This document shows, one piece after another, positions 1 through 37,485 of a DNA stretch of 37,485 nt. The position numbers and the translations under genes were made by a program. Each line of letters opens with the position of its first letter. Positions within the stretch are counted from its first letter, which is position 1. A model generated the notes under the pieces. That model saw only the letters and a program-made list of their open reading frames with translations, made no database searches and was not told where the DNA came from. Origin of the DNA: an uncultured Candidatus Saccharibacteria bacterium (GTDB taxonomy: Bacteria > Patescibacteriota > Minisyncoccia > Phycocordibacterales > UBA6065). The DNA lies in NCBI GenBank assembly GCA_964596505.1, contig CAZQUF010000001.1, positions 1-37,485 of the forward strand, in the 5' to 3' direction.

Positions 1-1
1 T

Positions 2-64
2 CAGAGTATAACGATTTCGGCCGAGGAGAAAGCGGCGCTTGAGAAGTTGCTTAAGCGATTATAA
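2..64 (+). CDS. 3' end of an ORF running off the left edge (partial, unknown product)
   Basis: In-frame codons end at TAA 62-64 (tail ...ISAEEKAALEKLLKRL*). The start is off-window and no family is recognisable. Confidence 0.3.
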   Translation, partial: QSITISAEEKAALEKLLKRL

Positions 65-136
65 GGCCATGAATCGGCATACTTCCTCGTGTCAAATCGC
101 CTTGGATTTTACTCTAAAGGAAGCCATAATAAAGCT

Positions 137-1735
137 ATGAAGAACGCCCAAAAGACATCCCTCAAATACTTCCTCTACGCCCGCAAATCGACCGAATCAG
201 AAGATCGACAGGTTGCTTCGATTGACTCTCAGATTGATGAGATGAAGAAGATTGCCTTGCGACAGGGCATACAGATTATAGAGATACTCTCTGAATCAGG
301 GTCGGCAAAGACCCTCGGCCGAATAGTTTTCAACAAAATGCTCGATCGCATCATCAAGGGTGAGGCGAATGGTTTATTGTGTTGGAAGCTCGATCGTCTC
401 GCTCGTAACTTTGACGATGGTGGCAAAATCATAGGCTTGCTTCAACGTGGTGTCATTCAGGAGATCCGCACGTATGAGAAGACTTATTTGCCGAGCGACA
501 ACGTGTTGATGATTGCTCTTGAGCTCGGCATGGCTAATCAGTACTCGCGCGACCTTTCTGTGAACGTATCGCGTGGCCTGAAAGCCAAAGCTCAAATGGG
601 CTGGTATCCCGTTCAGCCTCCTATCGGCTATCTCAATAGCAAAACAAAAGGTAAGGGTTGTAATGATATTTTTAAGGATACGGAGCGATTCGATTTGGTC
701 CGAAAGATTATGGACTTGATGCTGACGGGTACTAAGCCGCCAAGCAAGATATTGCGGATTGCCACCGATGAATGGGGTCTACGGACCCGCAGGGGCGCTG
801 GTATTTCTCGAAGTGGCATCTATCATCTTTTAACGAATCCCTTTTACTACGGCATGTTCGAGTTCCCGAAGAAAAGCGGCAACTGGTATCAGGGCTTGCA
901 TGAGCCGATGATTACCATCGAGGAATACGACAAGATACAGATTCTCCTCGGCCGAAAGGGTAGCCCGCGCCCCAAAGCGAACATATTCGATTTTACGGGC
1001 ATGATGAGGTGCGGGGAGTGTGGTTGCATGATTACGGCTGAAGCAAAGGTTAAAAGGCAACTGAACGGCAACGTGCATCACTATGTCTACTATCACTGCA
1101 CAAAGCGAAAGAATCCAAATTGTGCTCAAGGGTCCATCGAGACGACGGTCCTTAAAAAGCAGATCGTTCAGGCAATAGAATCCGTTAACATTCCGCCTGA
1201 GTTCCACTCCTATGCTATGAAGTGGTTCAGAAAGAGGAATGAGGAGGATACGACCGTCAATACGACCATTCTAACCTCACAGCAGAAGGCTTATAACGTC
1301 TGCGTTAAGAAAATCGCTGGCCTCATTGATATGCGAGCAGGCGGAGAAATCAGTGAACAGGAGTTTGGCGAGAAGAAGACGCTCCTTTTGAAGGATAAGA
1401 GCCGTCTCGAAGAACTACTTGCCGATTCGGGCGATCGAGTGAGCAAGCAGGTTCAGAATGCCGACGACCTGTTTACCTTTGCCCGCGATGCGGTGACTAA
1501 GTTCAATAAGGGCCCAATCGACACCCGAAAACGGATACTCTCTACGCTCGGTTCGAACCTCGTCCTAAAAGACAGAATACTGCGTATTGATTGGGAAAAA
1601 TCGCTATTACCGACAGAAAAGCTGGCTCATGAGGTACGGAAACTTCATGAAGGGTTAGAACCTCCGAAAACCTTGATGGCACAAGGAGATTTCGACCGAA
1701 TGTACTCCGAGAGTCCTATCGTGTCCGCCCTGTAG
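137..1735 (+). CDS. Large serine recombinase (resolvase/invertase-type catalytic domain plus recombinase and zinc-ribbon domains)
   Basis: The ORF is open from GTG 89. ATG 137 follows AAGGAAG and gives MKNAQKTSLKYFLYARKSTESEDRQ, the Y-x-R-x-S-T catalytic-serine motif. A Cys-rich zinc-ribbon-like stretch (RCGECGC...HCTKRKNPNC) and a long helical tail fit large serine recombinases. The region is visibly more AT-rich than the core genes. Confidence 0.85.
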   Translation: MKNAQKTSLKYFLYARKSTESEDRQVASIDSQIDEMKKIALRQGIQIIEILSESGSAKTLGRIVFNKMLDRIIKGEANGLLCWKLDRLARNFDDGGKIIGLLQRGVIQEIRTYEKTYLPSDNVLMIALELGMANQYSRDLSVNVSRGLKAKAQMGWYPVQPPIGYLNSKTKGKGCNDIFKDTERFDLVRKIMDLMLTGTKPPSKILRIATDEWGLRTRRGAGISRSGIYHLLTNPFYYGMFEFPKKSGNWYQGLHEPMITIEEYDKIQILLGRKGSPRPKANIFDFTGMMRCGECGCMITAEAKVKRQLNGNVHHYVYYHCTKRKNPNCAQGSIETTVLKKQIVQAIESVNIPPEFHSYAMKWFRKRNEEDTTVNTTILTSQQKAYNVCVKKIAGLIDMRAGGEISEQEFGEKKTLLLKDKSRLEELLADSGDRVSKQVQNADDLFTFARDAVTKFNKGPIDTRKRILSTLGSNLVLKDRILRIDWEKSLLPTEKLAHEVRKLHEGLEPPKTLMAQGDFDRMYSESPIVSAL

Positions 1736-1796
1736 GGATCGAACCTACGACCTTATCCTTAAGAGGGATCTGCTCTACCAACTGAGCTAAGGGCGG
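1724..1796 (-). tRNA. tRNA-Lys (anticodon CTT)
   Basis: Manual cloverleaf, 73 nt: acceptor CCGCCCT/AGGGCGG, D-arm GCTC-AGTTGGTA-GAGC, anticodon loop CTCTTAA, T-arm GTAGG-TTCGATC-CCTAC, discriminator A. No encoded CCA (trailer CAC). Confidence 0.85.
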
Positions 1797-1862
1797 ATAT
1801 ACCGACTATTCCGACGTGTGGAAAATCTACCAGAAAAAGCCGTGATTGGCAATTCTAGCGTG

Positions 1863-1947
1863 TGCCTGGGGTGGGACTCGAACCCACAATGACCTTGCGG
1901 TAGGGAAATTTTAAGTCTCCTGTGGCTACCAATTACACCACCCAGGC
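1863..1947 (-). tRNA. tRNA-Leu (anticodon TAA), type II with long variable arm
   Basis: Manual fold, 85 nt: acceptor GCCTGGG/CCCAGGC, anticodon stem GGAGA/TTTCC with loop CTTAAAA, 16-nt variable arm, T-arm GTGGG-TTCGAGT-CCCAC. Trailer CAC, no CCA. Confidence 0.85.
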
Positions 1948-1953
1948 AGGGTG

Positions 1954-2027
1954 AGGCCTAGACCGGATTCGAACCGGTGCATAACGGTTTTGCAGACCGT
2001 CGCGTTGACCATCTTCGCCACTAGGCC
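1954..2027 (-). tRNA. tRNA-Cys (anticodon GCA)
   Basis: Manual fold, 74 nt: acceptor GGCCTAG/CTAGGCC, anticodon arm ACGGT-CTGCAAA-ACCGT, T-arm ACCGG-TTCGAAT-CCGGT, discriminator U73 and A13/A22 mismatch as expected for tRNA-Cys. Trailer CAC. Confidence 0.85.
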
Positions 2028-2698
2028 TTCATTTCAAAATGCTCAGTGAATATAGCATATTTTCTTTCGAGGTACTCGTTTTTCGGCGCTTTGTCGTACA
2101 TGAGCTTAAAGAGGCATTCGCTACCGAATGTCGAGTACCGGAGCTGATATGCTGTCCAACTCCTGATGACGTTTGCGGGTTTTACGCCCGTTTCTTCAGA
2201 TATTCTCTCGGAAAGCACTTTTAGAAATATTCCGCTGCCCGATGTGAATATGACATTGAGCTTTTTCGGGCGAATCTTCCCTGACTTTCTTACTATCTTT
2301 TCAAGGTGCACGCAACCGTCTCCGTCGAAGTATCCGCGGATGAAATGTCTGAGCACTCTTCGGGGAACAGAAGGGAACGTGATCGTGAGAGATTTATTTT
2401 GATAGAGACCTTTTCTTTCCAAGGATTTATAAAGTTTGGCATTGCCGATGCGGAGCCTGTAGACCAGTTTGCCGTTCTTGTGCGGCGATTCTCTTTGTAT
2501 AATAGTGTGCCCTGATCCAAGCCATAATTTGAACTTTGAGATCGTCTCGCGATCAGTGCTGGTCACTCCGACATATCGTCCACGCATTTTTGGCGTATAG
2601 ATTAGGTCGCCATCGGCATACAGATAGCCCAAAAGATATGCCATCCTCGGGCTCCATCGGTCGAAGAATTTTTCGTTCACTGCATAGCGTATTCCCAT
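2021..2698 (-). CDS. Free-standing double-motif LAGLIDADG homing endonuclease
   Basis: The 225-aa ORF carries two LAGLIDADG-type motifs, LLGYLYADGD (N-terminal half) and IRGYFDGDGC (second half). It is AT-rich relative to its neighbours. The stop codon (2021-2023) lies inside the 5' acceptor strand of tRNA-Cys. Confidence 0.85.
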   Translation of the reverse strand: MGIRYAVNEKFFDRWSPRMAYLLGYLYADGDLIYTPKMRGRYVGVTSTDRETISKFKLWLGSGHTIIQRESPHKNGKLVYRLRIGNAKLYKSLERKGLYQNKSLTITFPSVPRRVLRHFIRGYFDGDGCVHLEKIVRKSGKIRPKKLNVIFTSGSGIFLKVLSERISEETGVKPANVIRSWTAYQLRYSTFGSECLFKLMYDKAPKNEYLERKYAIFTEHFEMKA

Positions 2699-2704
2699 CT
2701 ATAA

Positions 2705-2732
2705 AGTATGGGACAAATCGCGTAGACTTCAA
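2705..2732 (-). promoter_or_regulatory. Putative promoter of the LAGLIDADG gene (-35 TTGAAG, 16-nt spacer, -10 CATACT, 6 nt to ATG)
   Basis: Hexamers read on the minus strand. The -10 ends 6 nt before ATG 2698 and no Shine-Dalgarno is present. Confidence 0.35.
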
Positions 2733-2751
2733 TATTTACAAAATCACCTGA

Positions 2752-3081
2752 TTATTTCGCCAAGCTCTCATCTATCCTCTGCCTCGCTTTCTCGCCCTTA
2801 TCCACGGCGAAGTCGAAGAACGGCAATCGCATGAGCCGGGCGTTGTATTTGACGTAGGCGCGGAATTCGGAGAGGTTGCGCTGGAGGAAATCGAGGGCGG
2901 CCGGCTCCTTGCTCTCGGGCATGACGGTGAAGAAGACGGTCGCCTTGTTAGACTTCTCGGCGCAGGCGACGCGCGTCACCGTGATCATGGAGACGCGGTT
3001 GGAATTGAGGGAGACGAACTCGGCGGCGAGGTGCTTGAGGAGCTCCTCGAGGCGTTCGTTTTTAAGCGTTGATGTGGACAT
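2752..3081 (-). CDS. rbfA: Ribosome-binding factor A
   Basis: The 109-aa ORF has RbfA-like sequence (...ITVTRV...ATVFFTV...FLQRN...FRAYV...RLPFFDF..D) and lies immediately downstream of infB, which is conserved synteny. Confidence 0.8.
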   Translation of the reverse strand: MSTSTLKNERLEELLKHLAAEFVSLNSNRVSMITVTRVACAEKSNKATVFFTVMPESKEPAALDFLQRNLSEFRAYVKYNARLMRLPFFDFAVDKGEKARQRIDESLAK

Positions 3082-3097
3082 GGCGTGTATGTGAATG

Positions 3098-4684
3098 CTA
3101 CTTCTCTACGACGATAAAATCCTGGATGACGTCGCCGGGAGCGATCTCGATCTTGGCCTCGATCATAGCGCCGAATTCGAAGCCTTCCTGGACGGAGGCG
3201 GTCTTTACCTTGGCCTGCTGGAGCTCGCGGATGAGGCCGTCGCCGATGAGCGTCTCGCGGCGGATGATCTTGACCTTGTGTCCGACGGCGATCTCGCGGT
3301 CGGTGACCTTGCCGCCGACGATCTGCTTGTCTTTCGTCCGGCTGAAGAATTTGAGGATCTTGGCCGAACCGGATATTTCCTCGGTCTGGACTTTCGGCGT
3401 GCGCTCTTTGACGCGGCCCTCGAGCCACTCGCGGAGGTTGTAGATGATATCGAACGTTTGGTGGGCGAGCCCGAGGCGCTCGATCATGGCGGCGGCCTGG
3501 CTGTCGGTCTTGACGTTGAAGCCGACGACGACCGCGCCGTCTGCGCCCGTGGCGCTGCCGGCGACCTTGATGTCTGCCTCGGTGATATCGCCTATGGAGG
3601 CGAAGACGGTCTTGAGGGCCACGCGCTCGCTCTGGATCTTGGCGATCTCGTGGACGATAGCCTCGACCGAGCCTTGGACGTCGGCTTTGATGATGACGGG
3701 GATCTCTTTTTTCGCTGCGGCAGCCTGTTCCGATGCTGCGCCGAGCGCTGGCTTAGCTTCCGGTCGCGGCTTCGATTCGAGCTCCTTGGCCATGTCGACG
3801 TACTCCTCAAGGTCGCGCTTCGATTCGAATGAGACGAAGGCGCCGCCGATCTGGGGCGCTTTATTCCAACCGACGAGGCGGATAGGCGCGGAGAAGGTGG
3901 CTTCGGTTATCTTCTTGCCGGCGTGATTCTCGATGATGCGGGTAGGGGAGAAGGCGGTGCCCGATGCGACGAACATGCCCGGGCCGATAGAGCCGTTCTT
4001 GATGACGAGCGTGGCGGAGATGCCTTTCTTTGGGTCGCGATGGGCTTCGATGATCGTGCCCTCGGCAGGCCTCGATGGATCGCCCTTGAGCTCGGCGACG
4101 TCGGCGGTGAGCGCGATGAGATCGAGGAGCTCCTCGACGCCCTGGCCGGTCTTAGCGGAGACGGGTACGAACGAGACGCTGCCGCCGTAGCCTTCGACGT
4201 AGATGCCCGCCTCGGCGAGAGACATCTTGACCTTGTCGACCGAGGCTGCAGGCTTGTCTATCTTGTTTATAGCCACGATGAAGGGGACCTTGGCCGCCTC
4301 GATGGCTTTGTATGCGTCAATGGTCTGCGGTTTGACGCCGTCTTCGGCGGAGACGACGAGGATGGCGATATCTGCGGTCGTCGCGCCGCGCTCTCGCATG
4401 CCGGAAAAAGCCTCATGGCCGGGCGTGTCGATGAAGGTGATGTGCTCGGTGGCGACCGTGCCGTCGTCGGCGGTCTTCACGCGCTCGACTTCGTAGGCGG
4501 AGATGCGCTGGGTGATGCCGCCTGCTTCGGTGTCTACGATATTGGTCTTTCGGATGTAGTCGAGGAGGGTCGATTTGCCGTGGTCGATGTGGCCGAGGAT
4601 GGCGACGACTGGCGGGCGTTTGACGAGAGCGCCAGAAGCTCCCGAAGTACCGCGTGTGGACTGCTGTTTGTTTTTTGCTGCCAT
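3098..4684 (-). CDS. infB: Translation initiation factor IF-2 (short form lacking the long N-terminal region)
   Basis: GTPase motifs are GHIDHGKSTLLD, DTPGHEAF and NKID, and C-terminal IF-2 domains are present. ATG at 4684 (MAAKNKQQ) is preferred over GTG 4726, which lies inside the structured leader. Confidence 0.9.
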   Translation of the reverse strand: MAAKNKQQSTRGTSGASGALVKRPPVVAILGHIDHGKSTLLDYIRKTNIVDTEAGGITQRISAYEVERVKTADDGTVATEHITFIDTPGHEAFSGMRERGATTADIAILVVSAEDGVKPQTIDAYKAIEAAKVPFIVAINKIDKPAASVDKVKMSLAEAGIYVEGYGGSVSFVPVSAKTGQGVEELLDLIALTADVAELKGDPSRPAEGTIIEAHRDPKKGISATLVIKNGSIGPGMFVASGTAFSPTRIIENHAGKKITEATFSAPIRLVGWNKAPQIGGAFVSFESKRDLEEYVDMAKELESKPRPEAKPALGAASEQAAAAKKEIPVIIKADVQGSVEAIVHEIAKIQSERVALKTVFASIGDITEADIKVAGSATGADGAVVVGFNVKTDSQAAAMIERLGLAHQTFDIIYNLREWLEGRVKERTPKVQTEEISGSAKILKFFSRTKDKQIVGGKVTDREIAVGHKVKIIRRETLIGDGLIRELQQAKVKTASVQEGFEFGAMIEAKIEIAPGDVIQDFIVVEK

Positions 4685-4695
4685 GGTTTTTTTGT

Positions 4696-4810
4696 GAGTC
4701 TCTTCTGCGGAACGTTGTCGGAGCACGCGTCCCGGGTCTGCTGACCCGGGCGCTCCATCTCGCGCCGTCGCGCTCCGATAGTCTCCTCCAACGCTCCACA
4801 GAAGAGACTC
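4696..4810 (-). promoter_or_regulatory. Large structured RNA element in the infB 5' leader (19-bp closing stem plus internal GC-rich hairpins)
   Basis: The arms 4696-4714 and 4792-4810 are complementary. On the minus-strand RNA all 19 positions pair (17 Watson-Crick plus 2 G.U). On the plus strand the same two positions are C/A mismatches. There is an internal 8-bp hairpin, CCCGGGTC-TGCT-GACCCGGG, at 4731-4750. Confidence 0.5.
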
Positions 4811-4820
4811 TCTAGAACAC

Positions 4821-5318
4821 TTAGCGGACAGAAAGCTTTGCTTTGGCCAAGGAGACCGCCCGGCGCTCTTCCTCGGTCAAGGCGTTATCCGAGTCGAATT
4901 TGGCGAGAGGCTTAGCGAAGACCGATACGCGGTCGCGGGTATAGAGGGAAGAGAGGACCGCGCCATCGCCTTCTTCATTGACGAAAGCGGTGGCGAAGCT
5001 CTGGCCGCCGCCCGTAGGCGCGCCCGAAACGCCGCCGAGGCTGCCGTCGCGGAAGGCGTTAAATCGGACCGTCTCGGTCGCCTGGGTCGATCGGCGGAGG
5101 CGCTTCTCGACGCTCTTGAGGTAGGCCTCCATCTCGGCGCGGAACTTTTCGAGGTCTTTGATGCCCTTTCCCGTCGCCGCGAGGGTGCTGCCCATGTCGC
5201 CGCAATTCTTGTCTCGAAAGACCTTCCGGAGCGTCCACCTGAGGTGAAATTGGTCTGCCGTCAGAGCCAGTACGCAGACGGCCAAAACTCCGATAAGGAT
5301 GTTCGAGTCGAGAATCAT
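4821..5318 (-). CDS. DUF4446-family protein (N-terminal TM helix)
   Basis: The internal ATG at 5318 gives MILDSNILIGVLAVCVLAL... followed by a VRFNAF..GG.QSFA...GDGAVLSSLYTRD...FAKP...LTEEE pattern typical of DUF4446. The upstream 53 codons of the ORF look non-coding. Confidence 0.7.
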   Translation of the reverse strand: MILDSNILIGVLAVCVLALTADQFHLRWTLRKVFRDKNCGDMGSTLAATGKGIKDLEKFRAEMEAYLKSVEKRLRRSTQATETVRFNAFRDGSLGGVSGAPTGGGQSFATAFVNEEGDGAVLSSLYTRDRVSVFAKPLAKFDSDNALTEEERRAVSLAKAKLSVR

Positions 5319-5324
5319 GGCTCT

Positions 5325-5353
5325 ATAGTAGCCTATGAGGGGGATAAAGGCAA
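5325..5353 (-). promoter_or_regulatory. Putative leaderless promoter (-35 TTGCCT, 17 nt, -10 TACTAT, 6 nt, ATG 5318)
   Basis: Hexamers and spacing were read directly on the minus strand. No SD lies between the -10 and the ATG. Confidence 0.45.
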
Positions 5354-5384
5354 TTTGAGGTCTCTGCGACGCTCGGCGCGAATA

Positions 5385-5413
5385 TTGACAATATGTCGAT
5401 ATATGGTTATATA
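5385..5413 (+). promoter_or_regulatory. Near-consensus sigma70-type promoter (-35 TTGACA, 17 nt, -10 TATATA)
   Basis: Read directly. It lies about 100 nt upstream of ATG 5516, and a hairpin at about 5463-5496 (GGGAG...CTCGCC/GGCGAG...CTCCC) is in the leader. Confidence 0.5.
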
Positions 5414-5515
5414 CAGATAGTTGTCTCGTTCCTTGAATCGCCTGGTTTTGCTGCAGGAATAGGGAGGTGCTCGCCATTTACGGCGAGAGCTCCCTCAACT
5501 GCATCAAAATTCAAA

Positions 5516-5857
5516 ATGAAACTATACCTACCGTTCAGTTGGATCTTCTGTCTCTGCATGCTTCTGGTCCCATGCATGCTTTCTCTCTATTTCGGCGAGA
5601 AAGGATACTTTGTGGGCTCGCTCGTCGCGATGGTCCTTATCATCGGTCTCCAGGCAGCGTTGGAGCGCACAGCACTCTCGCCTCTTTGGCTCTGGTCTAT
5701 GCCGGTAATCGCCCTCGTCGCACTTTCAGGACTCGGTATTATGGGCTGGAAGTTGAAAGGTTGGGACCCCGCCCTGGTCAGCCTCGACATCTTCACCCCG
5801 CTCGGCATCTGGATCCTTATGAGGCCGCACAAGATTCAATTGCCCAAGGCAAAGTAA
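5516..5857 (+). CDS. Small integral membrane protein (about 4 predicted TM helices), unknown function
   Basis: From ATG 5516 there are four hydrophobic stretches (LPFSWIFCLCMLLVPCMLSLYF, FVGSLVAMVLIIGLQ, LWLWSMPVIALVALSGLGIMGW, LDIFTPLGIWILM). The overlapping frame 5467..5868 is Arg/Pro-rich junk. Confidence 0.6.
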   Translation: MKLYLPFSWIFCLCMLLVPCMLSLYFGEKGYFVGSLVAMVLIIGLQAALERTALSPLWLWSMPVIALVALSGLGIMGWKLKGWDPALVSLDIFTPLGIWILMRPHKIQLPKAK

Positions 5858-5874
5858 GAAGGCGTTAAGATTCG

Positions 5875-5915
5875 CCACGGTTTCGCTCCTCTCGAGCGGC
5901 CGTGGTTTTTATTTT
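5875..5915 (+). terminator. Rho-independent terminator
   Basis: CCACGG (5875-5880) pairs with CCGTGG (5900-5905), an inner CGCTC/GAGCG pairing is present, and TTTTTATTTT follows. Confidence 0.5.
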
Positions 5916-5931
5916 CCCTAATCCGCCCGAA

Positions 5932-5960
5932 TTGTATTTCAGCCCGTTTTTTCATAGTAT
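5932..5960 (+). promoter_or_regulatory. Putative leaderless promoter (-35 TTGTAT, 17 nt, -10 TAGTAT, 6 nt, ATG 5967)
   Basis: Hexamers and spacing read directly. No SD. Confidence 0.45.
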
Positions 5961-5966
5961 GGGCGC

Positions 5967-7199
5967 ATGAATCTCTCTTTTTTAAAGAAAAATCGCATAT
6001 ACGCCGACTGGGCCGCGACGACGCCGCTCCATCCGCGCGTGAGGCGAGCTATGGCGCGCGCTGGGAAGGCCTGGGCGAATCCGAGCGCTATATACAGTGA
6101 AGGTGTTGAGGCAAAGAAAGCTCTCGAACAGGCACGGACATCCTCGGCCCGTATCCTTGGCGTAAAGCCCGAAGAAATATATTTTACCTCCGGCGGTACC
6201 GAATCGAATGCGACGATCATACAGGGAGTTCTCCGCACTCGATTGGAAAAAGGCATCGCCCCGCAGAATATCCACGTCGTGACCACGGCCATAGAGCATT
6301 CGTCTATTCTCGAGACATTGGCGACTTTTGCCCGACACGGAGTGAAGGTCACGTATGTAAAGCCGGCCCCCGACGGCGTCGTGCGCGCCGACGATGTTCT
6401 TGCCGCCATCACTCCCGCGACCGCGCTCGTCACGGTCATGTATGCAAACAACGAGATCGGCACCATACAGCCTGTCTCCAAGATCGGCGCGGGGATCCGC
6501 AAGATCCGCGCGGAGAAAATGGCGAAAGGCGCCGATTTTCCCGTCTTTCATACTGATGCCTCCCAGGCGCCGCTCTGGCTCTCCTGCGATCTCGAGGGAT
6601 TGCGGGCCGACGCCATGACGCTCGACGCGCACAAGATGCAGGGACCGAAAGGCGTCGGCGCTCTCGTCGTCCGCAGGCACGTTTCATGGGAGCCTCTCAT
6701 GGCAGGCGGCGGACAGGAAAGGGGCAAACGACCGACCACTGAGTCGGTCGCTCTCGCTACAGGTTTCGCGGAAGCGCTCGCGATAGCCCAGGAGGGGAGA
6801 GCGCAGCGCGCCAAAAAGAATCGCGATCGCGCGACGAAAGTCCGAGACGTATTCTTCGGCCTTTTGGCACGAGAATTGCCAGAGGCGGTCATAAACGGCT
6901 CTCTCGAAAAGCGCTTGCCGAATAACGTAAATATATCCATACCGAATCTCGTCGATCCCGAGCTGGCCGTCCTTTTCCTCGATAAGGAAGGCATCGCCTG
7001 CTCGACGAAGAGCTCGTGCCTCAAAGGCGAAGAAGAATCATATGTCGTAGCGGCGCTCTTTCCGGAAGACGCGCCGAAAAGCGAGAAATGGCGTGCCCGA
7101 AATACCCTCCGGTTTAGCCTTGCACCAAAGGCTTCTAAGCGGGACGTATCTCTTATCGTGGAGGCTCTGAAAAAGCTCCCGAAAAACGCCGAAAATTGA
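5967..7199 (+). CDS. Cysteine desulfurase (class-V aminotransferase, NifS/IscS-like)
   Basis: The 410-aa ORF has YADWAATTP, SGGTESNA, HSSILE and the PLP-lysine context DAHKMQGPKGVGALVV. A Cys-containing loop (ACSTKSSC) lies near the C-terminus. Confidence 0.9.
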   Translation: MNLSFLKKNRIYADWAATTPLHPRVRRAMARAGKAWANPSAIYSEGVEAKKALEQARTSSARILGVKPEEIYFTSGGTESNATIIQGVLRTRLEKGIAPQNIHVVTTAIEHSSILETLATFARHGVKVTYVKPAPDGVVRADDVLAAITPATALVTVMYANNEIGTIQPVSKIGAGIRKIRAEKMAKGADFPVFHTDASQAPLWLSCDLEGLRADAMTLDAHKMQGPKGVGALVVRRHVSWEPLMAGGGQERGKRPTTESVALATGFAEALAIAQEGRAQRAKKNRDRATKVRDVFFGLLARELPEAVINGSLEKRLPNNVNISIPNLVDPELAVLFLDKEGIACSTKSSCLKGEEESYVVAALFPEDAPKSEKWRARNTLRFSLAPKASKRDVSLIVEALKKLPKNAEN

Positions 7200-7211
7200 T
7201 ATACTGAAGGT

Positions 7212-8003
7212 ATGGAACAGCTTACGAAGCAGCAAATCGTCCTTCTCTGTCTCCTCGTATGCTTCGTCTCGTCGATCGCCACGGGGACGGTCATTATATC
7301 GCTCTCTGATCAGGCGACGCCGCAAGTCTCGCAGACGGTCAATCACGTCATCGAGCGCGTCGTCGAAAAGGCGACGTCGACCGGCACGCCCCAGGCGACC
7401 AAGGAGACGGTCATCGTCAAAGACGACCAGGCGGTTGTCGATGCGATAGCTGGGGTCTCGAAATCGGTGGTCCGCATCACGGGCGTGCCGATCGGGTCGG
7501 CAGTCGCGCGCTTCGTCGGTCTCGGCGTCATCGTCTCGTCATCGGGCAGAGCGGTCGCAGCTCTTGGCGGTAACGACCCGCGGAACATGACCCTTTCCGC
7601 GGAGCTCGCCGGCGGTAACATAGTGGCCATCTCGTATGTCTCGACCGATTCTGTGACGGGGCTATCGCTCTTTCAAGCCGACCAGTCAAGCGACCCACAG
7701 AACGCGCGGGCTTACACGGCGGCCACCCTCGGCGACTCGGACAGCCTCAAGCTCGGCCAGGCGGTCGTCGCTATCTCGGGGGAGACAGACCCTTCCGTCG
7801 GTACGGGCATCGTCTCCTCGCTCCTCCAAAAGACCGTGTCTTCGCCGGACAAAGGCGGCGTAGGGAAGATAGTCGCCGCCCTCGTGCCGACGAACGGCTT
7901 TGACAGCCAGTCCATACTTGCTAATCTCTTAGGCGAGGTCGTTGGTATCGGTTCCGGTTCCTTCATACCTTCTAACTTCATCAAAACATATGCCACCCCT
8001 TAA
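7212..8003 (+). CDS. Membrane-anchored trypsin-fold (HtrA/S1C-like) protein with degenerate catalytic motifs
   Basis: An N-terminal TM helix is followed by blocks resembling S1C proteases (SKSVVRITG; GLGVIVSSSG; LGDSDSLKLGQAVVAISGE; GTGIVSS; LLGEVVGIGSG). There is no His where TNxHV is expected, and NGFDSQS replaces GNSGGP. Confidence 0.55.
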   Translation: MEQLTKQQIVLLCLLVCFVSSIATGTVIISLSDQATPQVSQTVNHVIERVVEKATSTGTPQATKETVIVKDDQAVVDAIAGVSKSVVRITGVPIGSAVARFVGLGVIVSSSGRAVAALGGNDPRNMTLSAELAGGNIVAISYVSTDSVTGLSLFQADQSSDPQNARAYTAATLGDSDSLKLGQAVVAISGETDPSVGTGIVSSLLQKTVSSPDKGGVGKIVAALVPTNGFDSQSILANLLGEVVGIGSGSFIPSNFIKTYATP

Positions 8004-10716
8004 CCATTTCACAACGAAAGCAAAAGAGGCCATCCGCCGCGCGCACGAGCTCGCTATCGAGCGCGGCCAGAACCACGTCAATCCTTTGCATCTCCTTTCG
8101 TCGCTCATCCTCCAGGAAGAGAGTATGGTCATGTCTATACTCGAAAAGCTCGATGTGGACGTGCTTCTTTTGAGCGATTCTCTCGCCGAATCTCTCGAAG
8201 GAACCCAGCCGGGCGCCACGCTCTCGCAGTCATACCAGATATATCTCACGCCGGAGCTCGCTCAGGCATTGGAAAATTCCGCCAAGGTTGCCGCCTCGCT
8301 CAAGGACGAATTCATATCGACCGAGCATCTCTTCATCGCCTTGCTCGATATTCCCGGCCCCGCACAGGACATCCTTTCAAAATTTAAGATCACCCGCCCA
8401 AGCGTCGTCTCTGTCCTCGAAGAGCTCAAGAACAATAAGGGCTCGGAACCGACCGCGCCGAAAAAGGCTCGCGCTCTGGCGAAATACACGAAAAGTCTGA
8501 CGAAACTGGCGGCCGAGAACAAGCTCGATCCCGTCATCGGCCGCGACCAGGAGATCCAGCGCATCATCCAGATTTTGTCCCGCCGCACCAAGAACAATCC
8601 GATCCTCATCGGCGAAGCGGGCGTCGGCAAGACCGCTATCGTCGAAGGTCTCGCTCTGCGCATGGCCCAGGGCGACGTGCCCGAGTCTTTGAAGGATAAG
8701 GAGCTCGTTCTCCTCGACCTCGGCCTTCTCGTCGCCGGCACGAAATACCGCGGCGAATTCGAAGAGCGCCTCAAGAACATCATGAAAGAGATCGAGCGCG
8801 GCGACGGCAAGACCATCCTTTTCATCGACGAGATCCATACGATCGTCGGAGCGGGCGCCGCCGAAGGCTCGATGGACGCTTCGAACATGCTCAAGCCGGC
8901 TCTCGCGCGCGGCGAGCTCCGAGCTATCGGGGCGACGACTCTCAAGGAATATCAGAAATACATCGAGAAGGATCCTGCTCTTACGCGCCGCTTCCAGCCT
9001 GTCTATGTCGCCGAGCCGTCGATTGAAGACGCTATCGCTATCCTCCGCGGCCTCAAAGAGAAATATGAGCTCTATCACGGCGTGCGCATCACAGACGACG
9101 CCATCGTCGCGGCGGTCAATCTCTCGTCGCGCTACATCAGCGACCGCTTCTTGCCGGACAAGACCGTCGATCTCATCGACGAGGCCGCCTCGGCCCTGAA
9201 GATCGCTCTCGAATCGAAGCCGCCGCTCCTCGAAGAGACTCACCGCAAGATCATGCGCCTCGAGATCGAACGCGAGGCCCTGAAAAAAGACATCGAGTCG
9301 GCGAAGGACAATAAAGACGACGCCAAAGGTCCGAAGGCCCGCACGAAGGTCATAGAAAAGGAGATCGCCGATCTCAAAGAAGAGACTCAGGAACTCGAGC
9401 TCAAGTGGAAGAACGAGAAAGAGCTCCTCACGTCCATCAAGACCATCAAAAAGGACCTCGAACGGCTGCGCCTCGAAGCCGAGACAGCCGAATTCAAGGC
9501 CGAGCTCTCTAAGGCCGCCGAGATCCGCTACGGCAAGATCCCCGGCCTCGAAAAAGACCTCGACCTCAAGATGAAGAAGCTCAAGAAGCTGCAGTCTTCG
9601 CGCCGCATCCTCAAAGAAGAGATCACCGAGCAGGACATCGCCGACGTCGTTTCGAAATGGACCAATATTCCCGTGTCTCGCATGCTCGAAGAAGAGGCGC
9701 ACAAGCTCATGCGCATGGAAGAGGAGCTTACCAAGCGCATCGTCGGTCAGGCCGAAGCGGTGAAGAAGATCGCCGACACCATCCGTCGCGCCCGCGCCGG
9801 CATCGCCGACCCGAATCGTCCGATCGGATCGTTCCTTTTCCTCGGACCGACGGGCGTCGGTAAGACCGAGCTGACCAAAGCTCTCGCCGAATTCATGTTC
9901 AACGACGATAAAGCCTTGATCCGCGTCGATATGTCGGAATTCATGGAGAAGCATTCGACGTCCAAGCTCATCGGCGCGCCTCCGGGCTACGTCGGCTATG
10001 AAGAAGGTGGCTCTCTGACCGAGATGGTTCGCCATCGCCCATACTCCGTGATCCTTTTCGACGAGATCGAGAAAGCGCATCCGGAGGTCTTCAACATCCT
10101 TCTCCAGGTCCTCGACAACGGCCGCCTGACCGATACCAAGGGCCGCACGGTCAACTTCAAGAATACCGTCATCATCCTCACCTCGAACATCGGAGCGCAG
10201 TACATCGATCGTATGGAGAAGATCGGCTTCGCCGCCGATCCGAGCGAGAAAGGGAAGTACAACGACGTCAAATCGAAGGTCATGGACAGCCTCCGCGACT
10301 ATTTCAGGCCGGAATTTCTCAACCGCCTCGACTCGATCATTCTCTTCGACGTTCTCTCGCAGGACGCGATCAAGGAGATCGTCAAGATCCAGGTCGAGAT
10401 CATCGTCAAACGCCTCGCTGAGAAAGAGATCAGGCTCGACATCGCTCCGACCGTCCTCGACTATCTGGCAAAAGAGGGCTACAACCCTCAGTATGGCGCC
10501 CGTCCGTTGAAACGCCTTATCCAGGAGAAGATCCTCACGCCGGTCGCCGGATTCATGATCTCGCAGGGCGTAGGCCCAGGCGGCTCCATCGGCGTCGGCA
10601 TGAAAGAGGCCAAGGGCGCAGCGCCCGAGTTCACCTTCGACGTCAAGAAAGGCAAGAAGCCTATAGCTATCAAGGCATTCGGCGAGGAGCATGAAGAGGC
10701 GGAGAAGGTGGCGTAG
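7990..10716 (+). CDS. clpB: ATP-dependent chaperone ClpB
   Basis: ATG 7990 gives [22 protein letters not shown] (Clp N domain). There are two AAA+ modules ([15 protein letters not shown]; [15 protein letters not shown]) and a long coiled-coil middle domain. It overlaps the preceding ORF by 14 nt. Confidence 0.92.
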
Positions 10717-10770
10717 AGAAACGAGACAAAACTGATTAACTTTTAATCACTTTTACACGGGCTGCGAGAT

Positions 10771-10816
10771 GCAGGTTGCTCAATCCTACGGTAAGTAGAG
10801 CGTATAACCTGCTTTT
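10771..10816 (+). terminator. Possible clpB terminator (stem GCAGGTT/AACCTGC with large interior, then TTTT)
   Basis: Inverted repeat read directly. The loop is large, so confidence is modest. Confidence 0.35.
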
Positions 10817-10842
10817 GCCTTGCCGTAAAAGTGTGGTAGATT
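10815..10842 (+). promoter_or_regulatory. Putative tRNA-Tyr promoter (-35 TTGCCT, 16 nt, -10 TAGATT)
   Basis: The hexamers lie about 30 nt upstream of the tRNA 5' end. A small leader hairpin, CTGCGG-AAATA-CCGCAG, is at 10848-10864. Confidence 0.35.
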
Positions 10843-10870
10843 GCTATCTGCGGAAATACCGCAGGAATAC

Positions 10871-10953
10871 GCGCCGATCGGATAGCGGCTATTCCAGGAG
10901 ACTGTAAATCTCCCGCCCAATGGGCATCGGGGGTTCGAGTCCCTCTCGGCGCA
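10871..10953 (+). tRNA. tRNA-Tyr (anticodon GTA), type II
   Basis: Manual fold, 83 nt: acceptor GCGCCGA/TCGGCGC, anticodon arm GGAGA-CTGTAAA-TCTCC, 15-nt variable arm with GCCC/GGGC stem, T-arm GGGGG-TTCGAGT-CCCTC. Trailer CAG. Confidence 0.85.
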
Positions 10954-10961
10954 CAGAAAAC

Positions 10962-10983
10962 AAAACCGGCTTCGGCCGGTTTT
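10962..10983 (+). terminator. Rho-independent terminator after tRNA-Tyr
   Basis: AAAACCGGC-TTCG-GCCGGTTTT: perfect stem, tetraloop and T-run. Confidence 0.7.
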
Positions 10984-11001
10984 GTGATACTATAGCTTTC
11001 T

Positions 11002-12174
11002 ATGAAAAGGATGCTGCGCACATGGATCGAGGTCGATTATAAGGCGATAGAGAAGAACGCGCGGACGCTCAAGGCTCTCCTCGCCGACGAGGTCGCTATG
11101 ATGGCCGTCGTCAAATCGAATGCGTACGGCCACGGCATGGTCGAGAGCGCTCGCGCGTGCCTCCGCGGCGGCGCGACATGGCTTGGCGTCGACGAAGTCA
11201 CGGAAGCATTCGAGCTCCGTGCCAAGGGCGTCAAAGCGCCAATCCTCGTCCTCGGCTACACGCTTCCTGAACTCTACAAAGAGGCCGCGAAAAAAAAGAT
11301 CTCGCTCACGATCTCTTCTCTCGACTCGCTTCGCGCTCTCGCTAAGACGAGGCTCTCTCCAAAGCTTCGCATCCATCTCAAATTCGATACCGGCCTCCAT
11401 CGGCAGGGCATTCTCGAGACCCATGTTCAGCAGATGGTCCGCATCATATCGGCCAAAGGCTTTCCGGCGATCATCGAGGGCGCCTATACCCACTTTGCTG
11501 TCATGGAAGACCCGATGATGCAGGAATATTCCAAGATGCAGGCGCGCGCTTTCCGCGCCATGGTGGCGAAGCTCAATCAAAAAGGCTTCGCTCCCATCAC
11601 GCATGCCTCAGCGAGCTCAGGCATTCTTTTTTCTAAAGATTTCCATTTCGATATGTCGCGGGCTGGTATCGCGCTCTACGGCCTCTGGCCTTCGCCCGAG
11701 ATCAGGAAATGGGCGACGAGCGTCGGCGATACTTCCGTCGCTCCGAAACTCGTTCCCGCGCTCTCGTGGAAGACGATCGTCACGGAGGTAAAGCTCGTGA
11801 ACAGGGGAGTGAGGGTCGGATATGACCTCACCTACGAGACGAATCGCCCTTCGCGTCTCGCTATCATCCCTCTCGGCTACTGGCATGGGCTTCCGCGGAG
11901 CCTTTCGGGCACGAACGCAAAACCAGGCCTCCAGGTTCTCGTCTGCGGCCATCGCGCGAGCGTCGTCGGCCGCATATCCATGGATATGGCGGCTATCGAC
12001 GTGACCGACATACCGTCCATAAAGCAGGGCGACGAGGTCGTCGTCATCGGCTCGCAGATCGCGGGAGGCAAGACCGAGACCATAACGGCCGAAGAGGTGG
12101 CCGAGAGGGCCGGGACGATCAATTACGAGATCGTTACGCGCATAAACCCTCTTATCCCGCGGATTTCGGCCTAA
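11002..12174 (+). CDS. alr: Alanine racemase
   Basis: The 390-aa ORF has the PLP-lysine motif AVVKSNAYGHG near the N-terminus and an alr-like C-terminal beta domain (...GYWHGLPR...SMDM...). Confidence 0.9.
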   Translation: MKRMLRTWIEVDYKAIEKNARTLKALLADEVAMMAVVKSNAYGHGMVESARACLRGGATWLGVDEVTEAFELRAKGVKAPILVLGYTLPELYKEAAKKKISLTISSLDSLRALAKTRLSPKLRIHLKFDTGLHRQGILETHVQQMVRIISAKGFPAIIEGAYTHFAVMEDPMMQEYSKMQARAFRAMVAKLNQKGFAPITHASASSGILFSKDFHFDMSRAGIALYGLWPSPEIRKWATSVGDTSVAPKLVPALSWKTIVTEVKLVNRGVRVGYDLTYETNRPSRLAIIPLGYWHGLPRSLSGTNAKPGLQVLVCGHRASVVGRISMDMAAIDVTDIPSIKQGDEVVVIGSQIAGGKTETITAEEVAERAGTINYEIVTRINPLIPRISA

Positions 12175-12251
12175 TCACGCCTAATCCGGCTTAGATTTGC
12201 CCTTTTTTGGGGCCTATGATACTATCCTTCGTACAACGTTATTCAATCCCT

Positions 12252-12407
12252 ATGTCCCAAGACCAACTCATCATTCTGCGCAATAAAGAGACCGGCGAGA
12301 CGATCTATACCCGCAAGAACAAGCGCAAGGTAGAGCGCAAGATCGAGCTCAAGAAATACTCGAAGAAGCTCCGAAAGCGCATCACGTTCAAGGAGAGCAA
12401 GAAATAA
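12252..12407 (+). CDS. rpmG: 50S ribosomal protein L33 (Cys-less form)
   Basis: ATG 12252 gives MSQDQLIILRNKETGETIYTRKNKRKVERKIELKKYSKKLRKRITFKESKK, which is an L33 pattern (TxKNKRN..ekLELkKYcp..rkht.hkE.K) without the CxxC zinc ligands. Confidence 0.8.
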   Translation: MSQDQLIILRNKETGETIYTRKNKRKVERKIELKKYSKKLRKRITFKESKK

Positions 12408-12410
12408 AGA

Positions 12411-12432
12411 AAAGCCGCCCTCGGGCGGCTTT
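12411..12432. terminator. Bidirectional terminator between rpmG and the convergent peptidase gene
   Basis: AAAGCCGCC-CTCG-GGCGGCTTT. A/T runs on both sides give a U-tract on either strand. Confidence 0.6.
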
Positions 12433-12451
12433 CTGTAGTGTTCATCATCCC

Positions 12452-13648
12452 TCAGAATTTGTATGCGATCGGCGAGCCTAATCCAGTCACATAGTCGTAA
12501 TGCGCGCGAGCGGTGCAGTAGTAGCCGCAGTCGCCGTTCGAGCCGCTCGTGATGTCGCGGAAGAAGAGCGCGTGGTTCGCGGAGGCTTTGTCTTGGTAGA
12601 GCTTCGTGAGGAAACTCGCGGTCGAGCTCCCCGCGCTCGGTCCGCCGAGCGATTTAATAGCTGCCCACTGTGGCGTGCCGGCGCTCGTGCCGCCCACGAC
12701 GAACCAACCCTTCTGGGATTTTGCCGAGACCGGCTGATGATAGACAGAGTAGCCGGATTTTGGATCGGCGTCGAACGAGACGTCGGGAATAGCTCGCATA
12801 CCCTTGGCCCGAGCGATGCTGTACGACACCTGGAAGCCCGGCTCGCTTTCGTATGCGCTTATGCCTCCGCCGCTCCCAGCCCAGGCTTTTTCAGAACCGA
12901 AAGTCCCGTCTTTGTCGAAGGCGAGGGTCGTGCCGCCGACGGCGATGACCTTAGGCGAGGCAGCGGGCCAGCTCGCTCCGGTCCCGTCGTCTCCCGATGC
13001 GGCGAAGAATGCGATGCCGGTGTCGCTCGATGTCGCTACGGTGAAGTGCGAATCGCTCTTCGTCTCGTCTTTGAATTCTGTTCCGCCCCAGCTCATAGAT
13101 ACAGAGACGACGTCAGGACGGCTGCGGGCATAATCGACGGCCTTAAGAAGCGCTGGTCCAGAATCGGATGCCGCTTCTACGACCAAGATCTTTGCCTTGG
13201 GAGCTATGGCATGGGCCCATTCGCTATCGAGCGCAGTCTCGAGCGACCATCCAGAGACTTCTTTCGTCCCCGCGGTCATAAGATGCTTTTCAAGGCAGCC
13301 GTTCGCTACGGTACAGGCCGGTAGATTGAACTTCGCGTCGAATGCAGCGAGGTCAGACTCGAGCTCTTTGTCGTCGTATGCCTCTATGAGAGCGACGGTC
13401 CCTGAGCCGCCGCTTTTCGGCAGACGGTAGGCGGTCTTTATCTGGTCAGGCGAAAGGCCCTTCGGCGTCGTCGCAGCGCTTCCGAGGACGTGGATAGGGG
13501 ACTTGGCGGTAAAGCCGTCGATACTGACGTTCTTAAGCGTCGCTGCGGACGCGACGGCGGGCGACGGTAAGAGCGAGAGGGTGATAACGAGATCGGTCAG
13601 GACGAATACGAACGTTTTTTGCGAGAGAATATCTTTGATGTGTTGCAT
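12452..13648 (-). CDS. Secreted S8/S53 (sedolisin/kumamolisin-like) serine peptidase
   Basis: It has an N-terminal signal-like hydrophobic segment. It also has PDQIKTAYRL, TVALIEAYD and DLAAFDAKFNLP blocks and the catalytic-serine context VGGTSAGTPQWAA, typical of the S53 family. Confidence 0.7.
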   Translation of the reverse strand: MQHIKDILSQKTFVFVLTDLVITLSLLPSPAVASAATLKNVSIDGFTAKSPIHVLGSAATTPKGLSPDQIKTAYRLPKSGGSGTVALIEAYDDKELESDLAAFDAKFNLPACTVANGCLEKHLMTAGTKEVSGWSLETALDSEWAHAIAPKAKILVVEAASDSGPALLKAVDYARSRPDVVSVSMSWGGTEFKDETKSDSHFTVATSSDTGIAFFAASGDDGTGASWPAASPKVIAVGGTTLAFDKDGTFGSEKAWAGSGGGISAYESEPGFQVSYSIARAKGMRAIPDVSFDADPKSGYSVYHQPVSAKSQKGWFVVGGTSAGTPQWAAIKSLGGPSAGSSTASFLTKLYQDKASANHALFFRDITSGSNGDCGYYCTARAHYDYVTGLGSPIAYKF

Positions 13649-13803
13649 GGCTTTTTTGGCTAGCGGATAATGCCGCCATGCTACTAAATCGAGATTAATT
13701 TTCGCTGAAGATGGAAAAGTTCGGGAACAATATCTAGAAGGACGTCAAATCAGAGCAGTGGACATGCGAACGCTCTTGGGGTAGCATCCCTCTCAGACGC
13801 ACT

Positions 13804-14322
13804 ATGAAAAGCCAATCATTTGTTAGAGAGATATTCGGGGACGCCGAGGCGGTAAAGCGCCTCTATATCAGGGAATTCAAAGAAACCCTCGCCAGGCTCG
13901 GGATGTTCCCCGAGGAATTCGATGCTCGATTGAGAGCGGTCGATCCGCGGGCGGCTGAGTGGCCGACCGTTCGTGAGATGCTCGCCGATCCGAATCTTTT
14001 TACTCCCGAGTACAACCAGCTCGTCGGCCTCGCTTCTCTCGATGATCGAACCGACACGCTCTTTCAGCTCACGGGGACATTCGTCGACGCGAAGCTTCGC
14101 GAGTATCTTTCCGACCCGCAGAAGGTCGATGTATTGCTCTCAGACTTTCAGTCGAAAGCGCGGATCGTCCACATCTCCGTCGAGAATCCCGTGGTTGAGA
14201 TCGAAAAAGCGCTCGTCGGCGAGCCTCTCCGCCCCGGCAGTCCCAATCATATCTCCCGGGAAGAGTGGGCGCTCATCCATCTCTCGAGCCTCATTCTGGA
14301 AGAAGTCGGGAGAGCGGCCTGA
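13804..14322 (+). CDS. Hypothetical protein (172 aa)
   Basis: The ORF has balanced amino-acid composition and is followed by a strong terminator. No motif recognised. Confidence 0.5.
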   Translation: MKSQSFVREIFGDAEAVKRLYIREFKETLARLGMFPEEFDARLRAVDPRAAEWPTVREMLADPNLFTPEYNQLVGLASLDDRTDTLFQLTGTFVDAKLREYLSDPQKVDVLLSDFQSKARIVHISVENPVVEIEKALVGEPLRPGSPNHISREEWALIHLSSLILEEVGRAA

Positions 14323-14340
14323 GTCTGCGGTCGCGTTTCT

Positions 14341-14378
14341 ATACCTTGTCTTTGACAGGGTATTTTCTTTTCTCTTTT
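14341..14378 (+). terminator. Rho-independent terminator
   Basis: A 10-bp stem, ATACCTTGTC-TTT-GACAGGGTAT (one G.U), is followed by TTTTCTTTTCTCTTTT. Confidence 0.6.
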
Positions 14379-14384
14379 GTCCAT

Positions 14385-14804
14385 TTAATAGATTTTTCCT
14401 CCGATGTCTAAAAGCTGGTCTTTTTTCGAGTATATAAATTTGCTGGCGACCTGGGTTATTATGCCCTCTCTGTTTGATCCTATGATCGAGTCGATAGCCT
14501 CTTTTTTGCCGTAATCGTCGCCTATCAATGGAACGGCATATTCCGCTATCGTGCGCCGGGTCACATCCATGAGCCTTGCGCCGAAATCGGCTCCCGCTCC
14601 GCCGACGAGTTTCGCAAGCATAACCTCGTCCGTCTCGTGTTGATCTCCGATCACCCTGCATAGCGCTTCGATCTGGATCGATGCATAGTCAAAGGGCACG
14701 TTTAGCATCGCCTCGATTCTCTCCTGTATGGGCAGGATATTCTCTGGATGTCGCTCGGGGTCAACCATGGAATTAATGGTATCACTAAACCTCTCGAGTC
14801 GCAT
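14385..14804 (-). CDS. Hypothetical protein (139 aa), last gene of the GNAT/phosphatase operon
   Basis: The internal ATG at 14804 (MRLERFSD...) lies 1 nt after the upstream GNAT stop (14806). No motif recognised. Confidence 0.5.
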   Translation of the reverse strand: MRLERFSDTINSMVDPERHPENILPIQERIEAMLNVPFDYASIQIEALCRVIGDQHETDEVMLAKLVGGAGADFGARLMDVTRRTIAEYAVPLIGDDYGKKEAIDSIIGSNREGIITQVASKFIYSKKDQLLDIGGKIY

Positions 14805-14805
14805 T

Positions 14806-15297
14806 TTATCGGAGCTTCTTAAAAAGGGTGAGCTCTTGCGTCTCGTAGCCAGACTTTTCATATGCCGCAATCGCTGCCTCGTTCTTTGCGAGCACGTTCA
14901 ATTTAATGACCTTGATCTCAGGGAACTGTTTGAAATGGCCTTCTGCGGCATCGCTCAGCTTCTTGAATATCCCGCGCTTTCTATATTCGGGATGCGTCCA
15001 TGCGTCCGAAATATAGCCGAAGACATTGATATCCTCAGTCGTCGTGATGCTGTCATCGTGCTCGATGCGGCATGCGATGAAGCCGACGACTTTGTCGCCG
15101 ATCTTCGCTACGAGAAGGGCGCCCGAATTCTCAGCGTTGAGCTTGAGCATGTGATCGAGGCACTTCTCTCCGATCTCCTCGCCGGGAAGGCAGAATTCAG
15201 AGACGGCGCGCTCGGTTTCCTGCAGGTCGATATTGCCGGCGATGACGGCCTGTCTGTCTTCGGGAGCGTAGGGCGAGATCGATATGTCGTCTTTCAT
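14806..15297 (-). CDS. GNAT-family N-acetyltransferase
   Basis: The 163-aa ORF has beta4-alpha3 acetyl-CoA motif context: VVGFIACRIE...YISDAWTHPEYRKRGIFKKL. Confidence 0.8.
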   Translation of the reverse strand: MKDDISISPYAPEDRQAVIAGNIDLQETERAVSEFCLPGEEIGEKCLDHMLKLNAENSGALLVAKIGDKVVGFIACRIEHDDSITTTEDINVFGYISDAWTHPEYRKRGIFKKLSDAAEGHFKQFPEIKVIKLNVLAKNEAAIAAYEKSGYETQELTLFKKLR

Positions 15298-15323
15298 GAA
15301 GATTATAGTAGCACGCGCCGATG

Positions 15324-15941
15324 TTAGTGATTAAACTGCTCTTGCTTGTAAAAATGGGCGTCTTCCGGCTTGCACATCTCGGAAAGGAGAATGACTTCTG
15401 AATTGCCGAAATGGAAGTTCTTGAGCGCTTCGAGCCACTCGATACCATAGAAAGCCGCATATATCATCTTGCCGATGTCGCCGTGGCAGACGAAGAGGAT
15501 GTTGCCGTTCGCATGCTTTGTCCTGATATCGGCGAGAAGCCGCTTTCCACGCAGGATGAGTTCGGGGAACGTCTCTGCGCCGGGGCACGTGATGAAATAG
15601 GTTATCACTTGGGTCTTGAGTATGTTCGGCGCGCAAAGCTTCTCTATATCGGCGATCTTCTCGCCGGTCATGACGCCGAAGTTTCGCTCTATCAGGTCGG
15701 GATGCTTTTCCGGCGTGGCCAGTCCGAGATTATCTGCTATGATCTCCGCAGTGACATACGCGCGCGAAAGGGGAGAAGTGTAGACCTTGTCGAATGTGAG
15801 TCCGAGATTCCTTAAGTGAATTGCAAGATTCTTGGCCTGCGCGATGCCGAGAGGTGTGAGCGACAAATCGCGATGACCGTTCAATATGCCGTTCGCATTA
15901 TCTTCGTTCTGTCCGTGGCGGACGATGTAGATGGTAAGCAT
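15324..15941 (-). CDS. Histidine phosphatase family protein (phosphoglycerate-mutase-like)
   Basis: The N-terminal catalytic motif is IYIVRHGQNEDN (RHG). SPLSRA is present, and the C-terminal second His context is LFVCHGD. Confidence 0.85.
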   Translation of the reverse strand: MLTIYIVRHGQNEDNANGILNGHRDLSLTPLGIAQAKNLAIHLRNLGLTFDKVYTSPLSRAYVTAEIIADNLGLATPEKHPDLIERNFGVMTGEKIADIEKLCAPNILKTQVITYFITCPGAETFPELILRGKRLLADIRTKHANGNILFVCHGDIGKMIYAAFYGIEWLEALKNFHFGNSEVILLSEMCKPEDAHFYKQEQFNH

Positions 15942-15950
15942 GGTAGGTGA

Positions 15951-16397
15951 TTATTTCTTCTCGAGGGAAAGCGACATAAGGAAGTCTGTCGGCCTAGAGA
16001 AGGACGTGAGCTTCTTGAATCCGAAATGTTTAGCGTAGTAGCGCGCGTCCTTCGCCGCGACGGTGAGCTCGATGAGAGCGGCTTCGTCGTTTTTTCGGAT
16101 AGCGCGTATGATCGTTTTAACCAACTTTGTGCCTATGCCACTCCCTTGATATTCCGGTGCGACATTCACCCAAAATATCTGGTAGACGCAATAGTCCATC
16201 CATGACTGCATATAGCCGGCGAAACCGACGACTCGGGCTTTTTCCTCGGCTACGTAATACGTGGGCTTGATGGCCGCATCGCTCCACATGCTTCGTAGCT
16301 CGCGGGCAGAGCTCGCCTCATCTGTTTTCGAGTAGTTTCTTCCGGCGATTGCTGCCGCAGCGCAGATGTCTTTCTTTTGGAGGGGGCGGATTTTCAT
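15951..16397 (-). CDS. GNAT-family N-acetyltransferase
   Basis: The 148-aa ORF has VVGFAGY...FWVNVAPEYQGSGIGTKLVK (the Q/R-x-x-G-x-G/A motif). Confidence 0.8.
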   Translation of the reverse strand: MKIRPLQKKDICAAAAIAGRNYSKTDEASSARELRSMWSDAAIKPTYYVAEEKARVVGFAGYMQSWMDYCVYQIFWVNVAPEYQGSGIGTKLVKTIIRAIRKNDEAALIELTVAAKDARYYAKHFGFKKLTSFSRPTDFLMSLSLEKK

Positions 16398-16487
16398 CGT
16401 TATGCGTTCGATAGATACCTTGCCAAAAACTCGTCTTTGGGAATATAGCCTCTTTCGATCGCTCCATCTACATCCACTTGGCCAATT

Positions 16488-16512
16488 AAAAAAGACCAGC
16501 TTAGGTCTTTTT
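16488..16512 (-). terminator. Terminator downstream of tRNA-Trp copy 1 (symmetrical, could act on both strands)
   Basis: AAAAAAGACC-AGCTTA-GGTCTTTTT. Confidence 0.6.
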
Positions 16513-16519
16513 AACTTGG

Positions 16520-16614
16520 TGCGGGCGATGAGGGAATCGAACCCCCGACAAGGCGTTTGGAGTGCCTCGTTATGCCACTTAACTAATCGCCCGTATTTCG
16601 AATCGCCTTGATTT
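16520..16614. repeat. Direct repeat copy A (95 bp, identical to 17699-17793): whole tRNA-Trp plus 22 bp of its 5' flank
   Basis: Base-by-base comparison shows perfect identity at offset 1179. Imperfect similarity continues for about 40 more bp (to about 16650 / 17828), covering TATAAA and TTCCAA promoter-like hexamers. Confidence 0.9.
16522..16592 (-). tRNA. tRNA-Trp (anticodon CCA), copy 1
   Basis: Manual fold, 71 nt: acceptor GGGCGAT/ATCGCCC, D-arm GTTA-AGTGGCA-TAAC, anticodon loop CTCCAAA, T-arm GGGGG-TTCGATT-CCCTC, discriminator G. Trailer CAC. Confidence 0.85.
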
Positions 16615-16658
16615 TATATCATAAAAAGAGGGGAATTGGAATTTCCTCGTGTACAGAT

Positions 16659-16687
16659 AAAAAAGCCCCGTCCCTTCGGACGAGGCT
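16659..16687 (-). terminator. Terminator of the beta-helix-repeat gene
   Basis: On the minus strand, GCCTCGTCC-GAAG-GGACGGGGC is followed by TTTTTTATC, 12 nt after the stop codon. Confidence 0.5.
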
Positions 16688-16698
16688 CGCTCAAACTC

Positions 16699-17589
16699 TT
16701 AGCGCCAGTTATCGACGTTGACCTTGCCGATACTCGTTGCCCGCATGAATGGCGTATTGACGACGCGGTGGACGTCGATGCCTCCCACGCCTGAGGCGCG
16801 GAGCTCGGCATTCTGGGCTACCCCGTTGAAGGCGATACCGCCGACGCTCGTGGCACTGGCGGTGATCTTCGAGACGTCGCCATCGTCGATGCGGACCTTG
16901 CCGACGCCGTTCGTAGTCACGGTGAGTAGGCCATCGACCTTTTTGACATAGATGCTGCCGACGCTCTCGGCGGTGAGGCTTGCGTCGCGGACTTTGCCGA
17001 TGGTGACGTCGTTCACGCCTGAGGAGGCGACGGTCACTTGTCCCTCGGTATCGCCGATCGAGACGTCCCCGTTCACGTCGGTCACGGTCACGGGCGTTCT
17101 GCGGGGAACGATGACGATGATCTTCGCGGCGGCTTTTTTGCCGATGGAGATCCTGCCGATCGAGATGCCGACCTTGAGGATGGATAGCGCGAATCCGGAC
17201 GGCCGACTCTTCGGGCTGATGAGGACCACCTTGTCGTCGCTTTCGATGCTGAGGTTCTCAACGGCCTTCGGATCGCCTTCGACGGCGACCGTGAATCGGG
17301 GACCGACGGCTACTTCGACTTCGGCGTCGACGCCGGCGATTTTCAGTTCGCTGGCATCGAAGACGCGCGGTTCGAATTTCTGGACCGGGGTCGTTTTCGA
17401 TTCCAGCGCGCCCTTTGCCGTGAGCTTGATGGTCTTGCCGCTCATCGAGACGTCTCCTGTGCAGGTGATTTGACCGGTCGATATGTCGCAGACGCTCCCG
17501 TCGGAGAAGGTGACGCGCGAGTTTTGGATGCCCGTTATCGTCATGCCGGTGAACTCGATTGTCTTGCCGTTCAGGGTCAGTGTTTGCAT
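16699..17589 (-). CDS. Beta-helix repeat protein resembling DUF2807/DUF4097 (putative adhesin-head GIN-type repeats)
   Basis: The 296-aa ORF has a strong SD (AAGGAG, 6 nt, ATG). It contains repeated x-V-x-G-D/G-V-x-I/V units (VNGDVSIGDTEGQVTVASSGVNDVTIG, SVGSIYVKKVDGLLTVTTNGVGKVRID, SVGGIAFNG...ASGVGGIDV). No signal peptide is evident. Confidence 0.6.
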   Translation of the reverse strand: MQTLTLNGKTIEFTGMTITGIQNSRVTFSDGSVCDISTGQITCTGDVSMSGKTIKLTAKGALESKTTPVQKFEPRVFDASELKIAGVDAEVEVAVGPRFTVAVEGDPKAVENLSIESDDKVVLISPKSRPSGFALSILKVGISIGRISIGKKAAAKIIVIVPRRTPVTVTDVNGDVSIGDTEGQVTVASSGVNDVTIGKVRDASLTAESVGSIYVKKVDGLLTVTTNGVGKVRIDDGDVSKITASATSVGGIAFNGVAQNAELRASGVGGIDVHRVVNTPFMRATSIGKVNVDNWR

Positions 17590-17698
17590 TGAGTACTCCT
17601 TTCGTATGGGTTTTAGTTTGTGAGGATCAAATTGCTAATAGCGTACTATCATTTTTAAAAGGATAAGTCAAGTCAGCGGTTTCGCGCTCTTTGCTTGC

Positions 17699-17793
17699 TG
17701 CGGGCGATGAGGGAATCGAACCCCCGACAAGGCGTTTGGAGTGCCTCGTTATGCCACTTAACTAATCGCCCGTATTTCGAATCGCCTTGATTT
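17699..17793. repeat. Direct repeat copy B (95 bp, identical to 16520-16614)
   Basis: See copy A. Confidence 0.9.
17701..17771 (-). tRNA. tRNA-Trp (anticodon CCA), copy 2 (identical to copy 1)
   Basis: The 71-nt sequence is the same as 16522-16592. The trailer is CAG, and no terminator lies between it and the downstream beta-helix gene. Confidence 0.85.
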
Positions 17794-17860
17794 ATAGCAC
17801 AAAAAGGGCGAATTGGAATTTTCGGGCGAGGGTTGCTACTATTGTGTGTATCTATGATAA

Positions 17861-18058
17861 CCCTCAATCCAGACCAGGACCCGGATGAAGTCATTCCTCG
17901 ATGACCTTCGCCGCGACTACGACGGCAAGCGCGTCATGGTCATCGGCCATCGCGCTACCCAGTACGGCATCCAGAATATCATCGAGGGTACGCCCTACGA
18001 GACGCTCGTTTCGATGAAATTCAAGTGGCAGCCGGGGTGGGGGTATCGCATCGGGTAA
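17861..18058 (+). pseudogene. 5'-truncated histidine-phosphatase remnant (C-terminal ~57-65 codons only)
   Basis: The frame is open only from 17861, with ATG at 17885 and TAA at 18056. The translation ...RMKSFLDDLRRDYDGKRVMVIGHRATQYGIQNIIEG... matches the C-terminal second-His block of the phosphoglycerate-mutase-like family. The N-terminal RHG part is absent and tRNA-Trp copy 2 abuts it. Confidence 0.55.
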
Positions 18059-18084
18059 ATAAAAGCCGCTCTCGTGCGAGCGGC
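18057..18084 (-). terminator. Terminator for the 89-aa minus-strand gene
   Basis: The stem GCCGCTC/GAGCGGC has a 6-nt loop. On the minus strand it is followed by TTTTATTT, 10 nt after the stop at 18094. Confidence 0.55.
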
Positions 18085-18093
18085 TCGGTAGTA

Positions 18094-18363
18094 TCATGCG
18101 ACGGCTGTCTCGATTAATTGGAGGCCGAGGGCCTTGAAACGGCGGCGCCAGGAGTCTTGCCACCACTGAGCGCCGGTTCGGAAGGTGGCCATGTCGGTTT
18201 CCACCTTACCGTGGTGGGCGACGAAATGGATGCCCATCCCGTGCGTTCCGTTATCGTGTGGCGTCACTTCTTCGATCCAGCGAGCGCTGAAAAAGTAGCG
18301 GTAATATACCTTCTTCCAGAGCTTGCGAAACATCCGGATTGGACGTGATTTTTGTATGTTCAT
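18094..18363 (-). CDS. Hypothetical small Trp/His-rich protein (89 aa)
   Basis: ATG at 18363 is preceded by AGAGGAAAAT (an SD). It has a terminator downstream. No family recognised. Confidence 0.55.
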   Translation of the reverse strand: MNIQKSRPIRMFRKLWKKVYYRYFFSARWIEEVTPHDNGTHGMGIHFVAHHGKVETDMATFRTGAQWWQDSWRRRFKALGLQLIETAVA

Positions 18364-18474
18364 ATTTTCCTCTGATGCGAAACATATCACAAGCGTCCGT
18401 GTGCCGCAATATGATTCAGATTAAGATCTAGTCCCGATATTTTTAATCTCTTGTCGCGGGTATATACTACCCGC

Positions 18475-19620
18475 ATGGAACCCCTCGCCAACAAAATCCG
18501 CCCAAAAACCCTGAAAGAATTCGTGGGCCAGGAGCATCTGGTCGGCCCGCACGGGCCTTTGCGCATGGCGATTCGGGACAAGCATCTCTTTTCCTTCATC
18601 CTCTGGGGTCCGCCGGGCGTGGGCAAGACGACCTTGGCTCGGATATACGCCAACGCCCTCGATGCCAAGCTCTACGAGCTCTCCGCGGTTTCGGCGGGGA
18701 AGGACGACATCAAGAGGATCATCGACGAGCCGACGCTCCTCGATCCCCGGCCGAAGCTCCTCTTCCTCGACGAGATCCATCGCTTTAATAAGGCTCAGCA
18801 GGACTTTCTCCTGCCCTTGGTCGAGACGGGGAGGCTGACCCTCATCGGCGCGACGACCGAGAATCCGAGTTTCGAGGTCATATCGGCATTGCTCTCGCGT
18901 TGCCGCGTCTTCGTCTTGGAGAGTCTTTCGGAGAAAGACATCCAGAAGATCATCGTCCGGACCAAAATAAAAGTGCCCAAGGACGCCATTGAGTGGCTCG
19001 TGACCCTGGCCAACGGCGACGCGCGCATCGTCCTCTCGGCTCTCGAGAATACCAAGCAGATCTACGGCTCCATCACTCGCGAGAATCTCAAGAATGCCTT
19101 CGAGCACGCGTTCATCCGCTTCGACAAGAAAGGCGAGGAGCACTACGACACCATATCGGCTTTCATAAAAAGCATGCGCTCGGGCGACGCCGATGCGGCC
19201 ATCTATTACCTCGCCCGCATGATCGCCGGCGGGGAAGACCCGAAGTTCATCGCCCGGCGCATGGTCGTCTTCGCTTCCGAGGATATCGGCCTCGCCCAGC
19301 CGACGGCCCTCGTCGTAGCTAACGCGGTCTTTCAGGCGGTGGACACCATCGGCCTGCCCGAAGCTCAGGAGAATCTGGCGCACGGCGTGGCGTATCTCGC
19401 CCTGGCCGCTAAGGATCGCTCGGCATACGACGCATATATGGAAGCTCTGTCCGACGTCAAAGCTACCGGCAATCTGCCGATACCGCTCCGTATCCGGAAC
19501 GCCCCGACCAAGCTCATGAAGAATCTCGGCTACGGCAAAGGCTATGACAAATACGACAAAGAGAGCTATCTGCCGGATACATTGAAAGGGAAGAAGTATT
19601 TGAGGCGGCCGAAAAAGTGA
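18475..19620 (+). CDS. rarA: Replication-associated recombination protein A (AAA+ ATPase RarA/MgsA)
   Basis: MEPLANKIRPKTLKEFVGQEHL, Walker A GPPGVGKTTLA, LFLDEIHRFNKAQQD, GATTENPSFEV and the C-terminal MgsA domain (HYD.ISAFIKS.RGSD.DAA.YYLARM) are all present. Confidence 0.9.
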   Translation: MEPLANKIRPKTLKEFVGQEHLVGPHGPLRMAIRDKHLFSFILWGPPGVGKTTLARIYANALDAKLYELSAVSAGKDDIKRIIDEPTLLDPRPKLLFLDEIHRFNKAQQDFLLPLVETGRLTLIGATTENPSFEVISALLSRCRVFVLESLSEKDIQKIIVRTKIKVPKDAIEWLVTLANGDARIVLSALENTKQIYGSITRENLKNAFEHAFIRFDKKGEEHYDTISAFIKSMRSGDADAAIYYLARMIAGGEDPKFIARRMVVFASEDIGLAQPTALVVANAVFQAVDTIGLPEAQENLAHGVAYLALAAKDRSAYDAYMEALSDVKATGNLPIPLRIRNAPTKLMKNLGYGKGYDKYDKESYLPDTLKGKKYLRRPKK

Positions 19621-19646
19621 TTAGTTTGGCCGGACGTAAGAGATAC

Positions 19647-19678
19647 GAGAGAGCCGCTTCATACGAAGCGGCTCTCTC
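19647..19678 (+). terminator. Strong hairpin after rarA (14-bp perfect stem, ATAC loop)
   Basis: GAGAGAGCCGCTTC-ATAC-GAAGCGGCTCTCTC. The U-tract is weak (TGCTT), so it may be a stabiliser or a terminator. Confidence 0.55.
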
Positions 19679-19682
19679 TGCT

Positions 19683-19707
19683 TGGAGACGACGGGAATCG
19701 GACCCGC
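19683..19707 (-). other. tRNA 3'-end-like fragment (T-arm plus acceptor 3' strand), possible att-site remnant
   Basis: The minus strand reads GCGGG-TCCGATT-CCCGT-CGTCTCC-A. This is a T-stem/loop one substitution from the GGTTCGATTCC consensus, plus 7 nt and a discriminator. No matching 5' acceptor strand (GGAGACG) occurs within 100 nt, so it is not a complete tRNA. Confidence 0.35.
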
Positions 19708-19764
19708 CTCTGCTTGTCAACAGAACGAGCGGATCCTCGCAAGAGCTGTGCTATCATAATCCCC

Positions 19765-20937
19765 ATGAAAGTGCACAAGATCTACATCGGCGGCTGGTTC
19801 CAGCGCACGACGCTCCATCTCACGGAGATGTGGGATTTCATGAAGAGCGGCACGTCGAGGCTCGATCTGCCGACCGACAAGCTCGCAGAGATGCTCGCAG
19901 GCCTTTCTATCGCGAGCGTGACGCGCGAGAGCGGCCCTCTCGAGTATCTCTGCGTCACGACGAGCGTCGGCATCGAGTATCGGATATACGAAGACGGTCT
20001 TATCATCCTCGAAAAAGCCTTCAGCTCTCTCTCGGCAGATTTCGCCGCCATCAAGGAATATTATGACGAAAAGCTCTCCAAGAGCCTGTCTTTCATCTTT
20101 AGCAAAGGCGCTCCCGTGCCGAAAGAGCTCGCCAATATCAAGACTATCCTTCCATACATCGTCACCGTGAGCGGCGCCAAGGAAGGGGAGATCTCCGCCA
20201 TGTTCAAGGACGCATCCGAAGAGATGTACTCTGTCCTCAAGACCAAGACTGTCGGCGTCTATCGGAGCTCGGGACTCATCGTCATCGACGACCTCATGGA
20301 CGAGGCTCTCGCTCGAGATGTCATCGAATCTCAGATATTCTTCCGCGAGTTCAAGACGCAGCTCCACCGGTATCTCGCTATCCATCGAACTCTTTGGGAG
20401 AAGATTCGCGAGATCAAAGAGCGGGGACAGATAAAGGGCACCGATATCGACGGCCTGCGCAACCAGCTTTCGATATATCAAAAGACCGTGAATCTTATTG
20501 GGGCGAGGATCGACCAGATGCCCGCATACGTCGAAACCCGCCGAAAGATGACCCATACCGACAAGCTCGATCCGAGCCTCGAGCCGCTCTTTCAATTCAA
20601 GTTCGAGACTCTCCTCGACACGCACGAGTACATAAAACACCTCTGGAGCATGACCGAGAACTATCTCGGGTCGGCTATCGAGCTTTTCAACGAGCTCCAG
20701 GCCAAGAGCACCAAGAACACCATCTCCTCTCTCCAACTCGTCACCACCATCGGCGTCGTGGCCGGCATCCTCGGCTATCTCGCCAAGGATACGCTGCCTC
20801 AATTCACCTGGATCGGAGCGCTCTACTTCGTCTTGCTCATGGCTATGACCTGGATCGTCAATAGCGCCATATCGAAGTTCTACAAGAACAAGAGGTACAA
20901 GATAAAGGCGGAGGAGATCGAGAAGGATATCAAATAG
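19765..20937 (+). CDS. CorA-like two-TM membrane protein with non-canonical GYL in place of GMN (family assignment tentative)
   Basis: ATG 19765 follows an extended -10 (TGcTATCAT). A cytosolic domain of about 330 aa with long helices is followed by TM1 (LQLVTTIGVVAGILGYL), a short loop (AKDTLPQF), TM2 (WIGALYFVLLMAMTWIVNSAI) and a basic tail (KFYKNKRYK). This is the CorA/ZntB topology. Confidence 0.6.
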   Translation: MKVHKIYIGGWFQRTTLHLTEMWDFMKSGTSRLDLPTDKLAEMLAGLSIASVTRESGPLEYLCVTTSVGIEYRIYEDGLIILEKAFSSLSADFAAIKEYYDEKLSKSLSFIFSKGAPVPKELANIKTILPYIVTVSGAKEGEISAMFKDASEEMYSVLKTKTVGVYRSSGLIVIDDLMDEALARDVIESQIFFREFKTQLHRYLAIHRTLWEKIREIKERGQIKGTDIDGLRNQLSIYQKTVNLIGARIDQMPAYVETRRKMTHTDKLDPSLEPLFQFKFETLLDTHEYIKHLWSMTENYLGSAIELFNELQAKSTKNTISSLQLVTTIGVVAGILGYLAKDTLPQFTWIGALYFVLLMAMTWIVNSAISKFYKNKRYKIKAEEIEKDIK

Positions 20938-20971
20938 GTCGGGATTTCGCCCGCCCGAGTGCCCATATGGC

Positions 20972-20999
20972 TTGAAAGGGCATATACTATATGCATAAT
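20972..20999 (+). promoter_or_regulatory. Promoter of the giant ORF (-35 TTGAAA, 16 nt, -10 CATAAT, 10 nt to ATG 21010)
   Basis: Hexamers read directly in the 72-nt gap after the CorA-like gene. Confidence 0.5.
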
Positions 21000-21009
21000 T
21001 ATAGCGCGT

Positions 21010-23865
21010 ATGCCTGAATCGCTTTTACCTCAGGAGTCACAAGAATCGGCGCCGAATATCGAGGGCGAAGAGCCCACTGCCGAAGGGCTTTTTCTGTCGC
21101 GATTCGATCGTATAGACATTACTGACCCGCTCCTCGAAGAGATTCGGGTCGAAGGGGGGAAGGTTCAAACGCTCGTAGCGGAACTGAAGAGCGCCGTCGA
21201 GAGCATTCTCGATGCTGGGAGAGAGGATACTGTGGGCGAGCTCGTCGCGACCGAGATAGAGAAAGGCCCCGAATACGTGCGCGGCAGGCTCAGCGAGCTT
21301 GATGTGCGCACGAATGATCTCGCAGAGAGACTCAAGAAGCTCAAAAGCGATGTGCGGGCGAAGACAGAGATATTCTCATGGACTCAAAACAAAACTACAG
21401 ACCTCGCAAGCCTCCGCGAAGGTTTAAGGTTCGCAGTCCCGCTGATTCAGTCAACCGTCGCCGCCTCGACAGAGTTCCGCAGTGTATGCAATGCTCGCGA
21501 CGATCTCTACGATGCGTATGCGTTGGCAAGGATACAGCACTACGGCGGGACTTCGATAGATGACTCGTACGGCCTCTATGAGCAAAAGTCGACCGAGCGC
21601 AGGAGGCTCAGCGGCCCGCTCGGTATCAAACGCCTGTTCTATCGGAAGGAACTTACTCAGCTCGATGAAGAGATGGCTGAGCTCTCAGGGTTTATGTCTG
21701 GTCGGAGAAAGTCTTCATCGAACTTTAGCTACTTTGATCGCGAGGATGCCAAGAATGCATTCGTAGATTACGCGCAATCTATCGAACACAAGGTGCAAAA
21801 GAAGATAACGGAATGCGTCGAGGCGAACGCCAAAGAGAGATTGCGTTCTGAGAAAGCGACTATCCTCGACGCGGCAGAAGTCGACGCTCTCGATAATGTT
21901 CTCCTCGAGAAGTTCGCCGTCCCTGAGCTCAAAGGATGCAGCGAAGAAGTCATTGAAGATACAGTAGGTTTGCTGAAGCGAAGCTTCGAGATAAAACTAG
22001 ATGCGGAGCACACTGGCTCGGGACCGTATAGCCGGCTCGATAGCGAGATAGCGAATCTGCAAGGGCAGAGCTACAGGATAGCTCGAGAGTTTAGGGGTTC
22101 CGGTCAGAGGTTCCAAAAAGTCGCCGCTTTCGTCGATACCGGCCATCTGAGGCTAAAATCGGGAGAAGAGATACAGAGAATCGGTCTTGCCGCAGAGGCG
22201 TCCTTTGCAGATATCTTCAAAATGTTAGGCAAGGTCGGCGCGGGCCTGTCTGGGTACTCTCGACCTCGGCTCTTCGGAGGCGATTTCGATACCCTTCGGT
22301 TCAAGGCGATCGCCGCGTGTCCGGAGACCAAGGCCAGATTTGGCGAAAAGATCGAATCTGCAAGGCGGACGCTGGAAGCAGGCTTGGAGCGCTCCTTGAC
22401 GAGTTCGGCCAAGAACCATGAAGAAGGCGTGCTTTTGGCTTCGAAGCTCATGGATATCGGAGGGCCCGAAAGCGTCGCGGTCATGCTTGTCAACGCTTTC
22501 CGGGAGCCCGGATATTCTGGCGAGCGTCTGCTGCTCCAGCCCGATAAACCAGAAAGCGGGCCGCTCGTAGCCTATCTCTCTCGACTTACCGATAAGGATC
22601 TGGAAGTTTTGAAGGGGCAATCGATTCCCGGTCTTATAGAATGTATTTCTCTTATCCGCTCTCATCCTGCCGATTTCGTGCACCCCCGCCCTGGGTCGGT
22701 ATACGCCGAAGTGCAGGCGGAGCTCGCAAAAGTCGTGGGGCATTTCTTTGAAACGAGGGGTAAGGAGCTCTTCGAATTCCTTGTCGATTCGGCTGATAAC
22801 GTAGATTCCGACCTTGGAGGATCGTACGCAAAGATAGATGATGTCCTCAGAAAGTCCGACAATCTGAGCTTTTTCTCCGATGTTATTACCACTTTCAGGC
22901 GTCGATTCGTGTTGTTTAATGACGTAAAGTCTCTCAAGCTCCTTTCAGAGATCCCTGATTGTCTTGATAACATAGATGAGTTCCCGCAAAGGCTTCGCGG
23001 CGGCATACAGAAACAGCTTGCCTCGGAGATGTACGAGTCATATCGTTCGTACGAATCGCGTCGCTACGGCTTGGCCATATTGCAGAAGGGCCCTGCAGAG
23101 GAAGACGGCGCTGGATCCCGAGACGCATCGCACGCTCAGGTCCAGGCTATGTTCAAGAAGATATCCGAAAACACCATTCTGAGCCCCGACGTGATTTCCA
23201 AATTTAACGGACTGAGGCTAAAGGCCGCGCTCGGCGAACCGATGCAGGTAGATCGCGACCGATTAGCCGAGCTTTTCAATGATCCTCACATCGATACAGT
23301 CAAAACCGATGTTAGGTCATTTATATTCGACCTTGTGTCTTCAGGCAAGGTCGAATTGACAGCCGCGCAAGCAGCCGCATCTGTCGATCGATTGATCGAG
23401 GAGGCGCACTCCTCTCTGCTCCTCTACGACACCAAAAAGAGCAGAGATTTTGCCCGGACTCTCTCGGAGAAGAGTCTCATCTCCGAGTCTCAGTATAGGA
23501 CTTTCCAAAAAGCGATAGACACTGCCGATTCCGGATATGTACAGGCTTTGGGAACCCACAAAGGAGATCTAGAGATAACGGGCGCGAATTGGGTCGAGAA
23601 CCTCTCGTGGTATATACGGATTAACGCCGGTTTTGCTGCCAATGGCGCAGGCTCGAATGTCCTGAGACGTACGTTCTCTAACGATCATCCTGCGAACAGG
23701 GATGCCTGTCTCCGCGGACTTTACGGCTCATGGCGGGCGCTCTTGGAATCAGGACGATTGGATATGGACGGCAGCACTATTTCCCGTGTCGTGCGTATGA
23801 ATAGGGGGGGCGGGTGGTCTCAAATATGTCGAACGGCTTGCGCAGATGATGTCGTCTGTCGATAA
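21010..23865 (+). CDS. Large hypothetical protein, part 1 (951 aa from ATG 21010), predominantly helical with no recognisable motif
   Basis: The ORF has diverse composition, whereas the antisense ORFs are Gly/Asp/Arg/Leu-rich shadows. There is no Walker A, HExxH, signal peptide or TM helix. The last 17 codons after the G7 tract (WSQICRTACADDVVCR) look non-native. Confidence 0.65.
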   Translation: MPESLLPQESQESAPNIEGEEPTAEGLFLSRFDRIDITDPLLEEIRVEGGKVQTLVAELKSAVESILDAGREDTVGELVATEIEKGPEYVRGRLSELDVRTNDLAERLKKLKSDVRAKTEIFSWTQNKTTDLASLREGLRFAVPLIQSTVAASTEFRSVCNARDDLYDAYALARIQHYGGTSIDDSYGLYEQKSTERRRLSGPLGIKRLFYRKELTQLDEEMAELSGFMSGRRKSSSNFSYFDREDAKNAFVDYAQSIEHKVQKKITECVEANAKERLRSEKATILDAAEVDALDNVLLEKFAVPELKGCSEEVIEDTVGLLKRSFEIKLDAEHTGSGPYSRLDSEIANLQGQSYRIAREFRGSGQRFQKVAAFVDTGHLRLKSGEEIQRIGLAAEASFADIFKMLGKVGAGLSGYSRPRLFGGDFDTLRFKAIAACPETKARFGEKIESARRTLEAGLERSLTSSAKNHEEGVLLASKLMDIGGPESVAVMLVNAFREPGYSGERLLLQPDKPESGPLVAYLSRLTDKDLEVLKGQSIPGLIECISLIRSHPADFVHPRPGSVYAEVQAELAKVVGHFFETRGKELFEFLVDSADNVDSDLGGSYAKIDDVLRKSDNLSFFSDVITTFRRRFVLFNDVKSLKLLSEIPDCLDNIDEFPQRLRGGIQKQLASEMYESYRSYESRRYGLAILQKGPAEEDGAGSRDASHAQVQAMFKKISENTILSPDVISKFNGLRLKAALGEPMQVDRDRLAELFNDPHIDTVKTDVRSFIFDLVSSGKVELTAAQAAASVDRLIEEAHSSLLLYDTKKSRDFARTLSEKSLISESQYRTFQKAIDTADSGYVQALGTHKGDLEITGANWVENLSWYIRINAGFAANGAGSNVLRRTFSNDHPANRDACLRGLYGSWRALLESGRLDMDGSTISRVVRMNRGGGWSQICRTACADDVVCR
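23804..23810 (+). repeat. G7 homopolymer at the junction of the two large ORFs
   Basis: The sequence is aat-a-GGGGGGG-c-ggg. The downstream ORF's frame is open from 23801, immediately 5' of the tract. Confidence 0.95.
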
Positions 23866-25906
23866 TGTGCTTAATGGAGGGCATAAAGTAGCCGAGAAGA
23901 CCAAAGAAAGCATCCAGAGCGGACTGCTCGCGTGCGAGAAGAGGTTCGATAAGGAACGCAGGTCCGATGAAGACCGCTCGGTCTACTATCTCATATCGAA
24001 AGATATCCTCGCCGCCTCTCCGAGCCTGTACGGCGACTTTCTTGGATTGCTTGAGGGACTCGAGCAGAAAGACCTCGAGACCTTCAATGAAGGATGCTTT
24101 CCTCTCTACCAGGCGCTGCTCACGGTCTATCAGAAAGGCAGGCGCGATCTCGGTGAGCCTATCTATAGCGGCAGGGATCTCTTGAAGATCAGAAAGAATA
24201 TAGAGGGCCTCAAAGCAAGAATTGCGGAAGGCGTGCCGCCTAAAGATATTTTTGAGGCTGGGCGTCAGGACCTCATCGAGCGCATTAAACAAGGTTTTGC
24301 AAAGCGTTTCGGTATAAAGAAGGTTCCTGAGCATTTCGACAAAGAGAGGATCAGGACGGTTCAGGACTTCATCCGCTATATCTCGAATCTTGCGCATAAG
24401 GACGACACAAAAGAGGCCTTGCTGGCTTTCTACTTCTCGCTTTGCCTGAACGACGAGTGGCACGCCTTTAGAGCCGGAAAGGCGGTAAACGTCGGCGATT
24501 ATCTCGAGGACGACAAGAAAGAGATCGTCGAAGCCGTCCTTAAGCAGTATTCCCCAGACAAGATCATTATGCCGTCCCTGCTCGGCATAGAGGAGAACCA
24601 GATAGGCGCATTCAGAGAGGCGCTTGAGACCGAAACGGTGGCAACCACTCTCGGGAGCATACAGACCATAGACATGAAGCTTGGGAACGCGAAGCGGGGC
24701 ATAGAGACGCTCGGGGATCTCGACGCCTATCCTGAAGAAAAGGATAAGGCCACCCTCGCCTTGTGCCTCAAGCATCACAAAGCGGTAGGCCAAGCGCTCG
24801 CCGAGCTCTTCGGCTCTCTAAAGAGTAAGAAGCCGATCTCGGAGTCGTCTAGACTCATAGCGGCAAGGCTTGCCGATATATACGGCGTAGATTCATGGAC
24901 GGCGGGCGAGATCAAGAGGGTCCAAGACGATGTGAAGGTCGTAAGCCTCATCGTCGATATGCTCAAGAAAGTCGAAGACGAGGACATCGATCGAAAGATA
25001 GAAGAGTTGCACGCGGCGCTCGAGCCCTCTGAGAGCGTCATTCGCATCTTCCAAAAGATCGGCGAAGAGTTCGAAAGGAGCTCTGGCGCTCTCGCTCTCT
25101 CTCACGACCTTGCGTATCTCGAGAATATATTCGTCAAGAACGACGACAAGCTCGATGACATCGAGAAGAAAGCGGCGAAGGATTATATCGATGGTATACG
25201 GAACCTCATGACGGGCCTCGAAGGCATATCTATGCGAGTTAAGGAATACTTCGAAAAGGTCGCGAAAAGCATCCATGGCGCCAAGAAAGAGATCCTTGAG
25301 AGTCGCATGGAAGAAATACGAAAAGTCCTTCATGCGACGGGCGAAGCCATGAATATCACGAGCACGATGACGTCGAACATGAACCTCCTTATCGAACATA
25401 TGAGGCAGTGTCTCGGCTGTCGTACTACAGAGATCAATAACGATACCAACCTGACGTTCGGCGAACCTTACAAGTTCTATCTTCTGAGCCAGACGGATGA
25501 CTTCAGCGATAGCATCGCTGACGAGATCGTCTCTTTGCTGCCCGTAACGTTCGAAGACGGAAAGAAGGGTATGGCCTTCGTGCTCGATCAATTGTATGGT
25601 ACGAAGTCGTCCGATGTGCTTGCGAGCCATATAAAGACGATAGAGAAGAAGCGCGAGGGGCTCAAGGCGCGATTCCCTGACGCGCATATCCCGATCGTCG
25701 TCTCTCAGGCCGCGCTCAGGAGCGTTGGTCTTGATGGCTCCTTGCTTATGGATCGTCTCAATGCGACCGGGAAAAAAGATATATTCCTCGCTTCGGACTT
25801 GAGTATTACGATACCCGTCTCTGCGTTGGGCGAGCACTATACCGAATTTGGCGGTGGGGCGCGTAGCGCTGGCCCGCGAAGCGTCGCGGCTCTCGTTATC
25901 GCCTAG
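23846..25906 (+). CDS. Large hypothetical protein, part 2 (686 aa), probably continuous with 21010..23865
   Basis: ATG 23846 overlaps the upstream stop by 20 nt with no SD. Its frame is already open from 23801 (IGGAGGLKYVERLAQMM...). It is helical and charged, with no recognisable motif. It ends convergently, overlapping miaA by 11 nt. Confidence 0.65.
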   Translation: MMSSVDNVLNGGHKVAEKTKESIQSGLLACEKRFDKERRSDEDRSVYYLISKDILAASPSLYGDFLGLLEGLEQKDLETFNEGCFPLYQALLTVYQKGRRDLGEPIYSGRDLLKIRKNIEGLKARIAEGVPPKDIFEAGRQDLIERIKQGFAKRFGIKKVPEHFDKERIRTVQDFIRYISNLAHKDDTKEALLAFYFSLCLNDEWHAFRAGKAVNVGDYLEDDKKEIVEAVLKQYSPDKIIMPSLLGIEENQIGAFREALETETVATTLGSIQTIDMKLGNAKRGIETLGDLDAYPEEKDKATLALCLKHHKAVGQALAELFGSLKSKKPISESSRLIAARLADIYGVDSWTAGEIKRVQDDVKVVSLIVDMLKKVEDEDIDRKIEELHAALEPSESVIRIFQKIGEEFERSSGALALSHDLAYLENIFVKNDDKLDDIEKKAAKDYIDGIRNLMTGLEGISMRVKEYFEKVAKSIHGAKKEILESRMEEIRKVLHATGEAMNITSTMTSNMNLLIEHMRQCLGCRTTEINNDTNLTFGEPYKFYLLSQTDDFSDSIADEIVSLLPVTFEDGKKGMAFVLDQLYGTKSSDVLASHIKTIEKKREGLKARFPDAHIPIVVSQAALRSVGLDGSLLMDRLNATGKKDIFLASDLSITIPVSALGEHYTEFGGGARSAGPRSVAALVIA

Positions 25907-26828
25907 CTTTGTTGAGGAATTTCCGAACTGCGCCCTCGACTTTTCGATTCGAAGTTGGCCCGAACCATTCGATCGATTTGTTTGCCCCGAACCACCTCAT
26001 TTGCCTCTTCGAGAAATCGACGATCCTGTTCTCGAGCTCGACGAGCATCTCGGTCTTCGAGAGCTTCTTTTGGAGATAGAGTGCGGCGTATCTATACTCG
26101 AGGCCGAATTCATGGAGGCGTTTCCATGAGACGCCTTTTTTGTGGAGTCGCGCGGTCTCGCGGATAATCGTATCACCCCGCATGCGCTTCATCAGGCGGG
26201 CATGGATGCGTTCCCGGAGCGTTTCGCGATCGGTCGTAAGGCCGATGAAGAGAGTTTCATAGAGCTTCTTCCGTTTCGCGCCGGGAGAGGGGTCTATTTT
26301 TGGTACGAAGCCAAGGGTGCGCGCTATCTCGATCGCCCGGATAATGCGTACTTTGTTACGGGGATCGATGTCGCGAGCGCGACGAGGGTCGAGTCGGCGA
26401 AGCTCCCTCATGAGGCTTTCGACCGGCTTTTTTGCGAGCCGCGCACGGAGCTTTTTGTCAGGCGGCACGGCAGGGAACGTCTCGTCATAGACGAGAGCGT
26501 CGATGTAGAAGCCTGTGCCGCCGCATATGATGGGGAGTTTACCTCGACGGATGATATCGGCGATCGCTTTCGTTCCGTCTCGCTTGAAATCTTCGACGGT
26601 ATAGCGCGGGCTCTTTCGGTTGCGCGGGTCTACGACGTCGAGGAGGTGGTGGGGGATACTTTTCATCTCGCGCTTCGTGATCTTGCCTGCGCCAACGTCG
26701 AGGCCGCGATAGACCTGGCGCGAATCGGCGGATACGACCTCGCCGCCGAACGCGCGAGCGAGCTCGACTGCGAGGCCGCTCTTGCCTGTGGCGGTTGGGC
26801 CGAGGATGACGATGATTTTCTTTTTCAT
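25896..26828 (-). CDS. miaA: tRNA dimethylallyltransferase
   Basis: IIVILGPTATGKSGLAVELA (P-loop), VSADSRQVYRGLDVGAGK and IICGGTGFY are canonical MiaA blocks. Confidence 0.9.
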   Translation of the reverse strand: MKKKIIVILGPTATGKSGLAVELARAFGGEVVSADSRQVYRGLDVGAGKITKREMKSIPHHLLDVVDPRNRKSPRYTVEDFKRDGTKAIADIIRRGKLPIICGGTGFYIDALVYDETFPAVPPDKKLRARLAKKPVESLMRELRRLDPRRARDIDPRNKVRIIRAIEIARTLGFVPKIDPSPGAKRKKLYETLFIGLTTDRETLRERIHARLMKRMRGDTIIRETARLHKKGVSWKRLHEFGLEYRYAALYLQKKLSKTEMLVELENRIVDFSKRQMRWFGANKSIEWFGPTSNRKVEGAVRKFLNKARR

Positions 26829-26833
26829 TTTTG

Positions 26834-26904
26834 TCGGGGCACCGAGAATCGAACTCGGACCTCACGTACCCGAAACGTGTATACTGCCACTATACTATGC
26901 CCCG
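26834..26904 (-). tRNA. tRNA-Pro (anticodon CGG)
   Basis: Manual fold, 71 nt: C1:G72 acceptor CGGGGCA/TGCCCCG (typical bacterial tRNA-Pro), anticodon arm CACGT-TTCGGGT-ACGTG, T-arm CCGAG-TTCGATT-CTCGG, discriminator A. Its 3' end lies 5 nt from the miaA ATG. Confidence 0.85.
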
Positions 26905-26951
26905 ATGGTGCTTCTCATCATACTCCGCACGAACTGCCGCGCAACGTCAGT

Positions 26952-27455
26952 TTAGGGTAAATGAGCGATCCATTTCTCGAGAGTATCCTCAGGTCTAAAT
27001 ATAAAAGCTTTTTCGTTTTCTCTCGGGATTTCTAATTCTCTGTTTCCCCAGTCAATGAGGTGTTGAGGGACATCGTGGCGCTCCTTCGTTTTCAGGTTTT
27101 TCACTCTCCTCTCTTCTCTGATATCATTCGGGGTGTCAAAATAGATAAGGACCGGTCGCGCACCGGATTCGTCTGCCAGTTTCCGTAGATTTTCTCTTCC
27201 GTGGTATTTCAAACTAATATCGTCGAAAATCACGTCTTTTCCTTCAGTCAAAAGCGTTCGCACTCTATCTTTAGACATCTCTAATATCCTATCCCAATCC
27301 TCGTCGCTGTTTTCATCGAGATTCCATTCCTTTTTCTTCTCAAACCATAGCTCGTCTTGGCTGACTCGGATGGCGTCTTTAAGTCGAGCGATTTCTTTCG
27401 ATACCGTAGATTTGCCTGAATAGGCAGGTCCACAGGTTATGTAGAGCTTATTCAT
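26952..27455 (-). CDS. P-loop kinase-like ATP-binding protein (AAA_33 / polynucleotide-kinase / zeta-toxin-like fold)
   Basis: The 167-aa ORF has Walker A GPAYSGKST at residues 9-17 and a Walker-B-like VIFDD. It is clearly AT-richer than the flanking DNA. Confidence 0.75.
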   Translation of the reverse strand: MNKLYITCGPAYSGKSTVSKEIARLKDAIRVSQDELWFEKKKEWNLDENSDEDWDRILEMSKDRVRTLLTEGKDVIFDDISLKYHGRENLRKLADESGARPVLIYFDTPNDIREERRVKNLKTKERHDVPQHLIDWGNRELEIPRENEKAFIFRPEDTLEKWIAHLP

Positions 27456-27468
27456 AAATTCATTCTTT

Positions 27469-27552
27469 TGGTGCCGGAGGAGGGACTCGAACCCTCACAC
27501 CTTGCGATACACGATTTTGAGTCGTGCGCGTCTGCCATTCCGCCACTCCGGC
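27469..27552 (-). tRNA. tRNA-Leu (anticodon CAA), type II, the only tRNA here with encoded CCA
   Basis: Manual fold, 84 nt including CCA: acceptor GCCGGAG/CTCCGGC, anticodon arm CACGA-CTCAAAA-TCGTG, long variable arm, T-arm GAGGG-TTCGAGT-CCCTC, then A-CCA. Confidence 0.85.
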
Positions 27553-27560
27553 TTCACCAC

Positions 27561-27589
27561 AACTTACAACAAAATCCGCTCTTTCTCAA
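27561..27589 (-). promoter_or_regulatory. Putative promoter for tRNA-Leu(CAA)/kinase/tRNA-Pro/miaA unit (-35 TTGAGA, 17 nt, -10 TAAGTT)
   Basis: Hexamers read on the minus strand. The -10 ends 8 nt before the tRNA 5' end. Confidence 0.4.
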
Positions 27590-27638
27590 CGTTGCTTTTG
27601 CGCGGGGTATGATAAAATGTGGGCATAACTCCCATCAC

Positions 27639-28712
27639 ATGGCATCACAATTCATCGGCGATTCGATATTTTGGATAGATACCGACAAGATACGGCCTAA
27701 CCCGTATCAGCCTCGTCGCGAATTCGACCAGGCGGCTCTCAACGACCTCGCCGAGTCGATCCGCACCTACGGCGTGCTCCAGCCTCTCGTCGTCACGCGC
27801 ACCGAGCTACAAAAGGAAGACGGCGGCATCATGGTCGAATACGAGCTCATCTCGGGCGAGCGCCGTCTGCGCGCTTCGAGGATCGCGGGCCTCTCGCAGG
27901 TTCCGGCCATCATCCGCGCCGATTCCGAGGGCGCGCGCATGAAGCTCGAGCTCGCCATCATCGAGAACCTCCAGCGCGAAGATCTCAATCCCGTCGAACG
28001 CGCCCGCTCGTTCGACCAGCTCGTCGAGCATTTCGGCTTGAAGCATATCCAGATCGCCCAGAAGATCGGCAAGTCGCGCGAGTATGTCTCGAACTCTATC
28101 CGTCTCTTGGCTTTGCCGAACGACATGCTCGACGCATTGTCGCAAGGGAAGATCTCCGAAGGCCACGCCCGGCCGCTCCTCATGCTCTCCGACCGTCCGG
28201 CCGAGCAAGCGACTCTTTTCAAGGAGATCACCTTCAAGCGCCTGACCGTCCGCGAGACCGAAGGCTACGCCCGCTCGATCGCCGTCGAAAAGTCGCGCAA
28301 AGGCAAGCAGGCCGCCGTCATCGAGCTCACTGAATTCGAGAAGAAGCTCTCCGAAGCGCTCCACACCCGCGTCCAGATCCAGTCCCATTCGCGTGGCGGC
28401 AAGATCACCATCGATTACTTCTCGTCCGAGGACTTAAAGGTGCTCATCGACATGATGCAGGCCAAGAGCGAAGGGAAGCCGGTGCTTGCGTTCGTGCCTA
28501 CGGCTACGTCTGTCTCTGCGCCTGTAACGCCGGCGCCCGTCGTCGCTCCGGCTCCCGCTCTAGAACCAGAAGTCGCACCTGCCCCTCAAATCATTCCTCC
28601 GGAACACGCCGCTATCGAATTAGAAGCCCCGATAGACGACCGCTCGAAAGACGAGAAGAAAGCGGACGAGAACTCCGACGAGCTCTATTCACTAAAAAAC
28701 TTTTCGATATAA
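27639..28712 (+). CDS. parB: ParB/Spo0J-family partition protein with Pro/Ala-rich C-terminal extension
   Basis: ATG 27639 gives MASQFIGDSIFWIDTDKIRPNPYQPRREF. GVLQPLVV, ISGERRLRASRIAGL, ENLQREDLNPVE and the HTH IAQKIGKSREYVSNSIRLL are present. The N-terminal part of the listed ORF is tRNA-Leu antisense. ATG 27609 is an alternative start. Confidence 0.85.
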   Translation: MASQFIGDSIFWIDTDKIRPNPYQPRREFDQAALNDLAESIRTYGVLQPLVVTRTELQKEDGGIMVEYELISGERRLRASRIAGLSQVPAIIRADSEGARMKLELAIIENLQREDLNPVERARSFDQLVEHFGLKHIQIAQKIGKSREYVSNSIRLLALPNDMLDALSQGKISEGHARPLLMLSDRPAEQATLFKEITFKRLTVRETEGYARSIAVEKSRKGKQAAVIELTEFEKKLSEALHTRVQIQSHSRGGKITIDYFSSEDLKVLIDMMQAKSEGKPVLAFVPTATSVSAPVTPAPVVAPAPALEPEVAPAPQIIPPEHAAIELEAPIDDRSKDEKKADENSDELYSLKNFSI

Positions 28713-28739
28713 AAAACCTGCCCGATACGATCGGACAGG
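28711..28739 (-). terminator. Terminator for the minus-strand 117-aa gene (between convergent genes)
   Basis: CCTGCCCGAT-ACG-ATCGGACAGG (9 of 10 bp) is preceded on the plus strand by AAAAAA, giving a U-tract on the minus strand. Confidence 0.45.
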
Positions 28740-28749
28740 CTCTAGCAGG

Positions 28750-29103
28750 CTATGCCGCCCTGGCGAGCGCGAGCGATTTCACAAGAATCTTTTGGCCCGC
28801 CGGCAATGTCTCGCTACCGAAACAGATCGGTGCGCACATTCCGTAGAAGAATCGGCAGAGTAATGGCAAGCCATCGACGAACACAGGATCGCCCTGCGGG
28901 TCTTTTTTCACTCCCAACCCGTCGGCGACGGTTACCTTCGGGATGAATTCGAGGACACATCCTCGGAGGTTATATACCAGGTCGTGCCACGTGCCGATCG
29001 GCAAGTCGCGGTTCGATGCGAGGACGACATTTTGTCCCCGAAGGAATTCGTCGAAAGCTTCTTTGGTGGCGATGTGATGAGGGAGAACAAGATAGGTAAT
29101 CAT
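28750..29103 (-). CDS. Hypothetical protein (117 aa)
   Basis: ATG 29103 is preceded by GGGGAAAGA. The composition is protein-like. No motif recognised. Confidence 0.5.
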   Translation of the reverse strand: MITYLVLPHHIATKEAFDEFLRGQNVVLASNRDLPIGTWHDLVYNLRGCVLEFIPKVTVADGLGVKKDPQGDPVFVDGLPLLCRFFYGMCAPICFGSETLPAGQKILVKSLALARAA

Positions 29104-29145
29104 TCTTTCCCCATATTCGCTCAAACGAGCGCTAAGTCAAGCCTC

Positions 29146-29173
29146 TTGCTTTGTGGTGTCTCGTATGTAGAAT
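29146..29173 (+). promoter_or_regulatory. Putative promoter (-35 TTGCTT, 16 nt, -10 TAGAAT)
   Basis: Read directly. It is followed by GAAAGG 8 nt before ATG 29191. Confidence 0.4.
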
Positions 29174-29190
29174 CACGTGAAAGGCACTTT

Positions 29191-29442
29191 ATGAATAAAC
29201 AGACACGGATTACGGAAGGAGCTTCTCTCGTCGTAGAAGGTCGGACATTCGACGAGTTGTTCAGACAGGGAAGATTCGCGGATGCGGACGAGAAGCTCAA
29301 GGCGATCGATGTAGAGAAGCAGACTACCGTCGCTCTTTTGTTCTATCTCATGACGACGAAGCCCGCGAAAGATAGGCTGCACATATTTTCTATTCCACCT
29401 TCTTCTTCCTCGCGAACCCGCGCCTCTTCTTCGGCTCTTTGA
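29191..29442 (+). CDS. Possible small protein (83 aa) whose 3' end overlaps the topA 3' end
   Basis: MNKQTRITEGASLVVEGRTFDELFRQGRFADADEKLKAIDVEKQ... is protein-like and has a promoter and a weak SD upstream. The last ~17 codons (PPSSSSRTRASSSAL) are antisense to topA and low-complexity. Confidence 0.35.
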   Translation: MNKQTRITEGASLVVEGRTFDELFRQGRFADADEKLKAIDVEKQTTVALLFYLMTTKPAKDRLHIFSIPPSSSSRTRASSSAL

Positions 29443-31675
29443 ATATCTCGAGCGCGCGCTCGAGGCCGATCGTGTATACGTCGTCTGGCTTCTTCACCGA
29501 GCGAAAATCGGCGTCATGGACGATGTACGGACCGAAACGCCCGATATTGGCGGTGATGACCTTTCCGGTCTCGGGCTGGATGCCGAGCTGGCGGGGGAGC
29601 GTGAGGTAGTGCACTGCCTGTTCGAGCGTGACCTCTTCGGGCTTCACGTCCTTCGGCACGCTCGCACGGCGAAGCTTCGGCTTCGGGACTTTTTTGCTCG
29701 CGCGCTTCTTTTTCGGTTTCTTTGCGCCTTCCGTCGCAGACGCTTCTACGGTCGCTGCGCTCTCCGGCATGACCATCTCAACATACGGGCCGTATTTGCC
29801 GGTCTTGAGGGTGATCTCCGAACCAGTCTCGGGATGGATGCCGATGACCTTATCCTTCGGCATCTCGGTTCCGTCGATCAAGAGAGCGCCGGTGCAGTCA
29901 GGGTAGCGCGAGCAGGAAAGGAACTTGCCCGACCTGCCGAGCTTGATGATCATAGGCGACCCGCATATCGGGCATTTGAGCTTCGGGTCGGCGTCGCCGA
30001 GGTTCGTGGCTTTGGCGAGCTTGTCCTTGGCTTTGACCTCCTTGCTGAACGGTTTATAGAAGTCGGAGAGCGTCTTCTCGTATTGCGCCTCGCCGTCTGC
30101 GATCTTGTCGAGCTTGTCCTCCATCTCTGCCGTGAACGTGTCGCTTATATATTGGTTGAAATTGTCTTCGAGGAACGTCGAAACGACCATGCCGGTATCG
30201 GTCGGCTGGAGATTGCGGTTTTCCTTGGTCACATATTCGCGGTCTTCGAGCGTCTTGATGATCGAGGCATAGGTCGAAGGGCGCCCGATGCCGCGCTTTT
30301 CGAGCTCTTTGACGAGGCCGGCCTCGGAATAGCGGGACGGCGGCTCGGTGAACTTTTCAAGCGCGGCGATTGAGACGAGACCGAGAGCGTCGCCTTGGGC
30401 GACTTTCGGCAGTTCGACATCCTCGCCCTGGGCCGCAGGGTCGGCGTCGAGCCAGCCTCTATATATAGTGCGCGAGCCGTTGGCCTGGAAGTCGGGGATG
30501 GGCGCAGATTTTGCACCAGCGGAGGGCTTCACATTTGCCAGTATCTTGGTCCTCATGACGCGCGAGTCTTTCATCTGTGAAGCGATCGTGCGCGACCAGA
30601 TGAGGCCGTAGAGCTTGACCTCCTCCTCGTTCGCGCCGGCGGAGCGTTTGAAGGCGTCGGTCGGTCGGACGGCTTCGTGGGCTTCCTGGGCATTCTTCGA
30701 TTTCGTGGCGAAGACGCGCGGCTCGGCGAGCTCTTTGCCGAAAGTCTTCTCGATCATAGCAGCGATCTGGCCTACGGCTTGCTGGGAGAGCGTCGTCGAA
30801 TCGGTGCGCATGTAGGTGATATGTCCGGCTTCGTAGAGCTTCTGGGCCGTGCGCATGGTTCTAGACGGGGAAAAGCCGAGACGTGTCGAGGCGGCCTGCT
30901 GAAGGGTCGATGTCGTGAACGGTGCGCGGGGCGAGCGCTTGGCTTCGGTCTCCTCGACCGAGACGACGTGCCAGGGCTCTTTTTCGCTGACGGCGACGAT
31001 GCGCTCGGCTTCTTTCTGTTCCTTCGGCTCTTCGGAGCAGACGAGGGAGAGCTTCTCGCCGCCTTTTCCGCCTTTTTTCGGCGTCGTCGTTTCGGCTGCG
31101 ATAGTGAAATAGCGCTCGGGTATGAACGCCTGTATCTCGCGCTCGCGCTCGACGAGGATGCGGAGGGCCGGGGATTGGACGCGACCGGCAGAAAGGCCGT
31201 AGCGGACTTTCTTCCAGATGACGCCGGAGAGGTCATAGCCGACGAGTCGGTCGAGGACGCGGCGCGCCTCCTGGGCGCGACGGAGGTTCTCGTCGATGTC
31301 GCGCGGCGATTTGAGGGCTTCGATGATGGCGTCCTTGGTTATCTCGTGAAAGACGACGCGATGGACAGGCTTGCCGCCGAAATCGATCGCCTGGGCAATA
31401 TGCCAAGCGATGGCCTCGCCTTCGCGGTCGGGGTCGGTAGCGAGGAGTATCTCGTCGGATTTTTTTGCGAGACGCTCGATGTCGTGGAGAACGCTCTGCT
31501 TTCCGGCGGAGACTTCGTAGTGCGGCGTGAAGTGTTCCATATCGATGGCCTTCTTATTCGACTTCGGCAGGTCGCGGACGTGGCCGACCGACGCGACGAC
31601 GGTATAATCGCTTCCGAGATATTTCCCGATCGTTTTGGCTTTTGCAGGGGACTCTACTATGAGCAGCTTGGACAT
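29390..31675 (-). CDS. topA: DNA topoisomerase I
   Basis: The Toprim N-terminus is MSKLLIVESPAKAKTIGKYLG. The active-site region YITYMRTDS and a C-terminal zinc ribbon (CPICGSPMIIKLGRSGKFLSCSRYPDC) are present. Confidence 0.93.
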   Translation of the reverse strand: MSKLLIVESPAKAKTIGKYLGSDYTVVASVGHVRDLPKSNKKAIDMEHFTPHYEVSAGKQSVLHDIERLAKKSDEILLATDPDREGEAIAWHIAQAIDFGGKPVHRVVFHEITKDAIIEALKSPRDIDENLRRAQEARRVLDRLVGYDLSGVIWKKVRYGLSAGRVQSPALRILVEREREIQAFIPERYFTIAAETTTPKKGGKGGEKLSLVCSEEPKEQKEAERIVAVSEKEPWHVVSVEETEAKRSPRAPFTTSTLQQAASTRLGFSPSRTMRTAQKLYEAGHITYMRTDSTTLSQQAVGQIAAMIEKTFGKELAEPRVFATKSKNAQEAHEAVRPTDAFKRSAGANEEEVKLYGLIWSRTIASQMKDSRVMRTKILANVKPSAGAKSAPIPDFQANGSRTIYRGWLDADPAAQGEDVELPKVAQGDALGLVSIAALEKFTEPPSRYSEAGLVKELEKRGIGRPSTYASIIKTLEDREYVTKENRNLQPTDTGMVVSTFLEDNFNQYISDTFTAEMEDKLDKIADGEAQYEKTLSDFYKPFSKEVKAKDKLAKATNLGDADPKLKCPICGSPMIIKLGRSGKFLSCSRYPDCTGALLIDGTEMPKDKVIGIHPETGSEITLKTGKYGPYVEMVMPESAATVEASATEGAKKPKKKRASKKVPKPKLRRASVPKDVKPEEVTLEQAVHYLTLPRQLGIQPETGKVITANIGRFGPYIVHDADFRSVKKPDDVYTIGLERALEIFKEPKKRRGFARKKKVE

Positions 31676-31687
31676 ATATTGTGCAAA

Positions 31688-31716
31688 GTATTACACGAAG
31701 GCAAAAAAATTAGCAA
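31688..31716 (-). promoter_or_regulatory. Putative topA promoter (-35 TTGCTA, 17 nt, -10 TAATAC, 12 nt to ATG)
   Basis: Hexamers read on the minus strand. No SD. Confidence 0.45.
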
Positions 31717-31758
31717 ATGCGCGTAATGGAAATGAAACCGTTCCCACCATATTTCTAC

Positions 31759-31785
31759 AAAAAAGCCGCCTCACGGAGAGGCGGC
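31759..31785 (-). terminator. Rho-independent terminator after the 195-aa membrane-anchored gene
   Basis: An 8-bp stem, GCCGCCTC/GAGGCGGC, has a 5-nt loop. On the minus strand it is followed by TTTTTTGT. The stop codon (31771-31773) lies within the hairpin. Confidence 0.6.
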
Positions 31786-32358
31786 GGAGAGCCTGGGCGC
31801 GAGCGGAACTCGCGGGATTCGGGCATACGGGCGATCGACCGTGGCGATGAGGTCGTAGGTACTCATGCAGAGTTCGTGGGAGTGCCGAACCGTCGCCTTT
31901 TTTCTCGCCGGGTTGTTCATCGTCGTATTGCCGACGTCGATGACGGTGATGTCGCGGGGACCGTTCAGGAACTGGATCGAATAACCGGCGGGTATCTCGG
32001 CGGCTGCCGTCTCATACTCCGCCTCGACGCCCTGTCTCGCTGGCCGTACCATAATAAGGCTATCATTCGCCTCGGATTCGGTGCAGAGAACGACGTCGAG
32101 GCGGTCACACCACATCTGGACCATATTGAACGTAATCCTTCCCTTGTAGCGTTTTTGGCGACGGTAGAGCCAGATCATGGCTTCTTCGCCATTTGAGCCG
32201 ATACAGTAGGCCAAGAAGGGCTGGATGCCGACCTCTGCAGCCGTCGACGCGCGCTTGCGGAGACATTTGATCACGAACGAGGTAAGACCGATAACGAGAA
32301 GGACCATGACTGCCAAGATGGGAATCAGCGTCCCGTAGGATATTTCATTGATCATCAT
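31771..32358 (-). CDS. Hypothetical membrane-anchored protein (195 aa, one N-terminal TM helix)
   Basis: MMINEISYGTLIPILAVMVLLVIGLTSFVI is followed by a soluble domain. No motif recognised. It lies between dprA and topA. Confidence 0.55.
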   Translation of the reverse strand: MMINEISYGTLIPILAVMVLLVIGLTSFVIKCLRKRASTAAEVGIQPFLAYCIGSNGEEAMIWLYRRQKRYKGRITFNMVQMWCDRLDVVLCTESEANDSLIMVRPARQGVEAEYETAAAEIPAGYSIQFLNGPRDITVIDVGNTTMNNPARKKATVRHSHELCMSTYDLIATVDRPYARIPRVPLAPRLSAASP

Positions 32359-32403
32359 AGGAAAGAATTTCTGTCATGAAATCTACTCCTTTTGGGCGAC
32401 CTG

Positions 32404-33303
32404 TCAAACTTTCCGTATCTGTCCGAGCCTTTCTTCTATGACGCCCGAAAGCTCGAGCTTCGATATGAGAGCGTTCGCCTCGGCGGCTTGTATGCCGAGA
32501 GCCTGGATGAGCCGATCGCGCGATCGCGGCTCGGCGAGGGCGGCGATGAGCCTCTGTTCGCTTTCGGTCAAATCTGGGCGCAGAGGGCGGATCTTCTCGG
32601 TCTCTGTATCTCGCGCCCTTGCCGCATCCTCGAGGCCGAGGGCGAATATGAGGTCCTCCGCGCATGCGATCGGCGTCGCGCCCTCGCGCATGTATTCGAA
32701 AGCTCCCTCGCTCTTCTTCGAGAATATCGAGCCAGGCACGACGAGGACGTCTCGATAGAAATCCATGGCGCGACGGGCGGTGATGAGCGTTCCCGACTGG
32801 GTAGCCGCTTCTATGACGAGCGTCGCGTGCGAAAGGCCCGCCATGATCGCGTTTCGATAGGGGAATGTCCACTTGTTTCCCATGACCGTCTTCTCAAAGG
32901 GCGAGAGGAGGCAGCCGCCTGCGGCGAGGATGCGCCGCGCGATGCCGATATGCGTCGGCGGATAGAGCATCTCGTCGGCAAGCCCCGAGCCGGGGACGGC
33001 GATCGTCTGCAATCCCGCCGCGAGTGCCGCCTCGTGGGCGATAGAATCGATGCCGAGAGCGAGGCCTGAGACGATGACCACCGGTAGACCGTGAAGGCCG
33101 GCGATGAGGGATTCGCAAGCGGCTTTGCCATATTCGCTGTATTGCCGCGAGCCGACGACAGTGAGGAATATATGGTCGTCAGAAGGCAAGTCGCCGCGAA
33201 TATAGATTTCTTTCGGCGGGTCATCCATGATCGTAACCGCCTCTTTTAAAAGGCGCGGATAGTCGGCGGGAAATATCGTTCGAATATTCTCGGTGGAATT
33301 CAT
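32404..33303 (-). CDS. dprA: DNA-processing protein DprA (Smf)
   Basis: VVGSRQYSEYGK, VIVSGLALGIDSIAHEAAL, TIAVPGSGL and the Rossmann-like core are present, with a C-terminal winged-helix-like tail. Confidence 0.88.
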   Translation of the reverse strand: MNSTENIRTIFPADYPRLLKEAVTIMDDPPKEIYIRGDLPSDDHIFLTVVGSRQYSEYGKAACESLIAGLHGLPVVIVSGLALGIDSIAHEAALAAGLQTIAVPGSGLADEMLYPPTHIGIARRILAAGGCLLSPFEKTVMGNKWTFPYRNAIMAGLSHATLVIEAATQSGTLITARRAMDFYRDVLVVPGSIFSKKSEGAFEYMREGATPIACAEDLIFALGLEDAARARDTETEKIRPLRPDLTESEQRLIAALAEPRSRDRLIQALGIQAAEANALISKLELSGVIEERLGQIRKV

Positions 33304-33378
33304 AGGCGAATCAGTGTACTATAGCGATATTAAGAAATGCTGAAGATTTCTCCTGAAATCTCCATTGCGACACGAACC

Positions 33379-34686
33379 ATGCTCGACATCAAATTCATCC
33401 GCGACAATCCAGACCTCGTCAAAGCCGGCGCCGCCAAGAAGCGCGTAAGGATCGATATAGACGCGCTCATCGCCGTCGACGACAAGAGGCGCCAGCTCTC
33501 GTCTTCGATCGAGGCGAAGCGCGCCGAGCAGAATCTCGTTTCCGCGAAGATCCCTTCTTCTACTCCTGAGATGAAGGCGACCCTCCTCGACGCCATGAAG
33601 AAGCTCAAGGCCGATATGCAAAAAGAGGAGGAAGACCTCAAGAAAGTCATGGTCGATTGGCAGGGCTTCATGCTCCGCGTGCCGAACATACCGGATATAT
33701 CCGTGCCTGAAGGCGATACGGATGAGGATAATAAAGAGGTCAAGGCCTGGGGCGACAAGACCGCCTTTGCTTTCGAGCCGAAAGACCATGTCGAGATCAT
33801 GACCGCTCTCAAGATGGTCGATTTCGAGCGCGGCGCCAAGGTCCACGGCTTCCGCGGCTACTACCTCACCGGCGACGGCGCGCGCCTCTCGTTCGCCATC
33901 TGGAATTACGCTCTCGAATTCTTTTCTAAGCGCGGCTTCACGCCGATCATCCCACCGGTCATCGTCCGCAAGGAGAATCTCTACGGCACGGCGCATCTTC
34001 CCGGCGATGTCGAAGACTACTATATGACTCAAGATGGCGATGCCCTCGCCGGTACGGCCGAAGTGCCTCTTATGGCCTACCATTCTGGCGAGACGCTCGA
34101 CCTCTCGGATTTTCCGGTGAAATATCTCGGCTTTTCTCCGTGCTTCCGTCGCGAGGCGGGCAGCCATTCGAAAGACGTCAAAGGCCTCATCCGCGTCCAT
34201 GAGTTCTATAAACTGGAACAAGTCGTCCTCTGTGAAGCTTCGCACGAGATCTCCGTCTCGCTCCACGAAGAGATCAATCGGAATACCGAAGAGTTCATCG
34301 AGTCTCTCGGTATTCCGTACCAGACCGTCGTGAACTGCGGCGCCGACCTTGGCCTTGGCCAGGTCAAGAAGTACGACATCAATCTCTGGGTGCCGAAGGA
34401 AGGGAAGTACCGCGAGATCTCGTCCGCATCCTATTTCCATGATTTCCAGTGCAGGCGATTCAATATCCGCTATCGCGATACCGAGAATAAATTGCGCTAC
34501 GCGCACTCGCTCAACTGCACCGCTATCCCGACGCCGCGCATCCTCGTCTCGCTTATAGAAAATAACCAGCAGGCCGACGGCTCGGTCCGCATTCCTGAAG
34601 CCCTTCGGCAGTATTTCGGATCCGACGTCATACGCAAGAAGGCGAAGGCGTTCGCCGACGTTCCGCCTGACGCTCCTCTCGCCTAA
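33379..34686 (+). CDS. serS: Seryl-tRNA synthetase
   Basis: ATG 33379 gives the canonical MLDIKFIRDNPDLV start. There is an N-terminal coiled coil and class-II motifs (FRREAGS, GLIRVHEF.K.E, YAHSLN.TA...R). ATG 33337 (14 extra codons) is an alternative start. Confidence 0.92.
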   Translation: MLDIKFIRDNPDLVKAGAAKKRVRIDIDALIAVDDKRRQLSSSIEAKRAEQNLVSAKIPSSTPEMKATLLDAMKKLKADMQKEEEDLKKVMVDWQGFMLRVPNIPDISVPEGDTDEDNKEVKAWGDKTAFAFEPKDHVEIMTALKMVDFERGAKVHGFRGYYLTGDGARLSFAIWNYALEFFSKRGFTPIIPPVIVRKENLYGTAHLPGDVEDYYMTQDGDALAGTAEVPLMAYHSGETLDLSDFPVKYLGFSPCFRREAGSHSKDVKGLIRVHEFYKLEQVVLCEASHEISVSLHEEINRNTEEFIESLGIPYQTVVNCGADLGLGQVKKYDINLWVPKEGKYREISSASYFHDFQCRRFNIRYRDTENKLRYAHSLNCTAIPTPRILVSLIENNQQADGSVRIPEALRQYFGSDVIRKKAKAFADVPPDAPLA

Positions 34687-34690
34687 CCAT

Positions 34691-35554
34691 ATGCGAGGGC
34701 AGGTCAAGATACACCAGAAGAAGCTCGCCGCCCGCCGCCGCAGGCGCGCCTTTCTCCTCACGCTCTACGCCGTGGCGGCGGCGGGCGGCCTTTTCTGTCT
34801 CCTCTCCTATATCTCGCAGCTCGACGCTCTCTCCATCTCCTCTGTCGTCGTCGAGGGCAACGACCGTCTCTCGTCCTCGACCGTCGAGATGGTCGCCCGC
34901 AAAGAGCTCGTCGGGAACTATGCGTCGTTCTTTTCGCGCGAAAACATCTTCATATATCCAAAGTCGAAGATCAGGGCCGATATCCTCGCTCTGCCCCTCG
35001 TCAAATCGGCGGAGGTCTCGGTCGGCGATAATCGGACGCTTCGCTTGGCGCTTTCTGAAAGACAAGAGACGGCTCTGTGGTGCTCCGACGCGCCGTCGGA
35101 GGCAGCGCTCAATTGCTACTCTGTCGACGGTGACGGCTTCGTGTTCGCGCCAGAACTCTCGGCATCGGTCGCGACATCGACGGGCGAGCTCGTCTATCGC
35201 GGTCTCGTCACGGGCGATCCTGTCGGACATGCATTTCTGAAGCCCGCTGACTTTCGCAAGATCGCCTTCTTCATGAGCGAGCTCTCAGGGCTCTCCGTCG
35301 AGCCCCGCGAGGTGGACCTCACCTCGTCCTCGGCTGATGCCAGCTCGACGCCTCTCGTGTACATGACGGTCGTCCTCGGCGGAGGCGGCACGCTCGTCAT
35401 AGATACCGCCGACGACCTATCATCCGTCCTTCGGAACATCGCCGCTATCGTGTCCGATAAAGCCATCGCTCCCGACCTCCCGAAATTCCTTTCCGAATTA
35501 GATTACATGAAGCTCGATGTGGGGAATAAGGTGGTGTATAAAATGAGACATTGA
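34691..35554 (+). CDS. ftsQ: FtsQ/DivIB-like cell-division protein (TM plus POTRA)
   Basis: A basic N-terminus and TM helix (AFLLTLYAVAAAGGLFCLLSYI) are followed by a POTRA-like block, ISSVVVEGNDRLSSSTVEMVA...IFIYPKSKIRADILALPLVKSAEVSV. Confidence 0.7.
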   Translation: MRGQVKIHQKKLAARRRRRAFLLTLYAVAAAGGLFCLLSYISQLDALSISSVVVEGNDRLSSSTVEMVARKELVGNYASFFSRENIFIYPKSKIRADILALPLVKSAEVSVGDNRTLRLALSERQETALWCSDAPSEAALNCYSVDGDGFVFAPELSASVATSTGELVYRGLVTGDPVGHAFLKPADFRKIAFFMSELSGLSVEPREVDLTSSSADASSTPLVYMTVVLGGGGTLVIDTADDLSSVLRNIAAIVSDKAIAPDLPKFLSELDYMKLDVGNKVVYKMRH

Positions 35555-35579
35555 CGGATCGTATATTTTGGAATATAGT
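35551..35579 (+). promoter_or_regulatory. Promoter (-35 TTGACG, 17 nt, -10 TATAGT)
   Basis: Read directly. The -35 overlaps the ftsQ stop codon. Confidence 0.5.
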
Positions 35580-35646
35580 ATAGAAAACATGGTTTTGTCG
35601 GGTGTCCCCGAAGAAATGCATGTCATGTACCTTAAGACGCAAACTT

Positions 35647-35949
35647 ATGCCCAAGTTCAACCTGACCGTCCCGCACCGTCTCTCGCAAGACGAAGCACTC
35701 AAGCGCACAAAAGGCTTGCTCGAGCAGGCGAAAAGACAGCACGGCGATAAGATCAAGAATCTGTCCGAAAGATGGGACGGCAATCGAGGCACATTCAGCT
35801 GCTCGATCGTTGGCTACTCCGTCGATGGGACGCTGACCATCGGCAAGGACCAGATCGTTCTCGATGGCACGCTTCCGTGGAAAGCCGTCATTCTCAAACC
35901 AGTCATCGCTTCCTTGATTCGAGGCGCAGCCGAAAAAGCGCTCGCTTGA
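35647..35949 (+). CDS. Small protein resembling the 'putative polyhydroxyalkanoic acid system protein' family (100 aa)
   Basis: MPKFNLTVPHRLSQDEALKRTKGLLEQAKRQHGDKI...W.GN.G.F...V.G....G.L.I....I.L.G.LP fits that family's pattern. The start was chosen at ATG 35647. Confidence 0.55.
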   Translation: MPKFNLTVPHRLSQDEALKRTKGLLEQAKRQHGDKIKNLSERWDGNRGTFSCSIVGYSVDGTLTIGKDQIVLDGTLPWKAVILKPVIASLIRGAAEKALA

Positions 35950-35959
35950 GAGGGGAGCC

Positions 35960-36274
35960 ATGGACCCTGATTCACAACCAAACGACGATACGCCCGACTG
36001 GGCCAAAAAGAACGGAGCGCTTGTCGTTTGGAAGCGGGAAGCGCCGTTCGGGAAGTTGAATGCGAGGGAAGTCCGTTTTATCGATATGGAAGCATCCTAT
36101 CGCGATAACGACACTGAGATGCCGATTTCGGGGGAGGACCTCTTAAAAAAGCTCACGGAGTCGGAGAAAGGATGGAGGTGTTTGGGTATATACCTTGTCA
36201 CCGTTCCGTCCAACGGTATTCCTTGCCAGAGATTAAAGGCGGCGATAGCGAGGTTCCCCATGCTCGCATATTGA
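35960..36274 (+). CDS. Hypothetical protein (104 aa)
   Basis: The ORF begins 10 nt after the previous stop and is followed by a strong terminator. No motif recognised. Confidence 0.45.
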   Translation: MDPDSQPNDDTPDWAKKNGALVVWKREAPFGKLNAREVRFIDMEASYRDNDTEMPISGEDLLKKLTESEKGWRCLGIYLVTVPSNGIPCQRLKAAIARFPMLAY

Positions 36275-36296
36275 AGTGGAATCTGCTCTCATCAAG

Positions 36297-36323
36297 GCTG
36301 TGGTTTATGACCACAGCTTTTTT
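36297..36323 (+). terminator. Rho-independent terminator
   Basis: GCTGTGG-TTTATGA-CCACAGC followed by TTTTTT. Confidence 0.7.
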
Positions 36324-36359
36324 ATGCATCTCTCGGCTCTTTGTGATAGGGTAGTTGCG

Positions 36360-37334
36360 ATGAAAGACATGAAGAGTAACTTTTGGAAAAGCCTTCCGGT
36401 CCCGTTCTTCGCTCTCGCGCCGATGGCCGATGTCACCGATGCGGCTTTTCGGCGGATCATCGCGAAATACGGCAAGCCGGACGTCTTCTGGACTGAATTC
36501 GTCTCGGCTGACGGGCTCTGCTCGCCCGGCCGCGCCGTGCTCATGCGCGACCTCGAATTTACCAAGGCCGAGAAGCCGATCGTCGCCCAGCTCTTCGGTT
36601 CGCATCCGGACAAGATGCGCGAGGCGGCCGCTCTCTGTCAGAAGCTCGGCTTCGACGGCATCGATATCAACATGGGCTGCCCCGACCGGTCGATAGAGAA
36701 GCAGGGCGCCGGAGCCGCCATGATGAAAACGCCGAAAAAAGCCCGCGAGATCATTCGCGCCGCCAAGGAAGGAGCGCCCGATCTGCCGATATCCGTCAAG
36801 ACGCGCATCGGCTATAGCAAGAACGAGATCGCGACCTGGATACCCGAGATTCTCGAGGAGGGCGTGGCCGCTCTCACTGTCCACTGTCGTACGCGAAAAG
36901 AGATGTCTCTCGTGCCCGCACGCTGGGAGCATATCCGCGAAGTCGTCGCGCTCCGCGACAAGCTCTCTCCTGGGACTCTGATCATCGGCAACGGGGACGT
37001 GCGCGACATCGCCGATGCTCGGGCCAAAGCCGCCGAGTTCGGCGCCGACGGCGTCATGCTCGGCAGGGCTATCTTCGGCAACCCGTGGCTCTTTTCCGAG
37101 ACTGTACCTTCTCTTTCTGAAAAGCTCGCTGTTCTGGTCGAGCATACGAAGCTTTTCGAAAAGCTCCTCGGCGATATCAAGAGTTTCGCTATTATGAAAA
37201 AGCACTACAAAGCCTACGTGAACGGCTTCGACGGGGCCAAAGAATTTCGCACCGAGCTTATGGAAGCCAAAGACGCCGCGGACGTGGGGAAGAAGGTCAA
37301 AGACTTCCTTAAAAAGAGGCCGGATATCGTTTAA
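36360..37334 (+). CDS. dus: tRNA-dihydrouridine synthase
   Basis: ATG 36360 follows the terminator. FALAPMADVTDAAFRRI, DINMGCP, VKTRIG, LTVHCRT and GNGDV are canonical Dus/TIM-barrel FMN motifs. Confidence 0.88.
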   Translation: MKDMKSNFWKSLPVPFFALAPMADVTDAAFRRIIAKYGKPDVFWTEFVSADGLCSPGRAVLMRDLEFTKAEKPIVAQLFGSHPDKMREAAALCQKLGFDGIDINMGCPDRSIEKQGAGAAMMKTPKKAREIIRAAKEGAPDLPISVKTRIGYSKNEIATWIPEILEEGVAALTVHCRTRKEMSLVPARWEHIREVVALRDKLSPGTLIIGNGDVRDIADARAKAAEFGADGVMLGRAIFGNPWLFSETVPSLSEKLAVLVEHTKLFEKLLGDIKSFAIMKKHYKAYVNGFDGAKEFRTELMEAKDAADVGKKVKDFLKKRPDIV

Positions 37335-37387
37335 ATGCCTAAGAATAAGGGTTTGTACGGAAACTGTTTGGGAACGGAGCATCTTTG

Positions 37388-37415
37388 TTGACAAATTCTA
37401 CTAGTATGCTATGAT
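37388..37415 (+). promoter_or_regulatory. Near-consensus promoter at the window edge (-35 TTGACA, 16 nt, -10 TATGAT)
   Basis: Read directly. Only a 14-codon ORF follows within the remaining 70 nt, so the transcribed product is unknown or off-window. Confidence 0.5.
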
Positions 37416-37485
37416 ACATGTCGAATAAGACAGGCACACCAAACCCTCATTTTAATATTTAGATCCATCTGAAAGAAGAAGCCCC

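Follow-up and report, generated by a model that had tools for sequence, protein, structure and literature searches.

The tRNA-Trp(CCA) locus of this uncultured Patescibacteria bacterium (genome G000) carries one Toastrack gene between two directly repeated copies of a promoter-tRNA unit. The explanation we put forward, to which we give about an even chance on the sequence evidence, is that a single foreign gene was inserted at tRNA-Trp with duplication of a target of ~138 bp. The structure is real and rare, and by analogy with described systems it appears to be an insertion scar of a type already known; we see in it no new mobile system or mechanism. The window, by which we mean the whole stretch of DNA analysed, is contig CAZQUF010000001.1, positions 1-37,485 of the forward strand, and all coordinates refer to it.

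A repeat search of the window finds a direct repeat of 100 nt (16515-16614 and 17694-17793), 99% identical with one mismatch and spaced by 1179. Its perfect part, 95 bp long (16520-16614 = 17699-17793), consists of a 22-nt leader, a 71-nt tRNA and 2 nt of trailer, and shuffled versions of the window do not contain even a 23-nt match. ARAGORN and Rfam RF00005 (59.9 bits each; threshold 29) both call the two minus-strand tRNA genes, each of which shows features expected of a functional tRNA: a cloverleaf above the Rfam threshold, a CCA anticodon and G73, the last as read from the sequence. Upstream, similarity persists to ~16652 and ~17829, interrupted by 4 substitutions and 2 one-base indels; the whole duplicated target extends from ~10 nt upstream of the -35 element to ~7 nt beyond the 3' end of the tRNA (Table 1). 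The limits of the 95-bp repeat and its spacing, as given in a preliminary description of this DNA, are thereby confirmed, and repeat search, ARAGORN, RF00005 and promoter alignment agree with its claim that a whole functional-looking tRNA-Trp was duplicated together with its promoter. The TTCCAA and TATAAA hexamers that it placed in the zone of weaker similarity are present in both copies, the latter within a shared TGnTATAAA. Elsewhere in the window, a tRNA-like fragment (19683-19707) was considered as an att partner and set aside; it matches neither tRNA-Trp nor the other tRNAs of the window.

Table 1. Features of the duplicated tRNA-Trp locus, in window coordinates
Feature	Position	Strand	Basis
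Terminator hairpin and U-run right after tRNA copy 1 (AAAAAGACC-TAAGCT-GGTCTTTTTT)	16482..16519	-	inverted repeat; dG -16.4 kcal/mol, z -2.97
tRNA-Trp(CCA) copy 1, 71 nt, G73 discriminator, CCA end not encoded	16522..16592	-	ARAGORN; RF00005 59.9 bits
22-nt 5' leader of copy 1, same in copy 2	16593..16614	-	repeat search and alignment
Promoter P1: -10 TGATATAAA (16613-16618), spacer 17 nt, -35 TTCCAA (16636-16641); diverged part of the repeat	16613..16652	-	alignment, motif scan
Intrinsic terminator of the cargo gene, 11 pairs then U-run	16663..16688	-	dG -22.1, z -3.95
Cargo gene P0001, 296 aa, DUF2807/Toastrack right-handed beta-helix	16699..17589	-	PF10988; AF2; Foldseek
111-nt spacer from tRNA copy 2 to the gene; SD AAAGGAG (17596-17602); terminator-free	17590..17700	-	fold and motif scan
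tRNA-Trp(CCA) copy 2, same sequence as copy 1 in the window	17701..17771	-	ARAGORN; repeat search; RF00005
Leader (17772-17793) and promoter P2: -10 TGCTATAAA (17791-17796), spacer 16 nt, -35 TTCCAA (17813-17818)	17772..17829	-	alignment, motif scan
Truncated second histidine-phosphatase paralogue, C-terminal third, abutting P2	17861..18058	+	His_Phos_1 positions 121-169, E 0.0036

The insert between the repeat copies is 1,041 bp long and holds one gene. Other ORFs within it have no family match, and it contains no transposase or integrase (Pfam gives DUF2807 alone, NCBIfam no matches), in agreement with the preliminary view of a cassette that lacks a recombinase and whose gene has its own strong Shine-Dalgarno sequence and terminator. 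The product, P0001, matches Pfam PF10988 at 29.2 bits (cut-off 24.2) over residues 88-273; its AlphaFold (AF2) model has a pLDDT of 88.4, and Foldseek matches this model to 3ljy, 4opw, 3pet, 3lyc, 4ygu and 4qrk, all with probability 1.0 and with TM values up to 0.75 on the target. Together these results uphold its earlier assignment as a DUF2807/DUF4097-type beta-helix protein. The N-terminal beta domain of P0001 is family-specific, and its C-terminus carries a ...NW motif; the protein belongs to a sparse subfamily of ~300 aa with the N-terminal motif NG..VYSDK...TF.DGSWCDV.TG and a C-terminal ...GNW. Toastrack proteins (DUF2807/DUF4097/DUF2154) include LiaG, YvlB and VraT as well as the Bacteroidales 'putative adhesins' 3LJY, 4OPW and 3PET (PMC11237479, PMC10949514). 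P0001 resembles them in its above-cut-off DUF2807 match and, as in the predicted intracellular members, in having no signal peptide by eye: inspection of its N-terminus revealed no hydrophobic signal-like stretch, as previously described. It differs from them in having neither a PspC, LiaF or two-component neighbour (its neighbours are tRNAs, GNAT, a histidine phosphatase and mgsA) nor a TM anchor, and in being at most 39% identical to anything known. P0001 would most likely be an intracellular beta-helical scaffold.

The cargo gene is found in none of 60 relatives, full-length profile matches occur in 0 of 300 genomes of the order and in 1 of 400 genomes of the phylum, and an exhaustive HMMER search of 15 billion proteins returned 528 distant homologues, the best 39% identical. 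A word-based homologue search with P0001 retrieved the query itself and nothing else, a tblastn search of phages with the cargo gave no match, and none of the homologue contexts inspected (L035-L038, L057, L058) has an adjoining tRNA. Because the GC3 of the gene (0.805, against a GC2 of 0.455) is within the range of core genes, composition was rejected as a sign of foreign origin, and the case for foreignness rests on distribution. Horizontal acquisition of a gene apparently foreign to the order is our best reading of this distribution.

By contrast with the doubled unit in the window, tRNA-Trp was found once, adjoining mgsA, in 32 of the 60 relatives, with no match in the other 28. Across 400 genomes of the order, ~100 gave a full-length tRNA-Trp match and G000 alone gave two full copies. 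The expectation that relatives would have a single tRNA-Trp and no cassette is thus borne out wherever the tRNA was detected. The ancestral order appears to be g11002, a variable 1-4 kb, tRNA-Trp on the minus strand, its promoter, and mgsA on the plus strand. Both repeat copies, promoter included, align to the single target of G017, G011, G014, G016 and G018, where the architecture of P1 also lies upstream of tRNA-Trp; the flank farther upstream of P2 still resembles the ancestral sequence that separates tRNA and mgsA in relatives. The searches yielded no allele of the same species with an empty site. All comparators are other species, with ~80% MgsA identity, so we infer both the polarity of the event and its single-step nature. 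An exact search for the species-specific leader among JGI metagenome contigs and GTDB genomes gave 0 matches, and exact-protein look-ups for the neighbours (GNAT, MgsA and the phosphatase remnant) yielded no empty-site contig: GNAT led to contig L034, described below, and to one 706-bp contig that ends inside the tRNA, and MgsA to no record.

The region downstream of tRNA-Trp is where gene content differs among species. On the other side of the locus, between tRNA and mgsA, the truncated phosphatase marks a further rearrangement; intact ORFs of 177-283 aa, 61-69% identical to the remnant, occur in G015, G047, G031, G026 and G027 (56-69% with G023 and G019). We had considered that the remnant might be a piece of the neighbouring full-length histidine-phosphatase gene, but the two have no similarity and the remnant is a different paralogue.

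This variability is relevant to a scenario in which the Toastrack gene already lay downstream of tRNA-Trp and the ~138-bp unit was copied later, either by dispersed duplication or by tandem duplication of tRNA and gene followed by loss of one gene. Same-strand protein genes do closely follow tRNA-Trp in G018 (72 bp) and G011 (168 bp), and the divergence of the promoters indicates that the duplication is not recent. Even so, we regard this order of events as rather improbable: it requires two events or an unusual copy-and-paste of 138 bp, the postulated intermediate is seen in none of the relatives, and there is no trace of a second gene copy, copy 1 being followed instead by a different, native-looking terminator. 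The suggestion in the preliminary description that the gene was captured by tandem duplication is, taken alone, not supported; if R denotes the repeat and B the gene, the structure is R-B-R, not R-B-R-B, the sequence after the second R is unrelated, and B is absent from all relatives and foreign to the order.

A tRNA gene bracketed by direct repeats also calls to mind genomic islands. tRNA-targeted islands, such as the tycheposons of Prochlorococcus, use phage-type integrases, and the att repeat of such elements has a defined core that usually runs from the anticodon loop to the tRNA 3' end. The present locus is like them in that the insert lies at a tRNA gene, between direct repeats that contain the tRNA, and in that the tRNA-adjacent region is a genus-wide hot spot of variable gene content. 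It is unlike them in having one gene, no integrase and no sign of mobility, and in a repeat that covers the whole tRNA, leader and promoter rather than just a 3' part. The possibility that the insert is what remains of a tRNA-targeting integrative element, or a satellite of one, moved by a site-specific recombinase supplied in trans and with the tRNA copies as attL and attR, strikes us as quite improbable. It draws some credit from the classical role of tRNA genes as integration sites, from other scars in this hot-spot neighbourhood (e.g. the truncated phosphatase), from G136 of the same order, which has a classical partial 3' repeat of tRNA-Trp 79 bp downstream of the tRNA, and from att sites that span a whole tRNA (PMC2853133). 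However, neither the insert nor its surroundings encode an integrase, and the one tyrosine recombinase of the genome (a single PF00589 match) is on another contig, C74. The repeat moreover continues for ~60 bp beyond the 5' end of the tRNA, into the promoter, and loses identity along the way, unlike the core site of a recombinase. Finally, protein and DNA searches found no further copy of the cassette, nor any DNA or protein relative above 39% identity or any phage match.

We next consider whether the arrangement could be an artefact, the assembler having passed once through a de Bruijn-graph loop at the shared tRNA and the gene coming from another molecule or strain. In favour of this, contig ends that overlap by exactly 55 nt put the maximum k of the metagenome-assembled genome at 55. 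That is less than the length of the 95-bp repeat, so the loop was resolved heuristically. But an independent MEGAHIT contig of 5,544 bp (L034; ERZ27245399:k141_384969), assembled with a k of 141 that exceeds the repeat length, corresponds to positions 12315-17858 with 1 mismatch and spans flank, P2, tRNA, gene, P1, tRNA, GNAT and beyond. Its sole difference, G for T at 16536 (T-loop position 59 of tRNA copy 1), is a SNP that tells the two tRNA copies apart within that contig. In addition, the insert has its own diverged copy of the promoter next to the repeat, which a collapsed repeat cannot produce. A Logan contig from SRR8464962, reached through the look-up with the phosphatase remnant, starts k-1 = 30 nt inside the perfect repeat, as expected if the repeat end branches. 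With the complete arrangement recovered in the k = 141 contig, a single base apart, an assembly artefact, which the preliminary description named as a refuting condition, is unlikely, and we assign this explanation a very small probability.

Divergence along the repeat is uneven. The promoter part differs in 6 of 33 columns (roughly 20% divergence) with both promoters intact, compared with 1 of 100 columns in the core (Fisher p = 0.0009; p = 0.03-0.10 when only presumably unconstrained columns are used). Relative to the single target of relatives, the derived changes of copy 1 turn GTGC into ATGA, and those of copy 2 are two 1-nt deletions. Divergence of the promoter halves suggests that the duplication predates much of the strain diversity seen today, and the contrast between their ~20% divergence and a 1-base strain difference in 5.5 kb points to a structure that has probably been stable for long. 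The preliminary description had also entertained a recombination-prone cassette that can be excised or amplified. The 95-bp identity could in principle permit scarless deletion or amplification, but nothing in the data shows either, and the arrangement appears to be stably kept: all available assembly fragments fit it, and the promoter halves have diverged.

The same pattern bears on the alternative of a Campbell-type single crossover, in which circularised DNA carrying the Toastrack gene and a promoter-tRNA-Trp unit arrived from a related Patescibacterium by natural transformation and recombined with the resident tRNA-Trp via the conserved tRNA sequence, P1 being foreign and the tRNA units on both sides hybrids. 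A flanking direct repeat of the homologous segment is exactly the product of a single crossover, the sharp fall of identity at the -10 box, where 100% gives way to roughly 80%, fits a junction of resident and imported DNA, and the divergence of the promoter halves could reflect the arrival of one copy with the foreign DNA. Some congeners share 92-100% identity in the tRNA-Trp body (G008 100%, G011 92%), and genes for ComEC and RecA are present in the genome. We nevertheless judge this route unlikely, on several grounds. The 22-nt leader is the same in both copies even though its distal part is species-specific (it is conserved in none of the other species examined); that of a foreign donor would differ unless later converted. 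No Toastrack gene lies beside a tRNA in the order or phylum sample. Promoters of P1 type and P2 occur in the same subgroup of the genus, and that subgroup is without the gene. Lastly, a circular form of the donor would need an explanation of its own.

We return to insertion with long target duplication, a type of event that Nobusato et al. reportedly described in 2000. In published cases the repeats measure 46-423 bp, there are no mobility genes and the species are mostly naturally competent; the cargo is a restriction-modification system, which was a screening criterion of the published surveys (PMC2853133; Furuta, Abe & Kobayashi 2010, NAR). The locus described here is similar in having a short insert (1,041 bp, where inserts shorter than 20 kb qualify) without transposase or integrase, long flanking direct repeats (~138 bp, where more than 30 bp is required), and a host with natural-competence genes. 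Likewise, both repeats align with a single-copy target in related genomes, here other species rather than strains, and in these genomes the insert is absent (60 of 60 without the gene). It departs from the published cases in its Toastrack/DUF2807 cargo, in a target that is a complete promoter-tRNA unit, so that a single-copy tRNA was doubled, and in the uneven divergence of the repeat halves.

Under this explanation, the gene would have entered a gene-content hot spot of the genus without a mobility gene of its own, and the duplicated target would be a complete promoter-leader-tRNA unit. The cell would depend on its one copy of tRNA-Trp, an essential gene, and could therefore tolerate only insertions that spared a complete transcription unit; here two such units survived. 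P1 would drive tRNA copy 1 up to the native terminator. P2 would drive tRNA copy 2 with read-through into the Toastrack gene, predicted because no terminator follows copy 2, and transcription would stop at the strong terminator of the gene. The tRNA would be released by RNase P and 3' processing, leaving an mRNA with its own Shine-Dalgarno sequence. Folding of the sequence downstream of copy 2 indicates no terminator structure (z +0.8), so the co-transcription of tRNA and gene proposed in the preliminary description remains plausible. The spacer (17590-17700) also contains a weak promoter-like TTGACT-N17-TAGTAC with a TG (17671-17643); a promoter scan of the spacer reported nothing at its thresholds. 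Mixed tRNA-mRNA operons are exemplified by thrU-tyrU-glyT-thrT-tufB of E. coli. The present order of promoter, tRNA and SD-bearing gene with no terminator between resembles them and predicts a co-transcript processed by RNase P and 3' nucleases, but here the arrangement, predicted from sequence, would be a recent by-product of insertion and not a conserved operon. The identity of the 95-bp core may be maintained by purifying selection on the tRNA and probably by RecA-dependent gene conversion; conversion between the copies is statistically suggested (p = 0.03-0.10 on neutral sites).

A bolder proposal is that the Toastrack gene, its terminator and the promoter-tRNA-Trp unit together constitute an integrase-free, homology-targeted cassette that enters by a RecA-mediated single crossover and exits via the tRNA copies. 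We see this as a long shot. If it were true, the copy of a highly conserved tRNA transcription unit within the cassette would give it access to the tRNA-Trp locus of any related, naturally competent Patescibacterium, with the essential single-copy tRNA never disabled. In ultra-small bacteria devoid of conventional mobile elements, tRNA genes would then serve gene exchange as portable homology arms.

The genomes of Patescibacteria (CPR) are tiny (~0.9 Mb), their tRNAs are single-copy, and mobile elements can be recognised in small number only. Against this background, the locus appears to be an assembly-verified case of a foreign gene gained beside an essential tRNA without a recombinase, with the promoter-tRNA unit duplicated as collateral, and it identifies the tRNA-Trp/mgsA interval as a hot spot across the genus. 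Interpreted as we propose, it would add to insertion with long target duplication both a cargo other than restriction-modification and a host among the CPR bacteria, and it may offer a natural setting in which to study how duplicated tRNAs evolve in concert and how a tRNA is co-transcribed with an mRNA.

Both tRNA-Trp(CCA) genes lie within a 100-nt direct repeat whose copies differ at one position; its mismatch-free core consists, in tRNA sense, of a 22-nt leader, the 71-nt tRNA and 2 nt of trailer. The discriminator is G73 and the CCA end is not encoded. The repeat remains alignable for ~35-40 nt 5' of the core, with 4 substitutions and 2 one-base indels, and the promoters of copies 1 and 2 (P1 and P2) both retain a -35 TTCCAA and an extended -10 TGnTATAAA, spaced by 17 nt in P1 vs 16 nt in P2. 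A hairpin and U-run directly follow tRNA copy 1 (dG -16.4, z -2.97), whereas a fold test found no significant structure 3' of copy 2 (z +0.8). A single gene, with its own Shine-Dalgarno sequence and strong terminator, lies in the 1,041 bp that separate the repeats. The preliminary description had reported a perfect 95-bp repeat with weaker similarity upstream that preserves both hexamers, a second copy without terminator and a single self-contained gene between the copies; given these repeat, tRNA, gene and terminator data, its descriptive statements are all correct.

Coordinates of the features discussed (window positions unless a contig, C, of this genome, G000, is named)
Feature	Position	Strand	Details
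tRNA-Trp(CCA) copy 1	16521-16592 (ARAGORN), 16522-16592 (Rfam)	minus	59.9 bits (Rfam)
tRNA-Trp(CCA) copy 2	17700-17771 (ARAGORN), 17701-17771 (Rfam)	minus	59.9 bits (Rfam)
Direct repeat	16515-16614 and 17694-17793		100 nt, spacing 1179
Mismatch-free core	16520-16614 = 17699-17793
Toastrack gene	16699-17589	minus	296 aa
Shine-Dalgarno of Toastrack gene	17596-17602	minus	AAAGGAG
Strong terminator of Toastrack gene	16688-16663	minus	dG -22.1, z -3.95
Histidine-phosphatase remnant	17861-18058	+	C-terminal third of second paralogue; abuts P2
Orphan ORF	18094-18390	minus	79-98 aa
Terminator of orphan ORF	18086-18063	minus
GC-rich repeat, window copy	4719-4791
GC-rich repeat, copies in G000	C5:15142-15228, C32:3743-3829, C6:5032-5111, C4:8656-8745, C27:7524-7613
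GC-rich repeat, further G000 contigs	C99, C7, C33, C40, C93, C107

An assembly artefact was named at the outset as a possible refutation. In the MAG, contig ends share overlaps of exactly 55 nt, which shows assembly with k=55, below the repeat length, so the assembler can only have resolved the loop by a heuristic. However, an independent MEGAHIT contig with k=141, above the repeat length (ENA ERZ27245399, k141_384969, 5,544 bp), is identical to window 12315-17858 except for one mismatch and runs unbroken from the flank through P2, tRNA, gene, P1, tRNA, GNAT and further genes. Moreover, a collapsed repeat could not give rise to the diverged promoter copy that the insert contains. A Logan contig from SRR8464962 matches window 17764-19545 at 100% and starts exactly 30 nt (k-1, k=31) within the perfect repeat, where a contig would begin if the assembly graph branched at the repeat end. 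We consider an artefact very improbable. The mismatch, at 16536, is T-loop position 59 of tRNA copy 1 (G vs T in the window), so the tRNA copies are distinguishable in the ERZ27245399 strain. As the only difference in 5,544 bp, its falling there has a random-site chance of ~2-3%; possible causes are looser constraint on a redundant tRNA copy, or conversion in one strain.

The GC3 of the inserted gene, 0.805 vs a GC2 of 0.455, shows genuine coding and resembles that of core genes (e.g. mgsA, 0.79). Its product, P0001, matches Pfam DUF2807 at 29.2 bits (cut-off 24.2), and an AlphaFold model from 49 homologues (mean pLDDT 88.4) matched 3LJY, 4OPW, 3PET, 3LYC, 4YGU and 4QRK in Foldseek, each with probability 1.0. 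These are solved DUF2807 'putative adhesin' beta-helices of the Toastrack fold, bearing out the initial assignment to a DUF2807/DUF4097-like family. The Toastrack fold unites DUF2154, DUF4097 and DUF2807 and has been proposed to act as a scaffold inside the cell, close to the membrane (PMC11237479); a Bacteroidales representative acts as an adhesin (PMC10949514). The proposed absence of a signal peptide agrees with the P0001 N-terminus, where no signal-like hydrophobic stretch is visible by eye. The gene has no PSP/Lia neighbours beside it. P2 would drive tRNA copy 2 and then Toastrack mRNA up to 16663, reading through because no terminator intervenes; tRNA copy 1 would be transcribed from P1 as far as the native terminator. 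A weak spacer element, TTGACT-N17-TAGTAC with an upstream TG (17671-17643), which a consensus promoter scan did not report, may add a promoter of the gene's own.

Judged by distribution, the Toastrack gene is foreign. A P0001 homologue occurs in 0 of 60 relatives, and full-length profile matches in 0 of 300 genomes of the order and 1 of 400 in the phylum. A word-indexed search of 5.8 billion clusters returned only P0001 itself; HMMER against 1.84 billion representatives gave 528 matches, at best 39% identical. The homologues (~300-320 aa, one annotated from a Patescibacteria MAG) have in common the N-terminal motif NG..VYSDK...TF.DGSWCDV.TG and a C-terminal GNW. No tRNA lies beside their genes at the loci examined, and no relative was found in phages.

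The genome comprises 877 kb in 111 contigs (~88% complete). Among the 60 relatives, 21 of them congeners, tRNA-Trp was found in 32, each time in single copy, so the cassette-free state anticipated for related genomes is indeed what these 32 have; of 400 genomes sampled from the order, ~100 had a full-length match, this genome being the only one with two. The ancestral genus order is a large gene, tRNA-Tyr, a homologue of the 11002-12174 gene, a variable 1-4 kb with different genes per species, tRNA-Trp(-), its promoter and divergent mgsA/rarA(+). The corresponding stretch here, 12175-16480, differs in its genes from that of each congener examined and comprises the 12452-13648 gene, 13804-14322 and a four-gene GNAT/HisPhos/GNAT/139-aa operon; the region 3' of tRNA-Trp is thus a hot spot of variation throughout the genus.

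The promoter AAATTCCAATT...GTGCTATAAAATCAGGGC is common to both copies and a genus subgroup (G017, G011, G014, G016, G018), from whose consensus copy 1 departs by GTGC -> ATGA and copy 2 by two single-base deletions; the distal leader differs in each species and is identical between the two copies. Upstream of P2, similarity to the ancestral tRNA-mgsA spacer is still recognisable, whereas P1 adjoins the inserted gene's terminator; copy 2 thus retains the native 5' flank. Copy 1 probably retains the native 3' flank, since it has its own terminator and a histidine-phosphatase gene that also lies just downstream of tRNA-Trp in G011.

The remnant beside P2 is 61-69% identical to intact ORFs (177-283 aa) in relatives G015, G047, G031, G026 and G027 (56-69% with G023 and G019 added) and unrelated to the full-length HisPhos at 15324-15941, of which it was tested as a possible piece. 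Relatives with the same promoter lack the additional ~620 bp between tRNA promoter and mgsA to which the remnant belongs. Nearby, the small orphan ORF, called as a gene in the Logan contig and without match in Pfam and NCBIfam, has a good intrinsic terminator directly after its stop. Elsewhere, a dispersed, structured GC-rich repeat family (~75-110 nt, at least 10 copies) has the conserved core ...GGAGMACGCGTCCCGGGCCTGCTGGCCCGGGCGCTC...CTCCGAGAGTCTCC, each copy flanked by its own inverted repeat that looks like a covarying outer stem; it reached no Rfam family's gathering score and may be an undescribed ncRNA or miniature element. ARAGORN also called a tRNA with anticodon TTA ('tRNA-Stop', would read UAA; C19:6735-6808) and odd tRNA-like genes with 2- or 4-nt anticodons (C27:9865-9941, C6:17135-17203).

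The layout is repeat, insert, repeat, not repeat, insert, repeat, insert, and the insert is new to the lineage; gene capture by plain tandem duplication, as first proposed, is therefore no explanation. As previously noted, the insert has no recombinase gene, and the genome's one tyrosine recombinase is on another contig. An att-type core is a poor fit, the repeat reaching well past the tRNA into the promoter with decaying identity. A T-arm/acceptor-like fragment at 19683-19707 (-), considered as a possible att partner of the duplication, matches neither tRNA-Trp nor other window tRNAs and is no such partner. G136, of the same order, has a full tRNA-Trp (C1:233149-233325) and, 79 bp further downstream, 28 nt that match the 3' end of the window tRNA-Trp exactly (query positions 44-71; the coordinates include both). 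Such a partial repeat classically marks an integrase-type insertion or what remains of one; by contrast, the whole tRNA gene is duplicated in the window.

The structure agrees best with insertion with long target duplication, a class of inserts that lack mobility genes and lie between direct repeats of 46-423 bp, the repeated sequence being present once at the empty site; most of the bacteria concerned are naturally competent (PMC2853133). The insert here likewise has no mobility gene and is flanked by direct repeats; ComEC and RecA are present in the genome. Duplication of the whole promoter-tRNA unit would be the outcome expected to survive at a single-copy essential tRNA. The main rival, Campbell-type import of DNA with its own tRNA-Trp unit, accounts for the sharp identity break, but needs either a donor that has this species-specific leader, of which none is known, or subsequent conversion. 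Between the copies there are 6 differences in 33 promoter columns and 1 in 100 core columns (Fisher p = 0.0009; p 0.03-0.10 for presumably unconstrained columns only). Identity of the unconstrained leader probably reflects gene conversion between copies, or alternatively a recombination junction.

A single base in 5.5 kb separates the two strains, and the event is probably far older than present strain diversity. The arrangement appears stably kept, with no sign of the excision or amplification once suggested for a recombination-prone cassette. The structure is real, rare and tidy. It exemplifies a kind of rearrangement already known, at a hot spot beside a tRNA gene, and is not a new mobile system.

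Follow-up and report, generated by a model that had tools for sequence, protein, structure and literature searches.

The DNA analysed here, referred to below as the window, is a stretch of 37,485 nt (GCA_964596505.1 CAZQUF010000001.1:1-37485), within which we studied the region from 19,765 to 25,906. Three plus-strand open reading frames, ORF1, ORF2 and ORF3, were found where the first-pass annotation had placed them, and the boundaries it had described, rarA with a hairpin and a tRNA-like fragment on the left and a convergent miaA on the right, were also borne out:

18451–19620, plus strand: rarA/mgsA (AAA+ ATPase), left boundary gene outside the feature (Pfam MgsA_C 1.2e-50, AAA_assoc_2, AAA)
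19647–19678, no strand assigned: terminator-like hairpin after rarA, 14 bp, G+C-rich, a palindrome readable on both strands
19683–19708, minus strand: tRNA-like 3′ fragment (T-arm and acceptor 3′ strand, GGCGGGTCCGATTCCCGTCGTCTCCA), not a complete tRNA
19749–19757, plus strand: extended −10-like element TGcTATCAT, read from sequence, 8 nt 5′ of the ORF1 ATG
19765–20937, plus strand: ORF1, 390 aa, CorA-fold membrane protein
20716–20886, plus strand: ORF1 residues 318–374, comprising TM1, the short loop G-Y-L-A-K-D-T-L-P and TM2 (model helices 273–338 and 349–374)
20972–20999, plus strand: sigma-70-like TTGAAA-16-CATAAT (10/12 matches), 11 nt 5′ of the ORF2 ATG
21010–23865, plus strand: ORF2, 951 aa, N-terminal ~935 aa of the giant protein, its fast-evolving helical part
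23804–23810, plus strand: G7 homopolymer where the reading frame shifts +1; removal of one G joins ORF2 to ORF3
23846–25906, plus strand: ORF3, 686 aa, the giant protein's conserved C-terminal module, in a frame that opens at 23801
25328–25903, plus strand: C-terminal alpha/beta domain, ORF3 residues 495–686, with GNAT-like strand/helix order
25403–25477, plus strand: invariant motif R520-x-C522-L-x-C525 ... N531-N532-D-T534-x-L-x-F-G ... K-F544
25896–26828, minus strand: miaA (tRNA isopentenyltransferase), convergent right boundary gene (Pfam IPPT 1.5e-58)

ORF1 and ORF2 share a strand and are separated by 72 nt, ORF3 and miaA overlap by 11 nt, and a tRNA-Pro is located to the right of miaA. 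The tRNA-like fragment gave its best local score (13) against tRNA-Trp; it received no ARAGORN gene call and no Rfam match, and it repeats none of the tRNAs of the window. Both elements that had been proposed as the module's own promoters can be read in the sequence, and the one at 19749–19757 may give rise to a leaderless or near-leaderless ORF1 mRNA; promoter-like sites, however, are no commoner in the region than chance would have it (3 found, against 4.3 ± 2.1 in shuffled sequences).

None of the ORFs had a significant match in Pfam, NCBIfam, PADLOC or PHROGs, and their description as orphans thus held against these curated collections. A pattern search of the ORFs for Walker A, HExxH, GxSxG, PD-(D/E)xK and GMN found none of them, in agreement with an earlier inspection by eye that had noticed no catalytic or binding motif, and the ORFs likewise contain no NTPase, nuclease or protease motifs.

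Frame analysis and comparison with homologues show that ORF2 and ORF3 are, at the level of sequence, one gene of ~1,631 aa, interrupted by one surplus G in the G7 run. The ORF3 frame (frame 2) opens at 23801, straight after a TGA stop at 23798–23800, and the last 18 codons of ORF2, which lie 3′ of the G run, are out of frame. The N-terminal halves of P0162 (residues 91–930 against 84–951, E 1e-43) and P0186, intact homologues of 1,611–1,647 aa, are collinear with ORF2; ORF3 is 33% identical to the C-terminal half of P0122 (E 9e-98); and the fused protein aligns without a gap across the junction with six intact homologues, so that the fused model of roughly 1,630 aa put forward in the first-pass annotation was correct. 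Conservation of the frameshift site, expected of a programmed frameshift or slippage gene, was not found: homologues run uninterrupted (1,340–2,900 aa), six of them aligning through the junction.

In this genome the giant gene may have been recently inactivated, may specify two polypeptides, or might be rescued by slippage at the G run. We considered it doubtful, though a serious possibility, that ORF2/ORF3 is simply a dead pseudogene or a meaningless assembly artefact, split without functional consequence. The break falls exactly at a homopolymer, the close homologues are all intact single ORFs, and family members in other metagenome-assembled genomes are also split, at other positions in the gene (L048, L054, L046). 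Against this, 951 and 686 codons stay open with no second lesion, and an independent assembly, an ENA contig differing by 2 SNPs, carries the same G7 run, which argues against a random assembly error, although not against a recent real mutation.

The module encoded by ORF3 was matched by 269 representative proteins (217 at E ≤ 1e-30), almost always at the extreme C-terminus of proteins that are mostly 1.3–2.9 thousand aa long. The family is rare, with 89 relatives in 185,579 species genomes, and its record titles name Saccharibacteria, Gracilibacteria, Peregrinibacteria, Woesebacteria, Levybacteria, Nomurabacteria, Falkowbacteria, Berkelbacteria and Dojkabacteria; some records are titled Gammaproteobacteria or Bacillota, and these we take to be mislabelled bins. 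A TM-like segment occurs in only 4/150 members, and the fused giant has neither a TM helix nor a signal-like segment, in keeping with the earlier statement that no signal peptide is present. The N-terminal halves diverge past BLASTP detection, whereas the C-terminal modules are 30–44% identical. Judged by their sequences, then, the members of this rare, Patescibacteria-restricted family, spread over many lineages, are soluble, signal-less proteins, and each consists of a rapidly diverging helical N-terminal part followed by a conserved C-terminal module of ~690 aa. Some Saccharibacteria genomes hold paralogue pairs (L061/L075, L066/L073, and two copies in L072). One relative adjoins type IV pilus genes and an integrase.

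The first-pass annotation had called the giant protein domain-less, which was overstated, since its last ~690 aa form this conserved module and end in a confidently predicted alpha/beta domain (pLDDT 86 for the ORF3 AF2 model). DSSP assigned residues 502–685 of ORF3 the order b1-a1-a2-b2-b3-b4-a3-b5-a4-b6-b7, which is the characteristic GNAT order. No known protein or structure matched the C-terminal module at significance: Foldseek matches to GNATs, made with a query that was not the isolated domain, were sub-threshold (best E 0.04–0.14; PDB GNAT probability ≤ 0.66). The sub-threshold matches included 4evy (probability 0.66, TM 0.43–0.45), 7crm (E 0.14) and a viral N-myristoyltransferase (probability 0.84), and in two structure libraries GNAT enzymes, a GNAT toxin and N-myristoyltransferases turned up repeatedly among the strongest of the weak matches. 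The likeness to GNAT N-acyltransferases, including malonyl-CoA decarboxylase (PDB 4ksa), lies in the element order of the last ~190 aa and, for malonyl-CoA decarboxylase, also in the presence of a helical domain ahead of the alpha/beta domain. Unlike GNATs, the end domain lacks any significant match and any GNAT Pfam signal: the Acetyltransf_* models did not match 64 domain sequences at E ≤ 10, in a search that detected a canonical GNAT elsewhere in the L071 mega-ORF at 2.6e-7. The acetyl-CoA loop Q/RxxGxG/A is also absent between b4 and a3, where the family consensus reads FVMDxxYGxKxxDIL and conservation is limited to D581, Y584 and G585. Conservation is instead highest in the RxCLxC...NNDTxL segment of the a1–a2 region, in which R520, C522, L523, N531, N532 and T534 are identical in all of 151 sequences, and we know of no GNAT counterpart of this segment. 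From the model, the terminal domain would adopt a GNAT-like fold, and the invariant Arg/Cys/Asn/Asp cluster could form an acyl-transfer-type catalytic or ligand-binding site carried on a large helical scaffold.

Another reading is that the giant is secreted or injected and serves episymbiosis as a host-interaction factor, with an N-terminal part that adapts to the host and a conserved C-terminal enzyme domain that acts in or on it. The fast N-terminal divergence beside C-terminal identity of 30–44%, the patchy and rare distribution, the two paralogues in some Saccharibacteria genomes and the relative beside type IV pilus genes and an integrase would all fit. We nevertheless think it unlikely, given that 146/150 family members have no signal peptide or TM anchor and that secretion-system or pilus genes are not recurrent among 145 neighbours. 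Polymorphic effectors, moreover, normally hold their N-terminal trafficking region constant while the C-terminal toxin varies; the giant family shows the opposite pattern.

The identification of ORF1 as a CorA-like membrane protein stood at the level of fold. All of the top 50 PDB matches of its AF2 model (pLDDT 73, with low confidence in the TM hairpin) in Foldseek were CorA/ZntB structures (best E 2.1e-5, probability 1.00, ~310 aligned columns), although TM-scores were only 0.2–0.35 and identity was 8–15%. The model shows an architecture of CorA type, in which an alpha/beta domain predicted to be cytoplasmic is followed by long stalk helices, a pair of TM helices at the C-terminal end and a basic tail. 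ORF1 resembles CorA/ZntB/Mrs2 proteins (T. maritima CorA, PDB 2iub, 4i0u, 3jcf) in overall architecture and length class, with the same succession of N-terminal alpha/beta domain, long stalk helices continuous with TM1, a short loop on the outside, TM2 and a basic tail. It differs from them in the GMN motif, which defines the CorA family and coordinates hydrated Mg2+. GMN occurs nowhere in ORF1; its “AGILGYL” aligns with “AGIYGMN” of T. maritima CorA, so that G-Y-L stands in place of G-M-N with the Gly retained, and the family consensus at the end of TM1 is ...AGILGYLGKD.... A 39%-identical relative lacks even G-Y-L (...AAILS-LFTE...) and keeps the cytoplasmic motifs. Also unlike these proteins, ORF1 gives no Pfam CorA signal (PF01544 matched neither ORF1 at E ≤ 1 nor 46 homologues at E ≤ 10), and a profile search of PDB sequences with ORF1 found no CorA chain.

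As modelled, ORF1 may assemble into a CorA-like funnel-shaped oligomer in the membrane, which could serve as a housekeeping channel for, or a membrane-coupled sensor of, a small solute or cation. The motifs kept by the 39%-identical relative suggest that its main functional surface would be the conserved cytoplasmic domain and not the pore loop.

Meheust et al. (2019, PMC6744442) report that the canonical CorA family is depleted in CPR, with 919 CPR genomes in which it was detected; ORF1 might be a divergent yet genuine Mg2+/Co2+ CorA channel that substitutes for it. The CorA/ZntB fold of the model, the “AGILGYL”/“AGIYGMN” alignment, and the polar residues spaced along TM1, the acidic residue in the loop and the basic C-terminal tail are in line with such a channel. 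We consider it improbable in view of the missing GMN, the failure of the Pfam CorA model to match any of the 46 family members even at E 10, and the relative that drops G-Y-L and retains the cytoplasmic motifs. CorA proteins, besides, are usually conserved far below the ~76% identity that the ORF1 family maintains across classes.

That family, of predicted inner-membrane proteins of 390 aa, has more than 2,482 homologues and is restricted to Patescibacteria, and it is far more conserved internally than CorA/ZntB/Mrs2. The best 120 homologues are 68–73% identical to ORF1 over the full length and all begin M-x-I-x-K-I-Y-I-G-G-W. Identity across Patescibacteria classes is 68–85%, with a median pair at 76% and a Woesebacteria and a Nealsonbacteria member at 84%, as against 32–41% for other proteins of the window and their CPR counterparts; the TM1 region of the family is 94% conserved. 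By sequence identity, ORF1 is among the most conserved proteins compared here and evolves more slowly than the compared housekeeping enzymes. Such extreme conservation is the opposite of what characterises a mobile accessory gene.

The first-pass annotation had paired the membrane protein and the giant as a sensor/effector module, and had named a lack of co-occurrence outside this genome, together with codon usage indistinguishable from the core genes, as grounds against that reading. A gene-neighbourhood check, which covered ORF1 relatives within ~7–10 kb of the giant gene, found no co-occurrence. With ORF1 as the tblastn query, 0/160 giant loci matched (80 from genomes and 80 from metagenomes, a few duplicated between the sets), and the closest intact giant relatives, L094 and L095, showed no such pairing. 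Conversely, no giant gene was found in seven distinct housekeeping neighbourhoods of the ORF1 family (divIC/lepA, PIN/bipA, L10/mraZ-dcw, smpB/infC, a sigma factor, infB/patatin, and one without Pfam matches). The giant gene has no recurrent neighbour either: no cluster appeared in more than 11/80 loci, and no Pfam family in more than 4/145 of the flanking ORFs.

A horizontal origin had been suggested from a preference for A/T-ending codons. This preference is seen in the giant gene, where GC3 is 0.59 in ORF2 and 0.66 in ORF3 against 0.70–0.80 in most core genes, but not in ORF1, which is core-like (GC3 0.77, codon-usage distance 0.074). There is no integrase nearby, the flanking genes being rarA and miaA, and the core-like codon usage and extreme conservation of ORF1 also speak against horizontal origin. 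A horizontally acquired island is not supported, as ORF1 has the GC3 of core genes, ORF2 and ORF3 are only moderately lower, the tRNA-like fragment has no repeat and no integrase is present. The proposed role in defence found no significant PADLOC match; the best were weak (ZorA2, E 2.7e-4, 17.8 bits, in a helical stretch of ORF3; CARF_TM, E 0.0076). Likeness to the known anti-phage systems of PADLOC-DB is superficial, consisting in a membrane protein beside a large cytosolic protein, as in Zorya-like layouts. Unlike those systems, ORF1 and the giant have no significant model match, no conserved pairing and no NTPase, nuclease or protease motifs. In 2.9 million viral contigs the two families had 1 and 0 relatives, respectively. 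Neither the defence nor the horizontal-origin reading is supported.

A horizontally acquired two-component system for defence, conflict or host interaction, in which ORF1 would be the membrane sensor or channel and the giant the cytosolic effector, is thus highly improbable: its adjacent same-strand genes with a 72-nt gap, the low GC3 and rarity of the giant, the tRNA-like fragment to the left and tRNA-Pro past miaA to the right, and the weak ZorA2 match are set against 0/160 and 0/7 paired loci, a core-like and extremely conserved ORF1, no significant PADLOC match, no integrase, no direct repeat of the tRNA fragment in the window, and no viral enrichment of either family.

We think it likely that the region holds two independent Patescibacteria genes, a conserved CorA-fold ORF1 and a frameshifted giant, which are neighbours by chance on this contig only and do not form a two-component system. 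Both genes are uncharacterised and found only in Patescibacteria (ultra-small CPR bacteria), and their biochemical functions are inferred. A more ambitious proposal, which we advance tentatively and consider rather unlikely, is that the giant represents a new Cys-dependent transferase class (GNAT-like core, RxCLxC...NNDTxL, episymbiotic use) and that ORF1 is an essential CorA-fold protein that is non-GMN and whose function is not Mg2+ transport. If true, the C-terminal module would constitute a new class of enzyme, borne by a very large and variable scaffold, the ~76–85% conservation of ORF1 across CPR classes would single it out as an essential membrane component that defines the lineage, and both genes would mark undescribed Patescibacteria-specific biology.

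ORF1 matters as a rarity: although restricted to one lineage, it evolves more slowly than the compared housekeeping enzymes, and, since it has a recognisable CorA fold minus the defining motif, it makes a well-defined target for complementation, structural work or Tn-seq in those Saccharibacteria that can be cultivated and in further CPR models. In the giant family, the 690-aa module is compact and modelled with confidence, and its few invariant residues are open to mutation. As the two are not a system, the effort of putting them through phage challenge as a pair is spared.

Much of bacterial diversity belongs to Patescibacteria, and about half of their genes lack an assigned function. Meheust et al. 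(2019, PMC6744442) describe 106 CPR-enriched families, for the most part poorly annotated, of which 76 contain one or more TM helices. ORF1 and the giant resemble these families by description, no family identifier having been matched, in that both are Patescibacteria-restricted and unannotated and ORF1 is a membrane protein; the giant family differs from them in being rare and not widespread.

The first-pass annotation had read ORF1, a CorA-like membrane protein gene, together with the giant gene made up of ORF2 and ORF3 as a possible horizontally acquired sensor/effector or defence module, or else a symbiosis or host-interaction factor. Most of what it described at 19765-25906 was borne out. 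The elements of the region are as follows:

18451-19620, rarA/mgsA, upstream of ORF1
19647-19678, 14-bp hairpin between rarA and ORF1
19683-19708, minus strand, tRNA-like T-arm plus acceptor fragment (26 nt) between rarA and ORF1
19765-20937, plus strand, ORF1 (390 aa)
21010-23865, plus strand, ORF2 (951 aa)
23846-25906, plus strand, ORF3 (686 aa)
25896-26828, opposite strand, miaA, downstream, overlapping ORF3 by 11 nt

We examined seven distinct gene contexts of ORF1 relatives (divIC-lepA-murJ; PIN-bipA; rplJ/mraZ-rsmH-ftsI; smpB/infC-rpmI-rplT; an ECF sigma factor; infB-rbfA/patatin; and one with genes lacking Pfam matches), and in none of the seven did a gene of more than about 700 aa adjoin the ORF1 relative. 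From the other side, ORF1 gave no tblastn match in 80 giant-family loci of species-representative genomes, each taken with at most 10 kb of flank in either direction, or in 80 giant-family loci of JGI metagenomes; a few loci were common to both sets. The giant's closest relatives, intact ORFs of 1,606 and 1,611 aa at two loci of the JGI set (L094 and L095), likewise lacked an ORF1 relative. When all flanking ORFs of giant loci were clustered, the commonest neighbour, a generic ABC ATPase, was present at 11 of the 80 loci, and no Pfam family was counted more than four times among 145 such ORFs. The pairing is thus not conserved, an outcome that the first-pass annotation had itself named as counting against its reading, and what remains is two separate, uncharacterised families restricted to Patescibacteria.

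The sequence searches left the defence reading equally unsupported. None of the three ORFs had a significant match in profile searches of Pfam, NCBIfam, PHROGs or PADLOC, so that their description as orphans stands; Walker A, HExxH, GxSxG or similar patterns were absent from the region, as had been noted by eye. Four alignments run as profiles against PDB sequences returned nothing, and exact-sequence look-ups with the window's ORF1 and with P0124 matched no record. Nor was a horizontally acquired island supported: we dropped this hypothesis because the tRNA-like fragment at 19683-19708, an incomplete tRNA, repeats none of the window's tRNAs. The excess of A/T-ending codons reported for the region was borne out in part, since ORF2 and ORF3 lie moderately under the core genes (GC3 0.59 and 0.66), but ORF1 is core-like (GC3 0.77, codon-usage distance 0.074). 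The lowered GC3 of the giant could reflect an accessory gene or weak expression.

ORF1 belongs to a large and strongly conserved family. A word-indexed search found more than 2,482 homologues, the best 120 of which are 388–411 aa long, cover ORF1 over its full length and share 68–73% identity; those that are named come from Woesebacteria, Nealsonbacteria, Paceibacterota and other Patescibacteria, and all are labelled hypothetical. Median pairwise identity was 76% in a 46-sequence sample, and a Woesebacteria and a Nealsonbacteria member were 84% identical. In comparisons that are indicative only, the genome pairs differing from those of ORF1, five proteins of the window, miaA and parB among them, showed 32–41% identity to their counterparts in the CPR loci compared, and the giant's best relatives showed about 32% overall. 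Phage-borne spread as the source of this conservation was discarded, as 2.9 million viral contigs held a single ORF1 relative, 39% identical; the same contigs held no relative of the giant family.

The AlphaFold2 (AF2) model of ORF1 (pLDDT 73) consists of an N-terminal alpha/beta domain, helices at 180-219, 225-262 and 273-338, a loop, and a helix at 349-374. The CorA-like label holds, all top 50 Foldseek matches in the PDB being CorA or ZntB (best E 2.1e-5, probability 1.00). These alignments span about 310 columns at 8–15% identity with low TM-scores, as is to be expected for a straight-helix monomer model set against pentamer subunits. However, the CorA signature G-M-N is absent: AGILGYL of ORF1 aligns to AGIYGMN of T. 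maritima CorA, whose reference sequence we verified against the PDB. Pfam CorA matched none of 46 ORF1-family members, even at E 10, and a Pfam census of weak matches gave no DUF155 or CorA signal for ORF1. The one relative on a viral-classed contig (L093 8001-9179, IMGVR_UViG_3300028454_000294) retains the cytoplasmic motifs GGWFQRTTL, EDGLI, GAPVPKELA, QIFxREFKxQLHRYLxIHR and ETLxDTxEYIKxLWxMT but not G-Y-L, and the cytoplasmic part therefore seems the most constrained.

The transporter families that are depleted in CPR include canonical CorA, and 106 families, mostly unannotated membrane proteins, are enriched there (Meheust et al., 2019; PMC6744442); ORF1 fits the latter class by description rather than by family number. 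A text search for the homologues in the Southlakia epibionticum Tn-seq tables (PMC10633639) located only the two canonical CorA genes. We infer that ORF1 would be a housekeeping, CorA-fold oligomeric membrane protein, which does not imply Mg2+ transport and which could serve as a channel or as a membrane-coupled sensor. Its interest, which we rate as moderate, lies in extreme conservation alongside loss of the CorA signature.

ORF2 and ORF3 proved to be parts of one gene, as the fused model had proposed. The ORF3 frame is open from 23801, with a TGA directly before (23798-23800) and a run of seven Gs shortly after (23804-23810), and deletion of one G from this run yields a fused protein of 1,631 aa whose junction aligns without gaps to six intact homologues (for example, ...GAGGLKYVERLAQ... 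in the fused model aligned to ...GAGDLKYVEGLAE... in an intact homologue). ORF2 aligns collinearly to the N-terminal halves of the closest members, among them P0162 (1,647 aa; residues 91-930 versus 84-951 in the ORF2 comparison, E 1e-43) and P0186 (1,611 aa). An ENA contig from a second assembly, 99.95% identical to window 20900-24960 (two mismatches in 4,061 bases), carries the same G run; the frameshift is therefore probably present in the DNA itself and not a chance error of assembly. A conserved programmed frameshift is not supported, since the homologues are unbroken at this site.

The giant family was nearly invisible to word-indexed homologue search, even with a 55-sequence profile, and came to light only when the ORF3 module was scanned exhaustively with HMMER, a search that matched 269 representative proteins (217 at E <= 1e-30). 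Most of the best 150 proteins listed have 1,300–2,800 residues, and in almost all of them the module sits at the extreme C-terminus. By record title, the family occurs in Saccharibacteria/Nanosyncoccus, Gracilibacteria, Peregrinibacteria/Peribacteria, Woesebacteria, Levybacteria, Daviesbacteria, Amesbacteria, Shapirobacteria, Nomurabacteria, Falkowbacteria, Magasanikbacteria, Kerfeldbacteria, Harrisonbacteria, Berkelbacteria and Dojkabacteria. About 17 records with the giant gene bear the title "uncultured Gammaproteobacteria" (TPA_asm bins), and one that of "Bacillota" (for example, loci L015, L018, L020-L022, L025 and L041); given their Patescibacteria-like contig sizes and neighbours, these are probably mislabelled bins. 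The family is rare: scans with near-invariant motifs recovered 89 relatives from 185,579 species genomes and 109 from 241 million metagenome records. Some Saccharibacteria genomes encode two paralogues.

Giant-family members lack a signal peptide, in keeping with the first-pass annotation, and a TM-like segment occurs in four of 150. Pfam scans of seven other members found no informative domain within the family region. N-terminal halves of distant members have diverged beyond BLASTP detection, and the C-terminal modules keep 30–44% identity. An atypical unbroken ORF of more than 7,281 aa (L071 206-22051, contig CAYGFH010000002.1), which reaches the end of the fetched locus, carries the module internally (residues 3260-3949) and a canonical GNAT about 2,300 aa beyond it (Pfam Acetyltransf_1, E 2.6e-7), the one informative domain in the Pfam scans of other members. 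In GCA_016648615.1, the member P0122 is encoded on a 53-kb contig, where its gene closely follows a type IV pilus cluster (pilB, pilT, pilC, pilins and prepilin peptidase), a transposase and a tyrosine recombinase; this association did not recur in other giant loci.

The AF2 model of ORF3, built from a 55-sequence alignment (pLDDT 86, pTM 0.72), is almost entirely helical over residues 1-495 and forms an alpha/beta domain at 502-685 with the GNAT order of elements. Foldseek against the PDB and BFVD gave nothing significant; among the best weak matches, GNAT acetyltransferases, a GNAT toxin and malonyl-CoA decarboxylase recurred, together with viral N-myristoyltransferases. The GNAT acetyl-CoA loop motif is absent from the end domain, and GNAT Pfam models matched none of 64 end-domain sequences. 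Across 151 sequences, Q360, R520, C522, L523, N531, N532, T534, D559 and D581 are invariant and W205, D276, D291, D293, P394, E407, S413, G414, A417, Y447, D533, Y584 and Y665 at least 98% conserved; at least 90% of the 64 end-domain sequences also have C525, which makes up a CxxC. A Pol-beta nucleotidyltransferase reading of the conserved G-S...D-x-D stretch (ORF3 270-293) was abandoned, the spacing being too long and the model helical rather than strand. We infer that the module, GNAT-like in build and carried by a large helical scaffold, may act as an enzyme or bind a ligand. It is of moderate interest in that it is conserved, is modelled with confidence and has no significant similarity to anything known.

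The promoter-like elements named for the region are present, but three sites against 4.3 expected in shuffled sequence amount to no enrichment. The -10-like hexamers TATCAT (ORF1) and CATAAT (ORF2) end 8 and 11 nt 5′ of the ATG (window 19749-19767 and 20994-21012), and neither start is preceded by a Shine-Dalgarno sequence, so that the mRNAs may be leaderless or nearly so. Scanned against Rfam, the leaders showed neither a riboswitch nor a tRNA.

Elsewhere in the window, positions 1-3000, which hold a tRNA-Lys/Leu/Cys cluster, have 48–49% G+C against mostly 52–61% in the remainder. Two 100% identical tRNA-Trp(CCA) copies (16521-16592 and 17700-17771, minus strand) bracket a single minus-strand gene, 16699-17589, encoding a DUF2807/adhesin-head-like protein, an arrangement that could reflect duplication or insertion between tRNA copies. 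A small AAA_33 kinase-like ORF (26952-27455, minus strand) between tRNA-Pro (26833-26904) and tRNA-Leu (27469-27552) has the window's most deviant codon usage (GC3 0.47; distance 0.336 versus 0.05–0.17 for others), and is a better candidate for horizontal transfer than the ORF1-ORF3 region.

Follow-up and report, generated by a model that had tools for sequence, protein, structure and literature searches.

A seven-guanine run interrupts one giant Patescibacteria gene, probably through an ordinary frameshift

Comparison with homologues strongly supports the view that two overlapping open reading frames (ORFs) of 951 and 686 aa, which meet at a run of seven guanines (G7) in an uncultured member of the Patescibacteria, represent the N-terminal and the C-terminal part of one and the same gene. 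The arrangement is probably best read, with a probability that we put at roughly 0.6, as an ordinary frameshift that has become fixed in the sampled population and has left either a young pseudogene or an "off" allele of one giant gene. Nothing in the present analysis shows a programmed or switchable feature at this site. The stretch of DNA analyzed, referred to below as the window, comprises 37,485 nucleotides in its entirety, and the features discussed are collected in Table 1.

Table 1. Features of the interrupted gene, in window coordinates.
Feature	Position	Strand	Remarks
Promoter-like site TTGAAA-16 nt-CATAAT	20972-20999	+	10/12 matches, top-scoring within 20700-26200; 3' end 10 nt upstream of ATG 21010
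Upstream ORF	21010-23865	+	951 aa from ATG 21010; TAA 23863-23865; protein record P0001
G7 homopolymer	23804-23810	+	with A23803, site of the net +1-nt frame disruption; inside the (G)GAG codons
AGGLKYVERLAQ codons, downstream frame	23810-23845	+	conserved family motif; precedes all start codons of the downstream ORF
Downstream ORF	23846-25906	+	686 aa from first ATG 23846; C-terminal ~700 aa of the family protein
C-terminal alpha/beta domain, GNAT-like (acyl-CoA N-acyltransferase) fold	25349-25900	+	predicted structure

One gene in two frames

The tract stands in the context AAT A GGGGGGG CGGGTGG, where the upstream frame reads ...RVVRMNRGGGWSQICRTACADDVVCR* up to its stop codon. The upstream ORF, which would measure 968 aa if started at the first GTG (20959), covers some 933-935 residues from the N-terminus of the family protein, after which comes an out-of-frame tail, (G)GGWSQICRTACADDVVCR. 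In the downstream frame a TGA occupies 23798-23800, after which the frame stays open, starting at 23801 (IGGAGGLKYVERLAQMM...), and its ORF has also been called from ATG 23849 (685 aa, P0005) and from GTG 23867 (679 aa, P0003). The latter record, which starts VLNGG, was considered as a possible contig break just past the tract and was rejected as such, being an alternative start call. Since the AGGLKYVERLAQ codons lie upstream of every one of these start codons, they would be translated only after correction of the frame at the tract. Removal of one G generates a fused 1,631-aa product that contains ...RMNRGAGGLKYVERLAQMMSSVDNVLNG... without an internal stop and has ..VVRMNRGAGGLK.. as its junction-spanning peptide, and the gene is otherwise intact, with no second stop or frameshift across 1,631 codons. 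What the earlier note had said of the sequence itself, i.e. the G7 run, the two frames, the stop, the frame open from 23801 and the fusion by deletion of one G, was confirmed throughout.

Evidence for a single gene comes from a family of 256 clusters at 50% identity, whose proteins span 1,400-2,800 aa. A word-index protein search returned only P0001 and P0002, and then only P0003, and its absences were not counted; an exhaustive HMMER search was used in its place. In this search, the downstream region matched C-terminal parts of 1,400-2,800-aa proteins with E-values down to 1e-174, 205 clusters were retrieved at E<=1e-30, and the top matches had 43-44% identity over residues 2-700, the closest relative outside the gene's own cluster being 44% identical. 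Among the best 150 family representatives the median length is 1,622 aa, and their match extends from residues 1-3 of the query, ahead of the first ATG. Residues 46-930 of the upstream ORF are in turn collinear with residues 37-946 of P0006 (9e-31), P0007 (5e-44) and P0009 (1e-42), and this ORF also matches a homologous genome locus, L008 (E=3e-21). A single continuous ORF of 1,425-2,413 aa was found in all 15 homologous genome loci that possess enough upstream DNA, and one HSP runs across fused residues 915-955 in 120 of 122 full-length family representatives. The gene studied here therefore has the conserved C-terminal region of ~700 aa and the long collinear N-terminal region of its family, while in place of one uninterrupted ORF of 1,400-2,800 aa the window holds two that overlap. 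It had been claimed in the earlier note that the two ORFs are one gene from which one fewer G restores a natural protein, and that orthologues likewise split at this position would speak against it; the homologues strongly support the claim and are continuous. Short family representatives were examined as natural splits and rejected: some are fragments cut off by a contig edge and the others are broken at another position, never at this site. Two members (L021 and L022) are disrupted at other positions, suggesting that breaks in so long a gene are not rare.

The break falls inside the best-conserved central motif of the family, (G)GAGxLKY[IV]E, of which the form GAGxL..[IV]E was found in 89 family representatives, and family homology switches frame within 23800-23812, at the tract. 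It is the position of the tract, and not the tract itself, that is non-random. A full-length protein is encoded when the run is G6 or G9, and a truncated one when it is G5, G7, G8 or G10. Family HMM scores are 132.5 bits with A23803 deleted, 129.6 for G6 and 126.2 for G9, as opposed to 30.1 for G7 as sequenced. One fewer G, as had been proposed, does restore the frame, but it is not the sole repair, given that deletion of A23803 restores it equally well and yields a more typical GGAG motif. Repair by two additional Gs (G9) appears less likely, since it scores slightly under both -1-nt repairs and breaks the fixed spacing from the hydrophobic residue at -5 to GAG.

Origin of the break and rival readings

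The earlier note had offered three kinds of explanation, namely sequencing or assembly error, phase variation and programmed recoding; a plain fixed frameshift mutation, which is the simplest reading, was missing from them. According to this latter reading, a G run has arisen by chance in this lineage from the glycine codons of the (G)GAG motif, and a net +1-nt insertion would have broken the frame. Slippage during replication, lengthening G6 to G7, would be the most likely cause; an A inserted at 23803 before an in-frame G7 would fit equally well. The change would be real and the consensus state in every sampled population, and neither programmed nor conserved. Translation from ATG 21010 would stop at TAA 23863-23865 to give a 951-aa fragment devoid of the conserved motif and the C-terminal domain, presumably with loss of function, and the downstream part would be made only through inefficient re-initiation (at ATG 23846 or GTG 23867) or rare unprogrammed slippage on the G run. 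The promoter-like site listed in Table 1 is likely to be the promoter of the whole giant gene, with a short or absent leader; in many genes of the window a TATAAT-like box lies 6-12 nt upstream of the ATG, and a Shine-Dalgarno sequence is missing. No Shine-Dalgarno sequence and, within 20700-26200, no promoter-like site of its own was detected for the downstream ORF. The early stop and a downstream part that lacks either signal suggest that the gene is a pseudogene of very recent origin, or else an allele turned "off" by mutation. With both halves otherwise intact, the lesion would be either very recent, or tolerated or bypassed.

It is possible, but unlikely, that G7 represents a contingency locus, that is, a reversible slipped-strand switch which is on at G6 or G9 and off at G7, with the sampled populations in the off phase. 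An in-ORF simple repeat whose change in length switches the frame is indeed present, both halves are intact, and the only two G runs of at least 6 nt in the 37.5 kb both sit in this gene, in a window in which G/C runs are otherwise depleted (three G6 matches observed versus 12.2 +/- 4.0 expected). Furthermore, the T>G SNP at 23839 leaves the protein of the fused frame unchanged and replaces Cys by Gly in the out-of-frame tail, and this single site hints at a continuing constraint on the fused frame. In Mycobacterium tuberculosis, moreover, G/C tracts of 7 nt serve as reversible switches of adaptive value, for example in glpK (PMC10334774). On the other hand, the neutral rate of a 7G tract is low, at 3e-8 per generation in Mycobacterium smegmatis (PMC10334774), every assembly at hand carries G7 despite SNP differences, so that the three assembly consensuses reveal no polymorphism of tract length, and exact look-ups of the G5, G6, G8, G9 and A23803-deleted products found none of them among ~15 billion proteins. 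Nor does the tract appear to be under selection, being unconserved in relatives and unenriched in the window: at this motif the G runs of homologues comprise 2-5 Gs and never exceed five, family genes have no excess of long tracts, and the one G/C run of at least 7 nt in the window is fewer than expected by chance (3.0 +/- 2.3 in dinucleotide shuffles). A literature search on mismatch repair in Patescibacteria yielded nothing usable.

The M. tuberculosis tracts resemble the present one in that a 7-nt G/C run within a coding sequence of a moderately GC-rich genome truncates the product upon a +1 change and is in principle reversible by slipped-strand mispairing, whereas homoplasy and reversion have been documented there over thousands of isolates (PMC10334774) and only the G7 state is seen here. 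In the poly-G/C loci of Campylobacter, Neisseria, Haemophilus and Helicobacter an intragenic poly-G likewise sets the frame of a large, possibly host-interaction protein, but these tracts are usually at least 8 nt long, many per genome, conserved among strains and visibly polymorphic (PMC8355987, PMC5084427), unlike the single G7 of a G/C-run-depleted window, which is absent from homologues and invariant in three assemblies. Phase variation, as advanced in the earlier note, is possible and lacks positive evidence, and it is doubtful that G7 is a working on/off switch, by slippage in replication or expression, for a giant GNAT-domain protein in an episymbiotic Patescibacterium.

A sequencing or assembly artefact, in which the genome would in truth have G6 (or G9) and an uninterrupted 1,631-aa gene, is quite improbable. 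Homopolymers are a classic place for indel errors, the protein obtained on repair fits the family perfectly and the gene has no other lesion; short-read consensus errors, however, are rare at 7-nt runs. G7 is repeated in two further, separate assemblies, ERZ27245399 (L001, two SNPs from the window) and ERZ27245408 (L002 and L003, one SNP), whose SNPs point to different read sets or strains and make an error unlikely, although all three G7 assemblies may share related samples and one sequencing platform. Both additional assemblies are of short-read style, with MEGAHIT-style k141 contig names, and the 951-aa product is recorded in NCBI, JGI/IMG and ENA sources. The suggestion in the earlier note of an error at the homopolymer is accordingly disfavored.

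Programmed recoding, by which full-length protein would be obtained from G7 through a +1 ribosomal frameshift on AGG-GGG-G or through RNA polymerase slippage dropping one G, is very improbable. Within the G run tRNA-Gly could move forward by one base and again pair perfectly, the housekeeping genes of the window seldom use the codons AGG and GGG (6.6 and 4.6 per thousand), the conserved motif 3' of the tract comes without its own start codon, and the AGGGGG at the tract presumably resembles the stimulator of prfB frameshifting. Against this, the site is unconserved in all 14 homologues with the motif and in 89 representatives, the next 0-frame (A-site) codon, GGC, is the most used for Gly and is neither hungry nor a stop codon, there is little Shine-Dalgarno usage in the genome, and neither flank of the tract shows significant RNA structure (z=-0.6 on the 3' side; z=0.17 on the 5' side, for the 70 nt ahead of the tract relative to shuffled sequence). 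The frameshift of prfB (release factor 2) is similar in requiring a +1 shift at a G-rich, AGGGGG-like purine stretch, but it takes place at CUU-UGA, where the stop is in frame and a Shine-Dalgarno-like stimulator stands at a fixed distance, an arrangement that bacteria at large have conserved. The present site shows none of this; the conserved site, slow A-site codon or stop and stimulator typical of programmed +1 frameshifting are all lacking. Known bacterial transcriptional slippage occurs on runs of ~9 or more A/T, in contrast to the G7 of the present gene, which is neither a long A/T run nor a conserved slippery run preceded by a hairpin. In Buchnera and Blochmannia frameshifted genes are rescued by transcriptional slippage on A/T runs of ~10 or more; the likeness consists in a homopolymer frameshift in an otherwise intact gene of a reduced-genome, symbiont-like bacterium, but, unlike their poly-A, G7 runs form a stable RNA-DNA hybrid on which, to our knowledge, efficient slippage is not known. 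With an unconserved tract, no stimulatory elements and a shift that would have to be +1 rather than -1, the frameshifting or transcriptional slippage invoked earlier finds little favor.

Equally hard to sustain is a functional fission into separate subunits, the second being translated by coupling at ATG 23846 or GTG 23867: the halves are intact, the ORFs overlap by 20 nt, with ATG 23846 placed 20 nt before the stop and GTG 23867 directly (1 nt) after TAA 23863-23865, but the split drops the invariant GAGxLKY[IV]E and shortens the helix predicted at residues 5-25, the first one of the downstream domain, no ribosome-binding signal is present, and no family member is split here.

The protein family and its significance

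Patescibacteria are tiny, mostly uncultured bacteria, and the giant protein is best explained as a member of an uncharacterized family specific to them, with a large helical body and a C-terminal GNAT-like domain. Neither ORF had a match above threshold in Pfam or NCBIfam, 17 family members compared with Pfam at E<=1 yielded no consistent family and no Acetyltransf_* match, a profile search of PDB sequences reached E 0.1 at best, and a scan of JGI metagenomes with a 501-aa junction-spanning query found no relative. None of 14 window neighbors was found in 17 homologous loci, hence there is no conserved context hinting at function.

The last ~200 residues are predicted to adopt a GNAT-like fold, at a borderline level of confidence. 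AlphaFold2 modeling gave a pLDDT of 82-84 and a pTM of 0.77-0.81, and the best 50 Foldseek PDB matches all have the GNAT fold, with probabilities of 0.89-1.00, borderline E-values of 1e-3 to 2e-2 and TM-scores of 0.3-0.54 (0.4-0.54 by target for single-domain GNATs); with the whole protein as query E-values were at least 0.13. The most conserved motifs of the family, C-L-x-C and NNDTNLTFGExYKFY (invariant columns), reside in this domain. In sequence, GNAT Pfam models had no match in 17 members even at E<=1, and where the CoA-binding motif Q/R-x-x-G-x-G/A would be expected the family keeps D-x-x-Y-G-x-K, a loose resemblance. The predicted fold may resemble that of GNATs such as aminoglycoside N-acetyltransferases, RimI, the TacT/GmvT toxins and the catalytic domain of malonyl-CoA decarboxylase, whereas, in contrast to known GNATs, the domain is borne on a helical body of >1,400 aa that has no known relative and lacks a clear CoA-binding motif.

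In practice, the annotated "hypothetical proteins" of 951 aa and 685/686 aa are to be treated as one disrupted gene, and it would be misleading to enter them as two separate families. If reads were to show heterogeneity in tract length, the locus would become the first phase-variation candidate in the group, and otherwise it would stand as an ordinary homopolymer frameshift; a true switch would be the first contingency locus described in the Patescibacteria radiation and would link phase variation to a lineage-specific giant protein that possibly interacts with the host. The family defined here, with its 256 clusters specific to Patescibacteria and without Pfam, NCBIfam or PDB relatives, has a confidently modeled C-terminal part ending in the GNAT-like domain, which may provide a lead for the biology of these episymbionts.

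The giant gene, its relatives and its surroundings

The earlier note had proposed that the two ORFs meeting at the G7 tract are one gene and that orthologues be compared on this point. Scanning one genome per GTDB species for homologous loci gave 17. Upstream DNA is available at 15 of these, and every one of the 15 encodes the homologue as a single unbroken ORF of 1,425-2,413 aa, in which 340 to 1,697 residues precede the junction equivalent (at least 687 where no contig edge cuts). An exhaustive HMMER search of 1.84 billion representatives, queried with the downstream frame plus the 15 residues preceding its first ATG, matched 256 clusters (205 at E<=1e-30); for the best 150 of the 256, the median length is 1,622 aa and the match corresponds to the C-terminal ~700 residues, beginning at query residues 1-3, i.e. 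upstream of the downstream-frame ATG. The closest relatives (P0006-P0009; 43-44% identity, 1,611-1,647 aa) have the junction equivalent at residues 914-954, while deleting one G in silico gives a fused window protein of 1,631 aa, free of stops, with its junction at ~935. Fused residues 915-955 are crossed by a single BLASTP HSP in 120 of 122 full-length representatives, residues 46-930 of the upstream ORF are collinear with residues 37-946 of P0006, P0007 and P0009 (E 9e-31 to 5e-44), and this ORF also matches the N-terminal half of the homologue at locus L008 (E=3e-21). The one-gene proposal was thus right, since homologues are continuous across the junction and both halves are collinear with the same proteins.

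All relatives of the split gene belong to Patescibacteria MAGs (Saccharibacteria, Parcubacteria, Gracilibacteria and Peribacteria), except that the short contigs L005 (CAZCKV010000035.1) and L013 (CAZRDN010000047.1) carry a family gene in MAGs labelled Gammaproteobacteria, a label suspected to reflect mis-binning. On this basis the organism of the window is taken to be a Patescibacterium. One Saccharibacteria MAG, CAMJKD01, holds two giant-gene paralogues, L011 (1,865 aa) and L017 (1,425 aa), with in-frame 7-nt G/C runs at differing positions (C7 at L011 8406, G7 at L017 9754). Locus L022 (ENA ERZ27254749 k141_101696) has an in-frame TAA at 1921-1923 inside the C-terminal domain, with same-frame homology to about 2166, for which a nonsense mutation in this copy or a fault of the assembly would account; locus L021 (GCA_964403305.1, CAYOGA010000051.1) changes frame at ~590-720 and lacks about 270-300 residues between the segments that match family positions ~540 and ~810, representing either a deletion or a chimeric assembly. 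Comparison of the homologous loci revealed no conserved gene neighbourhood around the giant gene.

No sequence relatives of the protein were found in Pfam, NCBIfam or PDB. AlphaFold2, supplied with a 31-sequence alignment, confidently modelled the C-terminal 701 residues (pLDDT 82, pTM 0.77) as a long helical stretch that leads into an alpha/beta domain (residues 517-700); the domain reached pLDDT 84 and pTM 0.81 when modelled alone. The top 50 PDB matches of this domain model all have the GNAT fold (probability 0.89-1.00, E 1e-3 to 2e-2), with target-based TM 0.4-0.54 for single-domain GNATs; the GNAT assignment is consistent, albeit borderline, and CoA-binding sequence motifs are not evident in the domain.

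The window, a segment of a bacterial chromosome, encodes IF-2, ClpB, alanine racemase, MgsA, MiaA, ParB, topoisomerase I, DprA and SerRS, together with eight tRNA genes. A Shine-Dalgarno sequence is missing from most of its genes, whose ATG is preceded at 6-12 nt by a TATAAT/TATAGT-like box (start regions include 5967, 11002, 31675-, 33303-, 33337 and 20972-21010), suggesting that leaderless or very short-leader mRNAs are widespread in this organism. The GC content of positions 1-3000 is 0.48-0.49 versus 0.55-0.61, and a mobile element may have integrated here, beside a cluster of tRNA genes. An additional 21-nt repeat follows each copy of the 100-nt direct repeat.

Features of the window discussed in the text
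Feature	Position	Strand	Remarks
Large serine recombinase ORF	89-1735		Abuts tRNA-Lys; tRNA-Leu and tRNA-Cys follow
LAGLIDADG_3 endonuclease ORF	2021-2698	minus	Overlaps tRNA-Cys edge
Direct repeat, 100 nt, 99% identity	16515-16614 and 17694-17793		Holds two identical tRNA-Trp(CCA) genes
DUF2807 (adhesin head-like) ORF	16699-17589		Flanked by the 100-nt direct repeats
Promoter-like site	20972-20999		TTGAAA-16-CATAAT; best near giant gene, ends 10 nt before ATG 21010
Upstream ORF	21010 (ATG) to 23863-23865 (TAA)		951 aa; reads ...RVVRMNRGGGWSQICRTACADDVVCR before stop
G7 tract	23804-23810		Context AAT A GGGGGGG CGGGTGG
Downstream ORF	23846 (first ATG) to 25906 (stop end)		686 aa

Position and nature of the lesion

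On recheck, the G7 tract, the two frames and their fusion on losing one G were all as the earlier note had described them. The earliest possible start in the upstream frame is GTG 20959; the downstream frame has a TGA at 23798-23800, is open from 23801 and begins IGGAGGLKYVERLAQMM... Of the motifs in the central region, the one that holds the junction, (G)GAGxL(K/S/T)x[IV]E, is the best conserved; all aligned homologues and 89 representatives have it. Against a profile that extends 80 residues to either side of this motif, the sequence with A23803 deleted (AAT GGG GGG GCG, giving NGGAGGL with G7 retained) scores 132.5 bits and the G6 version 129.6 bits, compared with 30.1 bits for G7 as sequenced, whose match is limited to the upstream half; these scores place the lesion as a net +1 nt within 23800-23812. 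Mechanistically, slippage from G6 to G7 is its likeliest origin, though an A insertion may be the alternative. A G9 repair (+2 G; 126.2 bits) is less likely, fitting the fixed motif spacing of the family less well.

The G7 run alone is unsurprising, as the window holds one G/C run of at least 7 versus 3.0 +/- 2.3 expected from dinucleotide shuffles, and G/C runs are depleted (three G6 matches versus 12.2 +/- 4.0 expected). The only two G runs of at least 6, at 21154-21159 and the G7 itself, both lie inside the giant gene (21010-25906). Its GC content (0.53) is below that of housekeeping genes, and its codon usage is atypical relative to theirs, with AGA and AGG at 32 and 26 per thousand versus 2.7 and 6.6, and GGC at 23 versus 47.

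Origin and consequences of the split

Two near-identical ENA contigs, ERZ27245399 k141_2434291 (4,061 bp, 2 SNPs) and ERZ27245408 k141_915027 (17,490 bp, 1 SNP), also carry G7 and differ from the window by no indels, and NCBI, JGI/IMG and ENA all have records of the 951-aa product. The SNPs, at 22140 (synonymous), 23839 and 24732 (non-synonymous), all fall inside the giant gene, and the ~11 kb of flanking DNA common to the window and the longer contig is free of them. We consider it about 60% probable that this is a genuine frameshift of the ordinary, homopolymer-associated kind and that the sampled population is fixed for it: a net gain of one nucleotide, likeliest by slippage, would have broken the frame and left a young pseudogene or "off" allele.

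The tract might instead be a contingency locus undergoing reversible phase variation, as the earlier note had offered. Both gene halves are intact, the T>G change at SNP 23839 is silent in the fused frame only and turns Cys to Gly in the out-of-frame tail, and in M. tuberculosis tracts of 7 nt have been proven to switch reversibly, although the neutral rate, as measured for 7G, is a mere 3e-8 per generation (PMC10334774). This explanation is nevertheless unlikely, as the tract is lineage-specific in a window depleted in G/C runs, long tracts are not in excess among family genes, G7 is the sole state across all assemblies at the level of assembly consensus, and a look-up among ~15 billion proteins gave no exact match to the products expected from G5, G6, G8, G9 or A deletion. 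The suggested sequencing or assembly error fares worse: recurrence of G7 in three assemblies differing by SNPs makes random consensus error unlikely, and a true tract length other than G7, systematic platform effects included, is improbable.

To correct the frame, the ribosome would have to shift by +1 (or -2), or the mRNA would have to lose one G (or gain two). That such recoding is programmed here, another option previously raised, is very improbable given that the tract is not conserved (G runs at these codons are at most 5 in every homologue, mostly 2-3), RNA folding on either side of the tract is no better than in shuffles (3' z=-0.6, 5' z=0.17), the next 0-frame codon, GGC, is not rare, being the most used Gly codon, and the genome makes little use of Shine-Dalgarno sequences. 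Equally hard to credit is a fission into two working halves, because promoter and start-region scans found neither a promoter-like site nor a Shine-Dalgarno sequence for the downstream ORF, starts at ATG 23846 or GTG 23867 would cost the product the invariant motif and cut into helix 5-25 of the C-terminal model, and none of the family members examined is divided here, the short representatives being fragments or disrupted elsewhere.

The most economical inference for the split gene is loss of function, or at best a trace of full-length product through spontaneous slippage. Read as an ordinary frameshift, it would be a new example, within a gene family that is uncharacterised, of a familiar type of event.
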